Below are positions 1 through 64,000 of a stretch of 64,000 nucleotides of DNA, one piece after another. A program made the position numbers and the translations under genes. The first letter of the stretch is position 1, and each line of letters begins with the position of its first letter. The notes under the pieces were generated by a model. That model was not told the origin of the DNA. It saw nothing but the letters and a program-made list of their open reading frames with translations, and ran no database searches. The stretch is taken from the IMG/VR virus record IMGVR_UViG_3300045988_120248, positions 45,063 to 109,062 of that record; one strand, given 5' to 3'. This DNA comes from a virus.

Positions 1-1
1 A

Positions 2-97
2 GACGCGATTATCAACCAAGCAGCGGCAATCCTTGCGGAAAAGATGGCAAAGAGCACGAAAGTCCGCGAATCGGTCATCGCAAAGGCGGCGGAATGA
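2..97 (+). CDS. hypothetical phage protein, 3' end only (partial at window edge)
   Basis: Open frame from the window edge to TGA 95-97, which overlaps the next ATG (ATGA coupling). Confidence 0.3.
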   Translation, partial: DAIINQAAAILAEKMAKSTKVRESVIAKAAE

Positions 98-474
98 GTG
101 TCATACTTAGAGAAATCGACATTACGTCCTGCTATCCCATGACGTATCAACTTCAAGAAGGCCACGATTCAGGCGATCTTATTGATATCGATGAAATGAA
201 ATTCATCATTACCGATGAATCAAATTCCGTGATATATCTTGAAAAGGAAAACGAATGGCGCAACAGGTTTTACCCCGGAAAGTGGATTAGAATTTTCCCA
301 CTGGTCGGAATCCTTGAACTCGAATCGGATGAACCGATTGATGTACCGGGATTCAGAAGATTTCCTTGGGGAGAGGAAAAAAGGTGGTTGCTCCGTAATG
401 AGCAAATGGAAAAGAAATTGGCATGGCTGATTCAAGAGGAACGGAGAATAGCGGCATTGGAGGGGGAGAAATAA
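94..474 (+). CDS. hypothetical phage early protein (126 aa)
   Basis: ORF track; packed same-strand gene string, next ATG (475) directly follows its TAA; no domain recognised. Confidence 0.55.
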   Translation: MSVILREIDITSCYPMTYQLQEGHDSGDLIDIDEMKFIITDESNSVIYLEKENEWRNRFYPGKWIRIFPLVGILELESDEPIDVPGFRRFPWGEEKRWLLRNEQMEKKLAWLIQEERRIAALEGEK

Positions 475-1149
475 ATGGAAGATTTCATGTGTGCGCGTAT
501 CTTCGATAATCTGCAACTTGAACTTCATAAGGACGTGCTGCGGGCGATAATCGATCAGGATGAGTTCTACCGAGTATTGGGGAACTTCTCCGTGGAAATC
601 ATGGGCGTTGCGCCTGATACCGGCGCGTTCATCCTCAAATTCCATGACAAGGATAAAAAGCACGCGAAAACGGTCTGCGATGGCGAAGTCGTGGAAGTGA
701 CACCAGTGGATATGCTTAACCTCGATTTGAAGAACCGGTTCCGGGATTTGAAGAATCGGATTCAGAAGGGGAACTCAAATAAGTCGGAATCCAACAATGC
801 AAACGGAGCAACGGAGGGAAACAAACCAGTGGTAACAATTTATGGCTATAGCGACGATACGGTCGAAATTGAAAACAGCAGCTACAACGACGGCAGCATT
901 GATTGCTTTGACAAGGATGTACGGTTGTGGTTTAGCGACGGAACGATTATCCGCATCGGTTACTGCAAGCCAAATCTCGGTGTCTGGTACATCGTCAGAG
1001 AACATGTCGGAACGGCAGAGCAGACGCTTTTAGTTTGCGAGGACGAAGATGCAGACCCGTACAGCGATGTCTTTTGCATCAATGCGGAAATCGAACGGCA
1101 TGAACTGCTGGGAGGAAACTATGGAGAGATTAACGTTACGGAGCGGTGA
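475..1149 (+). CDS. hypothetical phage protein (224 aa)
   Basis: ORF track; ATG abuts previous stop; no domain recognised. Confidence 0.55.
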   Translation: MEDFMCARIFDNLQLELHKDVLRAIIDQDEFYRVLGNFSVEIMGVAPDTGAFILKFHDKDKKHAKTVCDGEVVEVTPVDMLNLDLKNRFRDLKNRIQKGNSNKSESNNANGATEGNKPVVTIYGYSDDTVEIENSSYNDGSIDCFDKDVRLWFSDGTIIRIGYCKPNLGVWYIVREHVGTAEQTLLVCEDEDADPYSDVFCINAEIERHELLGGNYGEINVTER

Positions 1150-1687
1150 CACCAACCATGAAAACGGCGTATGCTGCACACACTTCAAAAGCAAAGAGTG
1201 TCTCGAAGTCGGTGGGAACTGTGCTTACGGCTGCAAGTGGGAAGAAGCAGCATGGGAGAAACTTGCAAGCTATGAAGATTCCATGCTGTCTCCAGAAGGC
1301 TGCAAAGCGGCGGCAGAAGCCAATACCATCTTGGAGACCTGCGGATTATCACTGGATCACATCATCGATCTGATAAAGGCCGACAAAGCAGGCATAAGCG
1401 TCATTCTGCCGTGCAAACCGGGCGACAAACTGTTTGTTTTGACATCTGACAGTTTGACCGGCATCGAGGTAACAAGATGCACGCGCATCGTAATCTGCAA
1501 CGCCGCCGATGGCCTGTATGCAAAGATCGTTGCACCATGCGGCTATGACGATGGGAGCTACGCGCATTGGGAGTTCACAGAAGGGGACTTCGGAAGAAAA
1601 GTGTTCTTAAATCGGGAAGATGCCGAAAAGGCTTGGAGGAAAAATGAACTGCAAAATAAAGGAATGTCCTTTTATCAGAAGCGGTGA
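1121..1687 (+). CDS. hypothetical Cys-rich phage protein
   Basis: ORF 1049..1687 trimmed to ATG 1121, preceded by GGAGGA (1111-1116). Confidence 0.5.
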   Translation: MERLTLRSGDTNHENGVCCTHFKSKECLEVGGNCAYGCKWEEAAWEKLASYEDSMLSPEGCKAAAEANTILETCGLSLDHIIDLIKADKAGISVILPCKPGDKLFVLTSDSLTGIEVTRCTRIVICNAADGLYAKIVAPCGYDDGSYAHWEFTEGDFGRKVFLNREDAEKAWRKNELQNKGMSFYQKR

Positions 1688-1743
1688 GTGCGATGTGCCG
1701 CCGTGCGGAACGTGCTTCCTGCCGTGCGAAGCGAGGGAAGACC

Positions 1744-1938
1744 ATGATTGACTTAAAGCCATGTCCCTTTTGCGGCGGGAAGGCCGTCATGATAAGCGAA
1801 CCATACACGCACGATAGATTCCTTGTAGCCTGCAAAAATCGCGGGGACGTGTGCAAATGCGAACCGTGTACAAACTGGTTTGATACACGGGAAGAAGCTG
1901 CGGAAGTGTGGAATAGGAGGGAAAATGAACGATCTTAA
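1744..1938 (+). CDS. Lar-family (restriction alleviation-like) zinc-ribbon protein, paralog 1
   Basis: CPFCGG near the N-terminus and VWNRR near the C-terminus; start trimmed to ATG 1744 after GAGGGAAG. Confidence 0.6.
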   Translation: MIDLKPCPFCGGKAVMISEPYTHDRFLVACKNRGDVCKCEPCTNWFDTREEAAEVWNRRENERS

Positions 1939-2134
1939 AGGCTGCCCGTTCTGCGGTGGAAAAGTCGAGGAACGGGGTGGAACCTGCAACTATGGAAAAA
2001 AGTTCATGACGCTGGATGTAAAATGCCAGAAGTGCGAGACAACCTTTAAGTTTAAGCACAAATGGGCGCTTAACCCATACGTCGAAACCGTTGAGGCTTG
2101 GAACCGGAGGTTCAATGATGGAACAAATTCGTAA
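1925..2134 (+). CDS. Lar-family zinc-ribbon protein, paralog 2
   Basis: CPFCGG ... CQKC ... AWNRR; ATG 1925 after AGGAGGG; overlaps the stop of paralog 1. Confidence 0.6.
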   Translation: MNDLKGCPFCGGKVEERGGTCNYGKKFMTLDVKCQKCETTFKFKHKWALNPYVETVEAWNRRFNDGTNS

Positions 2135-2324
2135 CTGCCCGTTTTGCCACAAGTGCTCTGTGGAATGGCCAGTGTATCTTGATGAGATACACCAGTTTAA
2201 TGCAGACATATACCCAGAAGTGATGTATCAATGCCGCTGCACATACTGCGGGGCAAGCGGACCGATAAAAGGTACGAAGCGTGCAGCTATCAAAGCTTGG
2301 AATAGGAGGAATGAAAATGGTTGA
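2115..2324 (+). CDS. Lar-family zinc-ribbon protein, paralog 3
   Basis: CPFCH ... CTYCG ... AWNRR; ATG 2115 after GGAGG. Confidence 0.6.
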   Translation: MMEQIRNCPFCHKCSVEWPVYLDEIHQFNADIYPEVMYQCRCTYCGASGPIKGTKRAAIKAWNRRNENG

Positions 2325-2541
2325 AAATCGAGTGTGTTTTACCGTCCGAGGAGAGTTCGGAGCGCAGATGAGCTTCGAGTCAAAAAACACGATCCCGTAT
2401 GAAGATCTGTGCAAGTGTGTCAATAAAGACACGCTGATAGAGATGATGTGCCTTGACGTAGCCGGCTATACCGGCAAAGATATTCAGTTCATCACGCCAG
2501 AAGAATATGACGAGCAATTTGGAGATGACGAAGATGGTTGA
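2317..2541 (+). CDS. hypothetical protein
   Basis: ORF 2281..2541 trimmed to ATG 2317 (7 nt after AGGAGG; ATG 2311 is too close to the RBS). Confidence 0.45.
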   Translation: MVENRVCFTVRGEFGAQMSFESKNTIPYEDLCKCVNKDTLIEMMCLDVAGYTGKDIQFITPEEYDEQFGDDEDG

Positions 2542-2743
2542 TTGCTGTGCGACCTGCGCATTCCACGAATGCCAGAAGGGGTATCTTTACCCGCACCGGT
2601 GCAAAAAGCACAAAGGCGAGCGCTTTTCAGAGGTCGAATGGAATCGTATCGTGTACAGCCTGTACAAATGCGACGAGTTCAAAAGCATTGACGCTGTCAG
2701 TGATGTGGCGGACAGAGAATGTGAACATGAACGATGCCACTAA
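2534..2743 (+). CDS. hypothetical Cys/His-rich protein
   Basis: ORF 2507..2743 trimmed to ATG 2534; CCATC...HRC...C..H..CH pattern. Confidence 0.45.
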   Translation: MVDCCATCAFHECQKGYLYPHRCKKHKGERFSEVEWNRIVYSLYKCDEFKSIDAVSDVADRECEHERCH

Positions 2744-2762
2744 AATTGTCAGGGAGGACGCA

Positions 2763-3254
2763 ATGATGAACCTGGAATCAGTTTTCAATGAAATCAAGGC
2801 AATGTCGCAGGAACAATTCGACGATCTCATGGACAAAGTGCGTGCAATGTCCGAACCACCATATGATGAGACTGTCAATGAAGAACCTGTAGTTGCGCCG
2901 ATGAATCAGGCTGATATCAGCGAGGATAGCCGGTACAGGGAGCTGAAAGTGAACCCATGCGCAAGCGGCGTCCATTTTTCTGCTGTCATGGATGACGAAG
3001 ACGGTAGCATTGTCGTTTTCGGAGAAGGTGGATGGGCGATGGGGTACATCGACTACCCGATGGGCACGGCCAACTGGATTGTCACGGACGAGTGCAAGCC
3101 GGGTGTGCAGCGATATTGGAAGACGTGCTCGAAATGTGGACAGAAAAAATGGCTCTTCAACTATATCGACGCACGGAATCTGAAACAGAGGTATCCGCTC
3201 TGCGAGTGCGGGGCGAAGATCATTGGTGTGGAAGAAAGGATTGAATTTGAATGA
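2763..3254 (+). CDS. hypothetical protein with C-terminal zinc ribbon
   Basis: ORF 2538..3254 trimmed to ATG 2763 after AGGGAGGA; CSKCG ... CECG near the C-terminus. Confidence 0.5.
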   Translation: MMNLESVFNEIKAMSQEQFDDLMDKVRAMSEPPYDETVNEEPVVAPMNQADISEDSRYRELKVNPCASGVHFSAVMDDEDGSIVVFGEGGWAMGYIDYPMGTANWIVTDECKPGVQRYWKTCSKCGQKKWLFNYIDARNLKQRYPLCECGAKIIGVEERIEFE

Positions 3255-3279
3255 CACTTGTGCGTGAAAGGAGACAACC

Positions 3280-3777
3280 ATGATAATTTATACCGGAGAA
3301 CGCGGTAGCGGAAAAACCACTATGCTCATCGAGATGTCTGAAAAAACGGGTGCGACCATCGTTGTGGCTACATACCCGATGGTCAAGTATATCCAGAAGA
3401 CTGCGGGTCAAATGGGTAAGAAGATTCCCGTTCCTATCACGGTGACAAACTACATTCACCTTCTTGCAAACGGTGGTCTCAGTAAAAGTCAGAAGTATCT
3501 CGTGGACGAACTTCAGATGATACTCCATGGCATGAACATCGAAGTTGCTACATGTGACAATGATTGTTTGAGAGCGCTGGGAAATCTGTCGAGTGCGAAA
3601 TCTCAGCCAGATCGATACATCAACGCTACACAACTGATTGCCACACTGGAAGGTGCAATCGAGAGGGCGGAACGCGAAGAACCAGCAGGGATCGAGAAGC
3701 TTTGGGCTGTAACGTCGATGAAATATGCGAAACGGCTGCTCGAAGAAGCGTCCAAAACGGAGGGTGAACGTGGATAA
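3280..3777 (+). CDS. P-loop NTPase (small ATPase)
   Basis: Walker A GERGSGKTT at residues 6-14; RBS AAAGGAG upstream. Confidence 0.6.
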   Translation: MIIYTGERGSGKTTMLIEMSEKTGATIVVATYPMVKYIQKTAGQMGKKIPVPITVTNYIHLLANGGLSKSQKYLVDELQMILHGMNIEVATCDNDCLRALGNLSSAKSQPDRYINATQLIATLEGAIERAEREEPAGIEKLWAVTSMKYAKRLLEEASKTEGERG

Positions 3778-4150
3778 ATACGTTAATGCAACGCACATCA
3801 TTGAGGGAATCAACAAAGCACTTGACTCCCTACGGCGAGAAGATGGCAAGCTACCGGACACGGAAGATGTCGATGAATTGCTTCGATTCAGGAGCAAACT
3901 GGAAGCCGCGCCGGAAGCCCCAATTAGGGATTATCGTCCAGAGAACGCACCGTTTGTGACGTTCAACGGCAATCCCGTTGGACTTCTGAAAAGCATACGA
4001 CCTGATATTACTGAAATTGTAATTTCAACCAGCTACTGCGGATGCGAGTTTGTAAACGGTGAACTTGCATCAGTGGAAATTCTGAAAGAACCGTTGGACA
4101 AATTGGAGGAACGATATGGTAAAGCTATCGACGATTCAAAAGCACAATAA
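3770..4150 (+). CDS. hypothetical protein
   Basis: ORF 3725..4150 trimmed to GTG 3770 after GGAGGG; overlaps the previous stop. Confidence 0.4.
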   Translation: MDKYVNATHIIEGINKALDSLRREDGKLPDTEDVDELLRFRSKLEAAPEAPIRDYRPENAPFVTFNGNPVGLLKSIRPDITEIVISTSYCGCEFVNGELASVEILKEPLDKLEERYGKAIDDSKAQ

Positions 4151-4475
4151 CCCGCACGCCATCCTTCGGAGTGATAACGAAGGACCCGGAGGCGGCTATC
4201 ACGATTACACTGTGATGGATGTGGACAGAAAAAGTGTGATTGCACAGATAAAATTTCAGAAAGGCGCACGAAATGACCCGAATGCGCGTCATGGCGTTTT
4301 AGATGCTGACCTTTTGGAAATCGTGCGTGATAGGCTGACGGCCTTCAACAAGGGCGAATTTGCCACACGGGAGAACGCCTGCGCAATCACGCATATTGAA
4401 GAAGCCCTCATGTGGATGGCGAAACGCGCCGATGATCGGGCGGAACGCGGGGTGTTGGGGACGTATAACAAATGA
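4116..4475 (+). CDS. conserved phage protein of unknown function (119 aa)
   Basis: ATG after GGAGGA; helical C-terminal half ending RGVLGT looks like a recurrent phage family that I cannot name with confidence. Confidence 0.5.
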   Translation: MVKLSTIQKHNNPHAILRSDNEGPGGGYHDYTVMDVDRKSVIAQIKFQKGARNDPNARHGVLDADLLEIVRDRLTAFNKGEFATRENACAITHIEEALMWMAKRADDRAERGVLGTYNK

Positions 4476-4786
4476 GAGAAGATAGATTTAAAACTATTTT
4501 CGTGTGCAACACAATAACGGGCTGCGTATGTGAGGAGCAGTGTGGCGTTGACATCGACGAGAAGTGCATCAAGAATATTTTGGAACGCGTTAAAGCGCGT
4601 GGAGAGGAATATGCTGTGTTTATGCTTCCGGGCGTTGTAAAACATGGTGACATTGTGAGATATGCCAATGCTGTTGCAGATTTGAGACGACTTCAAGATC
4701 CTAGAATCCAAGAAATTGTGTATAGAACGCAAAAAGCGATTGAAATCCTGACGGACGGGAGGGAGAAACCGTATGGCGAAGCATGA
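4472..4786 (+). CDS. hypothetical protein
   Basis: ORF track; ATGA overlap with the previous gene. Confidence 0.5.
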   Translation: MREDRFKTIFVCNTITGCVCEEQCGVDIDEKCIKNILERVKARGEEYAVFMLPGVVKHGDIVRYANAVADLRRLQDPRIQEIVYRTQKAIEILTDGREKPYGEA

Positions 4787-5174
4787 CCAGAGGTGGCGTG
4801 ATGCCAGATGGAAGCAAAAGAAACGCCAGAGGGACGCTGAAAGCAAGCGACGGGAATGGGAACTGTCAGAATTTGCACGGCAGGCGGACGAAGCGCTTGA
4901 GCATATGCGGCAATTCTCCGATTGGGCGGAGCCGATGATAGAAAGACTTGATTTTTTGAAGGAAATCGGGCCGGGAGTCAACTTCGCGGAGATACTGGAA
5001 GGAACCAAGTACAGATTCGTTTCGCAGAAGTACAACGGCGATGGGACATATGATGTCACGTTCGAGGTAGACGTGCTGAGCAATGACAGCAAACACGAAA
5101 AGATCGGCGTGCTGACGGCAACTGCTTTGCGCGTGTCGTATATCGCGGGGAGGTTAGAAGTTCATGGACGATGA
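4773..5174 (+). CDS. hypothetical protein
   Basis: ORF track; RBS GGGAGGGAG upstream. Confidence 0.5.
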   Translation: MAKHDQRWRDARWKQKKRQRDAESKRREWELSEFARQADEALEHMRQFSDWAEPMIERLDFLKEIGPGVNFAEILEGTKYRFVSQKYNGDGTYDVTFEVDVLSNDSKHEKIGVLTATALRVSYIAGRLEVHGR

Positions 5175-5610
5175 TGAGAAATTTGAAGACTTCTACTCAA
5201 ACGCAGAACGGCGCATCCGAGAACTTAACAAGAAACGCGACGATGCAATGAATGAAACACCACAGAAGATTTACGCGAAAATCGGCGAACTGATTGGGAC
5301 ACTCACTTTAGATGGCGAAGATTATCCAATAAAGGGGCTATCGGATAAAACCGCGCAGCTTCTTCACAGAACGGTTTGCCCAAACTGCGGTGCGCCGCAC
5401 TCACCATGGGAAGCCCAATGCGAGTATTGCGGTGGGTATGTTGATGTGGAAATGAATCAATTTGAGATAAAACCGCAAACTGGAGACTATTCGTTCATAC
5501 GTTGGGACGGGGAAAGGTGGATACAAACACCTGCAAGACTCCTGGACCGTATTTACGCAGAGAGAATATCGGAAGAAGACATCGTTGGATACAAGGAGGA
5601 AAAACAATGA
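5164..5610 (+). CDS. hypothetical zinc-ribbon protein
   Basis: CPNCG ... CEYCG motif. Confidence 0.5.
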   Translation: MDDDEKFEDFYSNAERRIRELNKKRDDAMNETPQKIYAKIGELIGTLTLDGEDYPIKGLSDKTAQLLHRTVCPNCGAPHSPWEAQCEYCGGYVDVEMNQFEIKPQTGDYSFIRWDGERWIQTPARLLDRIYAERISEEDIVGYKEEKQ

Positions 5611-5849
5611 AGAATACAGCAATCGCTTCAGTCGGCAAACTTGTGGATCATAAGTTTGATCGCAGCGTTCCCGCCATTCCATGCAGAATGGAAGCAGGGA
5701 AAGCAGGGACAGACCCGCGTGTTTTTGAACTTCCGCAGGGAGCCATAGACCGAATTAACAACGAAGCATATGCTAATCCGTGTAATGGCATAGGAACGCT
5801 TGACGATGAAACGGCAAAGGCCATTTTGACCGCGTTTGAAACAGCCTAA
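5607..5849 (+). CDS. hypothetical protein
   Basis: ORF 5502..5849 trimmed to ATG 5607 after AAGGAGGA; ATGA overlap with the previous stop. Confidence 0.45.
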   Translation: MKNTAIASVGKLVDHKFDRSVPAIPCRMEAGKAGTDPRVFELPQGAIDRINNEAYANPCNGIGTLDDETAKAILTAFETA

Positions 5850-5870
5850 AACAAACTTTTGCAACTTCTC

Positions 5871-5899
5871 TTGCATTTTTGCTGATTATATGGTATAAT
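5871..5899 (+). promoter_or_regulatory. SigA-type promoter of the late (structural) operon
   Basis: TTGCAT (5871-5876), 17-nt spacer, TGgTATAAT extended -10 (5891-5899), in the only sizeable gap before terminase. Confidence 0.6.
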
Positions 5900-5925
5900 C
5901 AAGCAAAATAGATAGAGACGTTTAC

Positions 5926-5986
5926 GCGCTGTTCCGGTGCTTTTCCTATGGGAAAGGTATCGGGACAGCGCTTTTTGCGTTTTTTG
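5926..5986 (+). terminator. intrinsic terminator in the late-operon leader
   Basis: Long imperfect stem gcgctgttccgg...tcgggacagcgc (5926-5971) followed by TTTTTGCGTTTTTT; lies between the promoter and ATG 5995. Confidence 0.55.
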
Positions 5987-5994
5987 GAGGTAAA

Positions 5995-6942
5995 ATGAGC
6001 GAAAATGTCAGCGAACTGGAACAGCAAGAATATTATGCGCAGCTTGCAAAAAAGACCTCGGAAAGTCTTGCATATTTCTACTGCTGCATCAAGTATGATG
6101 TTCCTTTTGCGCGCGACTGCGTACCGCGCGATGAAGGGCGCGACAAGTGGCTTTCGTACCTCGATAACCTCCATATCAAGAAACTGGATGCCAGCAAGAG
6201 CGGCGAGCGTTACGGCTTCCTCGATGGCTTGACCGACATCACGAAGATATTTGGCGAGTGTCTGAAAGACGGAGAGTTTACGAAGGCCGTCTATGCAGAA
6301 AAAAATGCGCAGTCGGCCAAAACTGGCACGGTGAGGCAGCGGAAAGATTGGGGAACCGGAAACGACGAGCATCCATACACCAATGAAGACTATGCAGAAT
6401 TCGACAGAATATACACTGTCCTTGCATCTGACTTGGGAGGTGAAGATGCTCTGAGTGCGAAACAGCAGCTTATCCTTCGCAACGTTTCCAAATGGACGAA
6501 GCAGATGAACGATGCTTCCGATGCTGGAAAATTCGATGCAGCGAGAAAACTGTCAGCCATCATACAGGAAAACTTGGCGAGCGATAACCTCAGAAAGCGC
6601 GATGCCAAACCGGTAGAGGAAATCCGGGTTGACGGCATTACTGAACGGCTCGAAAAAGCTGGCCTGATGAAGAACGGTAAACCGGTAGACCCCGATACCG
6701 CATTTGAACTGCTTTTCCACAGAAGACCAAAGTATTCTTACACAAAAGACGCTGCGGAACAGATGCTTCTCGCAATTATCAACACGTCGCGTATGAATGA
6801 TTCGCTCCCGGAATTCTCAACGCTACCGGATAGCGCAAGAATCAAAGATGATCTCCATGAGTTCGCAGAAGAACCGAATGAAATGGAGAAAACCGCATAT
6901 GAAGGGTTCGGCTATGTGAAGATGCCCCCCGTAAAGGCATGA
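5995..6942 (+). CDS. putative terminase small subunit (positional call)
   Basis: First gene of the late operon, immediately upstream of the large terminase; no motif verified. Confidence 0.35.
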   Translation: MSENVSELEQQEYYAQLAKKTSESLAYFYCCIKYDVPFARDCVPRDEGRDKWLSYLDNLHIKKLDASKSGERYGFLDGLTDITKIFGECLKDGEFTKAVYAEKNAQSAKTGTVRQRKDWGTGNDEHPYTNEDYAEFDRIYTVLASDLGGEDALSAKQQLILRNVSKWTKQMNDASDAGKFDAARKLSAIIQENLASDNLRKRDAKPVEEIRVDGITERLEKAGLMKNGKPVDPDTAFELLFHRRPKYSYTKDAAEQMLLAIINTSRMNDSLPEFSTLPDSARIKDDLHEFAEEPNEMEKTAYEGFGYVKMPPVKA

Positions 6943-6951
6943 CAAAAATTT

Positions 6952-8805
6952 ATGGCAAGACGATATGGTAAGGCTTGGGCACCAGGAGTCGGATGGATAA
7001 GTAAACGCGAGGTTGAACAGCGCGATTACAGTAACTTCGAAAATGATTTTTGGTGTCTTCTGATTTGGGTCGGAAGATTCTTTCCAGATATACTTGCGGA
7101 TGTACTTCGTGCCGACGATGCAGACTACAAGACACTCGAAATTGTACAACGCGTCATGATGCGTGCAAATGCCAGATATCAGGATGTAGCAATCACGGGA
7201 ACCCGTGGACTGAGCAAGACCTACTCAGAAATGCTCGGCGAGGAAATCAACGGTATTGTTTGGCCAGGAACGCGAGTCCTTTATACTGGTCCGGCACTCA
7301 AGCAATTATCTGATATCGGAAGTAAAACACACGCAGACTTGGCAAAAAGCTACCCGTGTATTACAAAACACTGGCGTATTGCGGCAGAAAGCAAGGACGA
7401 TTTCAGAATTACGACAGATTATGGGTCATCATTCTACATAGGAGCAAAACGTGGTGACAACCTTCACGCTGTTATCGCGGAAGAATTTGCGCAGGAAGAA
7501 CAACCTGCGTTTGACTTCAACGAATATACGACAGTTGCGCTTCCAGCTGTTCGATTGGCTCACAACGTAAACGGTGAGAAGGACGAAAACTTCGTCGCAT
7601 ATAAAAACCACTCGATTACCAGCGCAGGAAGAAAGCAGAATCACGCATTCTTGGTTCGCTGCGAAGTTCGCAAGGGAATGCGGAACGGGGACAGCAGTTT
7701 CCAGATGGATGTTCCGTATCAATGCGTAATCCTTCAACAAATGCGCCCCTACTCATGGGCACAAAAACTCAAATCTAAGCTTACCCCAGAACGCTGGATG
7801 CGTGAGATGGAAAGTCGATACACCGGCGCGGATGAATATCCCATTATCTCGGATGAAAGTCTTTCTGAAAGCTGCTGCTTGCAAAGCATGGAACGTCAGC
7901 ATTGCTGCAAATACCCCGGAAACAAAACAGACCCAAAAGACGTGATATACATCGTCTGCTACGACGTTTCCTATGAAGACGCAAAAAAGAACGCAAAATG
8001 CGCTGTTGGCGTTTGGAAGCTTACGAAACAAGATGATTTCCTGAAACGGGACAGATACCTGAAGCAACTGGTGTGGCTGGACGATTGGCCCCCACCGGAT
8101 AACGCTATGAAACAGGCACGAAAACTGAAAGACGTCTGGTATCGGTTTTGCTTTGATGGCGGCAACACCACCTATATTGCAATCGACGGATGGCAGTACG
8201 GCAAGGCGGTCATTGAAGACCTTATGAAAGACCTCGGTGATGGGTTGCCACCGCTGTGTATCTTAGACCATACCGAATATGTGGCTTTGGAACAGGATGG
8301 AGCGTTGCCAATCATTTACCCAATCAAAGCCGGTGGTAGCGGCGTTACAGACCCAGATGTTGAAATGATTCGGTACGCACAGACGCAGTTCGATAACCAC
8401 AACGTACAGCTTCTTACGATGAATACTCGTGAGGGCGTGGAGGCGTACAAGCGGATTCATAAGATCAAGGACGATGATCTGGATTATCAGATTGCACGTC
8501 CATACCAAAAGACCAGAGAACTGTCTGGACAGATTCAAAACCTGAAGGCTGTCCCGTCGGGCGCTGGATTCAGCGAGAAGCGCATTTCCCGCGCAATACA
8601 AAGAGACAGCTGGTCTGCTATAAAGTACGGCTTGCGCCTTGCTCAAAAGCTGGAAAAAGAACTCGTCTTGAGCGAAGTCCGTAAAAAGAGCGACTGGGAC
8701 GCGCTTCTTTCCAAGTATAAGGCAAAAGGGAACGTAAAAAACGTTACCGGAGGAAGCACAGGCGCAAGGCTTGTGACGCAAAGACGCGGAGGAAGGATTT
8801 TTTAA
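6952..8805 (+). CDS. terL: terminase large subunit
   Basis: 617 aa; Walker-A-like GTRGLSKT; position ahead of the portal; typical size and order. Confidence 0.75.
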   Translation: MARRYGKAWAPGVGWISKREVEQRDYSNFENDFWCLLIWVGRFFPDILADVLRADDADYKTLEIVQRVMMRANARYQDVAITGTRGLSKTYSEMLGEEINGIVWPGTRVLYTGPALKQLSDIGSKTHADLAKSYPCITKHWRIAAESKDDFRITTDYGSSFYIGAKRGDNLHAVIAEEFAQEEQPAFDFNEYTTVALPAVRLAHNVNGEKDENFVAYKNHSITSAGRKQNHAFLVRCEVRKGMRNGDSSFQMDVPYQCVILQQMRPYSWAQKLKSKLTPERWMREMESRYTGADEYPIISDESLSESCCLQSMERQHCCKYPGNKTDPKDVIYIVCYDVSYEDAKKNAKCAVGVWKLTKQDDFLKRDRYLKQLVWLDDWPPPDNAMKQARKLKDVWYRFCFDGGNTTYIAIDGWQYGKAVIEDLMKDLGDGLPPLCILDHTEYVALEQDGALPIIYPIKAGGSGVTDPDVEMIRYAQTQFDNHNVQLLTMNTREGVEAYKRIHKIKDDDLDYQIARPYQKTRELSGQIQNLKAVPSGAGFSEKRISRAIQRDSWSAIKYGLRLAQKLEKELVLSEVRKKSDWDALLSKYKAKGNVKNVTGGSTGARLVTQRRGGRIF

Positions 8806-9186
8806 ATGGCTGAAAATCAGGAAAAGATCTATCGGCTTTATGCGCTGACCATAACACAGGAATCTGTGGAAATCGCCATGATGGAACGGTTCAGCCGAAT
8901 TGCACCGGGTTATATCCTGATTTATACGGCTGGAACACAGCCTAAAGGCAGCATTGAGATAAACGGCGAAGATGTAAAGCGGCTGACGAAAGCCGACAGC
9001 GACTGGATTATGATCTGTGCTGCAACGCTGCTTCGGGAACGTATGGAGCAAAACCAGACGCAATCAATGGAAAATCTGAGCCGAATGGTCGACCAACTTT
9101 CGGCAGCCCTCGCGGCGGAGCGCGAGAAGATCAAGACCGGCGGGGAGGAAATAACAGATGGCGATAGAGACGAGCGAACTCAATAA
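8806..9186 (+). CDS. hypothetical protein
   Basis: ORF track; ATG abuts the terL stop. Confidence 0.5.
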   Translation: MAENQEKIYRLYALTITQESVEIAMMERFSRIAPGYILIYTAGTQPKGSIEINGEDVKRLTKADSDWIMICAATLLRERMEQNQTQSMENLSRMVDQLSAALAAEREKIKTGGEEITDGDRDERTQ

Positions 9187-10912
9187 GCTACAGTATTCTT
9201 CTTTTCCGAAGATTTTTGAACGGTTCCGTAAGATGGCGGCTGAAAATCAGGGTATCCCGATGTCCAGTATTACCTCCGCGTTTGCCGGAATCAATTCTGG
9301 CCGCTATGGTCTTGCGAACCCGTACATTCAGAACCGGCGTGTAAAGCAGATTTCATCGCTGCCGGCTGATTTTACAAAAGATCAGGTCGCAGAAATGCTC
9401 ACAAAGCCGTATGACAGCGAACAGCCACTTCGGCAAGTGGCGCATATTCTGGAGTATACGGCGTATCCGCTTTTCCACATTCGAAAAGTCTATCAAGAAA
9501 TGCTGACGTATCATAACTATGTGATGCCGAAGCTGACGGACTCGGCCGACACCAAAAAGGACGAGTTCATGCGCGAATGGAAGCTGCTCGAAAAGCTGCG
9601 CGAGGAATTCAAACCGAAGGAAACTGCGCATCAGATCGTAGGCCAAGTTGGCATAGAAGGGAAGGTCTTCTATTATCCTCGCTACAGCGTAGATAAGAGC
9701 CATAACAAGGTGAACTACGCATTCATGCAGCAGCTTCCCAGTGACTGGACGAAAATCACCGGATACAACAATATTTCCAAGTACACCGTGGCATTTAACA
9801 TGATGTACTTCCTCCAACCGGGCTGCGTACCGGAGCAATACGGTGATCTGTTTACGCCGTACCTTTACGATTTCAGCAGCGTCGTGCAAAAGCCCAAGGG
9901 AACTGGCACTTCGCTGATTTTCGCGCAAAAAACGCGCGTTGATATGCAGCAATTCCAGCGCATCCAAGCGCGCGGCGATATGGCCGGAACCCCAGATGTC
10001 TATTATCAGAATGGGCGCTGGTACTATTGGGTTTACCTACCAGCAGATGCAGTATTTACGTTTGAAGCTGACGATGTAAGTCGGACTGCAATTTCTCCGT
10101 TTGCAGGACTGTTCCTCAACATGATTCAACTTGCTCAGATGGAGCAAATTCAGTTGGAGCTGATTCAAAACCCGTTGGTCAGCCTTCTGCATGGTGAAAT
10201 TCCGTACAGAGATGACAAAAATGCGACGGCAGAAGACCAATACAAACTTAGTAACGCCGGCCGACTCATGTTTGAAGCGATTTGGTATGATATGCTGCAG
10301 GCCAACAACACATCAGGTCTTGGCATTTATATGGCACCTGTGCAGTCAATGAAGCTGGAGACGCTGAGTGAAGCTCCGTCGGCTATGGACATCGTAAAAC
10401 AAGGATATAGTGACACAATCAATCAAGCAGGCCTTGGTGGCCTTATGCCGGTTGATTCCGACGCGAAAGCAGCTACAACACAGATTTCGTTCCAAATTGA
10501 GAGCAAATTCATGAAGACGGTCTACCATGACTATGAGCGAATGATGAACGCAATCATCAAAAAACTCAGCCCTCGGTATGAGTGGAAGTTCGTCATGTTT
10601 GGAGATCTCTCCGAAGACGAAAAAATGCTCGAACGGTGCATGAATGGGATGGAACACGGCATTCTGCCGGATACCATCGTATATAATGCACTGCTTGACC
10701 GATCCATTCTGGACGATATGTGCCTGTCTGACGCGGTATACAACAGCGGCATTTTGGACAAACGTATTCCACTTGTTACAAGCTATAACATGAAGCAAGA
10801 GTCTTCCGGATTGCCACCGCAGTCACCGGGAAGACCAAAGGGTGATGGTAATGTGACAAGCGAGGGAACTGAGTCGATGGTTGATACCTATGGGGATACG
10901 AACCCTATATAA
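9158..10912 (+). CDS. portal protein (positional/size call)
   Basis: 584 aa directly after the terminase module; RBS GGGGAGGA. Confidence 0.65.
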   Translation: MAIETSELNKLQYSSFPKIFERFRKMAAENQGIPMSSITSAFAGINSGRYGLANPYIQNRRVKQISSLPADFTKDQVAEMLTKPYDSEQPLRQVAHILEYTAYPLFHIRKVYQEMLTYHNYVMPKLTDSADTKKDEFMREWKLLEKLREEFKPKETAHQIVGQVGIEGKVFYYPRYSVDKSHNKVNYAFMQQLPSDWTKITGYNNISKYTVAFNMMYFLQPGCVPEQYGDLFTPYLYDFSSVVQKPKGTGTSLIFAQKTRVDMQQFQRIQARGDMAGTPDVYYQNGRWYYWVYLPADAVFTFEADDVSRTAISPFAGLFLNMIQLAQMEQIQLELIQNPLVSLLHGEIPYRDDKNATAEDQYKLSNAGRLMFEAIWYDMLQANNTSGLGIYMAPVQSMKLETLSEAPSAMDIVKQGYSDTINQAGLGGLMPVDSDAKAATTQISFQIESKFMKTVYHDYERMMNAIIKKLSPRYEWKFVMFGDLSEDEKMLERCMNGMEHGILPDTIVYNALLDRSILDDMCLSDAVYNSGILDKRIPLVTSYNMKQESSGLPPQSPGRPKGDGNVTSEGTESMVDTYGDTNPI

Positions 10913-11011
10913 GCAATGAAACACTGGGGATAGGGTAGCTCCTGAAAAGCGGTTCCCTTACCGCCTTCCCCTGTTTTTCAATAAGGGAATTACTGAAGGG
11001 AGTAATTGAAC

Positions 11012-11890
11012 ATGCCGAGGTTCCAAGACCTTACTGGAGTGAAATTTGGCCGCCTGACGGTTATTGAACAGGCCGGGCGTGACAAAAATAGATCAATTAA
11101 ATGGAAATGCAGATGTGAGTGTGGGAATTATACAACAGTCCTTGGAGGAAACTTACGAAAAGGGACTAGCAGAAGCTGCGGATGCCTTGCAAAAGAAATT
11201 GCAAGAGAAAGAGACAGTGCGGAAAATTTGACCGGCAGAACCTTTGGTCGGCTTACTGTCCTGTATCGTGTGGAAAATGATAGTAGTGGGAAGCCGAAGT
11301 GGCTGTGCAAATGTGAATGCGGAAATATGAAAGCTGCGTCAGCGAAACATCTCAAACACGGAGACGTAAAGAGTTGCGGCTGTCTTCCGAAAGAACACGC
11401 AAAAACACTGCATAAAATCAACGAAACACATGGAAAGAGTAACACTCGTTTATATCAGGTCTGGGAAGGTATGAAACAACGATGCAGACCAACATCTAAA
11501 AATTACGGCGCTCGTGGCATAAAAATGTGCAAAGAATGGGAAAACTTTGAACCGTTCTTTGAGTGGGCAATGTCAAACGGCTATGATCCTGGCGCAAAGC
11601 GGCTCCAATGTACACTTGACCGAATCGACGTAAACGGTGATTACTGCCCAGAAAACTGTAGATGGATTGACAACCTATCACAGCAAAACAATCGTCAAGA
11701 TAATCACAAAATTACGTTTAATGGGGAAACACACACGCTTGCGGAATGGTCAAGGATACTCAATATGAAGTATGAAACACTTATAGCCAGAATCGAAAGA
11801 TATGGCTGGAGCGTGGAAAAAGCGCTGTCCATACCAACTGTTTCACCACATGACAAGCGACGATGCGCACATGGAGGTACAAATGATTGA
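11012..11890 (+). CDS. free-standing DNA-binding / homing-endonuclease-like protein
   Basis: Two GRLTV...KW.C.CECGN...SCGC repeats, then a Y..W..M..RC ... YGARGI..C.EW motif. Sits alone between portal and head genes with noncoding flanks. Confidence 0.4.
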   Translation: MPRFQDLTGVKFGRLTVIEQAGRDKNRSIKWKCRCECGNYTTVLGGNLRKGTSRSCGCLAKEIARERDSAENLTGRTFGRLTVLYRVENDSSGKPKWLCKCECGNMKAASAKHLKHGDVKSCGCLPKEHAKTLHKINETHGKSNTRLYQVWEGMKQRCRPTSKNYGARGIKMCKEWENFEPFFEWAMSNGYDPGAKRLQCTLDRIDVNGDYCPENCRWIDNLSQQNNRQDNHKITFNGETHTLAEWSRILNMKYETLIARIERYGWSVEKALSIPTVSPHDKRRCAHGGTND

Positions 11891-12047
11891 TTATGTCAAA
11901 AAAGAAGACCTCCACATTATCAACAGGGCGCTTAATAATGGCAGTGATGTGAAGATTCAGCTCACAAAAGACGGATACCGTATCACGGAAGATACCATGA
12001 AAGTCCTGAAACGAGTGGCAATTAGTCAGGAAAAAATGGAAAAATAA
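11883..12047 (+). CDS. hypothetical small protein (54 aa)
   Basis: ORF 11802..12047 trimmed to ATG 11883 after GGAGG; ATGA overlap with the previous stop. Confidence 0.4.
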   Translation: MIDYVKKEDLHIINRALNNGSDVKIQLTKDGYRITEDTMKVLKRVAISQEKMEK

Positions 12048-12054
12048 AAAATTG

Positions 12055-12136
12055 GACCTGCGCCGAAAGAGCGGTGCAGAAGAGCCGAAGAGGGCTACCG
12101 ACACAGTGAAATGTGCCGGTAGCCCTCTTTTATTTT
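12055..12136 (+). promoter_or_regulatory. conserved hairpin + intrinsic terminator element, copy A
   Basis: 7-bp stem 12058-12064/12073-12079 with loop GAAAGAGC, linker AAGAGCCGAAGAGGGCT, then a 15-bp terminator stem and TTTTATTTT. Homologous to 26733-26812 and 41305-41394. Confidence 0.55.
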
Positions 12137-12156
12137 GCAAGGAAGGAGACAACGAA

Positions 12157-12690
12157 ATGGCTCGACTGAAAGAACGGTTTGACTTCGAGAACGGTGCGCT
12201 TGCCGCTGTGCGAGATGCTGCGAAGGATGTAACCGGCGCGTATCAAGATGCTGCGCGTGGACTGGATACGCTGAAAGAATGGGTTCTGATTGAATTTGGA
12301 ATGCCGAATACGGCCAATGCCATCCACAAACTGGCTCATCTTCAGCCCCAGAGATTCGATGTAGTCGGAGATCTGCTGCATCAGCGGCATATCCTGCAAA
12401 TCTACCCGGCAACTGCGGAGTACGAAGGACGGCCTGACAATCTGGATGGTGTGTTTGAGTCCATCATTGACATGCTCCAGAAAGTCGAAGATGCGCTTCA
12501 CAAATGTGTCGAGATCTGCGATAAAAACGGTCTTTATCCGCTTGGACGCGGATTTGAAAACCTTCAAATGGAAAACAGCGCAAGCTACGAGAAGTTCATG
12601 TATGCGTGGCAGATGTACTCCGAACACGAGATGAGCGCGACCAGTTTTGACGGCTGGATTGAAGAACTCTTCGAGGAAGAGGGTGACTGA
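12157..12690 (+). CDS. hypothetical head-module protein
   Basis: ORF 12052..12690 trimmed to ATG 12157 after GGAAGGAG; the upstream part is the RNA element. Confidence 0.5.
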   Translation: MARLKERFDFENGALAAVRDAAKDVTGAYQDAARGLDTLKEWVLIEFGMPNTANAIHKLAHLQPQRFDVVGDLLHQRHILQIYPATAEYEGRPDNLDGVFESIIDMLQKVEDALHKCVEICDKNGLYPLGRGFENLQMENSASYEKFMYAWQMYSEHEMSATSFDGWIEELFEEEGD

Positions 12691-12692
12691 CA

Positions 12693-14099
12693 ATGCCGCT
12701 GACGAAAATCAAAAGACCAGTTGCAACCGGTCAACTCAAGGTGCTTCAAAAGCTGAATCCGTATGAGTTTGGCGTTGAACTGTGGTTGATGCGTGAAGGG
12801 GTCAACCAGAACCGGTGGAATTATCAGAACTTGGAGAAATACTACAAGACGTTCGTGGGACGGCCAATTCTGATTGCCTACGTCATGGGGAAAATCGGCG
12901 ACGGTCACAACAGCCAACGCAAAACTGACCCAAGAACAGGTGAACAGTATAACTCCTATACGGATGGGACGGCGGAACGCATTGTTGGAACGCTGTCAGA
13001 TGATGAACGTGATTTCTCCCTCCAAAAGAGGGATGGTCAGACTTGGATTGTGGCGCGTGGAAAACTCTTCGCTTTCTATGCAAAGGAAACCGTAGATGAA
13101 ATCGTGCGAACAGGGCGCATGGATGTGTCTGTGGAAACCTTGATAGACGAAAACCACATGGACGGAGATGTCGAAGTTGAGGATGTCTGGTCTGGGGTTG
13201 GCGTCACGATCTTAGGAGCGGGCGTTGCTCCGGCTATTCCGGGGGCCAACATCGCTCGACTTGCCGCATTGGATGAAGAATTTAAAACATTGAAACTCAA
13301 AGCGGCATCTTTGCAGAAGGCCCCGGATAAGAACAATGCCCCGGATAACGGGAGTCTATCACACAAAGGAGTGAAAGATTTGAAAACTTATAACAAAAGA
13401 CAGCTTGCTGAACTGGCAGCGCGTTTTACGGATTATAAGGTTCTGGCGGCGGGCGAGAAGGACGGGAAAGTCTATGTTTGCCTGATGGCGAAGAATGGCG
13501 CGTACAAGTACTACGTCATTGAGAATTCCGCAGAAACCATTGTACCTGAACGTTTCCAGAGCATGTCTGTCAATGCGTCCATGCAGGTGGGCGAAGACTG
13601 CATCACCATGGAGGCACAGGACTTCGTGGATATGGTCGTCGTGGAAAACACAGACCGTCTGAATGCAGCCGAAAGCAAGGTTAATTCTCTGAACAAGGAA
13701 CTTGAAACTGCAAATGCACAGCTCGATGCCATGCGTGAGTTTGAAAACAAGCGTCGGCTGAATGCTGCCAAGGACAAGGCAAAGGCAACTCTCGCAAAGT
13801 TCAATGCGAACCGTGAGCAGAAGGTTGCTGAAAGTGCCATCGACAACATTCTGACCGATATCGAAGCTGGCCTCTACACGAACAGCTGCGACAAGGACAA
13901 GAACTGGACTGGCGAAACCGAGGTTGCGAAGGCCGTCTACGCGGTTTGCGGTGCAGCTGTCGAGAAGATGGATGCGGAAGCCGCTCAGAGAAACAGAACA
14001 GTTTACGCATGGGACAAGTTCAAGAACAACAGCGGCGAAGACGATGGTTCCATCAATGGGCTGCTTGCCAAGTGGGGCGTCGAAGCTGCATCGAAGTAA
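12693..14099 (+). CDS. head scaffolding / maturation protein candidate
   Basis: 468 aa; Ala/Lys/Glu-rich coiled-coil C-terminal third; position before the capsid gene. No protease catalytic residues verified. Confidence 0.45.
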   Translation: MPLTKIKRPVATGQLKVLQKLNPYEFGVELWLMREGVNQNRWNYQNLEKYYKTFVGRPILIAYVMGKIGDGHNSQRKTDPRTGEQYNSYTDGTAERIVGTLSDDERDFSLQKRDGQTWIVARGKLFAFYAKETVDEIVRTGRMDVSVETLIDENHMDGDVEVEDVWSGVGVTILGAGVAPAIPGANIARLAALDEEFKTLKLKAASLQKAPDKNNAPDNGSLSHKGVKDLKTYNKRQLAELAARFTDYKVLAAGEKDGKVYVCLMAKNGAYKYYVIENSAETIVPERFQSMSVNASMQVGEDCITMEAQDFVDMVVVENTDRLNAAESKVNSLNKELETANAQLDAMREFENKRRLNAAKDKAKATLAKFNANREQKVAESAIDNILTDIEAGLYTNSCDKDKNWTGETEVAKAVYAVCGAAVEKMDAEAAQRNRTVYAWDKFKNNSGEDDGSINGLLAKWGVEAASK

Positions 14100-14116
14100 G
14101 AGAGGAGTGAACAGAA

Positions 14117-14698
14117 ATGTTTAATGCAAAAACTGCATTTGAGGCCCGCGTGACGAACAACTCCCGCAATGACCTCATCAATGTTACCGGCAGATATCAG
14201 GCGTCCAGCGCGGATGCAGACTGTGATGCCGGCCGTCTGGTCATCCGAAATGGCCAGCTTCCGTGCGCCGGTTTTACCGGAGTGAAGAATGAGAATGCGT
14301 GGTACATGAACGACGCTACTTCCACCACTACAGCTGGTGATGTGGTATATGCCGCGAATACCTACGAAATCCAGCTTCTTCAGGGTAAGCATGGCAACAT
14401 GTATGCCGTTGGCACGGAAACACTTGGCCTTGGCATTCCTGCCGGCCGCGACGGTACGTTTACCAAGATCGTCTTCGACGGCGACCATGCGTACCGCTTC
14501 GGCATTGGCAACGTCAATGCCGCACTGAGCACCAATCAATTCTTCACCATTGATGCAGGCCAGTTGAAGCCCGCAGCTTCCGCCCCGACCGGCAATGGTG
14601 CGCTGTACTTCAAACTGCTTGGAACTGGCAACTTCACCGAAGGAACCACTTCCAGCTTCGAGTACGTTGACGTGCAGGCCTTCACGGTCTACGCATAA
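14117..14698 (+). CDS. hypothetical head protein (193 aa)
   Basis: ORF track, RBS GAGGAG; between scaffold candidate and capsid gene. Confidence 0.5.
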   Translation: MFNAKTAFEARVTNNSRNDLINVTGRYQASSADADCDAGRLVIRNGQLPCAGFTGVKNENAWYMNDATSTTTAGDVVYAANTYEIQLLQGKHGNMYAVGTETLGLGIPAGRDGTFTKIVFDGDHAYRFGIGNVNAALSTNQFFTIDAGQLKPAASAPTGNGALYFKLLGTGNFTEGTTSSFEYVDVQAFTVYA

Positions 14699-14715
14699 GG
14701 AAGGAGTGAATATCA

Positions 14716-15945
14716 ATGCCGAGAATCAATCTTAACAGCGTTTCTGCTGATGTTTTCCGCGTGAATGCTTCCACTGGAGAAGCCCAGCGTGCGGATATCG
14801 TCTCCAAGGGCCGTGTCCTCTTCTATGAGCACGCTCTTACGGGCAAGGAAGCGATGCTGGCCGTCAACGGCCTTCAGTCCACTGGCATTTCCCATATGCT
14901 GTCCGCGAACGGCTACAAGGATCTGAACGAGAAATTCCAGCGCGAACAGCTTATGTATGCGGCAAAGATTTGCTGCGCACAGACTGGTGAGACTGCTCCT
15001 GCGGACTTTGAGTCCTTCAAGAGAAACGGTCAGCTCTTTTATGGCAATGCCGCTTTCTATCGTGTCCTTCAGGGCATTTGGCAGGAAGTCGTTTATCCGA
15101 TTCTTCCCAATGTATTCTCCGAAGCCGTCGATTTCTTTGCAGAAACCGTTCAGGTCGGCTTTGGCGAGACTCATACAATCTCCATCGGATCTAACGACAT
15201 TCCCATCTTCCAGGATTCTTCTTGGGGTGCATCCAGAAGCGTTCCTCGCAACCGCTTCTACAGCAAGGATTACACGCTGAATCCGCAGCCGAAGACCGCT
15301 CAGATCACCGCAAAGTGGCATCAACTTGTCGGTAACAACACCGACTTCGGCGCGTTCTTTGCGAACCTCGTTGCTGGCATGTATGCGAAGGTTATGGGCA
15401 TGTGGAACCAGTCTATGACTCTGGCTGCGGCCGACACTACGCTCATCCCCACGAACCTGAACCAGACGTTCACCAACCAGAACTGGATTTCTCTGGCGAA
15501 CAAGCTGTCTACCGTCAACAACGTCGGTCTGCGCACCATCATCGCTACCGGTTCTCCGGTCGCTCTGAGCAAGGTTCTGCCGACGCAGGCTACCGGCTCC
15601 ACCAACGTCAACATGGACGCCGCTCTTGCGATGCTCCTCGGCACTCAGTACAACAGCACCGGTATGCTGGGTGAGTTCCTTGGCGTTCGCCTGATGCCGC
15701 TCCGTGACGCTGCGAGCCCGTTGAAGCTGAACACCGAGCCGACGACCATCCTGTCTGCAAACGACATTTGGATGCTGTCTGCTGCCGGCCGTAAGCCTCT
15801 GACCATTGCTTACAACGCCGAAACGCCCATTACCATCGAAATCGACCCGACTCGCACGGCCGACTTCGAGATGGGCATCAACCTCACGACCGCTCTTGAT
15901 TCGGTTGCAACGTTCTCCAGTAAGGTCGGACACGTGACTGTTTGA
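14716..15945 (+). CDS. major capsid protein (positional/size call)
   Basis: 409 aa, strong RBS AAGGAG, high-GC codon usage, followed by a stable stem-loop. Confidence 0.6.
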   Translation: MPRINLNSVSADVFRVNASTGEAQRADIVSKGRVLFYEHALTGKEAMLAVNGLQSTGISHMLSANGYKDLNEKFQREQLMYAAKICCAQTGETAPADFESFKRNGQLFYGNAAFYRVLQGIWQEVVYPILPNVFSEAVDFFAETVQVGFGETHTISIGSNDIPIFQDSSWGASRSVPRNRFYSKDYTLNPQPKTAQITAKWHQLVGNNTDFGAFFANLVAGMYAKVMGMWNQSMTLAAADTTLIPTNLNQTFTNQNWISLANKLSTVNNVGLRTIIATGSPVALSKVLPTQATGSTNVNMDAALAMLLGTQYNSTGMLGEFLGVRLMPLRDAASPLKLNTEPTTILSANDIWMLSAAGRKPLTIAYNAETPITIEIDPTRTADFEMGINLTTALDSVATFSSKVGHVTV

Positions 15946-15954
15946 CCTCTCCTC

Positions 15955-15986
15955 GCGGGGCGGGTTTTACCTCCAGCCCGTCCCGC
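15955..15986 (+). other. GC-rich stem-loop just after the capsid gene
   Basis: gcggggcggg / cccgtcccgc 10-bp stem (one G-U) with a 12-nt loop; no U tract. Confidence 0.4.
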
Positions 15987-16087
15987 ACCATATGGCTCTG
16001 CATGGTGCTGCGAGAGACGGTTCGAGTCCGGACGGAGCCAACATACGTGGAGGAAAATAGCCATTAAATCTGGAAGGAGTGTGCGAC

Positions 16088-16984
16088 ATGGCTGAAAACA
16101 AGAACACTGGAAAGAAACCCGGAAGACCGAAGAAAACGCCTGTGGCGGAGGAAGTCAAGGAAGAAGATGTTTTCTTTGATGTTCCGGAAGAAGATCATAC
16201 CGCGAATACTGCTGAAAAGGCAGAAACGGGCAAAGAAAATATCCTGTCTGTCAATGCAGATGATGTGACAGGAATCCGATACGACGGAAGCGAAGTCCCG
16301 CTGACGGAAGTTGCGCCTGAATTGGCGGGTGAAACCGTTGAAGTTCACAAGGAAACGAACAATCAGGCAGAACCGACGTTCACGATGGCAGATGTGCAGA
16401 AGATGGTAGCCGATGCGGTTGCCAAGGCGGTTGCAAATGTACAGCCGCAGACACCTGTGACTCCGCAGATTATTCAGGTAGCAAATGACTCCGAAATGGT
16501 GCATTTCCTCTGGGAAGCTCCTGTTGCGGACGATAACGTCGTATTCTTCGGAGAAGGCGGCATCTTCGGTCAGATCGTAGGCAAGAGTGGGAGTTTCTAT
16601 GTGCCGCACCGTGATCTCTCCCGCGTTCTGACGGACGTGAACCGTGTCTTTATGGCGCGCAGATGGCTGATCGTTGTGTCCGGACTGAGTGACGATGAGC
16701 GCGAGGCACTTGGCGTCAACTATAAGGATGGCGAAATCCTTGACAAGAGAGTATTCGCAAGGATGGCGGAATACAGCGATGAAATGCTGTCGCTTTACCC
16801 GAAGCTTTGCGAAGGCCACAAGAAGATGGTCGCGCAGACCTATGCGGAAGAATACGCGCTGGGCAATCCCAACATCACGCGAGAAATCGTCGTAAAACTG
16901 AACGAAATGAGCAAGACCCCGAAGAACCAGAGGGGTGACTTCATCTCCATTATCGAAGAAATGAACGCGCGGGACGCGCAGTAA
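16088..16984 (+). CDS. hypothetical structural-module protein
   Basis: ORF 16079..16984 trimmed to ATG 16088 after GGAAGGAG; basic GRPKK N-terminus. Confidence 0.5.
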   Translation: MAENKNTGKKPGRPKKTPVAEEVKEEDVFFDVPEEDHTANTAEKAETGKENILSVNADDVTGIRYDGSEVPLTEVAPELAGETVEVHKETNNQAEPTFTMADVQKMVADAVAKAVANVQPQTPVTPQIIQVANDSEMVHFLWEAPVADDNVVFFGEGGIFGQIVGKSGSFYVPHRDLSRVLTDVNRVFMARRWLIVVSGLSDDEREALGVNYKDGEILDKRVFARMAEYSDEMLSLYPKLCEGHKKMVAQTYAEEYALGNPNITREIVVKLNEMSKTPKNQRGDFISIIEEMNARDAQ

Positions 16985-17025
16985 ACATTGCGCCGCAAGC
17001 GGGCGCAGGAAAGAGGTATTGAAAC

Positions 17026-18021
17026 ATGAGTAGTCCTGTCTATAGTGAGTTTTCCTTTGCGCCTGCGTCCGCATACGCGGCAAGCAAAAACGTTCTGCCG
17101 ACGATTCGGACGGCAGTTGAAACCAACTTCAGCGACCATCTTTGGAATGGTTCGGAAGCGGAAATCCTCGGCGTCGAGATGACAGCCGCCGCATCTTTCA
17201 CGGTGAAACTGAACCGCGAAACGCAGCTGACAGCAAAGCCGGAAGGCGATGTATTTACTGTCCGGTATTATGGCCCGATTGAATATATCGTATTCAGTGC
17301 AGCTACAACACTTACCTATATGCACGTCAGATGGGCGGCGCAGAACAGGGTGCATGGAGTTGTTACGCTTACCGCTGTCACCGGCGCAAAAGTATCTCGT
17401 GGCGGTTATACAGTTCCAGAATCCGATGCTGGAAAGTATGAGCTGCAAGTCGGGGGCTATATCGTTACGGCAAACGGAGTAAACAGCGGATTCTTCTATA
17501 ATCTCGAAAATGCAGTTACGGTCAAGACCAGCATTGAGAGCGCAACTATTGTGGTGAGCGCGGCGCTTACCTATACGGGAAGCGAACAAACCAAAACGGT
17601 TACAAGCGTGACGCTCGGTGGAACAGAGCTTACGGCTGAAACGGATTACACCGTATCGGACAACAAAGGTACGAACGCCGGAGCATATTCCCTCCGAATT
17701 GACGGAATCGGAAACTATAAGGGAACCATCATTGTTCCGTGGACGATTGCAAAGGCCAGTGCTGGATTGAGCGTCAGTCCAGAAGCAATCGAAATGTCCG
17801 CTGGTGCAACCGAAACATTTACGATTACGACTGCATCAAATAGTCAGCTTACCATCGAAAACAGCAACCCTTCTGCGGTAGCAATCAGCCCAGTTGTGAA
17901 CAATACCACCGTCACCATAGAGGGACTGAATGCAGGTGATGCGGTTCTGTCTATCGTGCAGGAAGAAAACGACAACTATCTGGCAGGACAGGCGCAATGC
18001 ACTGTTACTGTCAAGGCTTAA
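17026..18021 (+). CDS. Ig-like domain-containing virion protein
   Basis: C-terminal half shows Big_2-type repeats (LSVSPEAIEMSAGATETFTI...AVLSIVQ...CTVTVKA). Confidence 0.5.
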   Translation: MSSPVYSEFSFAPASAYAASKNVLPTIRTAVETNFSDHLWNGSEAEILGVEMTAAASFTVKLNRETQLTAKPEGDVFTVRYYGPIEYIVFSAATTLTYMHVRWAAQNRVHGVVTLTAVTGAKVSRGGYTVPESDAGKYELQVGGYIVTANGVNSGFFYNLENAVTVKTSIESATIVVSAALTYTGSEQTKTVTSVTLGGTELTAETDYTVSDNKGTNAGAYSLRIDGIGNYKGTIIVPWTIAKASAGLSVSPEAIEMSAGATETFTITTASNSQLTIENSNPSAVAISPVVNNTTVTIEGLNAGDAVLSIVQEENDNYLAGQAQCTVTVKA

Positions 18022-18045
18022 TATAGGAAAGGCGGCGGTCGAACC

Positions 18046-18195
18046 ATGGACAGCAAGGAAAGAATTGAGGCTCTATGCGGCATCATCGAATCTCTTCTGC
18101 TTCTGATTGAGGATGAGGCTGCCGCCGATTGTATCCGGGAGGAATACCAAAATACTATGAACGATTCTTCCTATGAAAAGGAGGAATGGGACTAA
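18046..18195 (+). CDS. hypothetical small protein (49 aa)
   Basis: ATG 18046 to TAA 18193-18195, fills the gap between genes; below the ORF-track cutoff; weak RBS. Confidence 0.3.
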   Translation: MDSKERIEALCGIIESLLLLIEDEAAADCIREEYQNTMNDSSYEKEEWD

Positions 18196-18908
18196 TGGGA
18201 ACCTCTTGGAGCGATATCATTACAAATCACGCCATGGTTATTATCGGCGATGACCGAATGACAGATGACCTGAGAACAGACGCAGCACTGTTTTTCCGAC
18301 GTATGAGCGCATGGGTGAAAATGGCAATCCCTATGTTGAAAAGCCCGCCCGAACTGCTTGTGTTCCTGACAGAAGGACTTGAAGAACCACAGTATTCCGA
18401 TTTCGATTGGACAAGCGAACAGAACAGTACAACGCAGGAAACAACGATTCAGACAGGAAAAGTTGGATATGAACTTTGCAGCTGCGTAAGTGTGCAGTAC
18501 GCACGAAACGGGGATGCTTCATTTGTTCCATATACAGATTTTACCTACGACTCCGAAACGGGAAATGTAACATTTCCACAGCAGGACAACGCAGGTATCG
18601 AATATCGTTTAGACTTCTATACAGACGGCCATTTTTATCACGAACTTACGCTCAAACAGAAACGTCTATTGGGATTGGCCGTCGCGGTGACATGGGATAA
18701 CCGCTTTAACCGTGAATGGCTGAACATCCAGCCGAAAATAAAGGACAAGAGTTTTAATACACCGAACGAAAACACCACTATGAAGGAATCGACGGCTCGG
18801 TACAAGGAAAATTTGCAGTTATTCTACGATGAACTGCGTGGATATGAGCAGGAATGCGCGTATATGCGCCAGGTAAATCCAATGCGGCGTGTGTTCACGC
18901 TGCTCTAA
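18195..18908 (+). CDS. hypothetical head-tail joining module protein
   Basis: ORF 18186..18908 trimmed to ATG 18195 (9 nt after AAGGAGGA). Confidence 0.5.
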   Translation: MGTSWSDIITNHAMVIIGDDRMTDDLRTDAALFFRRMSAWVKMAIPMLKSPPELLVFLTEGLEEPQYSDFDWTSEQNSTTQETTIQTGKVGYELCSCVSVQYARNGDASFVPYTDFTYDSETGNVTFPQQDNAGIEYRLDFYTDGHFYHELTLKQKRLLGLAVAVTWDNRFNREWLNIQPKIKDKSFNTPNENTTMKESTARYKENLQLFYDELRGYEQECAYMRQVNPMRRVFTLL

Positions 18909-18935
18909 GAAGCATTCGAAAGGGGGCTGGACAGC

Positions 18936-20255
18936 ATGCCGCTCTCGGACAATATCAAAAACGGCCTGATTGCTTCCGGCCGCCTGAAAACAGCAATCAG
19001 AAATGCACCTGCGCAATATGGTGACCGGCAGAGGCAGTACCTTGGAGATCCCAGCACAGAGTTTGTTCATCAATATGCAAAGTATGCAACGGATTTCATA
19101 AAAGCACGTGTGCAGGGCCTGAACCAAGATGCTCCATATGAATGGGAAACCACATATATTCGTATGGCGGACATAGCGCCTGAGACTGCCTCCACGCTTC
19201 GGAAACAGGATGATTACAAGAGCGTCATGTTTGCGGATGAAAGCATTGAATATGTGCCAGAAGGTACAAAAATTGATGCAATGGGCAGTATTTGGCTGGT
19301 CACAAATCCACAGAACATATCCAATGCTGTTGGCGGCGGCGTGATACAGAGGTGTAGGTCGACTTGGAATCATCTGGACTGGTACGGCAATCTCCTAAAA
19401 GAGCCGATTTGCGTCGAGAAGGCGATCTTAACTGCAAACGAAAGTGATATGCAGGAATATGCGCTTATCACGAAGGGCTATGTCAACATTACGTGCCAGC
19501 GTAACGAAGAAACGAAAAAACTGAACACAAACAGCAGAATCATCTTGGGGTCTGCGGCATACCACATTACCGGTTTCGGCGATTACGCGCAGGAATTTAC
19601 CGGAGATTATGAATCAGTCCGGCTGCTTGAATTCACGGCTAGATATGAACCACCAAACGAAGAAATTGACGACATGGAAAACCATGTGGCAGGCGGAAAG
19701 ACGTTTTCGTGGGAAATCCGAGTAAGCGGGAACCCTATTATAAAAAGCGGCGCTACGGGCCAGTTGGAGGCCATCAGCCTTAGAATGGGCGAGAAAGCAG
19801 ACAGCGACTATGACCATCCGATCAGCTACATATGGGAGAGCAGCGACAGCAATATTGCGGATGTTGGCATGGACGGAAGCATTTTTGGCGTTTCAGAAGG
19901 GACTTGCACTGTGACTTGCACATTGGAACAGAACCGCAGCATCAGCGAGACATATGAAATAACGGTCGTTCCGGCGGAAAGCGGAAACGAAGTGGCGTTC
20001 CTCGGAAATATCCCGGACAAGATTCGCCCGTATGAGTCTGTTACGCTGGATGCAGCTTACTTCGAAAACGGCGAAGAACGGCTGGACAAAATAACGTTCT
20101 CTTATTCAGGTGCGGATATAATGTCGTATACTGCGACGGAAGCAGGGAACAGCACGCAAATTACTTGCTGGTCTGCAAGCGATGCGCCGTTGAAGGTAAC
20201 AGCGTCGTTTGGAGAATATGCAGCAAGCGTAGAAATCGGCTTGGAGGGCATTTGA
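18936..20255 (+). CDS. structural protein with C-terminal Ig-like (Big_2-like) domain
   Basis: 439 aa; ...ISYIWESSDSNIADVGMDGSIFGVSEGTCTVTCTL... motif. Confidence 0.5.
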   Translation: MPLSDNIKNGLIASGRLKTAIRNAPAQYGDRQRQYLGDPSTEFVHQYAKYATDFIKARVQGLNQDAPYEWETTYIRMADIAPETASTLRKQDDYKSVMFADESIEYVPEGTKIDAMGSIWLVTNPQNISNAVGGGVIQRCRSTWNHLDWYGNLLKEPICVEKAILTANESDMQEYALITKGYVNITCQRNEETKKLNTNSRIILGSAAYHITGFGDYAQEFTGDYESVRLLEFTARYEPPNEEIDDMENHVAGGKTFSWEIRVSGNPIIKSGATGQLEAISLRMGEKADSDYDHPISYIWESSDSNIADVGMDGSIFGVSEGTCTVTCTLEQNRSISETYEITVVPAESGNEVAFLGNIPDKIRPYESVTLDAAYFENGEERLDKITFSYSGADIMSYTATEAGNSTQITCWSASDAPLKVTASFGEYAASVEIGLEGI

Positions 20256-20256
20256 C

Positions 20257-20961
20257 ATGGCAATTTCAATTATGCAGGGCGACAGCTACTCCATGCCGTT
20301 TGTTCTGCGAATGCTGGATGGTACGCTCATTACAGAGGATATGGTGGAAATTGTAGTTCTGAACCTCGGGAAACTGTCCAGACAGTATCCGGGCGATGTT
20401 ACGTACAAGAGCGGGAAATGGCTGTTTCCAGTTGAGCAGGAACAATCTTTTTCGATGAGCGGGTGTGTCGAGCCACAGGCCAGAATACAGTTCAAGGGTG
20501 GGAATATTTTTGGCGGCATCGGCCGTCAAATCCGAATCCTGACAGCTGCAAACCGTGGCATTCTGATCGATGCGGATTCATCGGGCGGCACAGTCACGGA
20601 TGATATTCCGGTTGAAATCGGCGCGGTAAATGGGAACATTAGTGTAACGGTAATGGCGGCGGGCGTAAATGCCGCATTGGGTGCAGTCCGATACGATGTA
20701 GAACAAAACCTTACGCCGGAAGAGCAGCAGCGCGCACGCGCAAATATCGGCGTTGGTGCAGGCGATGATCTCCACTACGCATTTACGCAAAATGTAGCGT
20801 CCGATTTGTGGATGATACAGCATAACCTTGGCAAATACCCGTCTGTATCAGTTGCAGACAGCGCGGGTACGGAAGTTGTGGGGGATGTGCAGTATATCGA
20901 CAAGAATAAATTGTCTATCGCATTCACTGCGCCATTCTCTGGAAAAGCATATCTCAACTGA
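20257..20961 (+). CDS. fibre-like protein
   Basis: EEQQRARANIGVGAG motif typical of phage fibre proteins. Confidence 0.45.
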   Translation: MAISIMQGDSYSMPFVLRMLDGTLITEDMVEIVVLNLGKLSRQYPGDVTYKSGKWLFPVEQEQSFSMSGCVEPQARIQFKGGNIFGGIGRQIRILTAANRGILIDADSSGGTVTDDIPVEIGAVNGNISVTVMAAGVNAALGAVRYDVEQNLTPEEQQRARANIGVGAGDDLHYAFTQNVASDLWMIQHNLGKYPSVSVADSAGTEVVGDVQYIDKNKLSIAFTAPFSGKAYLN

Positions 20962-20990
20962 CCAGCAGACGGAAAGAGAGGAAATTTACG

Positions 20991-22523
20991 ATGAGTAGAA
21001 GTGTTCTTACAAACCTTGACCTCAATAAAAATGAAATTCAGAATGCGGTGCTTCAGCCGCTGGCTGCGGCTCCTGCGAACCCGAAGCAATTCCAAATCTA
21101 TACGAATTCTCAGGATAAGATCATTTATCAGTATGACGGTGAGAACTGGAACCCGGTAGGTGTTGTTTACAATCAGGCTGGCAGTACCGGCGCGGTCATT
21201 GTCGGCCTTGGTTCAAACGGCACTGTTACTACCAAGAAGATCGTTGAGCTCACGCTGAATGATTATCAGCCGGTCGAAGGCGGCTATATTGCAGATGGCG
21301 ATACGCTTCAGAAAGCATTTGCGGCGCTTGATACCGCTGTTAAGAACGCTGTAGCTGGCGGCGGTGAAGTCAACCAGAACGCGTTTTCTAATGTGACCGT
21401 TCCGACGCAGAGCACGAACGATACCGCCGAAGTTGCTGGGCAGAATGAAGCCGTGACGGTTTCTGCAACCAGCAAGACCGATACGTTCTCTCTTGCCTCC
21501 GGTGATAAGTGGATTCATGTCAACGGTGACGGCACGACCAAAATTATCACACTCGGCCATGTGTTCAGCGGAGCAACTGCCGGTCAGTATGGTGACGCAA
21601 CGCACACTGTTTCCATCACTGTTGACAAGGCCGGCCATATCACGGCGGCAGAAGTCGTTGAAATCGTTGGCGCACAGTACATTTCCGGCCTTACATCCGA
21701 TGCACAGGCACAGCTTAATGCCAAGATTCCCGCATCTGAGAAAGGCCAGCCGAACGGCGTCGCAACCCTCGGCGCAGATGGACTTGTTCCATCTGGGCAG
21801 CTCCCCAGCTATGTGGACGATGTTGTTGAGGCATACATCGTCGGTAGCACGCCTAGAGCAGCTGACTGGCTTTCCACCACAGAAGGCGGTGCTCCTCTGA
21901 CACCGGAAACCGGCAAGATCTACATCGTCATGACGGAAGGCAGCTACCAGAACAAGCAGTACCGCTGGGGCGGCACAGTCTATGTTCTCTGTAACCCTTC
22001 GGACGTCAATTCTGTCAACGGCAAAACCGGTGTTGTTGTGCTGACGCAGGATGATATCGGCGAGGGAGAAACCTATACGCAATTCAGCAAGACCAATAAG
22101 ACAAAACTTGATTCTGTTGCTGAAGGTGCAACTAAGAATACCATCACGCAGAACGGAACAGAGGTTGCGAACCCAACATTCTACGCCCCCACGACCGGAG
22201 GCGAGACTGGGCAGGTTCTGACTTCCAACGGCGAAGGTCAGGCTCCTACATGGCAGGCTGCTCCGGAAAATCTGCACAAGTATTCCATCACGAACCCGGT
22301 GCTTTCCGCTTCCGGCGGTGCATTCACATGGCAGATCGCTGCGCAGGCGAACGGCCCCCAGACCCCGATGCTGGTACAGGTGTATGATACGGCTACAAAC
22401 GCAATGGTTTTGACTGACGTAGAAATCGGTGCTGACAACAGCATTACAATCACCATTAACCAGACCGACGCAAGCGTGACTTCTCTGAGCGCTGGAGCGT
22501 ATCGTGCTGTCGCAATCGGCTGA
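20991..22523 (+). CDS. tail-fibre-like protein (510 aa)
   Basis: Motifs LGADGLVPSGQLPSYVDDVVE and SVNGKTGVVVLT, common in phage fibres. Confidence 0.55.
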   Translation: MSRSVLTNLDLNKNEIQNAVLQPLAAAPANPKQFQIYTNSQDKIIYQYDGENWNPVGVVYNQAGSTGAVIVGLGSNGTVTTKKIVELTLNDYQPVEGGYIADGDTLQKAFAALDTAVKNAVAGGGEVNQNAFSNVTVPTQSTNDTAEVAGQNEAVTVSATSKTDTFSLASGDKWIHVNGDGTTKIITLGHVFSGATAGQYGDATHTVSITVDKAGHITAAEVVEIVGAQYISGLTSDAQAQLNAKIPASEKGQPNGVATLGADGLVPSGQLPSYVDDVVEAYIVGSTPRAADWLSTTEGGAPLTPETGKIYIVMTEGSYQNKQYRWGGTVYVLCNPSDVNSVNGKTGVVVLTQDDIGEGETYTQFSKTNKTKLDSVAEGATKNTITQNGTEVANPTFYAPTTGGETGQVLTSNGEGQAPTWQAAPENLHKYSITNPVLSASGGAFTWQIAAQANGPQTPMLVQVYDTATNAMVLTDVEIGADNSITITINQTDASVTSLSAGAYRAVAIG

Positions 22524-22577
22524 TGAAAGCAACGCCTCCCGCGTGAAACATCGTGGGAGGCTAACTTGGAGGTATCT

Positions 22578-22964
22578 ATGAAAAATTTAAGTCGATACGA
22601 TGAATCCTTGTCTGTTCCTCGCAAGGAAGATGTGGATGCCAAACAAGATACGATCAATGTAATCGGTGTCCTCCACGGAGACGGATCGGGCGGTATCTCT
22701 GCCGCCGAGACCACGCAGGCGGAGACGATTCCGATTCCGGCGGGTATCCTGAAGGGCACGGCGTCCGGCGGCATCACAGCAGCGGAAGCGGGCACGGATT
22801 ATCTGACGGAAGCGCCCGTCACGTCTGTCAACGGCGAGACGGGCGCCGTCACAGTCCGTGAGGTGCCTGCCGTGACGGCATCCGACAACGGTAAATTCCT
22901 GCGTGTGGTAGGCGGCGTGTGGGCAGCCGTCTCAATTTCTGATGCGAATGGAGGGAGCTTCTGA
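22578..22964 (+). CDS. small fibre-like protein
   Basis: ORF 22566..22964 trimmed to ATG 22578 after GGAGG. SVNGETGAVTV motif. C-terminal DNGKFLRVVGGVWAAVSISDANGGSF is paralogous to the end of 43803..44612. Confidence 0.5.
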   Translation: MKNLSRYDESLSVPRKEDVDAKQDTINVIGVLHGDGSGGISAAETTQAETIPIPAGILKGTASGGITAAEAGTDYLTEAPVTSVNGETGAVTVREVPAVTASDNGKFLRVVGGVWAAVSISDANGGSF

Positions 22965-23977
22965 TGAGTTTATCACAGGCTGTGACGGAATATTTGACGA
23001 ATACGACTGACCTGACGGCGGTCGCCGACGCGATCCGCGCGAAGGGCGGCACGGCTGCGCAGCTGGTGTACCCGGCGGGCTTTGTGTCGGCCATTCAGGC
23101 GATCCAGACCGGCGTTACGCCGCAGCTCATCGTCACGACGAGCGCAGGCGCGGCGGTCACAGCCACGAAGGGCTCCAAAACCGTCAGCGGGACGGCGGGC
23201 ACGGACGGCACGTGTACGCTGGAGCTCTCCGAGGCGGGCGAGTGGAGCGTGACGGCTTCGCTGAACGGCAACAGCAAAACGGAGTCGATCATGATCGGGA
23301 CACAGACGCTGGATGTAAGTATTCTCTCTGATACATTTGCGGAGAACAGCTGGGCGCAGATCGCGGAGGCCTGCCAGACCGGGACTGTTCCGAGTACCTG
23401 GATCGTGGGCAACAGCAAGACCATGACCATCGGCGGAACAGACTATCAGATCGATATCATCGGCAAGAACCACGACCCGTACGCAGACGGCTCCGGTACG
23501 GCTCCGCTGACATTCCAGATGCATGACTGCTATGCAACAACCTATGCCATGAACGCCGCGAACACGAACGTAGGCGGATGGAAGGAGTGCGCAATGCGCA
23601 AAACGCATCTGCCTGCCATTCTGGCGCTCATGCCGGCGGAAGTCCAGACCGGCATCCGCGAGGTGAACAAGCTGACGTCGGCAGGCAACACGAGCGCCAC
23701 CATCGAAACCACTGCGGACAAGCTGTTTCTGCTGAGCGAGGTCGAGGTTTTCGGAACCAACAGATTTTCCTATGCTGGCGAGGGAACACGGTACGCTTAT
23801 TATCAGGCCGGAAACACAGCCACCAAAAATCGGAACGGCTCCTACCAGAAGTGGTGGACGCGGTCTCCGTACAAATCCGACGGAGAGAATTTCGGCACGT
23901 CTGCCTACCAGCCTGCAGAACCGGACACGAGTGGAGCCAACAACTCTAATGGCGTGGCCTTCGGCTTCTGCTTCTGA
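22964..23977 (+). CDS. surface/adhesin-type protein (DUF6273-like)
   Basis: C-terminal ...YQKWWTRSPY... and LFLLSEVEVFG motifs resemble the WW(L/T)RSP family of Firmicute surface proteins. Confidence 0.45.
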   Translation: MSLSQAVTEYLTNTTDLTAVADAIRAKGGTAAQLVYPAGFVSAIQAIQTGVTPQLIVTTSAGAAVTATKGSKTVSGTAGTDGTCTLELSEAGEWSVTASLNGNSKTESIMIGTQTLDVSILSDTFAENSWAQIAEACQTGTVPSTWIVGNSKTMTIGGTDYQIDIIGKNHDPYADGSGTAPLTFQMHDCYATTYAMNAANTNVGGWKECAMRKTHLPAILALMPAEVQTGIREVNKLTSAGNTSATIETTADKLFLLSEVEVFGTNRFSYAGEGTRYAYYQAGNTATKNRNGSYQKWWTRSPYKSDGENFGTSAYQPAEPDTSGANNSNGVAFGFCF

Positions 23978-23988
23978 GGAGGGGAGAT

Positions 23989-24528
23989 ATGGGCATCTTA
24001 ATCACAGACGGCAAGCTGCTGGCCGTGGACGGCAAGCTCACCACGGCGAACGCCGCCCCGTCCGGCGGCGGTCAAGATGAGACTGCGGAAGCGGCCTTGA
24101 TTTCCGATGTTGGTACAAACTTCCCAGCGACGTACAAAAACACGGTTGCTACGAAAATTAGGAACGCATGTTTTAACAGCTACACAAAGCTGGTATCGGT
24201 TGAATTTCCGGCGGTTACGAGCGTCGGTGTGCAGGCGTTTCAGAATTGTACATCGTTGAAAAAGGCAGATTTTAGTGTGCTTACCAACATCAGTATATGG
24301 GCGTTTAACGTTTGTAGTGCATTGAAGGCGTTGATTATACGGACAAATTCTGTATGCACATTGGCTGGAACCAATGCGTTTGCAAATAATTCTGGAATAT
24401 TGGCTGGCACAGGATATGTCTATGTTCCATCCGCACTCGTAGACAGTTACAAATCCGCAACCAACTGGTCAACATACGCCGACCAAATTCGATCCATAGA
24501 GGACTACCCGTCTATTACAGGAGGCTGA
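23989..24528 (+). CDS. leucine-rich repeat (BspA-type) protein
   Basis: Repeats of the form F..C..L..v.fp..vt.Ig..AF..C..L. Confidence 0.55.
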   Translation: MGILITDGKLLAVDGKLTTANAAPSGGGQDETAEAALISDVGTNFPATYKNTVATKIRNACFNSYTKLVSVEFPAVTSVGVQAFQNCTSLKKADFSVLTNISIWAFNVCSALKALIIRTNSVCTLAGTNAFANNSGILAGTGYVYVPSALVDSYKSATNWSTYADQIRSIEDYPSITGG

Positions 24529-24532
24529 TAGC

Positions 24533-24766
24533 ATGATTGTAAGAGAATTCTATGCAACTCGTAGAGACGGTGTGGACTTGTATCATACATATTCGGACGC
24601 CGGATACATGATCCGGCAGACGCAGACCGGCACGGAATACGCCGAGGCCGTCGACGTGGCCGACGCGCCGTACACCTACACAGAGACGGAAACGCCGATT
24701 AAAACGCCGGAGATGACTACAGAAGAAATGCTGGCAGAATTGGGGGCGGCCTATGACAACGGATAA
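24533..24766 (+). CDS. hypothetical protein
   Basis: ORF track. Confidence 0.45.
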   Translation: MIVREFYATRRDGVDLYHTYSDAGYMIRQTQTGTEYAEAVDVADAPYTYTETETPIKTPEMTTEEMLAELGAAYDNG

Positions 24767-25079
24767 GCTGAATCAGATCAAGAAGTCCATCACGGATGGC
24801 CGGATGGTGGCGAGAGCTGGCGGCATTTCGGTGGCGGTGGAGCAGAGCGACAAACTCGGCTTTGACTGGCGCAACATCTACGTCAACGACATTCTCGTCC
24901 GGCAGGAGTACGTCGAGCAGGCGGTCAAGCGCGGCACGGCGGACAACCCCATTGCATGGGCCTCCGGCATGGCACTGATCCAGAACGCTTATTACACCCA
25001 CAACGGCGAAACAAAGGTCTGGATGGGCGAGGCCGGGAAGAAAGCAAAGTGGACGGACGCGGCCTTCGTGCCGATCTGA
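24753..25079 (+). CDS. hypothetical protein
   Basis: ORF track; overlaps the previous gene by 14 nt. Confidence 0.45.
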   Translation: MTTDKLNQIKKSITDGRMVARAGGISVAVEQSDKLGFDWRNIYVNDILVRQEYVEQAVKRGTADNPIAWASGMALIQNAYYTHNGETKVWMGEAGKKAKWTDAAFVPI

Positions 25080-25241
25080 TAGCGCGGAAGGGAGAAAATC
25101 ATGGACTTGCAGGATCTGAACATTGCAGTCGCGGAGAGGCCAGACGCGAAATGAAGAAAGGCTGAACTTACATGAGTACCATCATTGACACCCTCATCAC
25201 CGACCGGACGCAGGCGGAATGGCAGCCACGTAGGAGGAAGT

Positions 25242-25415
25242 ATGCAAGGAACGTGTGAGTACGCATACAGAAAAAACGGTGATGTCAGCCTGCATTGCCG
25301 TTATCTGACGGAGAAAAAGGAACGGCACGACTGGTGCGCCCATCAGTATCTGTGTGCCAGAACGAAAAAATGGGAAGTTTCTTCTGAATCTTCCCACTGT
25401 AAAATCAAACCCTAG
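25242..25415 (+). CDS. hypothetical Cys-rich small protein
   Basis: ORF 25185..25415 trimmed to ATG 25242 after AGGAGGA. Confidence 0.35.
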   Translation: MQGTCEYAYRKNGDVSLHCRYLTEKKERHDWCAHQYLCARTKKWEVSSESSHCKIKP

Positions 25416-25458
25416 CGTACACTGAAAAAACCATACAACCGAAAGGAGCTGTGAGAGT

Positions 25459-26037
25459 ATGGGAAAGATTCAAATCACGAAGGAAAACCTCATTCGGATG
25501 CCGGACTATGTGCCGCTGCGTGAGAAGATGCAGTTTGTAAAGGAAGCAGCAGACCTCTGCTTTGACCGCATTGAGATAAAAATCGACGGTGGTCTGGATA
25601 GCATGCCGATGCCGCCGCTTTACAAGGAAAACACGGCAATCAAAAGCCGCGTCCTCATGGCGGCATATGCCAAACTCTATCTCAGCGAGCCGTATGAGTT
25701 TGAAAAGAATCAGTGGCTTATGACAGAACCAGAATATGACCGCTTTGCCTCAAGTCATATTATGAACCAGTTTGAACGACTGAAACGCTGCGACGGTGAG
25801 GTTCGCGATAAGGCGTTTGACGTGATTTCAGATATGCGTGACCTTGAGAAGCGCCTGAACACCGAAATATACGGCCTTACACAGGTCATGAACGAACCGG
25901 TAACGCGCATTATCATGGCAGTGCAGCAGCAGACCACTCCAGAGGCCGTCAGCGGCGCACTGAACGAGCTGAAGAATGCGCAAAAGGCATTCACCGACTA
26001 CATGGAAACGCGGCAGAAACAGGCGGAGGAAGGCTGA
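25459..26037 (+). CDS. hypothetical protein
   Basis: ORF track; RBS AAAGGAG. Confidence 0.5.
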   Translation: MGKIQITKENLIRMPDYVPLREKMQFVKEAADLCFDRIEIKIDGGLDSMPMPPLYKENTAIKSRVLMAAYAKLYLSEPYEFEKNQWLMTEPEYDRFASSHIMNQFERLKRCDGEVRDKAFDVISDMRDLEKRLNTEIYGLTQVMNEPVTRIIMAVQQQTTPEAVSGALNELKNAQKAFTDYMETRQKQAEEG

Positions 26038-26038
26038 T

Positions 26039-26722
26039 ATGGCAGTATCGGTCAATTCGGACTCTTATCCCTATGAAAGAATTCAGACGGGTTTCAACAG
26101 GCTTCGCGGCACTGAAGAAATCCCAATCAAGATTCTGAAGTACCTGATGGATTTGCCACTTCCGGGCTACACACCGAAGGACGATAACGACCGCGCCCGC
26201 GTGCGGCTGATGAAGTATCTGTGGTACGACGGCGCGCGTCCGCTGGCAAATCCGCTTCCAACTCCGCAAGAAAAGCTGTCCATGCTTTTTGACGGAGATA
26301 ATCCAGTTCTGAACACAGCGGAAGACAAGAAGCGGCACCCGAAGGGATACCGCATATACCCACAAAGAGTTTGGGGGCAGAGCGATACAGAAGCGGACAC
26401 GATACTGAAACTCTATATGGGAAGAACCATTGCAAAAGACAATTTCCATACGGTTCTCGGTTTGCAGTTTGAAATCCTTGTGAATGTCAACATGGAGAAC
26501 ACCACGCGGACAGACGCATATTCCAGAGCCTACAGTATCGAGCAGTGCATCATCGAAGCACTTCACGGAGTGAACATTACCGGAATCGGGGTCATTGACT
26601 TCGACCGGTACGCACACACCGACAATGGAAGCAAGAGTATATTCGACTACGGAAACCATATTGGCCGCATGCCGCATATGAGCGTGGAGTGGTGTGACTC
26701 CGAAATGGATATACCTGAATAG
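26039..26722 (+). CDS. hypothetical protein
   Basis: ORF 25976..26722 trimmed to ATG 26039 after GGAGGAAGG. Confidence 0.5.
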   Translation: MAVSVNSDSYPYERIQTGFNRLRGTEEIPIKILKYLMDLPLPGYTPKDDNDRARVRLMKYLWYDGARPLANPLPTPQEKLSMLFDGDNPVLNTAEDKKRHPKGYRIYPQRVWGQSDTEADTILKLYMGRTIAKDNFHTVLGLQFEILVNVNMENTTRTDAYSRAYSIEQCIIEALHGVNITGIGVIDFDRYAHTDNGSKSIFDYGNHIGRMPHMSVEWCDSEMDIPE

Positions 26723-26732
26723 AAAAATATTT

Positions 26733-26812
26733 GACCCGTGCCGAAAGAGCGGCACGGAAGAACCAGAGAGGGTTATCGACACATTGAGCTGTGTCGGTAG
26801 CCCTCTTTTTTG
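26733..26812 (+). promoter_or_regulatory. conserved hairpin + intrinsic terminator element, copy B
   Basis: Stem 26736-26742/26751-26757 with the identical loop GAAAGAGC; two compensatory base-pair changes relative to copy A; terminator stem then TTTTTT. Confidence 0.55.
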
Positions 26813-26847
26813 CTTAACACGGCAATCAGAAAGGCGGAAAAGAAAAC

Positions 26848-27681
26848 ATGCAAGACCTTTCTCCTGAGATGGCAAAGGCCGTTCGGCGATTCGAACCGAT
26901 TGAAACCGAAGGCTTGACCCTATATCCAATCTGCGTCAAGGACATCGATAGATTTACGGTAGCTAGGCCGGCAATCGAGTTTATGCAGCAGAGTCTCCCT
27001 GTGGCGCTGCTGTCAAAGCCTCTCTTGCAGGCGTACTACACGCTGGAACTTGACGCGGCAGTAAATGGACAGCCCGGAGGCGGACTTTTTTACAAGAGCA
27101 TTCTGTTCCTTCTGCTTGCGCTGCGGGCAGGGGATGGGCTGCCAGATGAGCAACGGATGGAGCTTGTGAATTTCGAGCTGAAGGAAAATGACCCGACGCG
27201 GCTGAAAAGTGTGCTCATTTTTGTGAACGGGGAAGTGAAAAGGATAACCCCGATGCAATTCCAGCGCCTGCGACCGATTTTGGCTGCTCAGAACGGCATT
27301 GAGCTGCTGTCTGAGAATGCCAACCCTGAGTTGGTTCAGGCGGAACGCGACTTGGCGGAAATGAACGCACCGAAACTCCAATACCGCATAGATGCACTGA
27401 AAGCTACAGTTGCCACTTTATCTGGGGCAGATGAATCCGACATGGAAGAGTGGCCAATCTTGAAGCTTTTGCTGCGGCGAGATGCTGTGCAGCGGATTGT
27501 TGGGTACATCGTTTGCAGCGTTGCAGAGGCGCAGGGCGCGAAATGGAAGCATGGAAACCCGTACCCGAGCCCTCTGTACGACCGCGAAATCGACTATTGC
27601 GGCGGACTGATCGATATGTCCACGTTCGCCGGCGGAGCCGGTATGCGGGCTGTCCAAAATGCAGGAAACCAGACCACATAA
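26848..27681 (+). CDS. hypothetical tail-module protein
   Basis: ORF track. Confidence 0.5.
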   Translation: MQDLSPEMAKAVRRFEPIETEGLTLYPICVKDIDRFTVARPAIEFMQQSLPVALLSKPLLQAYYTLELDAAVNGQPGGGLFYKSILFLLLALRAGDGLPDEQRMELVNFELKENDPTRLKSVLIFVNGEVKRITPMQFQRLRPILAAQNGIELLSENANPELVQAERDLAEMNAPKLQYRIDALKATVATLSGADESDMEEWPILKLLLRRDAVQRIVGYIVCSVAEAQGAKWKHGNPYPSPLYDREIDYCGGLIDMSTFAGGAGMRAVQNAGNQTT

Positions 27682-27726
27682 CACACACAAACATCTTTTT
27701 GAAACGCACAAAGGAGTGACAAAAGA

Positions 27727-28857
27727 ATGATTCGTTTTACTGATTCTCGCCTTTACGCAAAAGGCATTGGCGAAGCGATTTGTACCGATAAGACTACCGG
27801 ACAGATCCTTTACTTCTCCAACAAGTTCCAGACCGGTAACGTGACACCGAGCGTCACCATCGGCGAAATCCGCGCCGGCCTCGGAAACGCTATCGCTACT
27901 ACGCTTCCGTCTGACGCTTCTGTCAACGTCGAGTTTACGGCTGCCGACTTCAACCTGTGGGCCAAGGCTGCCCAGATGGGTGCGATGCTCCGTCACAACG
28001 CTCCGGTCATGGTTTGCCAGACCGTTACTGCGAACGGCACGGCGCTTTCCATCGACATCACCGAGGGTACGCCTGTCGCACAGAAGGGCTTCTCCAAGAT
28101 CTTCTGCTACGTGCAGGAAGTCGGCGCTCCGTCTCCCATTGCAACTGGTGGCGTGTCTTATGACCTGAATCCCACTACCGGTGCAGTCACCGGCTTCACT
28201 GCGACGTCCGGCAAGACTTACAAGGTCTTCTACTTTGTCAACAAAGCCACTGCTCAGATCGCGACCATCACCACGGCGATGGACCCGAAGGTCGTTCACT
28301 TCATCGCGACCGTTGCGGTCTTCTCCACTGCTTCCGGCTCCGCGCAGAACGAGGGCACTCGCGTCGGTACGCTGTACATCATCATCCCGTCTCTGAAGTT
28401 CGGTGCGAACGGCGGCGTTACCGGCGATCAGACCAACAACGACACCACGTCTCTGTCCGGTCAGGCAATCGCGTATGACCCGGATGTCATCACTGACGGC
28501 TGTGACGAATGCACCGGCGCAGGCAGCGACCTTGCGTACTACATCTACCAGCCGTGCGGCTCCGGTGTTGAGGAAATCGAGGGTATCGTTGCCAGCATCG
28601 GCGGCATTTCTCTCCCTGCCTCTACCACCTACCAGATGCAGCCGCGTCTCGCCATGAAGAACGGTGAGCTCGTCAAGGGCGATGCTGCGACGTTCACCTA
28701 CACCGCGACTGGCGCTCCGTCCGGTACGACTGTCGGCGAGAAGACCGGCCTGATTACCGCAGGCACGACCGCTGGCGATTTCACCATTGAAGTCAGCTAC
28801 ACGGCGGGTGAATCCACCTTTAAGGACACCTGCGAAGTAGAAGTCACCTCGACCTAA
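27727..28857 (+). CDS. major tail protein with C-terminal Ig-like domain (positional call)
   Basis: 376 aa, high expression-type codon usage, upstream of the tape measure; C-terminal FTYTATGAPSGTTV...TIEVSYT Ig-like segment. Confidence 0.55.
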   Translation: MIRFTDSRLYAKGIGEAICTDKTTGQILYFSNKFQTGNVTPSVTIGEIRAGLGNAIATTLPSDASVNVEFTAADFNLWAKAAQMGAMLRHNAPVMVCQTVTANGTALSIDITEGTPVAQKGFSKIFCYVQEVGAPSPIATGGVSYDLNPTTGAVTGFTATSGKTYKVFYFVNKATAQIATITTAMDPKVVHFIATVAVFSTASGSAQNEGTRVGTLYIIIPSLKFGANGGVTGDQTNNDTTSLSGQAIAYDPDVITDGCDECTGAGSDLAYYIYQPCGSGVEEIEGIVASIGGISLPASTTYQMQPRLAMKNGELVKGDAATFTYTATGAPSGTTVGEKTGLITAGTTAGDFTIEVSYTAGESTFKDTCEVEVTST

Positions 28858-28898
28858 CCACAAACCATATCCCGGAGGGGAAAAATCCCTTCCGGGGA

Positions 28899-28954
28899 AT
28901 GCGCAAACCTATCAATCAAGTGCAAGCGAAATGTTGGTGGGCTTGCGCATTTTT
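28899..28954 (+). terminator. possible attenuating terminator after the major tail gene
   Basis: atgcgcaa / ttgcgcat 8-bp stem enclosing a large loop, followed by TTTT. Confidence 0.3.
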
Positions 28955-28967
28955 AGAGGTGCTTGAC

Positions 28968-29426
28968 ATGAGAGACATTGAAAAAATGCTTGCGAAAATT
29001 TCAAATCTAAACCCGGCAATCGAAAATGCACTCGAACATGAAGTGGCGGATGAAGCGCGTCTCGCTATTAAAGATGCGGCGGAAGAAAGGGTGTACGAAG
29101 CATATAAGCCAAGGTTTTATAGCCGCAGAAAGGAAGACGGAGGCTTAATCGACCCGAACAATATCCTTTGCCAGGTATCCGGCGACACACTCACCATATC
29201 CAACGTTACAGGGCTTCAAAATCTGTGGGGCGGCGATGACGCAAGCTTACTGACACCAATCGTCGAAGACGGAGTTCCGGCCTACAATATGCAGAAAGCT
29301 GGCCCGCGTCCGTTTATGGATTATGCAAAAGAACTTCTGCTTGGCGGCAGAGCCGACGCCGCTCTCCGGCGAGGGCTTGAACGGCAGGGGATTGACACTA
29401 CAGGTCTTACATTCATTTTTGAGTAG
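28968..29426 (+). CDS. hypothetical tail-assembly module protein
   Basis: ORF 28899..29426 trimmed to ATG 28968; the upstream part is the hairpin region. Confidence 0.45.
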   Translation: MRDIEKMLAKISNLNPAIENALEHEVADEARLAIKDAAEERVYEAYKPRFYSRRKEDGGLIDPNNILCQVSGDTLTISNVTGLQNLWGGDDASLLTPIVEDGVPAYNMQKAGPRPFMDYAKELLLGGRADAALRRGLERQGIDTTGLTFIFE

Positions 29427-29437
29427 GGGTTGAAAGA

Positions 29438-32400
29438 ATGGCTGAAATTATTACTTTAACTGTAAAACAGGTTGGTGTTTCGGACGCGAGTAATGCGCTG
29501 AGGGACATCCTTAAAACAATCAACACAATCAACTCCACTCCGGTAAAAATCACCGTTGATGCTTCGGGGCTGGATGCAATCAAACGATTTAACACCGCTG
29601 TGCAGACCGTTACGCAGAGCGCAGATGGACTGAGCGGAAAGTTTACGCGTATATGGGCAGGCGCGGCGGACGGCGCACCGACCCGAACGATTGAAACCGT
29701 CAACGAGGGCCTTGGCCGGACTACTGAGATTATTCGGACTCTGGACGAAGAAACACAGCAGTACACGACGGTTCAGACGAAAGCTACCACCAACTACGAT
29801 GAGATGGCGAAAGCGGCGCAGAAAGCCGCTGAAAAGGCCGAAAAGGCAGCGAAAGAACAGGCAAAAGAAACCGAGAACGCCGCATCCAAGGTCGATACAC
29901 TCCGCAAAGGATTCGCCGACCTCGGCTTGCAGATGAAATCCGCAGCAGAGAAATATCCAACCGGTACATTCTCTGAAATAGAATCAGACGCAAAGCAGGC
30001 AAGCGCCGCGCTGGAAGACCTGTATAGCAGTTGGAAGAGTGGAACTATCAGCGATCAGGAGTTTGTCGCTGGCGTAAAGGACGCTTCCGGTTCGCTCAAA
30101 AACCTGCGTGCAAACTATGCGCAGACCCGTAACGAGACGGACAAGCTTACAAACTCCACCAACGTCCTTGGTGATACGTTCAGTCATATCGTCGGAAAAA
30201 TTACCGTTTGGCAGGTCGTTAATGCGGCTGTTGCAAAGGTAAAGCGGTCGTTTACGGAAGCTATCGATACGATGAAGCAGGTCGATACGGAAATGACGGC
30301 CATCCAGAAGGTCACGGGCAACACTGCCGCCGAGATGGAGAAGCTTGGCGATGCAGCGTATGAGGCTGCGTCCAAGTACGGCGTTGCTGTCACTGACTAT
30401 CTGGAATCCGTCGGCACTTTCGCAAAGGCCGGCTATAAGGATATGTCGGAAGATATGGCAGAGCTTGCAACGAAGACGCAGCTCGTCGGCGATGTGACTT
30501 CTGATATTGCGAACCAATTCCTCCTTTCTGCTGATGCTGCTTTCAAATTTGAAGGCAACGTTACAGCTCTGAATACCGTTCTCGACAAAGCCAATGAAAT
30601 CGAGAACAACTATGCCACGTCCATTCAGAAGATGGCCGAAGGCTTCCCGATTGTTGCGAACGTCGCATCGATGGCGAATATGTCCATCGATGAACTGATG
30701 GCGGCGCTCGGCACAATCACGGCTGTCACACAGGAATCTGGCACGAAAGCATCGACAGCTCTGCGCGCCCTGATTCTGAACATCATCGGCGACACCGAGA
30801 CGGAAATTGAAGACGGCGTTTCTTGGACAAAGGAAGAAATCAACAGCCTCAATGACGCACTCTGGATTTACGCAGAAGACGCGATGAAAGCCGCGCAGGA
30901 ATCTGGCAAAATCGTTGACCCCATGAAAGCCATTGCGGCTCTTTCTCAAGCATATAAGGACGGCCTTCTTTCCCAAGCAGAATTGGCTGAATTGGAATCC
31001 AAACTTGGCGGCAAACTCCGTACAAACCAGCTCGACGCGCTCATCACGAACTATGATATGTACGCGGAAATGCTGGACAAGGTAGCGAACTCCGCTGGCA
31101 GTGCCGACAAAGAAGTCGAAATTATGCTGACGAGCTGGGATGCCAAGGCAAAAATCCTCAACAACACATGGACGAAGTTCATCGCCGACACTGTTGATAC
31201 GAAATGGGCAAAGGGGCTGCTTGACATGCTCACTTGGCTCATTGAAGGATTCGGGAATCTCGGAAACGCAATCCTTATTGTTGCCGGTATCTTGGCAACG
31301 ATAAAGATGCCGTCAATCATCTCAACGTTCTCAAAGTTCGGAGCAGGAATTTCAGCTCTGGCTCAAAAATTTGTACTGCTTACTACCAACACGACGGCCT
31401 ATAAACTGGTTACTGATGCCACTGTTACATCTGTAAGTGCGATGCAGGCAGCAATGGGCGCTCTGACAGCGGTTATTGCAATCGTCACTGTGGCCTATAA
31501 CAAAATCAAAGCTGCACAGGAAGAAACACGACAGGCAGCTATCGACGCAGGAGAAGCCTCAACGACAGAAGCAAAAGAAATCGTATCTTTATATCAGAAT
31601 TATGAAGACCTACGAAAAGCGGTTGAAGATGGCACGGGTTCAAAGACCGAGTTCATTGATGCTTCTGATAGACTGATTGACAAACTCGGAATCGAAAAGA
31701 GCAGCGTATACGATCTCAAGAAGGAACTTGGAGGGTTAAGCGGGGCATATAAAGAAGCTACTGCGGCAAAGATTGAGAGCGCATTGTATGATGCGAAATC
31801 CGCAACAGCTGCAGCAGAAAAAGGTCTTAGAACTGCAGCCGAAAAAGCATGGGGTTCAATGCTTGCAGATTCTGGGAACTTAAAAGACCCATCATCTATT
31901 CTTGCTGACTACCAAAGCTGGATTGACGCGCGAAATAAGATGATTGACGAGGGGGATACATCATCTATCGCGTACAAGGAAGCCGAAAGAGTAATTTCAG
32001 CATATAAGCAAGCCGTTGAAGAATACAACAAAGCTGTTGAAGATCAAACTTATTTGGAAGGTGCGCACAAGGCCGCACTAGACGGAACGCTTGATAGTTA
32101 CCTGAAATCCGAAGAAGCTGTCAATGATTACTCGGATGCGCTAGATAATGCGGCGGAGACTGAAAAGACGACAGTCGAAACGCTCCAAGAATACGCAAAG
32201 ACGCTCAAGCAGCAGGAAAGTGACCTGACAACCGCATCGCAGGCGCTTGCTGAGTACCAGCAAAACGGCCGAGTCTCTGCATCTACAATGAAGTCGCTGA
32301 TTTCCATGAGCGATCAATATGTAAATGCGCTGACAGACGAAAACGGCAAACTCGATGTATCAGAGAAAAAACTGCGTGACCTCGTAGAAGCAATTTTAGA

Positions 32401-34474
32401 CGATGTTGACGCGACGAATGACCTCATCGGTGTCACAAAAAAGTCCAGCGGAGCAATGGGGAGCTTCGTCACCGGCCTGAAAAATGCAGCGAAGCAGTCC
32501 GGCGTAACAGACGATGCTATAGATGGTGTTGTTGCACAGATGATTATCTTCAACAACACTGCGCTGTCTGTTTCAGACAAAATCGCCGCCCTTCAAGCCC
32601 TTGCATTGCAAGCTGGGGTCACGCAATCTGCGATTGCCGGCATTAGCCTGAACAACATCGGCCGAGACGCGGGAATGACTGCCGAGGAAGCCCAGAAAAA
32701 ATACGGCATGTCTGCGACAGAAGCGCAGCGATATGTCAAGAGCCAAGCGGAAAAAGCCAAAAACAACGATCAGGCACTGATTGACTATTGGAATTCTCTC
32801 GCCTCGAAAATCCCGGAAACAAAGCCTTCTTCCGGTGGCGGCGGCAGCTCATCCGACGCGAATCTCGACGCACACAAGCAGAAAGTCGAGCTGTTGAAAT
32901 CCGAGCTGACTTTGCTGGAAAAGCAGAATGCCAGCGAGGATTCGCAGAAGGACAAAATGCGGCAAATCCAGCAGGCGCTCCATGCGCAGGCGCAGTATCT
33001 GCGTTCCATCGGCGGCAGCCAGTCGGATATCAACGCGCTTTCTGCCGAATGGTGGGAGTGGCAGGAGAAAATAAACGGGACACTCAAGAACACGGATGAT
33101 CTGCTGAACGAGCTGCAAGGTGTTATGTCGGATAAGCTTTCCGACCTCTCTGACCAGCGGCAAAATGAGCTGGATGCCATCGACGCGCAGATTGATGCGC
33201 TCAAACAGCAGAAGGACACCCGCGACGAGCAGCTTGACCTCGAAGAAAAAATCCTCGCTGTCCAGCAGGCACAGGCCAAGCTTGCCAATGCGCAGAATGA
33301 GCGCACGGTTCGGCAGTATAACGCCCGCACTGGCCAATGGGAATGGGTGGCCGACCAGAAGGAAGTTGACAGCGCACAGAAAGCCTTGGATGAGGCTAAA
33401 AAAGACCTTGAGGACTTCAAGGCAAACATGGCTTACGAAGCTGCACTGGCCGAACTGGAAGCCAAGAAAGACGCAATAAACGCCCAGTATGACGCGCTTG
33501 AAAGAAGCTACAACAATTTCCTGAAATCTCTCAAGGAAAAAACTCGCGGCATCGGTGAAATTTTGCAGGATATCTGGAAAAACGCCACGCCAGAACTCCG
33601 TCAGATCATTCAGGAAAACGCAGAGCTTTTCAAACAGTTCGGATTCGATGTGTCGCAGCTTTCCGACGCCGTAAATGACACTGCCAAGAAATTGTATGGT
33701 ATCTCCAAGAATGGAGATAGGTACGAAATCGGCAGCGATAAGGGCTTGGATTTCATCAACAATAAGCCTGCAGGTTCTACAATGACAGGCGGTGACGGTT
33801 CTACATGGACGAAGAACGCGGACGGAACAGTCACAATCGTTGATAAGGACGGCGTTACCTACACGGTATACCCGAACGGCGGTTCTGGTGGAACAGAAGA
33901 TTCTACCGGTGGCTCGGCTTCTGGCTCAAAATACAGTGGCACCGTCTTTGCGAAACGATTGGACGGAAAGGGCGAAGACTACAAGATTTCCAGCGCGAAC
34001 GGCCTGTACTTCCTGAACAATGCAATCGCCGGTGAGAAAATGGACGGTGGCGATGGTTCCCATTGGGTGAAGAACGAGGACGGAACAACATCCATCACAG
34101 ACAAGTATGGCATCGCATACAAGGTCTACGACCAAGGCGGTATCCTGCACGGCATGGGTGGCATCAAGGCCACGATGCAGGACGAAGGAATTACCCCACC
34201 GGATGTAACGGCGCTGCTCAGAAAGCGGCTGTTGAAACCCATTGAGGACAAGACATTCGGCCAGAACATGGATCAGATCAGATGGATGATGGCAAGCAAC
34301 GGAGCAAATTCCAATGCTGTTCATAATGCTTCCTATGATAACCACAGCATTGGCACGCAGAACAACGGAAATGTCTACAAGTTTAACGGTATAACAATCA
34401 ACGAGCCGCAAGCAAGCTCAATGACGTTAAAACGTTTCGCAGATATTGCACACAATCTTGGAAACTTTAGCTAA
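29438..34474 (+). CDS. tail tape measure protein
   Basis: 1678 aa, long coiled-coil Ala/Lys/Glu-rich segments, central hydrophobic helices; canonical position. Confidence 0.85.
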   Translation: MAEIITLTVKQVGVSDASNALRDILKTINTINSTPVKITVDASGLDAIKRFNTAVQTVTQSADGLSGKFTRIWAGAADGAPTRTIETVNEGLGRTTEIIRTLDEETQQYTTVQTKATTNYDEMAKAAQKAAEKAEKAAKEQAKETENAASKVDTLRKGFADLGLQMKSAAEKYPTGTFSEIESDAKQASAALEDLYSSWKSGTISDQEFVAGVKDASGSLKNLRANYAQTRNETDKLTNSTNVLGDTFSHIVGKITVWQVVNAAVAKVKRSFTEAIDTMKQVDTEMTAIQKVTGNTAAEMEKLGDAAYEAASKYGVAVTDYLESVGTFAKAGYKDMSEDMAELATKTQLVGDVTSDIANQFLLSADAAFKFEGNVTALNTVLDKANEIENNYATSIQKMAEGFPIVANVASMANMSIDELMAALGTITAVTQESGTKASTALRALILNIIGDTETEIEDGVSWTKEEINSLNDALWIYAEDAMKAAQESGKIVDPMKAIAALSQAYKDGLLSQAELAELESKLGGKLRTNQLDALITNYDMYAEMLDKVANSAGSADKEVEIMLTSWDAKAKILNNTWTKFIADTVDTKWAKGLLDMLTWLIEGFGNLGNAILIVAGILATIKMPSIISTFSKFGAGISALAQKFVLLTTNTTAYKLVTDATVTSVSAMQAAMGALTAVIAIVTVAYNKIKAAQEETRQAAIDAGEASTTEAKEIVSLYQNYEDLRKAVEDGTGSKTEFIDASDRLIDKLGIEKSSVYDLKKELGGLSGAYKEATAAKIESALYDAKSATAAAEKGLRTAAEKAWGSMLADSGNLKDPSSILADYQSWIDARNKMIDEGDTSSIAYKEAERVISAYKQAVEEYNKAVEDQTYLEGAHKAALDGTLDSYLKSEEAVNDYSDALDNAAETEKTTVETLQEYAKTLKQQESDLTTASQALAEYQQNGRVSASTMKSLISMSDQYVNALTDENGKLDVSEKKLRDLVEAILDDVDATNDLIGVTKKSSGAMGSFVTGLKNAAKQSGVTDDAIDGVVAQMIIFNNTALSVSDKIAALQALALQAGVTQSAIAGISLNNIGRDAGMTAEEAQKKYGMSATEAQRYVKSQAEKAKNNDQALIDYWNSLASKIPETKPSSGGGGSSSDANLDAHKQKVELLKSELTLLEKQNASEDSQKDKMRQIQQALHAQAQYLRSIGGSQSDINALSAEWWEWQEKINGTLKNTDDLLNELQGVMSDKLSDLSDQRQNELDAIDAQIDALKQQKDTRDEQLDLEEKILAVQQAQAKLANAQNERTVRQYNARTGQWEWVADQKEVDSAQKALDEAKKDLEDFKANMAYEAALAELEAKKDAINAQYDALERSYNNFLKSLKEKTRGIGEILQDIWKNATPELRQIIQENAELFKQFGFDVSQLSDAVNDTAKKLYGISKNGDRYEIGSDKGLDFINNKPAGSTMTGGDGSTWTKNADGTVTIVDKDGVTYTVYPNGGSGGTEDSTGGSASGSKYSGTVFAKRLDGKGEDYKISSANGLYFLNNAIAGEKMDGGDGSHWVKNEDGTTSITDKYGIAYKVYDQGGILHGMGGIKATMQDEGITPPDVTALLRKRLLKPIEDKTFGQNMDQIRWMMASNGANSNAVHNASYDNHSIGTQNNGNVYKFNGITINEPQASSMTLKRFADIAHNLGNFS

Positions 34475-34497
34475 CACGAAGATACGGAGGAAATAAT

Positions 34498-37400
34498 ATG
34501 CTGTATCAGCCGACGAATATCTATCCCAGCATGACAGGCGCTCTCGGAAACGGCGTAATTGATGCAAACAATAGTCTTCCCGTGAGCTGGCAGGTCAACG
34601 GCAATTCTCCAATGACCGCATATCAAATCACAATTTATGCGAATAATACTGCGTCTACGCAACTGTTTTCCACGGGAAAACTGACGAACGGATGCCCGTT
34701 TTATGGAGTCAACTATGCTGGAGAGCCCCAATTCTTCTCTCATACAATAACAGCAGAACAGCTCTCCACAGCACGAATTGTGAACGGGCTTGACTACAAG
34801 ATTGTCATCCAGCAGTGGTGGAATGACACGGACTCTGTTACACAGTCCAGCGCAAGCGTGTTTCAGGCAAGGACTGCTCCGTCCATCCAAATCGGCGCAA
34901 TCCCGACACCGTTGGCAACAAGATCGTTCACGTTTAGCGCGTCTTATTACCAAAAGGAAAACGAACCGCTGAATTGGGCAAGATGGGAAATTTCCTCGGT
35001 GGAGAATGGAGAACACTCTATCATAAAAGATACGGGTAAGATCTATGGAGTATCGGAGTTGCTTCTTCCGTATGACGGATTCCTGACAGGACGCACCTAT
35101 GCAGTAAGGTTATCCATTCAGACGGAGAGCGGAGTCGACGTTACGACTGGATGGGAAGACTTTAACGTCAATTATACAGTAACCCCTATAACCGGTGAGC
35201 TTTCTGTGTGTCAAGCAAACAAGGCGCACGGAATTGCAATCACTGCGCCGCAGATAAACAATATTCCAGCGACTAACACGGAAGGGGTTTATGTAAATGG
35301 CAGCAATATGGTGATTCCGCAAATTGTTTCATCTGAGGTGACATGGAAAAGCAAAAATGGTGAGCCATTATCCATAAAACCGCCGTTTGATTTGCTCTGG
35401 GATGGCGATGGATACTCCGCTGGTGACGTCTTAACCATTAGCGGAACGGCAAGCTCATACGGATTCCAACCGAGTGAAGCATTCACGGGGGGGAGTGTAG
35501 GCGCTTATGGAAACGAGTATTGGTGCTGCTATGGCGGCGGAAAATACGTTGCAATCTTCTACGATGGAACAGTCAGGTATAGCACGGACTTCGTGACCTG
35601 GAATTCCTCGAAAATTCAGCTTGCCAATAATACCGGATGGTGTGGAGTCGCTTACGGAAACAACACGTATGTGGCGATTTCCTACACTACAAAGTGTGTG
35701 GCGTATTCAACTGATGCGGCTTCGTGGACCGTTACAACAAATGTGCCAAGTCAATTCATGTCCTTGATTTTCGCCGCTGGTAAATTTGTTGCAGGTGGAG
35801 AGGGACTCATCGCATATTCAACGGATGGAATTTCGTGGACAACTGCAAACGCACCTGTTAGCAGCACAGAAGAAGTTACTGCAATCGCGTATGGAGGCGG
35901 AAACCCTTACGCAAGCAAATATATAGCATCGACTACATCTGGCGCGATATACTATTCCACCAATGGAACAGAGTGGGTGAAGGGAAACGATACACTCCCC
36001 TTTTGGACTGGCTCTATTTGCTTTGGCGCTGCCACGGTCGGCGGATACAGAGAAGGATTCGTTGCAGTTTTCAACAGAGATGATACTATCGCTGTAAGCG
36101 CAGACGGTGTGAACTGGGAGACAAAAGGTATACATGCACCCGGAAATCTTTATAGCATACATGCCTCGTGGAATCAGAATGACGGTTTCAAAATAGTTGC
36201 GGCTGGCGATGGATGTGTAATCTACAGCTCCGATTTGGGCGAGACATGGACATCCTTGAATAATGAGCCGTTTGCTGATTCGTCTGTTTATGTGTTTGAA
36301 GGAAACGGCGATGCCTTTGTTATAGCAGCCAGAACGGACGGCGTTTATTCTACAGCAATGGCGTCGCAAGTTGCGCAGCCGACGGATATGGTTATCAATT
36401 TCTCGAGCGATATTTCCATTCGAACCAGAACCTCGGTGCTTCCAAGTGAAATCCAATGGAAGGATTGCGTATATGGCGATGGCGTTTATGTCGCTGTTGC
36501 ATCCTATTCGGAAACAGCTCAGACAACGGCATTCGCCGCTACATCTGGAACCCTGACAGAGTGGACTTCAAGCCCACTTCCGAGTGGATACTGGAAAAGC
36601 ATAAGTTACGGAAACGGTCAAGTTATTGCTGTCGGTACGAGTGTTGAAGATTCAAAGCCTATTGCGGCGTACTCCCTTGACAAAGGAACGTCGTGGACGG
36701 TTGTTTCCATCGCGTGCGAGAATCCAAACTGCATAAGGTTCCTAAATGGAAACTTTTATATTGCGGGAAACGGCATTTACAGATCTCCAAACTGGGTTGA
36801 TTGGGAAAAATGCACGCTGGAACAGTACCAAAACTATCCGCTGATGTCCTTGGCATATGGAAATGGAACCTATGTGTGTGTCACAACATACGAGTCTTAT
36901 TACTCATACGACGGGATCTCATGGTCAAAGAGCCAAACGTATAAAGATTGGTGGAGATGTGTTGCTTTCGGAAATGGTCTGTTTATTGCCGGCGGAATTG
37001 GAGGCACAACTTCGTATAGCAAAGACGGAATTACATGGGAGGAAACGCCTGGGACAAGGCCCGGAGATATTAGCTGGAACTGCCTTTGCTATGGAGCCAA
37101 CCGGTTTGTCGCACTTTCTGGATACTTCGTTTACATGTCAATCGACGGAACTGATTGGGATCTTATTCAAAATATTCCTGCCAACGGGGCATGCTGCTTT
37201 GGAAACGGGACATTTGTGTTTTTCGGTGACGACACAACGCTTTCAGAAACATACGGCCGTACTGCAAATGTTTTTGCTCGCTTGAATGGGGGGAATGTCG
37301 CGAAAGTCCCAATAGATGCGCCGAAGAAAATCCGGATGTCTACTTATGGTGAGCTCAGAAGCTTCGGCCTCGCTACGTCAGTGGACGGTATATCTACGGA

Positions 37401-38301
37401 AAAGGCGATGAGAGTTTTTGGAATGCCGCAGTTTTCTGAAATTACGTCCATTAAGGCGGGGGGCACACAGTCTACGAACTATATTTTCCTGAGTGATGGA
37501 CATATCAGCTTTGAACAGATGGAAACGTTCAACGATGATTGGAGTTACCATCCCTCCGACCTACCAAGCCAATTCTATGCGGACTTTACATCCGACCTCA
37601 ATGGCGATACTTATGGAGGAACCGTTTTTTCAGAGCTGTATATTTATCGGTCGGCATTGGGGAACGGCACACTTCAAAGAGTCGCAAAAATAAGCGCGGA
37701 AGGTGGAAACAGAATCGTTGATATACGTGCGGCAAACGGCATACCATACACTTATTACGCGTTTGGCGTGTCTGACGAAGAGACCACGGATGCAATCATA
37801 AGCAGACAGATAACTGCGTGCATTTGGGATTGGGCGGTGATTTCCTGCAAAGCAGACAGCGACGGAGTATTCCACGCGCAAAAGATATTCGCCTTCGGGA
37901 AAAATTTCTCCAGTGGAGACATCAGCAACAATAATGCACCACAGATTCTCCAAAATTTCACAAGATACCCGACGATTCAGCCACCGCCCTTCAACTACAA
38001 GAGTGGTACGCTGACGAGTTTGATCGGAACAATCTCAAACGGTTCGTATTCAGATACGCTTGCCGGAAGGGATGACATTTTTGAATTGTCCACGACGAGC
38101 AATACAATGTTCCTGAAAAGTCGGAAAGGCGACTTCATAAAGATCAGGATCAGCGGCGCGATAGAATGCACCACCATGGACAATTCTCCGACGCAGGCTC
38201 AGAACATCAAATTACCATGGGTGGAGATTGGTGATGTGTCGGATGCGCAAGTTATATGCACTATGGACGATGAAGCATGGCCTTATCAGGATGCGCCGTA
38301 A
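34498..38301 (+). CDS. large distal tail protein with Asp-box (BNR) beta-propeller region
   Basis: 1267 aa directly after the tape measure; about 10 S-x-D-x-G-x-(T/S)-W type repeats (YSTDGISWTT, YSSDLGETWTS, YSKDGITWEE ...). Confidence 0.6.
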   Translation: MLYQPTNIYPSMTGALGNGVIDANNSLPVSWQVNGNSPMTAYQITIYANNTASTQLFSTGKLTNGCPFYGVNYAGEPQFFSHTITAEQLSTARIVNGLDYKIVIQQWWNDTDSVTQSSASVFQARTAPSIQIGAIPTPLATRSFTFSASYYQKENEPLNWARWEISSVENGEHSIIKDTGKIYGVSELLLPYDGFLTGRTYAVRLSIQTESGVDVTTGWEDFNVNYTVTPITGELSVCQANKAHGIAITAPQINNIPATNTEGVYVNGSNMVIPQIVSSEVTWKSKNGEPLSIKPPFDLLWDGDGYSAGDVLTISGTASSYGFQPSEAFTGGSVGAYGNEYWCCYGGGKYVAIFYDGTVRYSTDFVTWNSSKIQLANNTGWCGVAYGNNTYVAISYTTKCVAYSTDAASWTVTTNVPSQFMSLIFAAGKFVAGGEGLIAYSTDGISWTTANAPVSSTEEVTAIAYGGGNPYASKYIASTTSGAIYYSTNGTEWVKGNDTLPFWTGSICFGAATVGGYREGFVAVFNRDDTIAVSADGVNWETKGIHAPGNLYSIHASWNQNDGFKIVAAGDGCVIYSSDLGETWTSLNNEPFADSSVYVFEGNGDAFVIAARTDGVYSTAMASQVAQPTDMVINFSSDISIRTRTSVLPSEIQWKDCVYGDGVYVAVASYSETAQTTAFAATSGTLTEWTSSPLPSGYWKSISYGNGQVIAVGTSVEDSKPIAAYSLDKGTSWTVVSIACENPNCIRFLNGNFYIAGNGIYRSPNWVDWEKCTLEQYQNYPLMSLAYGNGTYVCVTTYESYYSYDGISWSKSQTYKDWWRCVAFGNGLFIAGGIGGTTSYSKDGITWEETPGTRPGDISWNCLCYGANRFVALSGYFVYMSIDGTDWDLIQNIPANGACCFGNGTFVFFGDDTTLSETYGRTANVFARLNGGNVAKVPIDAPKKIRMSTYGELRSFGLATSVDGISTEKAMRVFGMPQFSEITSIKAGGTQSTNYIFLSDGHISFEQMETFNDDWSYHPSDLPSQFYADFTSDLNGDTYGGTVFSELYIYRSALGNGTLQRVAKISAEGGNRIVDIRAANGIPYTYYAFGVSDEETTDAIISRQITACIWDWAVISCKADSDGVFHAQKIFAFGKNFSSGDISNNNAPQILQNFTRYPTIQPPPFNYKSGTLTSLIGTISNGSYSDTLAGRDDIFELSTTSNTMFLKSRKGDFIKIRISGAIECTTMDNSPTQAQNIKLPWVEIGDVSDAQVICTMDDEAWPYQDAP

Positions 38302-39657
38302 AACCCCTGCCTTTAGGCATGGGGATATAAGGCGCTCCAGCTGATGTCAAAAACAATGCGTTCGACCGGGGGAAGCATTGGAAATATGACATAATGTAGC
38401 ATGAAAGGCGGTGATTTCATGGAATATAGCTATAAGTTTCGCATCTACCCTACAAAGGAACAGACATTGCAGATTCAGCGTACCTTTGGATGCTGCCGTT
38501 TCATCTACAACCACTATCTTGCGGCACGCATTGAGTCCTATGAGGCGAACCGAACGACGTTCGGCTATAACGCCTGTTCCGCTGATATGACGGTTTTGAA
38601 AAAGTCACTTCCATGGCTCACCGAAGTAGACTCCACTGCGCTTCAATCCTCGCTGAAAGACTTGGATACCGCCTATCAGAACTTCTTTCGTCGAGTGAAA
38701 TCTGGCGAAAAGCCGGGATTCCCACGATTCAAAAGCAAACGTGACCACCGCAAAAGCTACAAGAGCAAAGCCGTGGGCGCGAACATCAAGGTCTTGGACG
38801 GCGCGGTTCAACTTCCGAAACTCGGCAAAGTCAAGTGCCGCATCAGCCGAAAGGTTGAGGGAAGAATCCTCTCCGCGACGGTATCGCAAAACCCAAGCGG
38901 CAAATATTTCGTATCACTCTGCTGCACTGACGTTGAAATCGAGCCATTGCCGAAGACCGGTGCTGTGATTGGCGTTGATATGGGACTGAAAGCGTTCGCA
39001 ATCACGTCCGAAGGGACGGAATACCAGAACCCGCGCTATTTAGCCAAGAACCAGAAGAAACTTGCCAGACTGCAACGGCAGCTCTCCCGAAAATCAAAGG
39101 GGAGCAACCGGCGCGAAAAAGCGAGGATTCAGGTGGCACGGCTGCATGAGCATATCGCAAACCAGCGCAGCGACATGATGCACAAACTGTCAACGCAGCT
39201 CATCCGCGAGAACGATGCGATCTGCATCGAGGACTTAGCACCGCAGAACATGGTCAAGAACCATCACCTTGCGAAGTCCATCAGCGACGCATCTTGGGGT
39301 GAGTTTCGACGGCAGTTAGAATACAAAGCTACGTGGTATGGGAAGAAAGTAATACCAATAGACCGGTTCTTCCCATCCAGTCAGCTATGCTCCTGCTGCG
39401 GGTATCGGAATACCGACACGAAGAATCTGGCGGTGCGGGATTGGACGTGTCCTGAATGTGGGACGCACCATGACCGGGACATCAACGCAGCAAAAAATAT
39501 TCTAAGCGAGGGATTGCGACTACTGGCCTAGCCCAAACATACGGTAGGGCGGGACACGTCCGAACCTATACGCTCGGGGAGACTGTGTAAGACGCCGCTA
39601 CGGCGCGACGGTCGTAGAAGCGAGAATCCCCCGGCTTTAGCCGTGGGGATTGTCAAT
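38302..39657 (+). mobile_element. IS200/IS605-family element carrying tnpB only (no tnpA)
   Basis: Subterminal hairpins of the same design at both ends: LE cccc-tgcc-ttta-ggca-t-gggg (38304-38325), RE cccc-cggc-ttta-gccg-t-gggg (39628-39649). RE ends GTCAAT as in the other copies. The left boundary is approximate. Confidence 0.75.
38419..39531 (+). CDS. tnpB: TnpB RNA-guided endonuclease (IS1341/OrfB type)
   Basis: [13 protein letters not shown]-terminus, RuvC motifs GVDMGLK / IEDL / [12 protein letters not shown] and CSCCG...CPECG zinc finger. Start trimmed to ATG 38419. Confidence 0.85.
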
Positions 39658-39677
39658 GAGAAAGGTGGGAGAATAGG
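39500..39677 (+). ncRNA. TnpB omega (right-end) RNA scaffold plus flank-derived guide
   Basis: About 125-nt block after the tnpB stop, conserved in all three copies and ending at the RE hairpin and GTCAAT (39657). The guide would be the adjacent 39658-39677. The 5' limit is a guess. Confidence 0.55.
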
Positions 39678-40957
39678 TGGCAACAACTCCTTTGGCTATA
39701 AGCACGCATGCTTGGAGGACTAATGACTATATCGCGCAGCTTCGGACTCCGTTTACAAAACTATGCCGGCTTCGCTTCCTGCAGCCTGACGGAAGCACTG
39801 CATTTGCAGTTGACAACAATCCACTGAATAAACACAGTGGGACTTTTATCCAAGAAGGAAACATTACATGCAATCTGCAAAACGGGCAGCGGAGAACTGC
39901 AAGTGTAACGCTTTCTAACATCGACTCGGAATATGACTACAACATCAATAACGTATGGTTTGGACAGCAGATCGCGATTGATGAAGGGCTGGTTCTCTCT
40001 GACGGTTCAGAGTATTACATCCAGCAAGGCGTGTTTTATATCGCCGACCCACAGGAAACGTTAAATCCAAATCTGCGGACCATGACATACCCACTTGCTG
40101 ATAAGTGGTCATACCTTGACGGAAGCCTGTTTGGCAGACTCGAATCTACCTATGAGGTTCCAGCTGGCACAAACATATTTGCGCCGATATCAGCAATCTT
40201 GCAGCTCGACAGGGGAAATGGGAAACTGGTAGATTACGTGAAACCCGTATTCACAAACTACTACAATGGGATGTCGCAGACACTCCCTGACGGTACATCT
40301 GCTTTACTGACGGCGGCTCCGTATACGCTGCGGGTCGACAGCGATGATGGAACATATGCTGATGTCGTTCTAGGAATGGCTGAAATGCTGAATGCTTGGG
40401 TTGGATACGACCAAACGGGTTCGCTGCGGGTAGACCCTTCACAGGATGATATCGTTGACACAAACAAGCCTGTCTTATGGCGGTTCTCCACGGAGGAGGC
40501 GCAACTGCTCGGAGCAACCTACACAATAAAGAACACGGAAGTCTTCAACGACTACATTGTCCTTGGCGAGCAAACAGACGATAACCCGCAGGCCGCAGGG
40601 AGAGCGCAAAATCTCGACCCAAGCAGTGATACAAACGTCAATATCATTGGGCGGAAAACGTATCGTGAAACTGCATCTGGATATTATACGTCGACACAGT
40701 GCCGCGATTTGGCAGAGTGGAAGTTGAAACGTGCGACGGTTCTACAAAAGGCAGTATCAATTTCATGCATACAGATGATGCACATATTTGAGAACAATCT
40801 TGTTGAAGTCGTCCGCACGGATAAGCCGGGTTCCCCAGTAGAACGGCATCTGATTCAAGGCTACACTAGGCCGCTTGCAACTAACGGAGCAATGACAATC
40901 AATGCCGTGTCCGTGGCGGATTTCCCAGTTGCAACGATTACAAGCTGGCCGGAATGA
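39677..40957 (+). CDS. tail protein (tail-tip / Tal-like, positional call)
   Basis: 426 aa, GTG start after AAAGGTGGGAG; follows the distal tail gene once the IS is ignored. Confidence 0.5.
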   Translation: MATTPLAISTHAWRTNDYIAQLRTPFTKLCRLRFLQPDGSTAFAVDNNPLNKHSGTFIQEGNITCNLQNGQRRTASVTLSNIDSEYDYNINNVWFGQQIAIDEGLVLSDGSEYYIQQGVFYIADPQETLNPNLRTMTYPLADKWSYLDGSLFGRLESTYEVPAGTNIFAPISAILQLDRGNGKLVDYVKPVFTNYYNGMSQTLPDGTSALLTAAPYTLRVDSDDGTYADVVLGMAEMLNAWVGYDQTGSLRVDPSQDDIVDTNKPVLWRFSTEEAQLLGATYTIKNTEVFNDYIVLGEQTDDNPQAAGRAQNLDPSSDTNVNIIGRKTYRETASGYYTSTQCRDLAEWKLKRATVLQKAVSISCIQMMHIFENNLVEVVRTDKPGSPVERHLIQGYTRPLATNGAMTINAVSVADFPVATITSWPE

Positions 40958-40975
40958 GAAAGGGGGTGCATATAG

Positions 40976-41152
40976 ATGGCGGAGAAAAAAGCTTCTCAGT
41001 ATGTCCTCAAACTCAAAACGGGAGAAACATTTCATGTGATTGGGGAGACCGCGCGGTATTGGCTGTGCAAGGGAACTCAATTCAAGAAGACAAGCCGACA
41101 AGTGGAGAGCGTCAAGCGGCGCACGACAAGAAAGGACACAGACGATGATTGA
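40976..41152 (+). CDS. hypothetical small protein (58 aa)
   Basis: ATG after AAGGGGGTG; better RBS and context than the overlapping track ORF 40954..41148. Confidence 0.35.
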   Translation: MAEKKASQYVLKLKTGETFHVIGETARYWLCKGTQFKKTSRQVESVKRRTTRKDTDDD

Positions 41153-41315
41153 CAAATGGTTGATTCGCAGATGGCTTGACGCTATCAGAAATGATACGAA
41201 ATCGTGCAAAGCTTCCATTGAATCTGCATACGGAATCAGCGCCTGCATCCACTTCTTCTGTGGCAAGTGGATTCCACCCCCCATTGCAAAAAAACAGAAT
41301 TATTTCCTGCGCTGA
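41145..41315 (+). CDS. hypothetical small protein (56 aa)
   Basis: ORF 41040..41315 trimmed to ATG 41145 (ATGATTGA overlap with the previous stop). Confidence 0.35.
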   Translation: MIDKWLIRRWLDAIRNDTKSCKASIESAYGISACIHFFCGKWIPPPIAKKQNYFLR

Positions 41316-41394
41316 AAGAGCGGTGCGGAAGAGCCGAAGAGGGCTGTGAGCGAAGCGAAAGAGGGCTACGTTCACTGCTCTCTTTCTCTTTGCT
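41305..41394 (+). promoter_or_regulatory. conserved hairpin + terminator element, copy C
   Basis: Stem 41307-41313/41322-41328 (kept by G-U pairs), the same GAAAGAGC loop and linker, partial internal duplication of GAAGAGGGCT, then a stem and a U-rich tail. Confidence 0.5.
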
Positions 41395-41423
41395 TATACA
41401 GAAAAAACGATTGGAGAAAAACA

Positions 41424-41729
41424 ATGGATATTTTTAAAGACATCGTGACCGTCTTCGGTGGTATTACTACGATTGGCGCTGTACTGGTGATCCTTGTCCG
41501 GCCAATCCGAGAGTGGGTCATGGGAGATAGCGCAATCAAAGCTGGGATGAAGTGTCAGCTTCGTTCGGACATGCTGCACACTTATTATAAGAACAAGGAT
41601 GCACAGAAAATCCGGCAGTATGAAGCCGAGAACTTTGAGTATTCGTACAAAGCCTACAAAGCCTTGAAGGGAAATTCATTCATCGACAAAATCAAGAAGG
41701 AAGTGGACGAGTGGGAAGTGGTGACGTGA
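41424..41729 (+). CDS. membrane protein of the lysis module
   Basis: ORF 41346..41729 trimmed to ATG 41424; one N-terminal TM helix (IVTVFGGITTIGAVLVILV). Confidence 0.5.
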   Translation: MDIFKDIVTVFGGITTIGAVLVILVRPIREWVMGDSAIKAGMKCQLRSDMLHTYYKNKDAQKIRQYEAENFEYSYKAYKALKGNSFIDKIKKEVDEWEVVT

Positions 41730-41730
41730 C

Positions 41731-41997
41731 ATGGAGTGGAGCAAAAAAATCTTAATTTTCTCATACCTGATGCTGGGCGTCTTCATAATCATCTTTTTGG
41801 CTGTTGAAGACAAAACAGCTGCTGCAACCGTTCTTTGCGGTTGGATTGTAGAATGCGGTGGTGCTACTGCGTTCTACTTTTGGAAAGCAAAGAACGAAAA
41901 CCGGAGCAAGTACGCATTAAAATTCGTCCGGGAACTGGCCGACAAGTACGGCCTCGACGCAACGGCACGAATTATTGAGTCAGTCCTTAAAGACTGA
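41731..41997 (+). CDS. holin-like membrane protein
   Basis: 88 aa, two predicted TM helices, adjacent to the endolysin. Confidence 0.5.
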   Translation: MEWSKKILIFSYLMLGVFIIIFLAVEDKTAAATVLCGWIVECGGATAFYFWKAKNENRSKYALKFVRELADKYGLDATARIIESVLKD

Positions 41998-42011
41998 GAA
42001 AGGAAACTATT

Positions 42012-42233
42012 ATGAACAACAACTGGTGGCAAACTGTCGTCGAAAACTTATTCAAGGTTAAATCTCTCGTTACAATCTTGCTTACCACAGCATTCGTCGT
42101 AATGGCGCTCAAGGGTGGAGTGGAACCGAAAGATTTCTATTCTATCATCGTTATGGTACTCACGTTCTACTTTGGATACCAAAGCGCAAAGAGCGAAGAC
42201 AAGAACAACCCAAAACACGATGACCAAGAATAA
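42012..42233 (+). CDS. holin
   Basis: 73 aa, two TM helices, charged C-terminus, immediately upstream of the endolysin. Confidence 0.6.
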   Translation: MNNNWWQTVVENLFKVKSLVTILLTTAFVVMALKGGVEPKDFYSIIVMVLTFYFGYQSAKSEDKNNPKHDDQE

Positions 42234-42266
42234 TCGCTGCATCCGTATGGAAGGAGGAACGTTAAA

Positions 42267-43784
42267 ATGACGATTCAGGATGCACAAAAGAAACTTATCT
42301 CCGTAGCAGAGGCCGAAGAAGGGTATTTGGAAAAAGCTTCGAATGCGAAGCTTGATGATAAGACGGCGAATGCCGGCTGGAACAATTACACAAAATACGC
42401 CCGCGATCATGCGAAATGGGGGACGTATCATGCTCCAAAACAAGGACTTGCTTGGTGTGATATGTTTGTTGACTGGTGCTTCATCACGGCGTTTGGATTC
42501 GACATTGGCATGAAAATGACATGTCAACCGAAGGGCGCGTATGGTGCAGGATGTACGGAATCGTACAACTACTACCGGTCTGCCGGCCAATCTGTCACTC
42601 TCGCGAATGTGCAGCCGGGCGATCAGATTTTTTTCGGAAATCTCGGAAACATGACACATACCGGGCTTGTGTACAAGGTGGATAGCACGAAAATCTATAC
42701 CATCGAAGGAAACACAGGAGCTGGAAGCAATGTCGTGATTGCGAATGGCGGGGGAGTATTCAAGAAGTGGTATTTCCGCAATTCTTCGGCTATCGGCGGC
42801 GTTGGAAGGCCCAAATGGGAACTCGTCACAAATATTCCGCAGAGCGTGACACCATCGTCAAAACCGGAATCTACGTCTGTGACCTACGCAGAGTTCCAAG
42901 GTGGAATTTTTGCAGAAATCCCATTCTCCTGCATTGACCACATCGAACACGTCAAAATGAGCGATGCAAGGGGCGAGACGACGGGTAGCGTAGCGATTCG
43001 CGCACAATGGAATGGCCGGTATCCGGACATCGTTATCAACGCCGAGCTGTTCAACTACGGAAAATACACGCCGGCCTCTGGTGTCAAGCACAAGGGAACC
43101 ATGGAATATCAGGGGTGGCAACCGTTCATTGGCTTCAAGGATTTCAAAACACCCATTCATGAACCGCGTGGAGCCGTCACATCACCCGATGCCTTAGGGG
43201 GCTACCCAGCTATAGTCCAGAACGGAACGAAGGAGTTCACGGTTCCCAAGGGTTTGGAGGGCAACAAGTACCGGACTGCAATGGGCCTGAGAGGAAAGAC
43301 GCTCGGCATCATAGTCACGGAAAAGCCCGTCCCGATGGATGTTGTTGCGAACAAGTTCGTCACGGAGAAGTACGATTTTGCAATCAACCTTGACGGCGGA
43401 TCGTCCAGCAGCTACGTCACCCCTTCAAAAGTGTGGGCGCGTCCGAACAAACTGCGCGGGTTCGTGGCAATTTGGCTGAAAGGCGGAAGCGGGAACTATC
43501 TGAGCAAACGGCAGTACGGGACGAACCCGATTCAATCTAAGCCTGTAAAGTCTGAAGGCTGGACTGAACCAGATAAGTCGGCGTCAAAAGGTGTGAGGTT
43601 TAAAGTCACGGCAAGCGAATTGAACCTTCGCGCCGCTGCGTCGACCAGCAGTGAAATCCGATTTGTCCTGAAGTTTGGCGAAATAGTCACCTGGTACGGA
43701 TACCAGACAAAAAACTGGTATTACGTGAAGACGGCTTCGGGCAAAGAAGGATATGTAAGCAAACGGTACGTCAAAAGGACGTGA
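42267..43784 (+). CDS. multidomain endolysin (CHAP + central domain + SH3b)
   Basis: N-terminal Cys/His pair (WCDMFVDWC ... MTHTGLVYKV), central INLDGGSSSSYV (phosphodiester-glycosidase-like), C-terminal SH3b-like LNLRAAAS...GYVSKRYV. Confidence 0.8.
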   Translation: MTIQDAQKKLISVAEAEEGYLEKASNAKLDDKTANAGWNNYTKYARDHAKWGTYHAPKQGLAWCDMFVDWCFITAFGFDIGMKMTCQPKGAYGAGCTESYNYYRSAGQSVTLANVQPGDQIFFGNLGNMTHTGLVYKVDSTKIYTIEGNTGAGSNVVIANGGGVFKKWYFRNSSAIGGVGRPKWELVTNIPQSVTPSSKPESTSVTYAEFQGGIFAEIPFSCIDHIEHVKMSDARGETTGSVAIRAQWNGRYPDIVINAELFNYGKYTPASGVKHKGTMEYQGWQPFIGFKDFKTPIHEPRGAVTSPDALGGYPAIVQNGTKEFTVPKGLEGNKYRTAMGLRGKTLGIIVTEKPVPMDVVANKFVTEKYDFAINLDGGSSSSYVTPSKVWARPNKLRGFVAIWLKGGSGNYLSKRQYGTNPIQSKPVKSEGWTEPDKSASKGVRFKVTASELNLRAAASTSSEIRFVLKFGEIVTWYGYQTKNWYYVKTASGKEGYVSKRYVKRT

Positions 43785-43802
43785 CGAAGGAGGGGAGCTG
43801 CA

Positions 43803-44612
43803 ATGGATGAAAATCAGGACATGAAACGATTTGCAGATCGGTTGTGGGAATACTTCAAGCCGAGAATTGAAGAACTCACAAGGTCTGGAATCTGGTATTT
43901 TCGCGCACAGGTCACAAAAGAAGCTGAGAACGGGAAAATCACTGTGCAGCGTCCGTTTGATGGTGAAATTGCGCTCCCTTATGTATCGAGCATGGCAAAT
44001 GCAGCTGCTGGAAGTCAGGTCACTGTGTTTGTGCTCGGCTCCAGCATGACCAACGCAGTTATTTGTGGCAACGGCTCGTTGAGTATCCTCGGCGGTACGC
44101 CGAATTCGGGCGGCGGAGGCGGCGATCCGGCAAACGCCGTTCTATACACTGCACAAATACTGAATTCTTCACAGCAGGCACAAGCCAGAACCAACATCGG
44201 TGCTGGTACAAGCTCATTCAGCGGCGCATATTCCGATCTGCGCGGTGCTCCTGACATTCCGACGAAGACCAGCGAGCTGAAAAATGACAGCGGGTTTGTC
44301 ACTGCATCGGCAATCCCAGCCCCATATACGCTGCCCGTTGCGTCGGCAAACGTCCTTGGCGGTATAAAGGTTGGCGCTGGATTAACAATCAGCCAGCAAG
44401 GAACCCTGTCAGCAACCGGAAGCGGCGGTGTGGCGGATTCAGTCGAGTGGGAAAATGTGCTTGATACACCTACGACTGTAGAAGGATATGGGATAAAAGA
44501 CGCAATGAAAAAAATCCCTGTTACCGCAGATGATGACGGGAAGTTTATGCGTGTAGCCAATGGACAATGGGCAGCAGCCGATGTTGCCAACGCAAACGGA
44601 GAGAGTTTCTGA
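43803..44612 (+). CDS. fibre-like protein downstream of the lysis cassette
   Basis: QQAQARTNIGAG fibre motif, Gly run; C-terminal DDGKFMRVANGQWAAADVANANGESF is paralogous to 22578..22964. Confidence 0.5.
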   Translation: MDENQDMKRFADRLWEYFKPRIEELTRSGIWYFRAQVTKEAENGKITVQRPFDGEIALPYVSSMANAAAGSQVTVFVLGSSMTNAVICGNGSLSILGGTPNSGGGGGDPANAVLYTAQILNSSQQAQARTNIGAGTSSFSGAYSDLRGAPDIPTKTSELKNDSGFVTASAIPAPYTLPVASANVLGGIKVGAGLTISQQGTLSATGSGGVADSVEWENVLDTPTTVEGYGIKDAMKKIPVTADDDGKFMRVANGQWAAADVANANGESF

Positions 44613-44614
44613 AC

Positions 44615-44658
44615 AAAAGAGAACCGGGGGATAATTGAATCCCTCGGTTCTTTGTATG
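44615..44658. terminator. bidirectional intrinsic terminator between the convergent blocks
   Basis: 11-bp stem gaaccggggga / tccctcggttc (44621-44650), A run upstream and TTTGTATGTT downstream; lies between stops at 44612 (+) and 44659 (-). Confidence 0.65.
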
Positions 44659-44958
44659 TTAGTCGTGCCCCTCATCAAAATACATGATGCCGTCTTCACC
44701 TGAATCAAAGATTATTCTGTATCCCATATAGACGATTTCTTTTTGGTGATCCCAGTCTGTGCCACATGGTGTACCAAACAAACCATGATTTTCTTCAAGC
44801 CACCGGAGTGTGTTTGGCGTTGTGTGAATTGGGCCGATGGGGTTTCCGCCGCATAGCTGACAAAGCACCTCAGCGACAGCATACGTTGGTGTCATTGGGG
44901 TTCCGTTTCCTATTACCAGAATCTGCCCGTTTGGCTTCGCGACAAAAGTTTTTCTCAT
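44659..44958 (-). CDS. hypothetical protein
   Basis: ORF 44659..44973 trimmed to ATG 44958 after GGGGGGGA. Confidence 0.45.
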   Translation of the reverse strand: MRKTFVAKPNGQILVIGNGTPMTPTYAVAEVLCQLCGGNPIGPIHTTPNTLRWLEENHGLFGTPCGTDWDHQKEIVYMGYRIIFDSGEDGIMYFDEGHD

Positions 44959-44977
44959 TGCAATCCCCCCCACAATC

Positions 44978-45157
44978 TCAGTTTGCGCAGTCTTCCTCCG
45001 AAAGCAAGACGGTATAGAATCGGTCTTCTGGAAGCTTTAACACCGCTGCGTCCACGCTTTCTGCCTCGACAGTAATGAACTCAGCACCTTTTTCCCAGTA
45101 CATCACATGGAATGTATAGCGCTTGTTGATTACGTTCGTGCGGAGTTTTCCGTCCAT
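44978..45157 (-). CDS. hypothetical small protein
   Basis: ORF 44978..45178 trimmed to ATG 45157 after GGAAGGAG. Confidence 0.45.
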   Translation of the reverse strand: MDGKLRTNVINKRYTFHVMYWEKGAEFITVEAESVDAAVLKLPEDRFYTVLLSEEDCAN

Positions 45158-45161
45158 ACAC

Positions 45162-45506
45162 TCACTCCTTCCAAACATTTGCGACCGTGAAAGTCATGCG
45201 CAGCCGGCAGTTGACATCCGCGAACGTTACCATATCGGCCATCTTGTACATTTCGGAAATGCGATTGCGGATGCTGTCATTGAGAATACTGACTGGAAGA
45301 GGGAAGTCAACGTAGACGAACGTATTCTGCTCACGCAGTCCCAAATTATCCGCGTGCCACGGGGTACGCATTGCCTTGGAAATCGCTGCCGCGTGTTCCT
45401 TGAGTTTGCTGTATACCTCGACCTTCTCAGGAACCATCTCGGTCCCACGGAATGCCTCGTTCTTCGCTGCCATCGCAGCCACCATATCCTGAATATCCAT
45501 TGCCAT
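45162..45506 (-). CDS. hypothetical protein
   Basis: ATG 45506 after AGGAGG; first gene behind promoter-like motif 45559-45585. Confidence 0.5.
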   Translation of the reverse strand: MAMDIQDMVAAMAAKNEAFRGTEMVPEKVEVYSKLKEHAAAISKAMRTPWHADNLGLREQNTFVYVDFPLPVSILNDSIRNRISEMYKMADMVTFADVNCRLRMTFTVANVWKE

Positions 45507-45558
45507 TGTGTTTGCCTCCTATAATTTTTGATGTGCCCGTGAGGGCTTACAATTTTGA

Positions 45559-45585
45559 TTCTACCGGAAAATCAGATTTGTCCCG
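45559..45585 (-). promoter_or_regulatory. recurrent promoter-like motif CGGGACAAAT-N10-GGTAGAA, copy 1
   Basis: Gene-strand sequence CGGGACAAATCTGATTTTCCGGTAGAA, 53 nt upstream of ATG 45506. Confidence 0.45.
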
Positions 45586-45591
45586 CGTGGA

Positions 45592-46095
45592 TTAAAATAT
45601 ATTTCGCGGACGTGCTTTTTCTATGTCCAACAAATGATCTGTAGCTTCCGCAACCCAAAGCACATCTTCTGATTCCAGAATCCTATTTAGTGCATCATGC
45701 GCCGCTGATTTCTTGAGGGAAATAAATATGTTATCATCTTCGGTTTCAGTTGAAATCCTTGCTAGATTCTCAGCGGCTTTCCCTGAAATGCCAAGTGTAG
45801 CAGCTGCAACTTGAATGTTTTGCTCAACGCTTTCAATGTTTGTTACACCTAGCAGCCAGTCCGTAGATACGCTGAAGTATTCTGCGATTTTTGCGATATT
45901 CTCCCAACTGGGCTGTCCAGAACCGTCACAGTATGCAGATACAGACTGCCTTGCCTTCAGACCGAGATAATCCGCTAATTCTTGCTGAGATACAGTTCTG
46001 TTGATTTTCCCTGCGTCCCCACGCATGAGTCTACGAAGACGGTTGGGGAATGGCTTGTAATAGTTGTCTGTGTAATTGAGTTTTTTGCGCGGCAT
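45592..46095 (-). CDS. XRE-family helix-turn-helix protein
   Basis: HTH_3-like segment VSQQELADYLGLKARQSVSAYCDGSGQPSWENIAKIAEYFSVSTDWLLG. Confidence 0.7.
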   Translation of the reverse strand: MPRKKLNYTDNYYKPFPNRLRRLMRGDAGKINRTVSQQELADYLGLKARQSVSAYCDGSGQPSWENIAKIAEYFSVSTDWLLGVTNIESVEQNIQVAAATLGISGKAAENLARISTETEDDNIFISLKKSAAHDALNRILESEDVLWVAEATDHLLDIEKARPRNIF

Positions 46096-46096
46096 A

Positions 46097-47185
46097 TTAT
46101 ATACCCCTCATTTCCCGCACATTCTGTGCCACGATTTTTACTGCGTCATCAATGATTTTGATATCTCGTTCGAGGTTCAGCCCGTAGTTATTGCCCATAT
46201 CATTTGCATTCGGGTCGAGTTTGTAATCGAAGCTGAACCGGATGGCCGACCGGGCGCGTTCCTCAGAATACCCCGAAGCGAGAAGCACACGGGATGGCGC
46301 GTTATCACCGCTGGAACACGCTGCGCCGGATGAAACCATCAGACCGTCAGCCGAAAGCCGCAGGACGAGCGCATGGTTCTCAATTCCGGGGAAAGAAATG
46401 TTTGCGATATATGGAGACTGTCCAAACTGATGGCCAAAGCATTCCAAACCGTTTAGCTGCGCATCTGGTAGTTCATTCATAATACCATCGATCAAGTGGT
46501 TATGCAACACCCTCGTTGTTTCTGCGAACCAGTCCAGATGATTTGTGCGGAATTCCAATGCGACAACAAACGCAGCGGCAAGCGGAGCGGATGGCGTTGC
46601 AAAATGGAAGTTCTCTGTGACTTCATCCGGATTTCGTGCAATTAACACACCGATTCCAATCGGAGCACCGAATTTATGACCCGCGCCGCATATGAAATCT
46701 ATTCCGCTTTCACGGAAATTGATTTCCTGTTTCCCCATGGCTGCGGTGCAGTCGGAGAATGTCAAGTCATACCCCGCAAAAGCGCTTTTCAAATCATAAA
46801 TTTCACCGGTTTCGTTGTTTGTGTGGATATGAGATATACCGCGCAGTTTGTTTCCAATACGGCTTATTGGCATCATGCGGTCTGTAATGCTTGTCACTGC
46901 TGCGTGCTCCGCACTGCTCGCAGAAATACCCTTGCATTTGTCATTCATAATCGTGAGCGCAATCCTGCACGCTTCCGTTGCGGACGAAACGAAGAAAACT
47001 TGGTCCGGCTCACAGCCCAAGCACAGCGCTACGCCCTTGCGGGATGCTTCAAATGCCTTTCTGGTAGCTTGCCCAAAGGAATGTATAGAATTCGGGTTCC
47101 CCCATACCGGCACCTGCGCCCCTACGAATGTTCCCATCGCGCCCTTAAGCGGGGGAGAAGTAGCCGCGTAATCCAAGTAAATCAT
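46097..47185 (-). CDS. class V aminotransferase / NifS-IscS-like cysteine desulfurase
   Basis: YLDYAATSP, GNPNSIHSFG, PLP-lysine motif GAGHKFGAPIGIGVL, active-site loop SSGAACSSG. Confidence 0.8.
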   Translation of the reverse strand: MIYLDYAATSPPLKGAMGTFVGAQVPVWGNPNSIHSFGQATRKAFEASRKGVALCLGCEPDQVFFVSSATEACRIALTIMNDKCKGISASSAEHAAVTSITDRMMPISRIGNKLRGISHIHTNNETGEIYDLKSAFAGYDLTFSDCTAAMGKQEINFRESGIDFICGAGHKFGAPIGIGVLIARNPDEVTENFHFATPSAPLAAAFVVALEFRTNHLDWFAETTRVLHNHLIDGIMNELPDAQLNGLECFGHQFGQSPYIANISFPGIENHALVLRLSADGLMVSSGAACSSGDNAPSRVLLASGYSEERARSAIRFSFDYKLDPNANDMGNNYGLNLERDIKIIDDAVKIVAQNVREMRGI

Positions 47186-47727
47186 GCGCCCAACTCAACC
47201 TCCTTCGGCCAACGCGGCAACGCAGCGGCACAGATTTTTTCGTAAATTTCTTTCTGTGCAAGCAGCGTATCGCGTTCCTTCTGAATCACACGATATGCGT
47301 CTTCTAATCCGAATGGCTCGTTGAGTGGAACACGGATCTTTTCTGACTCTGACGCTTGAGAGGCAGTTACAATGCCAGTAGGGGGGGCGTTAAGCCCCAA
47401 GGAGACGATAACCGCTTGGTCAACAAGTTTCATTTCATCGGATGTCAACGTGCAATAGTAGTTCTCCAGACGATCCTTATCGACCGTGTAGATTGCTTCG
47501 CAAAGCGCGGTCGACTGCTTGCCCATCGTATCAATGGAAACGTGCGTGGGCATTGGCTTTTTCTCGGCAGTCGTGAGATAAACAATCTCTACAGTGCCGG
47601 AATATGTATTGTTTTTTTCATTACTGACAATAATCGCGGGGCGATTCTTTTTTTGCTCGGAACCGACAGCAGCATAGTCCTGACGAACCCAGAAAATGTC
47701 GCCCCGATGGATTCTTATATCCTGCAT
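47182..47727 (-). CDS. PemK/MazF-fold toxin-like protein with about 65-aa C-terminal extension
   Basis: RGDIFWV...GSEQKKNRPAIIVSN...VEIVYLTT N-terminal domain; stop overlaps the next ATG (ATGA). Confidence 0.6.
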   Translation of the reverse strand: MQDIRIHRGDIFWVRQDYAAVGSEQKKNRPAIIVSNEKNNTYSGTVEIVYLTTAEKKPMPTHVSIDTMGKQSTALCEAIYTVDKDRLENYYCTLTSDEMKLVDQAVIVSLGLNAPPTGIVTASQASESEKIRVPLNEPFGLEDAYRVIQKERDTLLAQKEIYEKICAAALPRWPKEVELGA

Positions 47728-47784
47728 AGAAGTGTATCCTTTCTGTATTTTTCAATATGTATAGGGGCTGTGAAGCCCCATGAA

Positions 47785-48060
47785 TTACTTTGCAACTGCG
47801 TTTTTCAGAATGCTGCTCGGCGAGAATTTGACCGAAAAACGGGCTGGAACCTTGATGTTTTCACCGGTCTTCGGGTTCCGCGCATCTCTGGCCTTCTGGT
47901 ACTTCGCAGCAAACTTGCCGAAGCCAGCGATAGAGACATCTTCATGCGAAATGAGGGATTCTCCAATCGCTTCAAACACGGCATCGATGGCTTCCTGGCT
48001 GGCGGTCTTCGGCATATTAGTCTTGCTGGCAACTGCCTGAACGAGTTCTTCTTTGTTCAT
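47785..48060 (-). CDS. hup: HU-type DNA-binding protein
   Basis: MNKEELV...GFGKF...RNPKTGE.I.VPA.....F typical HU/IHF signature, 91 aa. Confidence 0.85.
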   Translation of the reverse strand: MNKEELVQAVASKTNMPKTASQEAIDAVFEAIGESLISHEDVSIAGFGKFAAKYQKARDARNPKTGENIKVPARFSVKFSPSSILKNAVAK

Positions 48061-48087
48061 GTGTAATCCTCCTTTCTCAAGAGTAAA

Positions 48088-48163
48088 TGGTGGGCCGTCT
48101 CGGAGTCGAACCGAGATTTTACCAGTTATGAGCTGGTCGCTCTAGCCTTTGAGATAACGGCCC
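48088..48163 (-). tRNA. tRNA-Met or Ile2 (anticodon CAT), CCA encoded
   Basis: Acceptor GGGCCGT/ACGGCCC, anticodon arm ACCAG-CTCATAA-CTGGT, T arm CTCGG-TTCGACT-CCGAG. Lacks initiator features; one weak D-stem pair. Confidence 0.85.
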
Positions 48164-48947
48164 ATCTATAACCGGCTTGACGTACCGGCCGTGAGGTCTT
48201 GCGCGCAGACCAACGGCAAATTCAGGCGGTTGCACACCGGCGCTTGTGTGTCAACAGTCCTTAAAGCGTCCCCAAAGGTGCTGCCTAGTTTGGCGGATTT
48301 CAGTTCGCCCAAAGCGTTACGAAATTGTGCGGATTCATCCGGTTCGACCACTAGTGAGTCTTTCCCGGCAAGCTGAACGGAACTTTCCAAAATGGACTTG
48401 TGCCGTCTCTACGAAGGTCTATATCCGCTTGACCTTTACCTTTTCGGACCGAAACGCGCAAACGGCTTTTACTGCGCTGTCGGCACAAGTGTTACCTTGC
48501 CCCGGTGGGTTTTCACCACTATATTCTGTTAGTTTCGGTAGCCCACGCATCAAGCGTAGGGGATATGATGGCTGTTCATCAAACTCCATTTAACTCAGTC
48601 AAGCACCAACCTCCAACTTATTGGCCAATGCTTATCTGCTGCACCATCATTTTTTGAGCGATTAGGTACAAGCAATCGCTCGAACTTGGCTTCTTGGGTT
48701 CTCCCCGTCGTTGGACGGGCGGATTTGCCATCTCCGGAAAGGCTTCCGCATTGCCATTGCAGCGTAGCCATTATCCCGCTTTCGACCCATATAGCTGCAT
48801 TTTGCCTCGTTCTCCTTGGACGCTGTGGGTCAGCGTCTTTAGCCGGTGGCGCTACGCTCCACGATCACGCTATTGCGTGCGTGAATGGATAGCTGTATGA
48901 TTCCCACCATGTTAATTTGTCGCGCGGAGAACCCCAACGGGCGGCTA
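48164..48947 (-). ncRNA. candidate large structured noncoding RNA between two tRNAs
   Basis: 784 nt with no credible ORF on either strand; many local helices; abuts tRNA-Met and tRNA-Gln without spacer. Family untested. Confidence 0.4.
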
Positions 48948-49024
48948 TGGCAGGGGTAGCAGGATTTGAACCTACGAATATGGGAGTCAAAGTCCCATGC
49001 CTTAGACCGCTTGGCGATACCCCT
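48948..49024 (-). tRNA. tRNA-Gln (anticodon TTG), CCA encoded
   Basis: AGGGGTA/TACCCCT acceptor, TGGGA-CTTTGAC-TCCCA anticodon arm, GTAGG-TTCAAAT-CCTGC T arm; resembles bacterial tRNA-Gln. Confidence 0.9.
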
Positions 49025-49178
49025 TTGTTGCCGGCCTTTCCCGGCTGTCAGAGTGCTTACATTCCCGAAGAACTCGTCCGTGGTATCGGCTATATCAACC
49101 CGACGACACCGCTGCCAGATGCGGAGGTTTCATTCCAACTACGGTTTAACGAGTAACAACCTCGTATGTTGGTGGGCA

Positions 49179-49208
49179 TGGTGGATGCGGCGAGGATTTG
49201 AACCCCGC
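49179..49208 (-). pseudogene. tRNA-like 3' module (T arm + acceptor 3' strand + ACCA) without an adjacent 5' half
   Basis: GCGGGG-TTCAAAT-CCTCGC then CGCATCC-A-CCA; no complementary 5' strand within 90 nt. A matching GGATGTG lies at 50587-50593 beyond the tnpB element. Confidence 0.45.
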
Positions 49209-49246
49209 ACGGTGCAGGCAGTATGCGACGAGCTTTGTTCCCGTCC

Positions 49247-49420
49247 GAGGTGGCTGCTTCAACCCCATTGACACTTCCCGTGGAAAAACAGGGGATTCTC
49301 GGTTCAGCGACCGTTGCGCCGTAGTTGCGTCTTACATGGTCTCCACGAGCGTATAGGTTCGGGCGTGTCCCGCCCTACCGTATGTTTAGGCTAGGCCAGT
49401 AGGCGCATTCCTTCGTGCAA
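49247..49420 (-). ncRNA. TnpB omega RNA scaffold plus guide, copy 2
   Basis: Same conserved block after the tnpB stop, ending GTCAAT at 49267; the RE hairpin is partly degenerate; guide would be 49247-49266. Confidence 0.5.
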
Positions 49421-50601
49421 AATGTTCTTCGCGGCATTTACATCCCGGTCATGGTGTGTCCCACATTCAGGGCACGTCCATTCCCGTACCGCCAGATTCC
49501 TTGTTCCGGTATTCCGATACCCGCAGCAGGAACATAGCTGGCTGGACGGGAAGAACCGGTCTATCGCTATGACTTTCTTTCCATACCACGCGGCCTTGTA
49601 CTCTAACTGCCGTCTGAACTCGCCCCATGCTGCGTCACTGATGGACTTCGCAAGGTGATGGTTCTTGACCATGTTCCTCGGTGCTAAGTCTTCGATACAG
49701 ATCACATCATTTTCCCGGATGAGCTGCGTTGACAGCTTGTGCATTATGTCCCCACGCTGGTTTGCGATATGCTCATTCAGCCGTGCCACCTGAATCCTTG
49801 CTTTTTCGCGCCGGTTGCTCCCCTTTGATTTTCGGGAGAGCTGCCGTTGCAATCGGGCAAGTTTCTTCTGGTTCTTGGCTAGATAACGTGGATTTGGATA
49901 TTCTATTCCATCGGACGTGATTGCAAACGCTTTCAATCCCATATCAACGCCGATCACAGCGCCGGTCTTCGGCAGCGGCTCAATCTCCACGTCGGTACAG
50001 CAGAGCGATACGAAGTATTTTCCACTAGGATTTTTGGATATCGTGGCAGACAGAATTCGGCCTTTGACTTCTTTTGAAACCCGACATTTGACACGCCCCA
50101 GTTTCGGAAGCTGGACGGCATCTTCAAAAACTTTTATACCGCCTTTTGATTTATAACTCTGTCTATGCTCACGTTTGCTCTTAAATCGCGGAAATCCGGG
50201 TGGCATTCCATTCTTGACGCGGCGAAAAAAATTCTGATATGCGTCATCCAAATCCTTCAGCGATGATTGGAGCGCTGTAGAATCGGCCACTCGAAGCCAC
50301 GGAAGAAACTTTTTTAGTTGCGTCATATCCGCGGAACATTCACAATAGTTCATCATCTTGGAATCTTGTTCATATGCGTTTTGCCTCATTCTGAGATAGT
50401 AATTCCAAATGAACCGACAGCATCCGAATATCTGTTGAATCAGACAGGTTTGGGAATACGAAGGATATATTCGGAATTTATAACTGTACTCCATTATCTC
50501 TCCTTGCATATTTTTTATGATTTCCATGGAAACGTGTGTCACGCTTTCCTGCACCGCATACCCTTGCTGCCTTTTCCATTCGGCCACACATCCGTATGTT
50601 T
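49267..50601 (-). mobile_element. tnpB-only IS200/IS605-type element, copy 2 (rearranged left end)
   Basis: The RE matches copies 1 and 3. The region upstream of tnpB is unrelated to copy 1 LE but has its own bulged hairpin (50528-50549). The left boundary is uncertain. Confidence 0.55.
49391..50494 (-). CDS. tnpB: TnpB RNA-guided endonuclease, copy 2
   Basis: Starts [12 protein letters not shown] after AAGGAGAG. The C-terminal about 200 aa are nearly identical to copy 1 and the N-terminal part is diverged. RuvC and zinc-finger motifs intact. Confidence 0.85.
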
Positions 50602-50877
50602 CTATTCGTTGTTGCTTTTGGGCACTAGGTACATTGCGTAAGAAATGCTTTCGCTGAACCTCACCGGATACTTTTCCATGAGATATACCATGAGTTCGTC
50701 CAAATCCAGCGCGTGTACCGAACCTTCTAGTTCTGGATATTTCCCAATGATGCCGTGCTCCCCAATATCCCAAGGATCGCGCCATCCAATTTCGTAGCAC
50801 TGTTTCAGAATATCTGACAGATCGTATTTATCCAACTCCGCTGCAGCTTGCTTTGCTTCCAAACAATAGTCAAACAC
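50602..50877 (-). CDS. hypothetical protein (91 aa)
   Basis: ORF track; GTG start after GAAAGGGTGG. Confidence 0.45.
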
Positions 50878-51075
50878 CGTCGTACCACCCTTTCCTTTTT
50901 GGCCGTCTTCTCGCTTAGATTGTCACATCACGGGCATCCTCAACAGAACCATTACGTTGTGGGCTTTACGTTCTCTCGAACCTCAATCCACCTACCGTGC
51001 AGTTTTCAGCGGGCATTTTCGTTCTCTGTGTGGCTCGACGGTCGCGCACACATCATCCGGGAGCGACCCGGCAAC

Positions 51076-51162
51076 TGGCGGCAGATGGAGGTGTCGAACC
51101 CCACGGCTTTCACCGCGCACTGTTTTCAAGACAGGCTCCGAGGCCGCTCGAATTCATCTGCC
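51076..51162 (-). tRNA. tRNA-Ser (anticodon TGA), class II, CCA encoded
   Basis: GGCAGAT/ATCTGCC acceptor, loop CTTGAAA, long variable arm, T loop TTCGACA. Confidence 0.85.
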
Positions 51163-51166
51163 GTAT

Positions 51167-51243
51167 TGGCTGGAGGTTTTGCACCATGCACGATCAGGAG
51201 TCGAACCTGACCATTTGGGGACTCGGACCCCGCTGCACCTCCA
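51167..51243 (-). other. 77-nt tRNA-sized, non-canonical cloverleaf-like element ending GCCA
   Basis: 7-bp closing stem TGGAGGT/ACCTCCA + G + CCA. Three internal hairpins: GGGG-TCCGAGT-CCCC, TCAGG-TTCGACT-CCTGA, TGCA-TGG-TGCA. The T-loop-like arm is in the wrong position for a tRNA. 4 nt from tRNA-Ser. Confidence 0.35.
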
Positions 51244-51494
51244 AGGATAACCGTTACCCTATATTGCGCGGAATTGGTTTCGTCACCGCACTATGAGCCT
51301 TTAACCAAGCCTGCTCTTTGTCTGTTTCCCGAATTATTGAACAGCAGTCAACGTTGCGTGTTACGCGCGATATTCACCAACGATTTTTGCCCGCGCTGTT
51401 GTGTTTGGCGTACCAGCGCAACGAGGACTTTCATGGGTTCCGATTTTCTACACAGCGGCACGCTTGTGCGAACTAGCCAAACTCGGATGGTATC

Positions 51495-51818
51495 TCAACA
51501 CCTTTCGGTGATGAAATCTTTCAATACTTTTTCTGCAAATTCAATCTGCGGCCGGATGTGTTCATAGTGGCCTGAATACAAGATTGCTTTGATACAGCAG
51601 ACGCTATTGATCGCATCCTTCACGTCCTTGTCATTGCTGCCAAGCACGGCATAGACGGGAAGATTGTCTTTCTGAATTACATCACGATACCATGATTTGA
51701 ACCCCGTGCAGATGTCCGTTTGATGGGAATAGCCGGATTCAAACCCTGCGCTATATATCTCAAATAGGAACGATTTGATCTGCGCGTCGCTGAAATCGAC
51801 TGTCCTGACATCGTTCAT
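51495..51818 (-). CDS. hypothetical protein
   Basis: ORF 51495..51869 trimmed to ATG 51818 (GGAGG upstream, ATGA overlap with the previous stop). Confidence 0.5.
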   Translation of the reverse strand: MNDVRTVDFSDAQIKSFLFEIYSAGFESGYSHQTDICTGFKSWYRDVIQKDNLPVYAVLGSNDKDVKDAINSVCCIKAILYSGHYEHIRPQIEFAEKVLKDFITERC

Positions 51819-52138
51819 GCCCCTGCCTCCGTGTACCTGCCCTTGCACGCTTGCCAACATAATTGGCATGATTCAAAAATGCAAGGGAGCCCTACGAATT
51901 CCGGTAGAGAGCATCGTTCGTTCATCAAATCCGGGTACAGAGCCTTCATTGCGAAAAGCTTCCTTGCTTCGTCAGGACCGACAAACATCGGCTTTCCTTC
52001 CGGCGCGTAGTGCCGAATCTGAACCGGAATCTCATCCCGCGTGTCGTAGTAGTTGACAGAAACTGGGCGAGATGCACTGTCTACGACAACGTAGACGTTT
52101 TTTGTGCCGTTGGTTAAGTAACGAATATCAAGACTCAT
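51815..52138 (-). CDS. hypothetical protein
   Basis: ORF track; ATGA overlap with the upstream gene. Confidence 0.5.
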   Translation of the reverse strand: MSLDIRYLTNGTKNVYVVVDSASRPVSVNYYDTRDEIPVQIRHYAPEGKPMFVGPDEARKLFAMKALYPDLMNERCSLPEFVGLPCIFESCQLCWQACKGRYTEAGA

Positions 52139-52392
52139 GTTTTACCTCCATTTGAGTCAAATTTGTTTCTGAGCTTTTCCAGCGCTTGGTTGAACTCAAA
52201 CTTCATAGCAGCATAATTTCGGTCTTCAAGTTTTGGAACGTAGACTTTTTCTCCGCAACTTATACAACAGGGCCTATTCTCAATATAGCCGAAACGCACC
52301 CCACAAACATTCACTCTCACGCGCTGAAGCTTTATCAAATAATCTGTCGTCTTACCGCACCTGATGCAGTACGCAGTATTGTTTTCGTCCAT
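52135..52392 (-). CDS. hypothetical zinc-ribbon protein
   Basis: CIRCG ... CCISCG motifs. Confidence 0.5.
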   Translation of the reverse strand: MDENNTAYCIRCGKTTDYLIKLQRVRVNVCGVRFGYIENRPCCISCGEKVYVPKLEDRNYAAMKFEFNQALEKLRNKFDSNGGKT

Positions 52393-52762
52393 CGTTTTTA
52401 CTCACTTCCCACCCATTTTTCACAGTCATCCACTCTTGGCCCCAGAGCCGCCATTACTCAACGCCTAGACGCGGCATTGCGCCGTTGGTCTGCGTCGCCA
52501 CACCAGTTTTTCTTCCATCTTTCACGCCTCACAGCGAGCCGTATGGAAGCCAAGAGGGGATTGACCACGGAACTTTTCAGCCCTGCGCCGGCGCATCGGT
52601 CGCATCCGTTTCTTTTTACACACATTAAGCCGGGGCCAGCTAATTAGATTCGCAATCTGTCGTATTCGCGCTACCTACAGATTGAGCGGATGGCTGGATA
52701 TATCGTTTCACCAAAGCCTTTGGAACCTCAAAACTTTCCCTGGGTCCGCCACAATACCCATG

Positions 52763-52836
52763 TGGAGTGCGTGAGGAGAATCGAACTCCCACCATCAGAT
52801 TGGAGGTCTGATGTTCTGCCGTTAAACTACACGCAC
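52763..52836 (-). tRNA. tRNA-Gly(TCC)-like with C at position 33
   Basis: Good cloverleaf (GTGCGTG/CACGCAC, D stem GTTT/GAAC, T arm GGGAG-TTCGATT-CTCCT, U73, CCA). The anticodon loop is CCTCCAA instead of CTTCCAA. Confidence 0.7.
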
Positions 52837-53030
52837 ATGAATACTCCCTGTTTTACTCCGGTGCGGGAGCGATCTTCCCGAAAACCCATAGCTGGTCTTC
52901 CCAGACCAGAGCGCCGGAATCTCCAAAATGTTCCGGCGAGCGCCTGCGCTTACTTGGGCGACGCTTTTCCTTATCAGAAAGGAGGCCATATGCCGTGCCG
53001 CAGAGAAATCGAAAAAAACTGCGGCATTGT

Positions 53031-53095
53031 GGCGAGAATCGGATTCGAACCGATGCAGCGTGGTTTTGTAGCCATTCCGCGCACCTGCTCCTGCC
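53031..53095 (-). other. truncated tRNA-like element next to the integrase gene (possible att core)
   Basis: ATCGG-TTCGAAT-CCGAT T arm + TCTCGCC-A; imperfect 5' partner GGCAGGA; only 65 nt, no D/anticodon arms, no CCA. Confidence 0.35.
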
Positions 53096-53183
53096 GTACA
53101 CCGGGTTTGAAAGAAACCCGGATGGTTTTAATTTTCTTGGTTTTTCTCGCTGGCCTACTGGCTGTTTGTTTTCTTGGTTTTGC

Positions 53184-54272
53184 TTACGCTATCTCCGGCT
53201 GTGGAACCTGCTTCAACCGGAGGCTTCCGAAAAAATTGTCTCCCGATGCCTCCAACCGGTCGATATTTCTACGCGCCTGACGCTCCTTTTCTTCTTGCAC
53301 GACTTTGGTCATTCGTCTGTTCTTGCGGCTTGTCAGTTTGCCGGAATAGATCTGCGTGGTTGAAACTGATTCATGTCCGAGTTTTGCTTGCAATTCTTCA
53401 TACTTCATACCGCTGTTCAGGTCAAGCCGTGCGCCGACGTGCCGCAGATCGTGAGTACGAATCATGTCGACCCCGGTAACTACTTTCACATGCCGACGAA
53501 CGACGTCTGACAGCCATTGCCGTGTCCCTGCGTGCCATTCTTCTCCCTTGTTGTCACCCTTGAATTTGAACGTCGCTTCTGTCCCAAAAAGTGGGTCACT
53601 GTTACCGGCAGCTGCGGGGCGAATGCCACTGTTTAGATACATGCGAACAGCTGTCTGCGCCAGAATAGGGAAGTCCACTGGACGGAATTTGTCTCCCTTG
53701 CCATGTTCAACGGTCAACTCCGAATTTTCCCAGTCAAGATCGTTCGGCGTAAGCGCCAGGAGCTCGCTGTTCCTGATTTCTGTAGTCAGGAGCAAAATCA
53801 CGATGGAGTAGTTTCTCGGCCAAAATTCAGGGCGCTTGAGATTTGCCGGCGGATTATTTCTCCAGAGCAGTAGGACTTGTTCGTCGGTCAGCAGCTGGTC
53901 GTATGGGCGTTTCTCAAGTTTTCTTGTGTCTGGAATCAGAAGCGGCGCAACCGGATTACTCTCGTACCATCGGCTCTCGCCGAGCTGTTCGGATGATGCG
54001 AATTTGTATAACAGAGAAAGAGCCTTCAAGTATTGCTTAATTGTGTTTGGCTTTTTTCCGTCCCTCCGCAGCTGGTCTCTCCAAGCCTGAATATCGATAA
54101 AACTTTCTTCTCGCCCGTCCCATCTCTTATTGTCCAGCATGAATCCGGAGAAAAGCCGGAATATCTGCTCCGCGTTCTTGACCGTTATCTCAGAACGACC
54201 GATAGCTCGAAGGTTTTCTTCATATGCCACCATCGCAGACTGGAATTTTTCACAGGCATTTGGAAAACCCAT
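53184..54272 (-). CDS. int: tyrosine recombinase / phage integrase
   Basis: C-terminal catalytic signature TEIRNSEL ... HDLRH ... LGHESVSTTQIY. Confidence 0.85.
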   Translation of the reverse strand: MGFPNACEKFQSAMVAYEENLRAIGRSEITVKNAEQIFRLFSGFMLDNKRWDGREESFIDIQAWRDQLRRDGKKPNTIKQYLKALSLLYKFASSEQLGESRWYESNPVAPLLIPDTRKLEKRPYDQLLTDEQVLLLWRNNPPANLKRPEFWPRNYSIVILLLTTEIRNSELLALTPNDLDWENSELTVEHGKGDKFRPVDFPILAQTAVRMYLNSGIRPAAAGNSDPLFGTEATFKFKGDNKGEEWHAGTRQWLSDVVRRHVKVVTGVDMIRTHDLRHVGARLDLNSGMKYEELQAKLGHESVSTTQIYSGKLTSRKNRRMTKVVQEEKERQARRNIDRLEASGDNFFGSLRLKQVPQPEIA

Positions 54273-54336
54273 TTGAAAACCCCCTTACAATTTTTATTAT
54301 ACTTTCCACTGCAAATGTTTTTTGCCCATTTTTATG

Positions 54337-54831
54337 TCAACTTGCTACACCCAAAAACTGCGCGTTGATTCTGTCCAATTCTTCTACGTACTTTGGCGGG
54401 ATATACCCGTTTAGTGCGCGTTCGACGTTTTGCGCTTCCGGCTCTCTCCCACAAATCCGCAAATAGTCTGCAGCAATCTGCCGAAATGCTTTCCGTGCCT
54501 GGTTGAGCGGATCAAGATATTGCTCGAATATAGGCGTATAGCCAACCGGATAGTCCAGCCCAAACAATTCTTTGTATCCCTGCGCGATCAGCGGACAAAA
54601 ATCAACTGCAAATGTCTGCTCATCCATGAGGAAAGAATCCTTCTCACCCGTTACGCGCTCACCGTCCTCGGTGAAGAATTCACCGTGATTCGCGGCATAT
54701 TCATACGCCGCTTTCGAACGCGCCATTGCGTCCTTATACGCCTGTTCTGCTGACTTTAATGCTGCGTAGCGAGCCAAGCCCACTACGCGCAATTCGTCCA
54801 ACTGCTTCTGAATATTTGATGTGATTACCAT
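54337..54831 (-). CDS. hypothetical protein (164 aa)
   Basis: ORF track; RBS AAGGAG. Confidence 0.5.
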   Translation of the reverse strand: MVITSNIQKQLDELRVVGLARYAALKSAEQAYKDAMARSKAAYEYAANHGEFFTEDGERVTGEKDSFLMDEQTFAVDFCPLIAQGYKELFGLDYPVGYTPIFEQYLDPLNQARKAFRQIAADYLRICGREPEAQNVERALNGYIPPKYVEELDRINAQFLGVAS

Positions 54832-54839
54832 ACTTTTCT

Positions 54840-55656
54840 CCTTTGCCTTTGCTACTCAAAGCCGCGCCGGGCGACGCATTTCCATTGCTTTTCATCGCGA
54901 AGCCGTGCATCACCTCGCGGTTCCATGCCGCCGCTCGGCAAAGCCCTACCTAACTACTCCGTAGCTTTCCCTGCTTGGCCTAGCTAACCTGCTCCACTCC
55001 ATTTCTTTGCAACACTAAGCTCTGCCTTGATTTGACATGCCTGTGCGTAGTGATGCAACTCGTATCGCCGCCCAGCCGTCGCAGACCAAATCGATACTAT
55101 GCCTTTGCTGTTCCCACCGCTGCCGTGCCTTGCGAAGCAGCCCAGCGCGAGACTTCACCTTGCCTTTTCATAGTTCTACTTAACTCCGCTCCGCTGTTCC
55201 ATGGCTACCCGTTGCTCAACTAATCCGCTGCTCCGCTTAACTCCGCTCCGCCGTTCCATGGCTATTCACTGCTCAACTGTCCCTTGCCGTCGCTATGATT
55301 ATCAGGTCGATACACTTCCGTTGCTGTGCCATGCGAATCCGTGCAATTCCATCGCCATTTCAACGCAAGACAGCGCTTCGCGTTTCCGTTGCTGCATCTC
55401 GCTACACTTTGCTGCGCTGCACAATTCCGTTGATTCACGTCACTAACCCCCGCATCGCCCTTGCGTTTCTGTGCGCGGAGACTCTTTACTTTGCCATTCC
55501 TTTGCCGTGCTCCTCTGCGCATCGCAACGCCGCTGCTTTACTTTTCAACTCTTTACCGTTCCTTTGCTTTGCTTGGCAAAGCGGGGCCGGGCATTGCCGT
55601 CGCTACGCATTACAGAACCTCGCGATCCTGAACCGTTGCCCCGTTCGGCGGGCCAA
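54840..55656. repeat. 0.8-kb noncoding, strand-skewed, short-repeat-rich region
   Basis: No credible ORF; + strand about two-thirds pyrimidine in the lines counted; about 19 TTGC cores (YTTGCY); CCGTTGCT three times; related about 40-nt segments at both ends. Confidence 0.5.
55179..55292. repeat. tandem duplication, 2 x 57 nt
   Basis: Units start at 55179 and 55236 (cttaactccgctccgc.gttccatggcta......gctcaact...), about 42/57 identical. Confidence 0.6.
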
Positions 55657-56361
55657 TCAGCCCGCCTTTTCCTCCGGGAAGAAGTTTGCTTCCTGCATCA
55701 GACAGCTAAATTTCTCTGCCGTGCCGCCGAGGCTGTTTCCTTCCTCATCGAGCATCTTGTAGACGAAGCGACCCTTTCCAGAATTCCGCCACTGACCGAG
55801 GCCACGCCAGAATCCGTTGTCCAGCCATTCTTTCAGCAGGGCTTCGTGCGCCGAATCTGCGAGTGATACGCCGAACTGGATCGTGCTACCGGCCGGGATT
55901 TCTTCCGAGTTTGCGAGGCTGACACGCTCGCCCTGTGCGGTCTGCGCACGAAGCGGACGCTGACACTCTCCAATTTCGCCATGGACATCAATGCGAATCG
56001 CGCGAGGGAATGGGAAAATCATGCCGTCGATGACCTTCTTATACGCTTTCAGTGTGCTGGACTTCGTGTACTTCGCACGAGCCAGGGCACTGCAGGTGTC
56101 CTTGAAAAATCCCTTGATCTGATAATCATAGAACACGGGCTTACCATCGACACGCGGGAAGATCGTCATGGCCTTGTCGGCGACAGCATCTACGCCGACC
56201 GCTGCGACCTCATCCTCAATCGTGCTTGCGTCCGGGGCCTTGGACGCGATAAAGTCACGCGCAACATTCTCGTTGCTGGGCCACGTACCGAGTACCGGCT
56301 CGATGAACGTGAGCTTGATGTACCGTCTGATTTCCTTGGTTTCCTTGGTTTCCTTTGCCAT
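55657..56361 (-). CDS. hypothetical protein (234 aa) with C-terminal glycine-rich loop
   Basis: ORF 55657..56376 trimmed to ATG 56361 (the first ATG is part of GGAGG). Motif GLGQWRNSGKGRF near the C-terminus. Confidence 0.55.
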   Translation of the reverse strand: MAKETKETKEIRRYIKLTFIEPVLGTWPSNENVARDFIASKAPDASTIEDEVAAVGVDAVADKAMTIFPRVDGKPVFYDYQIKGFFKDTCSALARAKYTKSSTLKAYKKVIDGMIFPFPRAIRIDVHGEIGECQRPLRAQTAQGERVSLANSEEIPAGSTIQFGVSLADSAHEALLKEWLDNGFWRGLGQWRNSGKGRFVYKMLDEEGNSLGGTAEKFSCLMQEANFFPEEKAG

Positions 56362-56413
56362 TGTTTTTACCTCCATAAAATAATTGTTGTTGTGTGATTG
56401 CTTACATTTACTG

Positions 56414-56440
56414 TTCTACCTGGATTCTGGATTTGTCCCG
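56414..56440 (-). promoter_or_regulatory. recurrent promoter-like motif, copy 2
   Basis: CGGGACAAATCCAGAATCCAGGTAGAA, 53 nt upstream of ATG 56361. Confidence 0.45.
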
Positions 56441-56524
56441 GAAAATCTACGCTTTTTGCGGGTATCTTGCGGGAACTTACGGAGATTTTGCGGGTTCAAA
56501 CGCTTGCTCCGCAAGTGTTTTGGA

Positions 56525-56779
56525 TCACAACTCCACTTCACGCTGAGAAGGGATCTCGCAGTCTGGGTTACAGGCATCTTGCGGAGCAAACGCCTGTTCA
56601 CAAGTGGCTGCGAATGCTGGCCAAAATGCTTGCAGCATGTCTTCCGACCAGTTGAACTTTGTACCGCACACGGGACACTGCGCCGGCATATCCCCGCACT
56701 CGTCACACACGATACTGGAGTGACATTTTGCACAGAACAGTTCACCGTACTGCTCAAGGAGTTTCCATCTGTTATCCAT
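56525..56779 (-). CDS. hypothetical zinc-ribbon protein
   Basis: ORF trimmed to ATG 56779 after AGGAGG; CAKC...CDEC...CPVCG. Confidence 0.5.
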   Translation of the reverse strand: MDNRWKLLEQYGELFCAKCHSSIVCDECGDMPAQCPVCGTKFNWSEDMLQAFWPAFAATCEQAFAPQDACNPDCEIPSQREVEL

Positions 56780-56780
56780 G

Positions 56781-57371
56781 TCAGCCTGCCTCCTGAACGG
56801 ATTTGTACCCGTAGTCATGATGGACGAACTCTTTCAATTCTTCTGCGGTCATCAACCGCGCCATTTTATCAATGGCTGCAATGTTGCGGCGGCAGGTGGC
56901 TTTCTCAGCCTTCGTCATGGACTCGCAATCCAGCCAGTTCCGACGATCCCATTCCATGTACTCAGCAGCGGACATCGGAGTTTCGCACGCCATGTCTTCC
57001 GTCTTCCGGAACGCATAAGAGATCTTTCCGTCTTTCGTGAAGTCGATGAACAGCTGGCCGTCGTTGTTGTCCTGCCAGTCAAACACAACATCATTGAAAG
57101 GCTTGTCTGGAAAAACGTCCTTCCATTCTTCGATGATCTTGATCGAAATCTGGTAGTCCTTGAGGTCGAAGTTTACGTCCAGGATGCGGCGCAAATGTTC
57201 GACGTTCACGTCGCGGAGAAAAATCCAGTTGCTGTAGTCCTTGACCGAATCGATGTACTCAATGCCGTATCTAGCACGCGAAATCATTCGCTCGGCATAG
57301 TTCCATTGATAGTAGTTTGCGACGATGAGCTGCCCGGACGCGCGGACATAGATCTGTGAACGCTGTCCCAT
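56781..57371 (-). CDS. hypothetical protein (196 aa)
   Basis: ORF track. Confidence 0.55.
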   Translation of the reverse strand: MGQRSQIYVRASGQLIVANYYQWNYAERMISRARYGIEYIDSVKDYSNWIFLRDVNVEHLRRILDVNFDLKDYQISIKIIEEWKDVFPDKPFNDVVFDWQDNNDGQLFIDFTKDGKISYAFRKTEDMACETPMSAAEYMEWDRRNWLDCESMTKAEKATCRRNIAAIDKMARLMTAEELKEFVHHDYGYKSVQEAG

Positions 57372-57372
57372 T

Positions 57373-57552
57373 TCAGATACCTCCGTACATCAGATCAGCG
57401 ACGCGAACGTCGAACGTTTCCTCGAACCAGTGCCAAATTTCCTCCCGATTTGTTCCGGCCGGGAACCCGTGCCATGCTTCCTCAATGCACTCTGTTTCCG
57501 GGTTCATCGGCACATCGCCGAACTCGTCCCATAATTCCTTGACTTTCTTCAT
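57373..57552 (-). CDS. hypothetical small protein
   Basis: ORF 57373..57627 trimmed to ATG 57552 after AGGAGG. Confidence 0.45.
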   Translation of the reverse strand: MKKVKELWDEFGDVPMNPETECIEEAWHGFPAGTNREEIWHWFEETFDVRVADLMYGGI

Positions 57553-57593
57553 TGTTTTGGCCTCCTGTATGGTGTTTTGTCTTACACCTACGT

Positions 57594-57620
57594 TTCTACC
57601 GAAAAAATGGATTTGTCCCA
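57594..57620 (-). promoter_or_regulatory. recurrent promoter-like motif, copy 3
   Basis: TGGGACAAATCCATTTTTTCGGTAGAA, 42 nt upstream of ATG 57552. Confidence 0.45.
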
Positions 57621-57636
57621 CTCCCAAATAAATTTC

Positions 57637-57882
57637 CTATCGAAAATCATGCTCAAGGAAATCTTCGCAAGCACGTTCATGGTTGAGAAGTCCTTTTATG
57701 GCCTTTTCATACAATGCGCGGGTGAACTCTGCTACATGAGAGAGTTCTTCGTCTTCTGGCGCATCTTCCGCTTTGTCACGCGCAGAATTCAGCTTCTCGC
57801 GCAGGAGCTCGCATTCCTTTTCGCGGATGTTCTTCTCTTTCTCAAGCAGAGAAGCGATAGTTACAAGCGTTGCGTATGTCAC
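57637..57882 (-). CDS. hypothetical coiled-coil protein
   Basis: GTG start 5 nt after the previous stop; RBS GGGGGT. Confidence 0.45.
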   Translation of the reverse strand: MTYATLVTIASLLEKEKNIREKECELLREKLNSARDKAEDAPEDEELSHVAEFTRALYEKAIKGLLNHERACEDFLEHDFR

Positions 57883-57885
57883 GTT

Positions 57886-58071
57886 TTAGTACCCCCAATC
57901 TTGAATGACCTTTCCATCTTTGACGAGCCTCGGAAAGAACTTCCCGCCCGTTGCCTCATCCATTTTCTGCGCGGCCTCCCGCGCCTGATCGGCACTCTCA
58001 AATGTGCCAATCAGAGCGGGGCAGTCGGAATAGCTGTCATACAACGTGTACAACCGCACACCTCCATTCAA
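57886..58071 (-). CDS. hypothetical small protein
   Basis: ORF track; ATGA overlap with the upstream gene. Confidence 0.45.
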   Translation of the reverse strand: MNGGVRLYTLYDSYSDCPALIGTFESADQAREAAQKMDEATGGKFFPRLVKDGKVIQDWGY

Positions 58072-58298
58072 ACCGTCGCAAGAACACCGCTTGTGATGAG
58101 CAGCGTGGCGGCTGCGGCAAGCGAGGATACGACGATCACGATAGAGGCAATGCAGCGGTGTTTGCGTTCCAAATACCGTTTGTAGGCCCGCTGTGCGTTT
58201 CTGGCGCGCACAACGTCTGCATGGTGATTAACCATGTGGCTAAACACGTCCTCCGGCGTGAGCTCCGGCACATAGACCAGAGCGGTTGATTTCTTCAT
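58068..58298 (-). CDS. hypothetical membrane-anchored protein (76 aa)
   Basis: ORF 58068..58649 trimmed to ATG 58298 after AAAGGAG; C-terminal TM helix IASIVIVVSSLAAAATLLI. Confidence 0.45.
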   Translation of the reverse strand: MKKSTALVYVPELTPEDVFSHMVNHHADVVRARNAQRAYKRYLERKHRCIASIVIVVSSLAAAATLLITSGVLATV

Positions 58299-58349
58299 GT
58301 GAACGATCTCCTTTCTTTTCTGCATGGGCATTTCGCCCTGTGGTTTCTG

Positions 58350-58376
58350 ATCTACCGGGTTTTTTCGTTTGTCCCG
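58350..58376 (-). promoter_or_regulatory. recurrent promoter-like motif, copy 4
   Basis: CGGGACAAACGAAAAAACCCGGTAGAT, 52 nt upstream of ATG 58298. Confidence 0.4.
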
Positions 58377-58392
58377 CTGATCGCAAGACTTT

Positions 58393-58752
58393 TCATGCTG
58401 ACATCCGGCGCTCGATTTCGCTTGCGCACTGGAAGACGAACATGACATTTGTGGGTTTACCTCTGTTCGGATCGATTGAGTTTCCGAAGATCTCATACTT
58501 GCGCGGTGTGTTGACACCATCAAATGCCATTTCGACGGCATGGCGCATGCAACGTTCAACCTTGCTGCTCGTTTTGCTGAACCTCTGGGCAATGTCGCAG
58601 TACAAACCGCCGGGTTTCGTTGCACAGGTGCCTTTGTATGCCCCGTCACAGGCGCGCTTGACGGCTTCGGTCAAGTACTTATACCCGTCGAGATTTGCCG
58701 GAATCCCAAGCTCTTTGAAGAGATCGTAGATTGCACATTCTGTTTTAGTCAT
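58393..58752 (-). CDS. Spo0A C-terminal (DNA-binding) domain-like protein
   Basis: ...YCDIAQRFSKTSSKVERCMRHAVEMAF...FGNSIDPNRGKPTNVMFV... matches the Spo0A effector-domain pattern; no receiver domain. Confidence 0.65.
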   Translation of the reverse strand: MTKTECAIYDLFKELGIPANLDGYKYLTEAVKRACDGAYKGTCATKPGGLYCDIAQRFSKTSSKVERCMRHAVEMAFDGVNTPRKYEIFGNSIDPNRGKPTNVMFVFQCASEIERRMSA

Positions 58753-58803
58753 TATTTTGTTTTCCTCCTATAGTCTTGATTTCTAATTTTTGCTCTGCTT
58801 GGG

Positions 58804-59637
58804 TTAAGCGCTTGTCCCGCTGAGTTTGCTCACTGCAACCATGTTGTTGAACAAGACGGTCAGAATCGCCATCAGCCGCTTGTCCTGTGCGACGATGCCG
58901 AGTTTTGAAATTGCCGCGATATCGGCTTTCGTTGCACCGGTTTGTTCAAGACGCTTCCGTGCGTTTTCCAAACGGATATCGAGGCGAACGCCTGCCACTT
59001 CGTCAAGCTGCGCATAAAGATCATTGAATGTCTCGTTGAAATTTCGCCCAGTTTGCATACAAAATCCTCGAACGTTCCGGTTGAATTGAGATTTCCAGTT
59101 CCCTGCCGTTGCCGGCAGAGAAACCAGACTATCTAGCGCATCTTTGATAGTATCCACTGCCAGCGACGTTTCAGCGCTGCTTGCTTCAATCTCCGCCATA
59201 CGCCGTTCGGCCTCTTGCTGACGCATTTCAATATTGATTAGCGTTTGCAGCTGTGGGGATAAACTTGAAAACTGATTTTGCAGTTCGCGCGCTCTGAAGT
59301 ATCCGTTGACAAGCTGCTTTTGAACTTTCCATGCAAGCTCGTCAGTAAAGGCCTTTGCAAGCATGAGATACCCGGATTCCGTCATGAGAACAATGTCCGC
59401 ATCGGGGTTAAATCCATTTGGAGGGGTCTGTCCGAAAAACGGACGCACCTCCGAGCACTTAACCTTGAAGTAATCTTCTCCGTCGACGAAGTGCTCTCGG
59501 TTGTCGCTAAACCGCTTCCGCGCGGTTCCGCCTGGCCGCTTGTGTACTGCATCGATGTCCTTGAATGTCACGACACGCTGTCCGCGATATTCTTTAATTG
59601 CGATACTTGTGCTGTTGATGATTTCTGACTTCTGCAT
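58804..59637 (-). CDS. ORF6N-domain phage antirepressor-like protein
   Basis: IKEYRGQRVVTFKDIDAVHKRPGGTARKRFSDNREHFVDGEDYFKV typical ORF6N N-terminus. Confidence 0.7.
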   Translation of the reverse strand: MQKSEIINSTSIAIKEYRGQRVVTFKDIDAVHKRPGGTARKRFSDNREHFVDGEDYFKVKCSEVRPFFGQTPPNGFNPDADIVLMTESGYLMLAKAFTDELAWKVQKQLVNGYFRARELQNQFSSLSPQLQTLINIEMRQQEAERRMAEIEASSAETSLAVDTIKDALDSLVSLPATAGNWKSQFNRNVRGFCMQTGRNFNETFNDLYAQLDEVAGVRLDIRLENARKRLEQTGATKADIAAISKLGIVAQDKRLMAILTVLFNNMVAVSKLSGTSA

Positions 59638-59785
59638 TTAATTCCTCCTTTGACTTTCGACCTGTATCGGCCTTTCTAATTATAATTATACTCGCGCCAC
59701 AAATAATTTTTTTCCCATGTTTCTCAAAGAAAACAAGAAGAAAGCAGTCGAAAATGTTCGGAGAAAAATTTCGGCTCTGAAAAAT

Positions 59786-59932
59786 TTAGATTCCGGAGAT
59801 CACCCAAGCATCCCAGATATCCTCGACGGACTCGCCGCTTCCCAGCAGCTCTTTGCAGAAGTGCATAAAGAGCAGAAAGCGGTGCGTATCTTTGACTTCG
59901 CTGATAAGAGCAAGAAACTGTTCATTCATCAT
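59786..59932 (-). CDS. hypothetical small protein (48 aa)
   Basis: ATG after AAGGAGG on the gene strand; preferred over the antisense track ORF 59717..59962. Confidence 0.4.
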   Translation of the reverse strand: MMNEQFLALISEVKDTHRFLLFMHFCKELLGSGESVEDIWDAWVISGI

Positions 59933-59942
59933 TTGTTCCTCC

Positions 59943-60716
59943 TTAATTTCTCGGCATTTTAGCCGCTACCAGCTGCGCGTATCTGCGCTGGACGATTCCA
60001 GCGAAGATTTCCCGCAGCCGCTGATCGTGGGCGATAACGGTGAGTTTGTTGACGGCCTGACGGTCTGCGTATTTTGCGCCGCCGACCTTCATGCGCTCGC
60101 GCTGATGCTTCACTCTGACTTCAAGGTTGCATCCAGCGGATTCTTCCAGCGACTTATAGAGTGCGCCGGTTTCTTTCTGGAAGTTGAGATCGAATTCCAT
60201 GCACATCTGCCGAATGCGGCTTCTTGTTTCCACTTGCCAATGATCGCGGCTGACGGTAGGGGAAGCGAGTGCGGAGAACGCCGTGCTCATTGTGTCGCAC
60301 ATCTGCGTTTGGCCGGTTTCAAGAGCGGCGATGCGGCGCTCCTGATCTACCATAAGCTGTGCTTGCGCAAGTAACTGCTCGGCAGGGGAGGGTGACATTT
60401 TTAAGCGCTTCTGCATTTCCTCAAAAGCTGTGACGTATGCCGCAGTAAACAGAACACCTTTTTCACCGGTCATCTTGTTCGCTACCATGTCGCAGCCCTT
60501 GCGCGTGAGAAGGTATCGCGGGCGAGTTTTCCCTTGAGCGTCAACATAATCGCTCGGAACAAAGAAATCCAGCGAACGGAATTTTCCGTTGGCTAAAAAA
60601 TCGCTGTAGGTGTTGATTTTTTCAAGCAAATCCGCGTGCCGGATTTCGATAACCTGTGCGACTTCTCGGCTGTCTAAAACCTCGATACCGTTGTTCGTGG
60701 TAACTTGCAGCTTCAT
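59943..60716 (-). CDS. Rha-family phage regulatory protein
   Basis: ORF trimmed to ATG 60716 (MKLQVTTNNGIEVLDSREVA...RHADLL...YLLTRKGCDMVANKMTGEKG...), Phage_pRha pattern. Confidence 0.7.
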   Translation of the reverse strand: MKLQVTTNNGIEVLDSREVAQVIEIRHADLLEKINTYSDFLANGKFRSLDFFVPSDYVDAQGKTRPRYLLTRKGCDMVANKMTGEKGVLFTAAYVTAFEEMQKRLKMSPSPAEQLLAQAQLMVDQERRIAALETGQTQMCDTMSTAFSALASPTVSRDHWQVETRSRIRQMCMEFDLNFQKETGALYKSLEESAGCNLEVRVKHQRERMKVGGAKYADRQAVNKLTVIAHDQRLREIFAGIVQRRYAQLVAAKMPRN

Positions 60717-60764
60717 CGTGTAATCCTTTCCGGGAACTATAAAAATCCCCCTATCAAATTTGGA

Positions 60765-60793
60765 TTGACAGGGGAATGTAATCACGGTATAAT
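60765..60793 (+). promoter_or_regulatory. consensus SigA promoter pointing against the surrounding genes
   Basis: TTGACA (60765-60770), 17 nt, TATAAT (60788-60793). Confidence 0.6.
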
Positions 60794-60799
60794 GAAAAA

Positions 60800-60896
60800 A
60801 CCGTAAAGTATCCCCATGTCATGCGGGTATTTTCGGGCAGCTCCCTTCTTTGCGCCGGTCGGCAAACTAGCCGCAGAGAAGGGGGTGTTTTTATTT
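60800..60896 (+). ncRNA. candidate about 100-nt antisense small RNA
   Basis: Runs from the consensus promoter to a 12-bp terminator stem (60843-60854/60872-60883) followed by TTTTT. Antisense to the RHH-Rha intercistronic region. Confidence 0.45.
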
Positions 60897-61034
60897 ATCG
60901 GATTCGAGTTCAAGGTCTTTTTGAATCAATTTCAGAATGTATTCTTTTAGAGTGATGCCCTCTTGCGCAATCTTGATTTTGATCTTCTTGTACAGTTCTG
61001 CGTCAACCTTGATGCCGATATTTTTTTCTGCCAC
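60891..61034 (-). CDS. ribbon-helix-helix (CopG/Arc-like) small DNA-binding protein (47 aa)
   Basis: GTG 61034 after AAGGAGGTG; (M)AEKNIGIKVDAELYKKIKIKIAQEGITLKEYILKLIQKDL fits a beta-strand plus two-helix RHH layout; below the ORF-track cutoff. Confidence 0.5.
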   Translation of the reverse strand: MAEKNIGIKVDAELYKKIKIKIAQEGITLKEYILKLIQKDLELESDK

Positions 61035-61063
61035 TTATCACACCTCCTTACGCAAACATGATA

Positions 61064-61094
61064 ACACGATTACACGATAATGTCAATACACGAT
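61064..61094. promoter_or_regulatory. ACACGAT direct repeats (operator-like)
   Basis: ACACGAT at 61064, 61072 and 61088, with related ACACGAA at 61123, between motif copy 5 and the RHH start. Confidence 0.4.
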
Positions 61095-61119
61095 TCGAGA
61101 AAATCTCTCTATTTTTCTA

Positions 61120-61146
61120 TCTACACGAAATATGTGATTTGTCCCG
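61120..61146 (-). promoter_or_regulatory. recurrent promoter-like motif, copy 5 (variant)
   Basis: CGGGACAAATCACATATTTCGTGTAGA, 86 nt upstream of GTG 61034. Confidence 0.4.
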
Positions 61147-61232
61147 GAATGCTTAATATTTACTGTATTTCCACGATAACACACATGTGCTGTCGAAACG
61201 TGTCGCAAAGAGTCGAAAATTACATATAGCGT

Positions 61233-61262
61233 ACAAAAGAAAAGCCGCCCGTATGGGCGGCT
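61233..61262 (-). terminator. intrinsic terminator after 61268..62143
   Basis: agccgccc-gtat-gggcggct stem followed on the - strand by TTTTCTTTT. Confidence 0.55.
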
Positions 61263-61267
61263 CTCTT

Positions 61268-62143
61268 TCAGTCAAACACATAGTCATCGAAAATATTGTA
61301 GAAGTGAAAATATGTTATGGACGTATCTGGATATTCTACCGTGATTCCGTCTGTGAAATTTCTCCAGCAGAATACTCTCGTTGACTCATATCCGACTTTT
61401 GTGCTTGGATACTTGTAATATCCAAGATAATATCCGCCCATTAACTTTTTGTCCGGAAGATACTGCGAAACCAAGTCATATACATCCACTTGATAAGAGC
61501 GCAGTTTTGAAATTGCTTCTTCTTTTTGCTCATCTGTGTATTTGATTGAATACTTGAGATCATACCACGGGAAGTAGCATTCGGTCCTCACTTCATAATC
61601 CTGCGGGAACATTGATGAAGTGTTTTCTGAAATTGTGACTTTAGCTTTAAAATCGCCAAACGGGGTAGAGATGGTTCCCATCTCTTGATTTATGTAAGAG
61701 GCCAGTCCGTCAACAGTTGAAAGGTCATAAGTTTCGCCGATCTCTTCTCCCGCTTGGAAATTATTATTATTTGATTGAACGTCAGAATTTCCGCTGGTTA
61801 TAAGAACGGCGTTGTTCACTCCGTCCCAATCAATGCTAACGCCAAGTGCTTCGCTAACCTTTCTTATCGGAAGATATGTTGTCCTTCCGCCAGTGCTGTC
61901 AATATAAACCAAACCAGAAGGAGCATTACACCCATTCCCAAGAGGATAAGACCCTCCCTGCCAAACGATTGTTTTCCCGTCTACTTCGACGTTTGGCGAT
62001 TTAAAGCTAATCTTTCCTGTTACGCTAAATTCAGGGAAGTCTATACTTATTTCACCCATTGAAACAGCAACGGCTCCGATGGAAAAAGCAATGACGAGTA
62101 CGGCAAAAAGAAAACCCATAACAAAAGCTCTGATGTTTTTCAT
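61268..62143 (-). CDS. membrane-anchored/secreted protein with copper-amine-oxidase-N-terminal-like (stalk) segment
   Basis: N-terminal TM helix; GRTTYLPIRKVSEALGVSIDWDGVNNAVLITS resembles the stalk domain common in Clostridia; AT-richer than neighbours. Confidence 0.5.
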   Translation of the reverse strand: MKNIRAFVMGFLFAVLVIAFSIGAVAVSMGEISIDFPEFSVTGKISFKSPNVEVDGKTIVWQGGSYPLGNGCNAPSGLVYIDSTGGRTTYLPIRKVSEALGVSIDWDGVNNAVLITSGNSDVQSNNNNFQAGEEIGETYDLSTVDGLASYINQEMGTISTPFGDFKAKVTISENTSSMFPQDYEVRTECYFPWYDLKYSIKYTDEQKEEAISKLRSYQVDVYDLVSQYLPDKKLMGGYYLGYYKYPSTKVGYESTRVFCWRNFTDGITVEYPDTSITYFHFYNIFDDYVFD

Positions 62144-62163
62144 TTGATTTGCTCCCTTCTATG

Positions 62164-62850
62164 TTAGTCGAAGTAAACCTGATCGCCGATTTGAACCATG
62201 ACCAGCGACACTTTATCCCCGTCCACCTTTGCCATGATTCCCCAAGTTTCTTTCAGCATAGCTCCGTAGCTGTTTTCTGATTCAACTGTTCCTGCCATCA
62301 TGTATACGCCGTCTTCACCTTTTTGGAATTCGCAGTCAGACATACTGCAAAACTTCGCACTGGAAGGGGATTTCAGGTGGTTCTTCACGCATTTCTCAGC
62401 AAGAGTATACACGCCTGCCATGATTTCATCGGAAGAATACTTGGACGAGCTAGACTTTGACGAACTACTATTGCTCGAACCAGCGCTGCTTGCGGACGTG
62501 CTGGCTGACGTTGAACTCGTATTCGTGGTAGGTGAATGACGTGACATTCCTCTGGATGGGTCACTTATAATGCCAAGTGCAAGCAACGCGCTCATGATGG
62601 CGGCAAAAATCAACACGGCGCGTCGATCTTTTTTCTTTTCGTTTACTCCACAATCGGCTTTGTCACTTGAAGGAATACTTTCACCTAATGGTTGTTCCTT
62701 TTTCGGTTCGCTGGCTTGAGCCGATGGCGAAGTTTCAAAATCCATAGCCCATTCAAGTGGATCTTGCGAAATTGGATATCCACAATTAGGGCATGAAAAC
62801 GCCTTGTCGCTTACTTCTCGCCCACATTCAGGGCATTTGATTAGAGCCAT
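62164..62850 (-). CDS. zinc-ribbon membrane protein with Ser-rich linker
   Basis: CPECG...CPNCG N-terminus, one TM helix, poly-Ser/Thr tract, C-terminal globular part. Confidence 0.55.
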   Translation of the reverse strand: MALIKCPECGREVSDKAFSCPNCGYPISQDPLEWAMDFETSPSAQASEPKKEQPLGESIPSSDKADCGVNEKKKDRRAVLIFAAIMSALLALGIISDPSRGMSRHSPTTNTSSTSASTSASSAGSSNSSSSKSSSSKYSSDEIMAGVYTLAEKCVKNHLKSPSSAKFCSMSDCEFQKGEDGVYMMAGTVESENSYGAMLKETWGIMAKVDGDKVSLVMVQIGDQVYFD

Positions 62851-62955
62851 TGCAAATCCCTCCTTAAATTTTCCCTAGTTTATCCTACCATACCATTCCA
62901 TATTTTCAAGTGTTCCGTCGAAATTTGTAAATTCTGACGGAACGCCACACTATCC

Positions 62956-62982
62956 TTCTACCTGCATTTCGCATTTGTCCCG
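62956..62982 (-). promoter_or_regulatory. recurrent promoter-like motif, copy 6
   Basis: CGGGACAAATGCGAAATGCAGGTAGAA, 106 nt upstream of ATG 62850. Confidence 0.45.
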
Positions 62983-63007
62983 CCCGCCCTTAAATTTTCT
63001 TGGTTTG

Positions 63008-63036
63008 TTGACATTATGTTATTGTACCGTTAAAAT
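63008..63036 (+). promoter_or_regulatory. SigA-type promoter for the small toxin-like ORF
   Basis: TTGACA (63008-63013), 17 nt, TAAAAT (63031-63036). Confidence 0.55.
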
Positions 63037-63117
63037 AAAAAAGCCCACCTTCCGGTGGGCGGGGCGCTGCATGGAGGTGGCAGACGGTCGGCACTTCCTA
63101 TAAAGGAGGTGTTGCGC

Positions 63118-63204
63118 ATGGCTACATGGACTGAGATCTTCTCGTTCTCCACCGTACTCATCGCATTTGCGGGTTTGATTGTTCAGATCTGCAAAAAGAA
63201 ATGA
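63118..63204 (+). CDS. 28-aa hydrophobic peptide, holin-like type I toxin candidate
   Basis: MATWTEIFSFSTVLIAFAGLIVQICKKK after AAAGGAGG; single TM helix plus KKK tail, as in small holin-like toxins of Firmicutes. Confidence 0.5.
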   Translation: MATWTEIFSFSTVLIAFAGLIVQICKKK

Positions 63205-63282
63205 CCGCCATCAGCATAAAGGTTAGGTCAAATCCCATAGGCATCCTTGGCTGACCGCTTGTGGCAGCGCCCCTTTTTCTTC

Positions 63283-63310
63283 ATTATACCGCAAAAACTG
63301 AATGTGTCAA
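63283..63310 (-). promoter_or_regulatory. convergent SigA-type promoter (antisense RNA candidate)
   Basis: On the - strand: TTGACA (63305-63310), 16 nt, TATAAT (63283-63288). The transcript would cover the toxin ORF and reach the - strand terminator gcccacc-ggaa-ggtgggc + TTTTTT at 63037-63059. Confidence 0.5.
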
Positions 63311-63311
63311 T

Positions 63312-63352
63312 AAAAACCAGAACCGTCCGAACGTGGATGGCTCTGGTTTTCT
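63312..63352. terminator. bidirectional terminator between tnpB copy 3 and the toxin locus
   Basis: aaccagaacc / ggctctggtt stem (63315-63348), flanked by an A run on one side and a T run on the other. Confidence 0.5.
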
Positions 63353-63366
63353 TGGTTTTCAACCAT

Positions 63367-63545
63367 TTTCGTGACCTCGCGGAAATGTTGACACTCCCCA
63401 CGTCTAAAGCCGGGGGATTCTCGGTTCAGCGACCGTTGCGCCGTAGTGGCGTCTTACATAGTCTCCACGAGCGTATAGGTTCGGGCGTGTCCCGCCCTAC
63501 CGTATGTTTTGGCTAGGCCAGTAGTCGCAAGCCCTCACTTAGAAG
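63367..63545 (-). ncRNA. TnpB omega RNA scaffold plus guide, copy 3
   Basis: Conserved block after the tnpB stop ending GTCAAC at 63387; guide would be 63367-63386. Confidence 0.55.
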
Positions 63546-64000
63546 GTTTTTCGCGGCGTTGATGTCCCGATCATGGTGTGTCCCGCATTCAGGGCACGTC
63601 CACTCCCGTACCGCCAGATTCCTTGTTCCGGTATTCCGATACCCGCAACAGGAACATAGCTGACTGGATGGGAAGAACCGGTCAATCTGTATGACTTTCT
63701 TCCCGTACCACGCGGCCTTGTACTCCAGCTGCCGCCTGAACTCGCCCCACGAGGCGTCGCTGATAGACTTCGCAAGGCGATGGTTCTTGACCATGTTCTT
63801 CGGTGCTAAGTCTTCGATGCAAATCACATCATTTTCTCGAATGAGCTGCGTTGACAGTTTGTGCATCATGTCGCTGCGCTGGTTTGTGATATTCTCATGC
63901 AGCCGCGCAACCTGAACCCTCGCTTTCTCACGCCGGTTGCTCCCCTTTGATTTTCGGGAGAGCTGCCGTTGCAGTCTGGCAAGTTTCTTCTGGTTCTTGG
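63387..64000 (-). mobile_element. tnpB-only IS200/IS605-type element, copy 3 (runs off the window)
   Basis: RE hairpin tcccc-cggc-ttta-gacg-t-gggga nearly identical to copy 1. Confidence 0.7.
63513..64000 (-). CDS. tnpB: TnpB, C-terminal part (5' end outside the window)
   Basis: The frame stays open to the window edge (...[51 protein letters not shown]...); near-identical to copies 1 and 2. Confidence 0.85.

Follow-up and report, generated by a model that had tools for sequence, protein, structure and literature searches.

Gene organization of the window and its late operon

The window, that is, the whole 64,000-nt stretch of DNA that was analyzed, represents a temperate phage or prophage from human-gut metagenomes. 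Its gene content includes an integrase, Rha and ORF6N regulators, three tRNAs, TnpB elements, and a MazF toxin, and the structural genes are of the SPbeta type (YonD_N, YonB, and YomX_C). A late promoter, which the consensus scan had not listed, was recognized upstream of the late genes by reading the sequence. It is the only strong sigma-70-type promoter in that region and the only one found for the operon of approximately 39 kb. Consensus promoter scans gave no stronger candidate on the plus strand, and their matches within the operon were not above those in shuffled sequences. A terminator hairpin in the leader starts no more than approximately 25 nt past the promoter and is followed by the first late gene and the rest of the co-directional operon. 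Both this layout and the sequence of the hairpin are kept across the clades of related phages described below. The layout resembles a Q-type arrangement, and no factor of this type was found; the ORFs just upstream of the late promoter were considered as a Q-like factor and rejected, since they are not conserved across the clades that carry the element described here. The coordinates of the features are listed in Table 1.

The element, which consists of two hairpins designated P1 and P2, occurs at three boundaries between the modules of the late operon. Copy A lies downstream of the portal gene, an HNH cassette, and a 54-aa ORF and upstream of the YonD/YonB head genes. Copy B separates the head genes from the tail genes, which include a 1678-aa tape measure, and copy C separates the tail genes from the lysis cassette (a 101-aa protein gene, then the endolysin gene). 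The copies start 10 to 13 nt past a stop codon within the long co-directional operon, lie 6 to 35 kb from the late promoter, and each abut a terminator. No sigma-70-like promoter was found in the 25 to 40 nt between each of these terminators and the next start codon. It therefore seems that the downstream modules depend on read-through. A sigma-70 promoter inside or upstream of the element was also looked for and rejected, as none was present in the copies, in the scans, or in the relatives. The operon ends in an ordinary terminator hairpin that carries no P1-P2; the module is thus missing at a terminator where read-through is not needed. The copy starts (12058, 26736, and 41307) are nearly evenly spaced, at intervals of 14,678 and 14,571 nt. 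This spacing is probably a coincidence because the relatives space their copies otherwise.

Table 1. Positions of the late-operon features in the window
Feature	Position	Strand	Description
Late promoter	5871-5899	+	TTGCAT-17 nt-TATAAT, extended TG; sigma-70 type; conserved in relatives
Leader terminator	5926-5985	+	20-bp stem (5926-5971) and U tract; without P1-P2
54-aa ORF	11883-12047	+	Stop codon 10 nt before P1 of copy A
Copy A, P1	12058-12079	+	CUGCGCCG [AAAGAG] CGGUGCAG; 8 bp, hexaloop 12066-12071; -13.1 kcal/mol alone
Copy A, spacer and P2	12080-12096	+	Spacer AAG; AGCC [GAAGAG] GGCU; P2 alone -5.3 kcal/mol
Copy A, terminator	12088-12138	+	Stem 12088-12105/12112-12129 with one A.C mismatch, loop GUGAAA, U tract UUUUAUUUU
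Copy B, P1	26736-26757	+	CCGUGCCG [AAAGAG] CGGCACGG
Copy B, spacer and P2	26758-26774	+	Spacer AAG; AACC [AGAGAG] GGUU; P2 alone -1.9 kcal/mol
Copy B, terminator	26765-26812	+	19-bp stem, loop UUGAGC, U tract UUUUUU
Copy C, P1	41307-41328	+	CUGCGCUG [AAAGAG] CGGUGCGG; three G.U pairs
Copy C, spacer and P2	41329-41345	+	Spacer AAG; AGCC [GAAGAG] GGCU; P2 formed in the minimum-free-energy structure of copy C
Copy C, downstream hairpin	41338-41393	+	Approximately 15-bp hairpin AGAGGGCUGUGAGCG/CGUUCACUGCUCUCU overlapping P2, then interrupted U tract UUCUCUUUG
Operon-final terminator	44618-44655	+	Ordinary hairpin at the late operon end; without P1-P2

Several other features of the window were recorded. 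Three TnpB (IS605 OrfB) genes are located at 38401-39531 (plus strand), 49391-50800 (minus strand), and 63513-63869 (minus strand), one of which has entered the late operon and lies between tail genes. Two TnpB genes share a repeat of 300 nt (49279-49578 and 63401-63700, 89% identity) that spans their 3' end and the region downstream. Between the minus-strand early genes, the motif TCTACC-N14-17-TTTGTCCC occurs five times on the plus strand (45537-45584, 56392-56444, 57572-57619, 58344-58380, and 58787-58823), and these repeats may be early promoters or operators. Four direct repeats of approximately 43 nt, two of them 88% identical, are present at 55179-55449 in the early region; they are iteron-like and could form a replication origin or an operator array. 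Cargo and accessory regions lie at 4116-4475, 58393-58752 (minus strand), 47182-47727 (minus strand), and 48088-52836. Besides the toxin (MazF/PemK) and the tRNAs (Met, Gln, and Gly), the cargo includes a homologue of the Acb2/Tad1 anti-CBASS hairpin protein, a 119-aa protein with a Spo0A C-terminal domain, an HU-like protein, and a class-V aminotransferase. Several cargo or accessory genes are common to the window and the phage record MT835520.1.

Structure of the element and its overlap with the terminators

An earlier note on this DNA had described three intergenic sites (12055-12136, 26733-26812, and 41305-41394), each with a 7-bp stem, an invariant loop, and a shared linker followed by a strong terminator hairpin and a U tract. 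The sites are indeed present at these positions, on the plus strand. A covariance model built from the relatives and run over the whole window with the filters off detected three copies and no more, each on the coding strand (12058-12096, 26736-26774, and 41307-41345), with scores of 58.3, 49.9, and 49.6 bits, and the next best match scored 12.4 bits. The fold z-scores of copies A, B, and C against dinucleotide shuffles were -7.2, -8.7, and -4.2, respectively.

The details of the structure differ from the earlier description. The stem of P1 has 8 bp rather than 7 and closes a 6-nt loop, AAAGAG, the end G and C of GAAAGAGC being paired. The linker is not invariant, as copy B reads AAGAACCAGAGAGGGTT, nor is it unstructured: it consists of the spacer AAG and the 4-bp hairpin P2. 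On the other hand, the two double compensatory changes that had been reported between the P1 stems of copies A and B are real (pair 2, U-A to C-G; pair 4, C-G to U-A), and pair 5 also differs (G.U to G-C). Both strands of P2 are changed in copy B compared with copy A, with the pairing retained. The terminator hairpins and U tracts were found as described for copies A and B, where the stems have 17 to 19 bp, whereas that of copy C is weaker and less certain and its U tract is interrupted. In the minimum-free-energy fold of copy C in the window itself, a competing hairpin wins, and in close relatives of this copy the P2-overlapping hairpin forms instead.

The loop and the 3' strand of P2 are at the same time the base of the 5' strand of the terminator (its lowest approximately 9 bp). 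P2 and the terminator are therefore mutually exclusive. The whole unit of copy A was calculated at -46.6 kcal/mol in the terminator form compared with -30.5 kcal/mol when P1 and P2 were enforced, and the corresponding values for copy B were -48.2 and -30.6 kcal/mol. In this enforced form, what is left of the terminator in copies A and B is no more than an upper hairpin of 9 bp, approximately 15 nt from the U tract. An overlap of this kind, in which P2 excludes the terminator, is the anatomy of a conditional terminator.

Conservation and covariation of the element in related phages

Related loci were retrieved using a 468-aa YonD-like protein (43 to 100% protein identity). Across these loci the element was found at the same place, with the 177-aa gene homologue downstream of it; the stems and loops of the element vary by clade, and the copies diverge along with the flanking genes. 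This synteny holds in phages in which the protein encoded next to the element shares no more than 50 to 99% identity. Approximately 20 closely related IMG/VR contigs were shown by a DNA pattern scan to contain the motif three times each, and other genomes carry two or three copies, including second sites in L177 and L221 and B sites in sister phages. Among cultured relatives, only MT835520.1, an unannotated faecal phage record, was related; it carries two copies, one at the A site and one before the lysis genes. The related loci (1.35 Mb) gave 63 hits, every one on the coding strand and none on the non-coding strand. Unrelated DNA (611 kb), chosen because it has a 17-nt pattern in common with the motif, gave nothing at E < 0.01 in the covariance search. 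When 185,579 species genomes were scanned with a pattern, 90 hits were obtained, each single and in an unrelated taxon; these are chance matches, since the element is not detected in them by the covariance model. In several relatives (L159, L172, L177, and L181), a AAUAGAGA-like motif is located just 5' of P1, and the same motif is present in the late leader of the window.

When 39 distinct copies were aligned, 98.4% of the cells paired, and compensatory double changes were seen in 11 of the 12 base pairs (8 of 8 in P1 and 3 of 4 in P2), values that are to be read with the fact that the alignments were fitted to the model, which favors structure. None of 500 shuffles matched the paired fraction, the number of compensatory pairs, or the covariation score, and slid controls reached only 30 to 50% pairing. 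Between clades the stems are unrelated in sequence (e.g., CUGCGCCG, UUGCGGUA, and CCACACCG). The observed strand pairs of P2 were AGCC/GGCU, AACC/GGUU, GACC/GGUC, GGCU/AGCC, AGCU/AGCU, and GACU/AGUC. Its 3' strand pairs downstream into a hairpin in 38 of the 39 copies, with a U-rich tail after 37 of the 38, and its 5' strand, which lies outside the terminator, still covaries with the 3' strand. The suspicion that the motif might be absent from related phages, or might lack covariation in a larger alignment, is thus answered by its synteny and by the 11 covarying pairs. Synteny, covariation, and terminator overlap also support the earlier proposal of an RNA-level signal, conserved in structure and coupled to termination, such as a conditional terminator or a site for antitermination.

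These data bear on a possible role of the element in DNA, as a protein site, a phage polymerase promoter, a mobile miniature element, or a recombination linker. The copies do lie at the module boundaries of mosaic genomes, and element A is present or absent together with the upstream small ORF as a cassette of approximately 400 bp. However, approximately 40 G.U pairs keep the pairing and would be A.C mismatches on the other strand; it follows that the folded strand is the plus-sense RNA. Moreover, the hits are confined to the coding strand, the copies keep syntenic positions and have diverged with their flanks, and there are no terminal repeats or target duplications. We give a DNA-level role next to no credence as the primary function, and a recombination-linker role may be a side effect of the element.

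Hairpins at transcript ends often stabilize mRNA, and the units might accordingly be constitutive, leaky attenuators that impose a fixed step-down of expression between modules, with P1 (and P2) serving as structures that stabilize 3' or 5' RNA ends or as ribonuclease processing sites and no regulated switch being involved. The strong terminators at the module boundaries speak for this explanation, as does the fact that no reader protein was found. It leaves unexplained, however, a marginal 4-bp P2 that covaries, has its 5' strand outside the terminator, and is kept in every clade. The co-varying loops described below are likewise unaccounted for, and the 8-bp P1 is too short for RNase III. 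Simple attenuation is therefore unlikely.

Hairpin-loop operators for phage translational repressors are well known, and the elements do lie in 5' intergenic regions, where a protein bound to P1-P2 could control the translation or stability of the downstream message rather than termination. The ribosome-binding sites, however, are 20 to 35 nt beyond the terminator, outside the conserved pairing, and the conserved partner of P2 is the terminator. A translational operator is accordingly a very remote prospect. An antitermination gate explains a P2 that both covaries and overlaps the terminator more directly than any of the alternatives considered here.

Variation of the loops and the linker

The P1 loop is AAAGAG in all three copies of the window. 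The loops of the relatives range over AAUUGG, AAAUGG, AAAGGG, GGAUAG, and GAGCAG, and only the final G and the purines at positions 1 and 2 are general. The P2 loops, GAAGAG in copies A and C and AGAGAG in copy B, are mostly GAAGAG, GAAUGG, or AGUGG among the relatives, one clade having 5-nt P2 loops. The linker between P1 and P2 has 3 nt in 30 of the 39 distinct copies (AAG in 25) and 4 to 5 nt in the other 9.

The loops of P1 and P2 were more alike within an element than between elements (0.76 versus 0.65; permutation p of approximately 0.001, with phylogeny ignored), and in one clade both loops are GGAUAG. This likeness fits a single reader co-evolving with its sites. The loops at the A and B sites of one genome can differ, e.g., GAGCAG and AAGUGG, which rules out strictly sequence-specific recognition.

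Relationship to the Rfam family gut-2

The earlier note could assign the element to no known family. Rfam lists a human-gut metagenome motif, gut-2 (RF02990), which is typed as 'Gene; sRNA', has no reported function, and has a gathering score of 39.8. Two sister-phage copies orthologous to copy B passed this score (L253, 48.7 bits; L257, 47.5 bits), whereas the copies of the window were all below it (A, 25.7 bits; C, 18.0 bits; B, no hit at E <= 1). The element thus counts as a divergent gut-2 member rather than a threshold member. The gut-2 consensus, with an 8-bp P1, a hexaloop, a 3-nt purine linker, a 4-bp P2, and a second hexaloop, corresponds column for column to P1-AAG-P2, and its source is also human-gut phage contigs. 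It differs in its consensus loops (AAUUGG and AAUuGG, compared with AAAGAG and either GAAGAG or AGAGAG in the window) and in that the Rfam model excludes the terminator. The first passes with Rfam, over the whole window at the gathering threshold and over a 1.5-kb stretch at E <= 10, gave no match to the element; the match to gut-2 emerged only in searches of approximately 100 to 330 nt and in the relatives. As a practical warning, the gathering score and speed filters of Rfam miss divergent members. A strict consensus-pattern scan of viral contigs for gut-2 gave one chance hit, inside a gene.

In the literature searched, no text was found on gut-2, its phage late-operon context, its terminator overlap, or its mechanism. 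The family presumably comes from the paper describing this class of motifs, the main text of which is silent on gut-2. The motif itself is thus already catalogued, and what is new is its context and the mechanistic reading. For an orphan family, the present data supply a setting, namely the late operon of widespread temperate phages of the human gut, where each genome has two or three copies at the module boundaries, always on the coding strand.

The Rfam type, and the fact that the element ends in a terminator, would suit independent sRNA genes of approximately 80 nt (P1-P2 plus terminator) that act in trans, e.g., by luring away an RNA-binding protein. Such a role has a precedent in EutX/Rli55, a decoy RNA carrying ANTAR sites (PMC8934654). 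However, no promoter-like -35/-10 pair was found upstream of any copy, the relatives inspected included, and the position of the elements, directly behind a stop codon inside a co-directional operon, does not suggest separate genes. Independent sRNA genes are therefore highly improbable.

Candidate reader and neighboring cassettes

No known RNA-binding antiterminator was found in the phage by Pfam or PHROGs. An ANTAR domain (PF03861) was absent from the Pfam-scanned ORFs of the window, which lie outside the structural genes at 20 to 34 kb, and from the precomputed Pfam annotation of eight related loci (L226-L229, L233-L234, and L260-L263).

The 54-aa ORF in front of copy A is a candidate lead for the reader. 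It is located upstream of the element in every element-carrying clade, and in two lineages the ORF and element A have been gained or lost as one cassette. In L225 the ORF is present without the element. It had no Pfam match and no sequence match in the PDB; its AlphaFold model (pLDDT 75) consists of a helix and a beta-hairpin with a basic tail and gave no significant fold match. Homologues occur in 921 blocks of the sequence collection.

Two other orphan RNA motifs were seen in this region. An int-alpA RNA (RF02996, 52 bits) lies directly upstream of a free-standing HNH endonuclease gene (11006-11890), and the pair (10923-11890) forms an insertion that separates the portal gene from the 54-aa ORF. 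In relatives, the whole int-alpA/HNH cassette is absent (e.g., L159), or int-alpA and an HNH-type gene are found at or near the same place (L184, L187, L223, and L222, the last with int-alpA at 6675-6741, 48.5 bits). This present-or-absent pattern suggests that the orphan int-alpA RNA may be part of a mobile HNH cassette. A DUF3800-VIII RNA (RF03075), which is absent from the window, occupies the space between the 54-aa ORF and the gut-2 element in several clades (L177, 9073-9139, 43.5 bits against a gathering score of 40.2; L204, 9266-9332, 31.8 bits), so that a single intergenic region holds two orphan Rfam motifs side by side. A role of P1 as a terminator on the reverse strand was rejected, as the A-rich tract upstream of it is not conserved in the relatives.

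Antitermination might alternatively be processive, P1-P2 being a signal of the nut or put type that loads a factor on RNA polymerase, or binds the polymerase directly, and makes it resist this and later terminators. Two adjacent purine-rich stem-loops recall lambda boxB and HK022 put, and a late promoter followed by a terminator is typical of Q- or N-type control. One element stands just before each terminator, however, and overlaps it in 38 of 39 copies, which a processive system does not need. Furthermore, there is no conserved boxA, the leader terminator has no element, and no N- or Q-like protein was found by PHROGs or Pfam among the submitted late-operon, flanking, and upstream ORFs. A processive signal is decidedly unlikely.

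Antitermination gates as a model for the late operon

Since the second hairpin competes with a terminator at three sites, each unit is most likely a factor-controlled gate between modules, and we lean towards reading the units as factor-dependent antitermination gates in the nascent late mRNA with a putative reader. That termination occurs at these sites, that a protein holds P2, and that graded or timed expression results, we infer from the anatomy. In the proposed sequence of events, P1 would be transcribed first and would fold into a stable 8-bp hairpin presenting a purine-rich hexaloop; three nucleotides on, P2 would follow as a marginal 4-bp hairpin with a similar hexaloop. Without the reader, the terminator would be favored by approximately 16 to 18 kcal/mol, and the host RNA polymerase would halt at the module boundary. 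A trans-acting reader, most likely a dimeric RNA-binding protein, might clamp both loops and thereby hold P2. Only the upper hairpin, distant from the U tract, would then be able to form, and transcription would enter the next module.

The three gates would stand between packaging and head, head and tail, and tail and lysis genes, behind a promoter with a leader terminator of its own, and would tie the later modules, lysis above all, to the reader. As the leader terminator lacks P1-P2, at least one further mechanism must exist.

A broader proposal, which we put forward as tentative and rather doubtful, is that gut-2 may be the RNA half of an undescribed phage antitermination system, in which a non-ANTAR reader of paired purine-rich hexaloops opens the three terminator gates in turn; the head genes, then the tail genes, and last the lysis genes would be released, and the gates would serve as a built-in timer. 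The putative reader could be encoded by the phage and co-evolve with the loops, or it could be a host regulator that links virion production to a host signal. Gut-2 becomes a testable mechanism, that of protein-held antitermination gates, and points to a putative RNA-binding antiterminator in gut Bacillota phages.

Comparison with known antitermination systems

In the lambda nut site, boxA precedes the boxB hairpin, which has a 5-bp stem and a GNRA-like pentaloop (GAAAA or GAAGA), and the partner is the arginine-rich N protein. HK022 put is an RNA of approximately 70 nt with two adjacent stem-loops that acts on RNA polymerase without a protein. Both nut and put are located near the promoter, act processively over many kilobases, and have no overlap with the terminator. 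Like lambda nut/N and HK022 put, the present element would use purine-rich stem-loops of a phage RNA to pass RNA polymerase over terminators. In contrast to lambda nut, its loops have 6 nt, and neither a conserved boxA nor an N-like protein is present. In contrast to put, it has 39 nt and overlaps the terminator.

The RAT targets of the CAT proteins (BglG, SacY, and LicT) are protein-stabilized RNAs that overlap the 5' half of a terminator (PMC12591593). A RAT is a single imperfect hairpin of approximately 30 nt read by a CAT-PRD protein, whereas the phage element has two hexaloop hairpins, and no CAT or PRD domain was found in the phage.

An ANTAR target is defined by two hexaloop hairpins with A1 and G4 in the loops, a linker of 5 to 12 nt, and a second hairpin that overlaps the terminator (PMC3369931). 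The phage element shares with the targets of EutV, AmiR, and NasR the tandem hexaloop hairpins, each of at least 3 bp, the overlap of the second hairpin with the 5' half of the terminator (38 of 39 copies), and the arrangement of several units along one long operon. The rule for the loops is A1/G4, G4 being the only base-specific contact (PMC3369931 and PMC8934654). The phage loops depart from this rule, as A1 and G4 occur together in 26 of the 39 P1 loops and in a minority of the P2 loops, and the gut-2 consensus has U4. In the window the P1 loops fit, whereas the P2 loops read G1/G4 (copies A and C) or A1/A4 (copy B). The linker of 3 nt also differs from the 5 to 12 nt of ANTAR targets, EutV being impaired by a linker of 3 nt or 14 nt (PMC3369931), and P1 is long, with 8 bp. 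In addition, no PF03861 protein was found in the phage, and the setting is a phage late operon rather than a metabolic operon. We conclude from this comparison that the element probably functions in the manner of an ANTAR target without belonging to that class. The eut operon in E. faecalis contains four ANTAR terminator units (PMC8934654). If the model is true, the phage gates would be the counterpart of this multi-terminator logic and a new way of ordering late expression and timing lysis.

Follow-up and report, generated by a model that had tools for sequence, protein, structure and literature searches.

We asked what is encoded by the 784 nt that separate the genes for tRNA-Gln(TTG) and tRNA-Met(CAT) in a virus sequence from IMG/VR (record IMGVR_UViG_3300045988_120248). 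The window, by which we mean the whole 64-kb stretch of this record that was analysed (64,000 nt), belongs to a phage genome; its genes include those for portal and tail proteins, endolysin, integrase and anti-repressor. A preliminary description, made from the letters alone, had proposed that the interval is a large, hairpin-dense RNA free of open reading frames, and that it belongs either to GOLLD or ROOL, the large RNAs found next to phage tRNAs, or to a new class. ARAGORN and Rfam agree on both tRNAs and confirm that they bracket exactly 784 nt, and the coordinates likewise bear out the short distance from tRNA-Met to the start of the gene for HU (Table 1). The comparisons described below make us highly confident that the interval is a genuine region of structured, non-coding RNA kept by selection.

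No close cultured relative of the window phage was found. The nearest relatives of its endolysin are those of human-faecal, Monoglobales and Blautia phages, and the HU gene is preceded by a strong AAGGAGG ribosome-binding site; these two observations indicate that the phage clade probably has gut Clostridia as its hosts. Further downstream of HU and the MazF/PemK-like toxin gene lies a cysteine-desulfurase-like gene. On the other side of the interval, upstream of tRNA-Gln, a TnpB insertion sequence, which ends at 49268, splits a tRNA-like element (Ua) into two halves, with the 5′ half at 50534-50597. The insertion sequence also raised the possibility of a TnpB omega RNA, which we rejected, as relatives without the insertion (L003, L005 and others) keep the RNA.

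Table 1. Features of the tRNA-Gln/tRNA-Met locus, in the 5′ to 3′ order of the RNA (positions are those of the window; RNA numbering in brackets counts from the 5′ end of the interval).
Feature	Position	Strand	Description
Ua, 3′ half of tRNA-like element	49179-49267	-	T arm, acceptor strand, CCA; from comparison with intact L003 1384-1540; weak Rfam tRNA-like match
Ub module	49080-49183	-	upstream of tRNA-Gln; alifold, 12 versions: 30 pairs, 98.3% canonical, 5 compensatory
tRNA-Gln(TTG)	48948-49024	-	CCA encoded; ARAGORN and Rfam tRNA (62 bits); 5′ boundary of RNA interval
Non-coding interval	48164-48947	-	784 nt; D1, insertion, D2, D3, core, D5
D1 module (RNA 1-192)	48756-48947	-	multi-branch domain; RNAalifold, 26 versions: 35 pairs, 7 compensatory
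Lineage-specific insertion	48653-48755	-	103 nt; three hairpins (48735-48748, 48704-48719, 48656-48681)
D2 module (RNA 296-407)	48541-48652	-	closing helix AUGAUGGU/GCCAUCAU, variable apical hairpin, hairpin 48542-48560
D3 module (RNA 408-502)	48446-48540	-	helix CCGAAAC/GUUUCGG around optional 68-nt two-hairpin sub-module 48461-48528
Core, pseudoknotted	48326-48443	-	118 nt; in 48/51 versions; best-conserved part
Core P1 hairpin	48431-48436/48414-48419	-	AAGGUC/GACCUU
Core pseudoknot	48423-48428 with 48329-48334	-	P1 loop GCGGAU with AUCCGC about 90 nt downstream
Core P2 helix	48403-48412/48372-48380	-	GUAGAGACGG/CCGUUCAGC, capped by variable inner hairpin
Core P3 helix			CCGG/CCGG, capped by P3a
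Core P3a hairpin	48346-48360	-	self-complementary apex CACUAGUG
D5 module (RNA 623-784)	48164-48325	-	variable hairpin region, then widely kept 3′ piece (D5b)
D5 hairpin	48196-48210	-	GUCU-GCGCGCA-AGAC, self-complementary loop
D5 terminal hairpin	48172-48188	-	CCGGU-ACGUCAA-GCCGG; 8 nt before tRNA-Met; in all subgroups, 97.9% paired
tRNA-Met(CAT)	48088-48163	-	CCA encoded; ARAGORN and Rfam; 3′ boundary of RNA interval
HU (Bac_DNA_binding)	47785-48060		start 27 nt after tRNA-Met
MazF/PemK-like toxin	47182-47727		two genes downstream of RNA interval

The interval does not encode a protein, as judged from its reading frames and from those of its homologs. The longest open reading frame on the gene strand has 74 codons (48166-48390, TTG start), the same length as originally noted, and each frame of the RNA strand holds 8-16 stop codons. 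No frame in the interval becomes open when TAG, TGA or both are recoded, and even with TAA as the only stop the longest open stretch on the RNA strand covers 138 of 260 codons. Across 30 distinct homologs we counted 303 indels, and the length of 255 of them is no multiple of three, with clean blocks of 68 and 103 nt among these. The lack of an open frame and the mostly out-of-frame indels thus led us to reject a protein gene under an alternative genetic code, a possibility that the preliminary description had named as one that would speak against an RNA. Folding of the single sequence was modestly better than chance (z = -2.4 for the tRNA strand and -1.0 for the other strand, 20 shuffles each). 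Given this weak signal, the case for an RNA rests on comparison with relatives.

When compared by BLASTN with 50,697 phage records, the region matched only at the tRNAs. A variant locus, L003, was reached through an exact look-up of the HU protein; it lacks the neighbouring insertion sequence and has other sequence in place of part of the interval. Homologs were then collected by a synteny scan for the downstream class-V aminotransferase and by a scan with a conserved 23-nt pattern, giving 30 IMG/VR contigs and about 30 human-gut metagenome contigs; profile-based scanning for synteny, together with a looser two-gap pattern, added a divergent subgroup. We found no host prophage among the genomes scanned (one representative genome per species), where only three chance matches appeared. 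Four metagenome loci (L049, L050, L052 and L076) were also discarded as chance matches, as none has a flanking tRNA; L049 and L076 reach only about 13 bits with the covariance model of the core (R1, see below). Within the window itself, a 19-bit match of this model at 21185-21295(+) lies inside a tail-fibre-like open reading frame and was taken as chance.

In all, the region that precedes tRNA-Met was tabulated in 51 distinct versions. tRNA-Met directly follows the region in every one of them, and 38 have the complete tRNA-Gln/RNA/tRNA-Met/HU layout, with an RNA of 359-981 nt. All members belong to one phage clade with 82-90% identity in the main group, so that the compensatory changes described below represent few independent events. 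Covarying helices, a pseudoknot among them, were indeed found in the homologous phage loci, as the structured-RNA proposal had called for.

The clearest case is the core. Pairing was preserved in 99.6% of 840 cells, and 10 of its 30 pairs show double changes among 28 distinct sequences. When the 3′ partners were slid by 1-3 columns, pairing dropped to 22-53% with at most 2 compensatory pairs, and no shuffle reached the values of the core. P1 and the pseudoknot are still 100% paired when the divergent subgroup is added, and one pseudoknot position then shows G-C, U-A and A-U. A covariance model of the core, R1, scores 144 bits in the window and 65-113 bits in the divergent subgroups. The register of the P2a helix differs between subgroups, and P2a was therefore not used as evidence.

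The core also bears on the question of which strand folds. Its fixed helices contain about 97 G.U cells versus at most 3 non-standard cells, and several of the G.U pairs are nearly invariant. Since these pairs would be A.C mismatches on the opposite strand, folding of the tRNA-sense strand is favoured. Consensus folding energies do not separate the strands: the whole RNA gives -296, versus -275 on the opposite strand, and the core is about equal on both.

Compensatory changes extend to the other modules. The helices of D1 include 16-22/133-139 and 7-12/168-173 (RNA numbering), with GCUAU/GUAGC replaced by CCUGC/GCAGG as an example of a compensatory change, and its hairpin at 48851-48893 has two wholly different versions that pair equally well. 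D2 and D3 together (48446-48652) comprise 53 pairs, 98.1% canonical and 7 compensatory; in D3, CAAG/CUUG changes to CGAG/CUCG, and the inner sub-module is cleanly missing in L006/L008-type versions. The alifold structure of D5 has 50 pairs, 97% canonical and 2 compensatory, and in 19 divergent versions the last 60 nt of the module are 95.7% paired with 5 compensatory pairs. A search by nhmmer with the D5b of the window detected this piece in 45 of 51 versions, including all those that lack the core, and gave no detection in six subgroup-2/L064 versions. Of the three hairpins first put forward as examples of local structure, all have the right coordinates, and the one at 48819-48837 gained compensatory support (GACGCUG/CAGCGUC is GACUCUG/CAGAGUC in relatives). 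The other two, at 48704-48719 and 48735-48748, however, fall in the 103-nt insertion, which occurs only in the window lineage and L079, and have no comparative support.

From the module content of the 51 versions it is further clear that the units of the interval fold separately, in a chain, and do not form a single interlocked fold. L098 consists of D1 and D5 only (359 nt) and L106 of D1, D2 and D5; the core is absent also from L115, and from three of the 51 versions in total. D3 precedes D2 in L014 (D3-D2-core), and L010 and L011 have a Ub-core arrangement; indeed, Ub sits directly 5′ of the core in several other subgroups. The order of modules is constant in 36 of the 38 tRNA-Gln-type versions. 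The core and the 3′ piece of D5 are the most constant parts, and 165-240 nt of variable sequence separate the core from tRNA-Met. No covarying helix joining two modules was found in the comparison across relatives. A candidate long-range pairing between D2 (RNA 360-365) and the loop of P2a (555-560) was rejected, as it showed one-sided changes only, and an all-against-all helix scan with G.U allowed was too noisy for defining long-range pairs. One discrete RNA of about 0.8 kb, as first proposed, is thus a less certain product of the interval, which is a chain of modules that relatives lose, swap and reorder, with related structured modules also upstream of tRNA-Gln. The absence of a covarying inter-module helix, together with the three core-less versions, weakens the view that one RNA performs one function.

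We compared the interval with known RNAs using Rfam 15 (4227 models), searched at the gathering score and at E-value thresholds. The window interval gave no match at E≤10, and only the flanking tRNAs were returned. Among the relatives, no family, GOLLD and ROOL included, matched the interval at E≤5 in L003, L010, L013 and L014 or at E≤1 in L107 and L064. In contrast, the positive controls were recognized: GOLLD scored 119 and 104 bits in divergent Caulobacter and Brevundimonas phages in the same search mode (loci from the alignment of Kretsch et al., PMC12286853), and ROOL scored 130 bits on L. salivarius pMP118. Conversely, the calibrated R1 model, run with filters off, reached at most 4.3 bits in the GOLLD and ROOL control loci, and an nhmmer profile of the family had no match to the structurally solved GOLLD env-38, to ROOL env-120 or to the GOLLD stretches of the two phage loci (L083 and L084). 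As far as covariance models can tell, the RNA belongs to neither GOLLD nor ROOL; of the two possibilities raised at the outset, a new class is the one that stands, and its reading as a structured RNA is carried by the covarying helices. Other known types were not recognized either. Neither ARAGORN nor Rfam clan CL00001 called a tRNA, tRNA-like element or tmRNA inside 48164-48947, riboswitch and T-box models of Rfam had no match, and the interval contains no tandem or direct repeats, for which reason ToxI-like and CRISPR-like RNAs were rejected.

The RNA nonetheless resembles these two. GOLLD and ROOL lie near phage tRNA islands, and their copies assemble into homo-oligomers in which self-interacting kissing loops make part of the contacts (PMC12286853). 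Cage structures of both are known, although what the two RNAs do is still open. GOLLD (RF02032) is, like the RNA described here, phage-encoded, about 0.8 kb long, non-coding, located in tRNA islands and pseudoknotted, and GOLLD env-38 also adjoins a tRNA-Met. Both RNAs have a conserved 3′ and a variable 5′ part, with tRNAs in or beside the locus, a resemblance that is not proof of homology. The conserved 3′ domain of GOLLD, however, has 416 positions, compared with about 118 nt plus about 80 nt here, and unlike those of GOLLD the modules here can be reordered and the core can be missing. ROOL (RF03087) is likewise large and structured, occurs in phages and prophages of Firmicutes from the gut and rumen, often close to tRNAs, and forms a homo-oligomer; it has no model or sequence match with the RNA here. 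Whereas the 5′ and 3′ regions of ROOL are intertwined in one fold, the domains here are local and are lost or reordered independently. The locus also recalls phage and mycobacterial tRNA arrays that embed tRNA-like elements and RNAs other than tRNAs, in that a single strand carries a cluster of tRNAs, tRNA-like pieces and structured spacers; the modules here, however, lack a tRNA shape, and neither ARAGORN nor the Rfam tRNA model calls them.

Two loops of the RNA, the apex of P3a and the loop of the D5 hairpin, are self-complementary. The stem of the D5 hairpin occurs in four covarying forms (GGUCU/AGACC, GGUUU/AAACC, GGCCA/UGGCC and GGAGC/GCUCC), and its 7-nt loop remains self-complementary throughout: most versions have GCGCGC and eight have GUGCAC, the most divergent member has GUGCGC, which uses G.U pairs, and subgroup 2 has a CCGG core. 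Counted as self-pairs, the columns of this loop are 96.5% complementary, and the two adjacent central bases are GC in 17 versions and CG in 2. The apex of P3a is CACUAGUG, CCGCGCGCGG or ACGCGU across three subgroups, its adjacent central bases covary (UA in 13, GC in 7), and the palindrome is broken in 4 of 46 versions. With G.U allowed, self-complementary centres are common: 689 columns contain 18, only 2 of them with compensatory change. Adjacent bases cannot pair inside one hairpin, and the simplest reading is thus pairing between two copies of the RNA. A similar loop is known from the dimer initiation site (DIS) of HIV-1, in which self-complementary hexamers, GCGCGC or GUGCAC, followed by A, pair two RNA copies. 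The D5 loop resembles it in the position of the hexamer in a hairpin loop, in both variants and in the A that follows; however, the HIV-1 loop has 9 nt and the D5 loop 7 nt, and the host molecules and their biology are unrelated. Kissing loops are seen in the structure of GOLLD, whereas here dimerization would follow only from the self-complementarity of the loops. Taken as a step by itself, self-association of RNA copies through these loops is a tentative suggestion that we consider possible but somewhat unlikely.

Every gene from the integrase (53184-54272) through an HTH gene (45592-46095) lies on the minus strand, and a consensus scan of this strand found no promoter or terminator inside the interval, which makes co-transcription of the RNA with the flanking tRNAs and the downstream genes plausible. 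The preliminary description had suggested that RNase P and RNase Z would release the RNA from such a transcript. The part assigned to RNase P holds up, since cleavage at the 5′ end of tRNA-Met could plausibly set the 3′ end of the RNA. The part assigned to RNase Z is doubtful: RNase Z, as known for the B. subtilis enzyme, is inhibited by an encoded CCA, and both flanking tRNAs, including tRNA-Gln at the 5′ boundary, encode CCA, which makes this enzyme an unlikely maker of the 5′ end.

These results can be combined into a model of a large structured non-coding RNA, hitherto uncatalogued, in a clade of human-gut phages whose hosts are probably Clostridia. The RNA would come from the strand that also encodes the flanking tRNAs and would be co-transcribed with them and with the downstream HU, MazF-like and cysteine-desulfurase-like genes; tRNA processing would then free it from the precursor, with RNase P at tRNA-Met generating its 3′ end. 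It would be built like beads on a string from the independently folding D1, D2, D3, 118-nt core and D5, which lineages gain, lose and reorder. From the self-complementary tips in the core and in D5 we infer that the RNA may act in trans, as an RNA-only or RNA-centred particle whose copies pair through loop-loop kissing, and that it may share a functional niche with GOLLD and ROOL in phage tRNA islands. We lean towards this interpretation, in which a new class of large, modular RNA exists as a single molecule, is cut out of the transcript of the tRNA operon, works in trans and probably associates with itself.

Several other explanations were considered. The interval might instead be an array of several independent small structured RNAs, each processed out and acting alone, with no single 0.8-kb RNA. 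The local folding of the modules with no covarying helix found between them, their loss, reordering or recombination in L098, L106, L014 and L010/L011, and the odd tRNA-like genes of the neighbourhood would all fit such an array, whereas ARAGORN and Rfam detect no tRNA-like ends or known processing signals between modules and the module order is largely constant in the tRNA-Gln-type versions. GOLLD, moreover, likewise combines a variable 5′ region with a conserved 3′ one and yet is one RNA (PMC12286853). We give the array appreciable weight while considering it unlikely. A cis-acting leader or spacer that controls the operon of tRNA-Met, HU and the MazF-like gene, such as a sensor of the riboswitch type or a scaffold for RNase P processing, appears improbable. 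It would explain why D5b and the terminal hairpin always stand directly before tRNA-Met, even without the core, and the compact, pseudoknotted core is aptamer-like in size and complexity. However, there is no terminator-like or ribosome-binding-site-sequestering expression platform, the variable stretch between the core and tRNA-Met is long, structured modules of 600-1000 nt far exceed known leaders, and no riboswitch or T-box model matches.

The remaining alternatives are less probable still. A highly divergent GOLLD or ROOL missed by current models would account for the shared context (phage tRNA island, tRNA-Met neighbour), the size and the GOLLD-like 3′/5′ pattern, but is very improbable in view of the Rfam controls, which score more than 100 bits where the interval gives no match, and of the failure of R1 and the nhmmer profile in the control loci. 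A type III-like RNA antitoxin for the MazF/PemK-like toxin was suggested by the lack of a recognizable protein antitoxin gene adjoining the toxin gene and by the RNA-HU-MazF order, which is kept among relatives; such antitoxins of the ToxI type are, however, defined by tandem or direct repeats, of which there are none, and both a tRNA and the HU gene separate the RNA from the toxin gene, so that we give this idea hardly any credence. The same small weight goes to the possibility that there is no functional RNA at all, and that the interval consists of decayed tRNA or gene remnants or is a DNA element, such as a recombination hot spot or a set of palindromic protein-binding sites. The region is indeed mosaic and prone to recombination and lies near an insertion sequence, the palindromes might in principle serve as sites in DNA, and folding energies are similar on both strands. 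But compensatory changes keep many helices and the pseudoknot, and conserved G.U pairs, which the other strand would have as A.C mismatches, occur frequently. Furthermore, the palindromes change their sequence and yet stay self-complementary, unlike a specific protein-binding site.

If the modular RNA that we favour is correct, a stronger form of it would be that phages have a third class of self-assembling RNA, independent of the others in its evolution, in which the loops in the core and D5 link copies into dimers, rings or cages and the peripheral modules are swapped between phages like protein domains; we advance this form as speculation, and doubt it more than we credit it. The known distribution of the RNA is narrow, and its interest is chiefly for RNA structural biologists. 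The pseudoknotted core is compact enough for structure work, the two candidate self-pairing loops are open to simple mutagenesis, and the natural variants that lost or swapped modules are a ready-made deletion series for the function of tRNA-island RNAs. The locus would also represent domain shuffling at the level of RNA in a recombination-prone tRNA/RNA island. Few large, elaborate RNAs of bacteria and phages are known, and GOLLD and ROOL are the two phage classes. A new class that is unrelated to them in sequence, and yet occupies the same place, the phage tRNA operon by tRNA-Met, would suggest that the niche itself selects for such RNAs.

In the window, a tRNA-like gene of ~157 nt is cut into two pieces by the insertion of an IS605-type TnpB element; the gene is intact in L003, a related phage contig. 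Its acceptor reads GGAUGCG/CGCAUCC, its D arm is type-II-like, a T arm is present and the gene ends in CCA, while ~70 nt occupy the expected place of the anticodon arm. ARAGORN made no call for this gene, and the sole Rfam hint was a weak tRNA-like match (mascRNA-menRNA). The inserted element, which carries a tnpB gene at 49391-50494 (-), is one of three copies in the window, which share 80-89% identity among themselves, and relatives such as L003 and L005 lack the copy that adjoins the RNA interval. The 469-aa ORF listed at this tnpB consists of the 367-aa gene and an in-frame upstream extension.

Features of the window around and beyond the RNA interval
Feature	Position	Strand	Remark
tRNA-Gly(TCC)	52763-52836	-	third phage tRNA, upstream
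tRNA-like gene, two parts	50534-50597 and 49179-49267	-	intact counterpart L003 1384-1540
IS605-type TnpB element	49268-50533	-	copy adjoining RNA interval
IS605-type TnpB element	38575-39658	+	second copy
IS605-type TnpB element	63388-64000	+	third copy
Module Ub	49080-49183	-	structured RNA piece, compensatory pairs
MazF/PemK-like toxin gene	47182-47727	-	181 aa, above usual length
Class-V aminotransferase / cysteine-desulfurase-like gene	46097-47185	-	
int-alpA RNA	10923-10987	+	Rfam match, 52 bits, above gathering score

The stretch from tRNA-Gly(TCC) to tRNA-Met is variable in relatives (~1.0 to >3 kb), and the tRNAs lying within it differ among them (Pro, Asn, Asp, Ser). More odd tRNA-like pieces were noted in L003 (1621-1689 and 1076-1158) and in another relative, L013 (3824-3906). 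One of these three is a 69-nt element with an acceptor, T arm and CCA that lacks an anticodon arm; the other two are sub-threshold tRNA-Sec matches (40-42 bits).

Downstream of the interval, the MazF/PemK-like gene, which has no recognisable adjoining antitoxin gene, overlaps the cysteine-desulfurase-like gene. Speculatively, the product of the latter could support thiolation of the phage tRNA-Gln(UUG).

Elsewhere in the window, the int-alpA RNA match lies shortly after the portal gene. The covariance model of the conserved core of the RNA also matched weakly at 21185-21295 (+) (19 bits, rough E 0.002); this site lies within a tail-fibre-like ORF, and the match was judged to be chance.

Module Ub, upstream of tRNA-Gln, shows five compensatory pairs across 12 versions, and in other phage subgroups it is joined directly to the core. 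Since Ub is structured and fused to the core in those subgroups, the RNA locus may extend 5′ past tRNA-Gln, in which case the tRNA would be embedded within the locus.

Follow-up and report, generated by a model that had tools for sequence, protein, structure and literature searches.

The window analysed here, a 64-kb stretch (64,000 nt) of the IMG/VR virus record IMGVR_UViG_3300045988_120248, carries on its minus strand one tRNA-like gene in two parts, 50593..50534 and 49267..49179. The insert between them (50533..49268, 1266 nt) is a TnpB-only IS200/IS605 element (Table 1). Directly after the acceptor strand GGATGTG, the 5' part reads TG-GCC-GAATGGAAAA-GGC. The elements listed in the initial annotation, namely GGATGTG, the D arm, the complementary segments CGGTGCAGG and CCTGCACCG, the T arm with CGCATCC-A-CCA, and tnpB, were all recovered at the coordinates given there. 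The T stem has 6 bp (GCGGGG/CCYCGC) and not 5. The acceptor match had been assigned a chance expectation of a few percent; a 7/7 partner, G-U pairs being allowed, is in fact expected 0.37 times in 1.5 kb, which is not significant alone.

Table 1. Features of the interrupted tRNA-like gene and of the inserted element (window coordinates).
Feature	Position	Strand	Basis or remark
Gene 5' part (gene positions 1-60)	50534..50593	-	Base-for-base alignment with 75 intact loci; covariance model R1 match; D stem covaries
Acceptor 5' strand GGATGTG	50593..50587	-	8 nt after the TAG of ORF 50877..50602; UG next
D arm GCC-GAAUGGAAAA-GGC	50584..50569	-	Sequence; linker, then helix-b 5' strand
Helix-b 5' strand CGGTGCAGG	50556..50548	-	Sequence
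Non-canonical left junction, 39 nt (GTTTCCATGGAAATCATAAAAAATATGCAAGGAGAGATA) between gene and tnpB ATG	50495..50533	-	Seen only in occupied alleles
tnpB, 367 aa, RNA-guided RuvC nuclease of ISDra2 type	49391..50494	-	Pfam and structure matches
Omega-RNA scaffold, non-coding part and right end, finishing ..CCCCUGUUUUUCCACGGGAAGUGUCAA at 49268	49268..49390	-	Family-conserved
Putative guide-encoding flank TGGGGTTGAAGCAGCCACCT	49248..49267	-	Directly 3' of the right end; same sequence after CCTAT in intact alleles
Gene 3' part (gene positions 71-159)	49179..49267	-	Alignment with intact gene; R1 match 71.8 bits; T stem covaries
Hairpin 72-91	49266..49247	-	Within gene 3' part
Hairpin GACGGG-AACAAAG-CUCGUC	49245..49227	-	Within gene 3' part
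Helix-b 3' strand CCTGCACCG	49218..49210	-	Sequence
6-bp T arm	49208..49190	-	T stem covaries
Acceptor 3' strand; A; CCA	49189..49183; 49182; 49181..49179	-	Sequence

The tnpB product matched the Pfam families OrfB_IS605 (2.7e-26), Cas12f1-like TNB (3.2e-28) and HTH_OrfB, as well as the ISDra2 TnpB structures 8BF8/8EXA (E = 4e-102). It retains the GVDxG (GVDMG), IxxEDL (CIEDL) and HDRD motifs together with a CxxC..CxxC zinc finger. Against three sister copies, dN/dS was 0.10-0.13 at a dS of 0.22-0.30; tnpB is intact and under purifying selection. The omega RNA was recognised from the sequence as a structured scaffold that covers the 3' end of tnpB and extends through the right end, with the flank coming next, and 15 of its 26 predicted pairs showed compensatory changes among 16 copies. 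Its 5' end probably lies inside tnpB, by analogy with ISDra2, and the terminal hairpin shared by the omega RNA and the right end has degenerated in this lineage. The 39-nt left segment showed no sigma-70-like promoter, and a promoter and terminator scan gave nothing useful.

The right end of the element, ..GGGGAGTGTCAA (GTGTCAA), is identical in more than 50 copies at unrelated sites, and the flanks differ beyond it. A seamless empty site within the window proved this border and, for related copies, that the target is not duplicated; a second seamless empty site lies at 51282/51281, and the second element copy in the window has the target motif CTTAT. Intact alleles of the tRNA-like gene read CCTAT followed by TGGGGTTGAAGCAGCC (CCTAT then TGGGG at the right junction), so the element sits exactly 3' of CTAT. 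Nine independent insertion contexts gave TTAT/TTAC/CTAT as the target-adjacent motif (TAM) of the family. The TAM of this TnpB is only putative, because CTAT departs in its first base from the more frequent TTAT/TTAC and a sister subfamily uses TGAC.

The left end of canonical relatives reads TTAT followed by CAGAATGTGCCGTAAAACCCCTGCCTTTAGGCATGGGG.. over about 130 nt. In the window copy the left-end hairpin CCCCTGCCTTTAGGCATGGGG and the TAM are missing, and the 39-nt left segment holds a 12-nt palindrome and an AGGAG ribosome-binding site. Ten gene bases (TCAAACCTAT), TAM included, are missing from the occupied allele. A BLAST search for the origin of the 39-nt segment returned the occupied alleles only, plus a chance match in a MazF-like gene, and no allele with a canonical left end in the tRNA-like gene was found. 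Because the left junction is unlike a TnpA product, we only infer the history, an insertion and then a deletion. A tblastn search with a family TnpA query gave no match in the window; one relative has TnpA. As TnpA is absent from the window, the TAM and left-end hairpin are lost and the right-end hairpin is weakened, the copy would not move by TnpA 'peel and paste' and is presumably immobile by transposition. For the same reasons, the lack of TnpA in the window and the two damaged hairpins, it is a derivative of the family and not an autonomous member.

The initial annotation had also called the cassette intron-like, and this description did not hold. The right border is the ordinary IS200/IS605 TnpB right end described above, the element lies exactly 3' of a motif that fits the family, no group I/II intron or other Rfam family was found in or around it, and only 39 nt precede the tnpB ATG. 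Since ten gene bases are missing, removal of the cassette would not restore the intact RNA. With no ribozyme, a non-canonical left junction and missing gene bases, an intron-like nature is not supported. The insertion is a transposon, not an intron.

That the tnpB cassette interrupts a tRNA-like gene, in contrast, was borne out by empty-site homologues. The search for relatives lacking the insertion, named beforehand as the test that could refute the claim, found the gene to be continuous in 75 related gut-phage loci (29 distinct sequences, 158-160 nt), collected by exact-pattern scans from IMG/VR (20), metagenomes (35) and further loci. It starts with GGATGCG and ends with ..CGCATCC-A-CCA, and its borders are exactly G1 and the terminal CCA across several different flanking contexts. 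The intact RNA has a 7-bp acceptor stem, a class-II-type D arm with a 3-bp stem and a 10-nt loop, a 6-bp T stem and an encoded CCA. Among tRNA features it thus displays the acceptor stem, a D arm with G18G19, a T arm with UUCRANY, and the discriminator with CCA. The anticodon arm is absent from this 159-nt RNA, whose D and T arms are about 104 nt apart. In the alignment of the gene, 99.8% of cells were paired, and compensatory changes were found in the D stem (C11-G24 to A-U) and in the T stem (G-C to U-A). Two internal helices were considered, helix a (32-42 with 108-118) and helix b (39-46 with 120-127), which are mutually exclusive unless a pseudoknot forms; helix b fits the few variants slightly better. 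A GTDB genome scan with a 19-base core pattern gave three random coding matches and no homologue. A structure-aware gapped pattern applied to IMG/VR gave mostly neighbouring tRNA pairs, and after an acceptor-pairing filter unrelated intron-like tRNAs only.

The gene was then compared with known tRNA types. ARAGORN made no call on the intact allele, including with the intron, tmRNA and relaxed-score options. Rfam 15 held no family for the gene when searched with the window, with 47900-53200 at E <= 5 and with the intact allele at E <= 10; its matches were three ordinary tRNAs, one sub-threshold tRNA-Sec-like neighbour and noise. The initial annotation had suggested an in-silico deletion of the element, and no consistent tRNA emerged with ARAGORN: 3913 internal deletions of the intact gene produced 30 calls with nine different anticodons, and among 5950 joins of the window halves just one was called, as a weak tRNA-Arg that straddled the junction. 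The gene conceals no canonical tRNA. A canonical tRNA was likewise rejected on structure, given the 6-bp T stem and the sole hairpin with a 7-nt loop (AAUAAAG/AACAAAG), which has A at position 33 and not U33. A reading as Leu-tRNA, interrupted by an insert after position 26 and before position 27, was set aside because of A33, the 6-bp stems, a poor variable arm and the lack of an ARAGORN call; in its favour, the loop contains UAA or CAA, which are both Leu anticodons, and A73 is suitable.

A tmRNA shares with the 159-nt RNA the absence of an anticodon arm and a long helix that stops 2 nt before the T arm. It was rejected since the 3:70 pair is A3-U70 and not G3-U70, no tmRNA match to the gene was obtained with ARAGORN or Rfam, and the candidate tag reading frame (GCG..UGA) is not conserved, 5-7 of the 25 distinct tabulated sequences having lost its stop. 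An allo-tRNA or tRNA-Sec-like type was rejected as well, because the 13-bp branch is arranged 7/6 instead of 8/4, 9/3 or 8/5 and the 3-bp D stem with its 10-nt loop replaces a 6-bp stem with a 4-nt loop; the Rfam tRNA-Sec score was 16.8 bits against a threshold of 47 bits. The neighbouring gene 51162..51076 does fit the 8/4 arrangement and is (8/4) tRNA-Ser-like. Stable RNAs C and D of phage T4 are among the known tRNA-like RNAs available for comparison. Mukai et al. (PMC5389517) described allo-tRNAs, the (8/4) tRNA-Ser of phages and irregular-tRNA polycistrons near toxin-antitoxin genes and transposons. The present RNA has in common with such irregular tRNAs the acceptor stem, the GG D arm, the UUCAAAU T arm, the discriminator and the encoded CCA, and the setting is similar, here a phage tRNA cluster beside the (8/4) tRNA-Ser-like gene and the MazF-like gene. 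Its 7/6 arrangement (13 bp) is different from 7/5, 8/4, 9/3 and 8/5. The 159-nt RNA is most likely the product of an irregular, non-decoding tRNA-like gene in a gut-phage tRNA cluster, and this assignment forms part of our main explanation.

In the TnpB family, the guide comes from the flank beside the right end. At this locus the flank is formed by the first 16-20 nt of the 3' part of the gene, and it would be transcribed as the omega-RNA guide, aimed at intact alleles of the very same gene; no other match to it was found in the window. Passages in PMC10055086 and PMC10690162 describe an IS605-family transposon that encodes guide RNAs and vacant sites that are cleaved by TnpB, and present homing by TnpB at vacant sites as established for IS605-family elements. 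We regard it as likely that a TnpB-only IS200/IS605 element inserted 3' of CTAT in the irregular tRNA-like gene and that, independently of TnpA, its spread or persistence depends on RNA-guided cutting of intact alleles and subsequent recombination, a step that we infer. In this scheme, tnpB and the omega RNA would be read through from the tRNA-cluster transcript, and the ribonucleoprotein would take UGGGGUUGAAGCAGCC as its guide and cut the intact alleles (CCTAT plus target) of co-infecting relatives. Recombination repair with the occupied allele would then copy the cassette in, or the rival genome would be eliminated. The occupied allele itself would be immune because its own target copy is preceded by GTCAA and not by the TAM.

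Six occupied alleles with identical junctions were found. Two upstream and two downstream contexts are represented among them in each of the four possible pairings, a pattern that implies recombination around the cassette. Occupied alleles are restricted to the two upstream contexts (0/41 in the commonest one), a distribution that vertical descent plus recombination would fit as well as active homing. The insertion site is the most variable loop region of the RNA, and 7 of the 22 variable alignment columns fall inside the 21-column target stretch (hypergeometric P = 0.012); this variability could reflect merely an unconstrained hairpin loop.

The same variability enters another explanation, in which the phage keeps an immobile TnpB cassette as a domesticated weapon to destroy co-infecting competitors with intact alleles, any copying being incidental. 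It draws on the same molecular evidence as homing. The loss of both hairpins recognised by TnpA under strong purifying selection on tnpB would suit it, as would polymorphism of intact alleles at target positions 8, 12 and 16 and beside the TAM, as expected of escape variants; SegB of the T4 tRNA cluster, an endonuclease that confers preferential inheritance in co-infection (PMC2330249), offers a precedent. Sequence data cannot separate the weapon from homing, however, and with only about 8% of alleles occupied and target variation that may be neutral, we consider it unlikely. The possibility that the cassette is an IStron, in which a self-splicing group I intron is joined to an IS200/IS605 or IS607 element and the insertion is phenotypically silent, can practically be dismissed: TnpB-bearing IStrons exist (PMC10690162) and the cassette does lie inside a transcribed RNA gene, but no group I intron matched 47900-53200 at the gathering threshold or at E <= 5, the 39 nt upstream of tnpB are too short for a ribozyme, and ten gene bases are deleted. 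Hardly any credence is left for chance resemblance, or for a leftover tRNA 3' fragment such as an attachment-site remnant beside an unrelated upstream 7-mer. The frequency of the acceptor complement by chance and the silence of ARAGORN and Rfam at the site would agree with it, but the intact alleles already refute it: at 75 related loci the two parts run on without a break, the gene borders are exact and the stems covary.

A further explanation holds that the gene is split but functional. After processing of the transcript, the 5' part (1-60) and the 3' part (about 91-159) would be held together by the acceptor stem (7 bp) and helix b (8-9 bp) as a two-piece tRNA-like RNA, and the cassette would be tolerated because the hairpin that houses it is hypervariable and dispensable. 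Between the occupied halves and the closest intact allele there are just 3-5 nt differences, against a dS of 0.2-0.3 for the tnpB copies, and the halves of the window, 95-96% identical to intact relatives, are among the best-conserved segments of the region. Two occupied alleles moreover turned the C38/A128 mismatch beside helix b into a pair independently (C-G in the window, U-A in L021), the part of the RNA hit by the insertion is the most variable one, and the left- and right-end sequences can pair, as read from the sequence. Such pairing is possible in any IS200/IS605 element, however, because both ends are similar palindromes, and the U38/A128 combination is likewise present in an intact allele (L244). 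The conservation of the halves is not evidence of function, because a relative (L271) with an orphan 3' half identical to the consensus has no 5' half within 15 kb. The occupied lineage L022/L083 has ACAA instead of ACCA, so that CCA is lost, together with one stem pair; no ribozyme or splicing signal is present; and the guide would retain the initial 16-20 nt of the 3' part. We therefore give little weight to a functional split gene, and the interrupted gene is most likely inactivated. An extended version, which we find quite improbable, would make the 159-nt RNA a new phage tRNA-like class, characterised by A73-CCA, a D arm of class II, an acceptor-T helix of 13 bp arranged 7/6 and a domain of 100 nt where the anticodon arm would be, and perhaps chargeable without an anticodon. 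The RNA would survive in occupied phages as two pieces held by the acceptor stem and helix b after the omega RNA/TnpB and mRNA are trimmed off, and the transposon, intron-like in its function but devoid of splicing chemistry, would be driven into intact alleles by its guide.

Returning to the TnpB homing explanation, the element agrees with ISDra2-type OMEGA systems in protein family, catalytic motifs, an omega-RNA scaffold at the tnpB 3' end and right end, a putative right-flank guide and, at its right junction, a short T/A-rich motif 5' of the insertion; insertion without target duplication is seen in its relatives. As in TnpB homing (PMC10055086, PMC10690162), the empty allele carries the putative TAM plus the target. 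It differs from ISDra2-type elements in that no TnpA lies in the window, the left-end hairpin and TAM are deleted, the right-end hairpin is degenerate, and the copy is phage-borne and located inside an RNA gene. With SegB and the free-standing homing endonucleases of the T4 tRNA cluster (PMC2330249) it shares a nuclease gene in a phage tRNA cluster that is missing from close relatives, a target in the relatives' version of the cluster and an expected inheritance bias in co-infection. SegB is a protein-guided GIY-YIG enzyme between tRNA genes (PMC2330249), whereas the present nuclease would be RNA-guided and interrupts a gene. IStrons resemble it as TnpB-bearing elements in a transcribed gene with the omega RNA at the 3' border, and differ in that here no ribozyme is detectable, there is no room for one and excision could not restore the gene sequence. 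Two-piece tmRNAs and split tRNA genes yield a tRNA-like RNA from two separately matured pieces joined by the acceptor and internal helices, and stem from permuted or separate genes with dedicated processing. They bear on the split-functional reading only, and here an orphan half is equally conserved.

The locus provides natural occupied and empty alleles of a phage RNA-guided nuclease cassette, the guide of which matches the relatives' version of the interrupted gene, and which no longer has the requisites of TnpA-based mobility. Such an arrangement would be expected if TnpB by itself were able to drive homing or exclusion in phage populations, and in that case these elements would be comparable to the classical homing endonucleases known from phage tRNA clusters. 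A literature search found no earlier description that brings TnpB, a tRNA-like gene and a phage together. The 29 natural target variants, some of them changed at TAM-proximal positions, form a ready-made test set; the changes include G78T/C/A, C82T/A, C86T and CCTAT to CATAT. As a separate gain, an unannotated, sharply delimited tRNA-like RNA was exposed in common human-gut phages. These phages carry several other irregular tRNA-like genes, and a 105-nt relative of the 159-nt RNA is present in sister phages.

The initial annotation had placed the tnpB cassette between the two halves of a tRNA-like gene, and all the sequence elements listed for it were found at the coordinates given. The 7/7 acceptor match is not significant as evidence on its own, being expected 0.37 times per 1.5 kb. 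Empty sites were sought as the decisive test of the split gene. An exact IMG/VR scan for the 3' end of the gene revealed the 5' and 3' parts contiguous in three loci, and the 20 IMG/VR loci matched by the D-arm/linker block were all uninterrupted. Another 35 human-gut contigs with the gene came from a metagenome scan, and further loci were gained by anchoring on the neighbouring aminotransferase gene. In total, the continuous gene (158-160 nt) was observed in 75 related loci with 29 distinct sequences, which confirmed that the cassette lies between two parts of one tRNA-like gene. The conserved block is limited exactly by G1 and CCA despite differing upstream and downstream contexts. The insertion was detected in six loci (the window and the related loci L021=L218, L022, L083, L238 and partial L251), with the site and both junctions identical.

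Features of the locus, other tnpB copies and related RNAs (window unless a related locus is named)
Feature	Coordinates	Strand	Remarks
tRNA-Gly	52836..52763	minus	
Three small ORFs, then non-coding stretch	between tRNA-Gly and ORF 50877..50602	minus	
RNA-like element	51167-51243	minus	77 nt
(8/4) tRNA-like gene	51076-51162	minus	87 nt
Conserved non-coding leader	51000..50893		
ORF, 91 aa	50877..50602	minus	no Pfam match
tRNA-like gene, 5' part	start 50593	minus	GGATGTG-TG-GCC-GAATGGAAAA-GGC..; 8 bases past ORF 50877..50602
tnpB, 367 aa	50494..49391	minus	Pfam OrfB_IS605, Cas12f1-like TNB, HTH_OrfB
Non-coding, 123 nt	between tnpB and gene 3' part	minus	
T arm and CGCATCC-A-CCA	end 49179	minus	
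tRNA-Gln	49024..48948	minus	
tRNA-Met	48163..48088	minus	
Class-V aminotransferase (NifS/cysteine-desulfurase-like), MazF/PemK-like toxin with C-terminal extension, HU-like protein	46097-48060	minus	directly 3' of tRNA cluster
Second tnpB copy, complete	element 38286-39656, CDS 38419..39528	plus	82% aa identity
Third tnpB copy	63388-63998	minus	cut by window end; 91% identity over residues 207-367; canonical right end
int-alpA RNA (Rfam)	10923-10987	plus	52 bits, gathering score 35.8
105-nt RNA	L222 5129-5233; L224 5130-5234; L225 5095-5199		
tRNA genes with long anticodon loop	L151 1579-1719; L169 4792-4954; L288 5179-5295	L169 minus	

The consensus RNA reads GGAUGCG UG GCC GAAUGGAAAA GGC A GCAAGGGUAUGC GGUGCAGG AAAGCGCGGCACACUCAAACCUAU in its 5' portion, UGGGGUUGAAGYAGCYACCUC G GACGGG AAYAAAG CUCGUC GCAUACUG in the middle, and YCUGCACC AU GCGGGG UUCAAAU CCCCGC CGCAUCC A CCA in its 3' portion. 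The acceptor stem is 7 bp long and U8 and G9 are present; the D stem of 3 bp carries a class-II-type 10-nt loop containing GG, and the T stem of 6 bp carries the loop UUCAAAU. Discriminator A and CCA are encoded at the 3' end. Across the 29 distinct sequences, 99.8% of cells are paired in the tested fold model, the values of which were reached by 0/500 shuffles. L267 has a compensatory change in the D stem, where C11-G24 becomes A-U, and L283 has one in the T stem, where G-C becomes U-A. No canonical anticodon arm is present in the ~104 nt that separate the D arm from the T arm. Candidate hairpins in this region are 72-75/88-91, which is supported by G73A pairing with U90, and GACGGG-AAYAAAG-CUCGUC. 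The candidate helix b (39-46 with 120-127) corresponds to a 9-nt match of the initial annotation, and has 8 bp in most alleles with one end G-U or G-C; the competing helix 32-42 with 108-118 is a second candidate, the alleles being too alike (97% mean identity) to choose between the two.

ARAGORN did not call the gene under any option, Rfam 15 holds no family for it (top match tRNA-Sec, 16.8 bits vs the 47-bit threshold), and a GTDB scan with one genome per species gave no homologue. A tmRNA reading was rejected, as the 3:70 pair is A3-U70, pseudoknots are absent and the sole tag-like frame is stopless in several alleles. The gene resembles the irregular tRNAs of Mukai et al. (PMC5389517), whose polycistrons lie close to toxin-antitoxin genes and transposons, but it lacks the 8/4 or 9/3 geometry that defines allo-tRNAs. 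We thus filed it as a previously undescribed irregular tRNA-like RNA. In the same cluster of more distant sister phages (aminotransferase 57% identical), a 105-nt RNA has acceptor, D and T stems of the same unusual lengths (7, 3 and 6 bp) and also has ACCA, while its internal region is different and shorter.

Other unusual RNAs were also observed. In the 87-nt gene the acceptor stem is 8 bp, the D stem is 6 bp with a loop of 4 nt, the anticodon loop is CUUGAAA (UGA, Ser), and there are a variable arm and a T stem of 4-5 bp; the gene fits the phage (8/4) tRNA-Ser described by Mukai et al.; it was missed by ARAGORN, and the versions in relatives scored 39 bits vs the Rfam tRNA-Sec threshold of 47. 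The 77-nt element is closed by a stem of 7 bp (UGGAGGU/ACCUCCA) with G-CCA after it, and encloses the T-arm-like hairpins GGGG-UCCGAGU-CCCC and GAUCAGG-UUCGACU-CCUGAUC plus a small third hairpin. Its folding z-score is -2.5, and it is kept in the relatives L012 and L225 with no family match. Phage tRNA genes from unrelated metagenomes carry 47-80 extra nucleotides in the anticodon loop, their acceptor stem and both the D and T arms being normal; these are intron-like inserts below group I intron size. The 91-aa ORF (window, L003 and L018), found in some phages only, has no family match and lies between the conserved leader and the tRNA-like gene; in most relatives the leader joins the gene directly, with ..GACGGYCAAAAT followed by GGATGCG. 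The aminotransferase is just 57-77% identical between phages sharing a 96-100% identical tRNA-like gene.

The TnpB of the insert is close to ISDra2 TnpB (8BF8/8EXA, E = 4e-102), and the RuvC D/E/D motifs and zinc finger are kept in the alignment with it. TnpB genes are common in phages, with 436 matching INPHARED records (best 53% identity, Firmicutes phages). Family comparison was performed with 80 related tnpB copies from IMG/VR. A common scaffold 3' of the stop codon ends in ..GAGAAUCCCC-hairpin-GGGGAGUGUCAA and the flanks beyond diverge, thus placing the right end in the window at 49268. Covariation in 15/26 predicted pairs of the scaffold is as expected of an omega RNA, the TnpB guide RNA, whose guide is predicted to be encoded by the flank TGGGGTTGAAGCAGCC.. 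that starts at 49267. Canonical copies are preceded by TTAT, TTAC or CTAT and start with CAGAATGTGCCGTAAAA, then the hairpin CCCCTGCCTTTAGGCATGGGG. One seamless empty site lies in the window at ~12120-12147 (+), where ..CCCTCTTTTAT is joined to TTTGCAAGG.., i.e. TTTAT precedes TTTGCAAGG, and a relative (L026 type) carries the copy. At the second, between 51282 and 51281 (-), GGTGAC is joined to GAAACCAATT, and copies of another subfamily are present there in relatives (L012/L034 type). These sites prove where the element borders and the TAM (the short motif 5' of the TnpB target) lie, and that the target is not duplicated. As TGAC precedes the second junction, TAMs vary between subfamilies 77-83% identical in protein. 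A Y1 TnpA lies upstream of tnpB in some relatives, hence the family is IS200/IS605; no TnpA was found anywhere in the 64-kb window. The complete second copy has a canonical left-end hairpin at 38304 with CTTAT before the left end, and its right end reads ..GGGGATTGTCAA followed by TGAGAAAGG.

TnpB elements are well known to insert beside a TAM. The intact allele sequence is ..GGCACAC-TCAAACCTAT joined to TGGGGTTGAAGCAGCC.., and its CTAT lies directly 5' of the bases that meet the right end in occupied alleles. CTAT and the adjoining sequence have the insertion geometry of IS200/IS605 and the TAM-plus-target geometry of TnpB. Occupied alleles read ..G(G/A)CACAC, then (G/A)TTTCCATGGAAATC..ATG of tnpB, and GTGTCAA joined to TGGGG.. 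at the right end. They have lost the ten bases TCAAACCTAT, including the TAM, and the entire canonical left end; the tnpB ATG is preceded by 39 nt that occur in occupied alleles only and nowhere else. In the window lineage the right-end hairpin is weakened too. The simplest history would be a normal insertion at CTAT, then a deletion across the left border. At L271 4700-4988, a mini-element without tnpB has TTAC followed by CACAAGTGGCGTAAAGCCCCTTGCTTTAGC, which runs straight into the window lineage's omega-RNA/right-end region, indicating that the same right end formerly had a canonical left end. It abuts the same 3' gene part, a perfectly conserved orphan with no 5' part anywhere in the 15 kb of the locus.

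The cassette had been proposed to be intron-like. Interruption of a continuous gene stands, but the intron-like character is not supported: no ribozyme was detected for the insert, which also lacks room for one, and its excision would not restore the gene. CCA and one stem pair are lost in L022/L083. The occupied halves have 3-5 differences from the nearest intact allele (median among intact alleles 1), with 95-96% identity vs 74-92% for adjacent DNA, and they stay well conserved while dS between tnpB copies is 0.2-0.3. Such conservation could suggest constraint, as if the occupied gene were a functional two-piece RNA, and the pair 38:128, which adjoins helix b, has arisen independently in two occupied alleles. 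However, conservation of the halves is uninformative because the 3' half that stands alone in L271 matches the consensus without a difference, and U38 and A128 are present in an intact allele too. The two-piece RNA is a minority reading that we consider quite improbable.

The tnpB gene is intact and under selection (dN/dS 0.10-0.13), and the features required for TnpA transposition are lost from the window cassette. The guide is identical to the sequence beside the family-type TAM in intact alleles, and the occupied allele, with GTCAA in place of the TAM, is by its sequence predicted to be self-immune. Around the cassette, two upstream and two downstream contexts were seen in each of their four possible pairings. 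We infer that TnpB and omega RNA may cut the intact alleles of co-infecting relatives, and that recombinational repair would copy the cassette in, or the rival genome would be lost. Homing by IS605-family TnpB at vacant sites is established in bacteria (PMC10055086, PMC10690162), and for the proposed mechanism the T4 tRNA cluster offers a parallel in SegB (PMC2330249). Variable columns are enriched in the 20-nt target of the gene (7/22, P = 0.012), with four-state variation at target position 8. This variability is compatible with escape from cleavage, and likewise with a hairpin loop under no constraint. The 39-nt segment before the tnpB ATG gave no promoter, which makes read-through from the tRNA cluster the probable route of expression. 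Less ordinary are the natural occupied and empty alleles of a TnpA-independent cassette within a phage population, and an insertion target that is a tRNA-like RNA not previously described.

In one tnpB subfamily (L030, L034 and L079, compared with window 51017-51290), the left flank is common and the right flanks differ, which implies that as much as several hundred bases of the tRNA cluster were deleted, in each case from the precise right end onward. The deletion in L079 takes out the 77-nt RNA, the (8/4) tRNA and tRNA-Pro.
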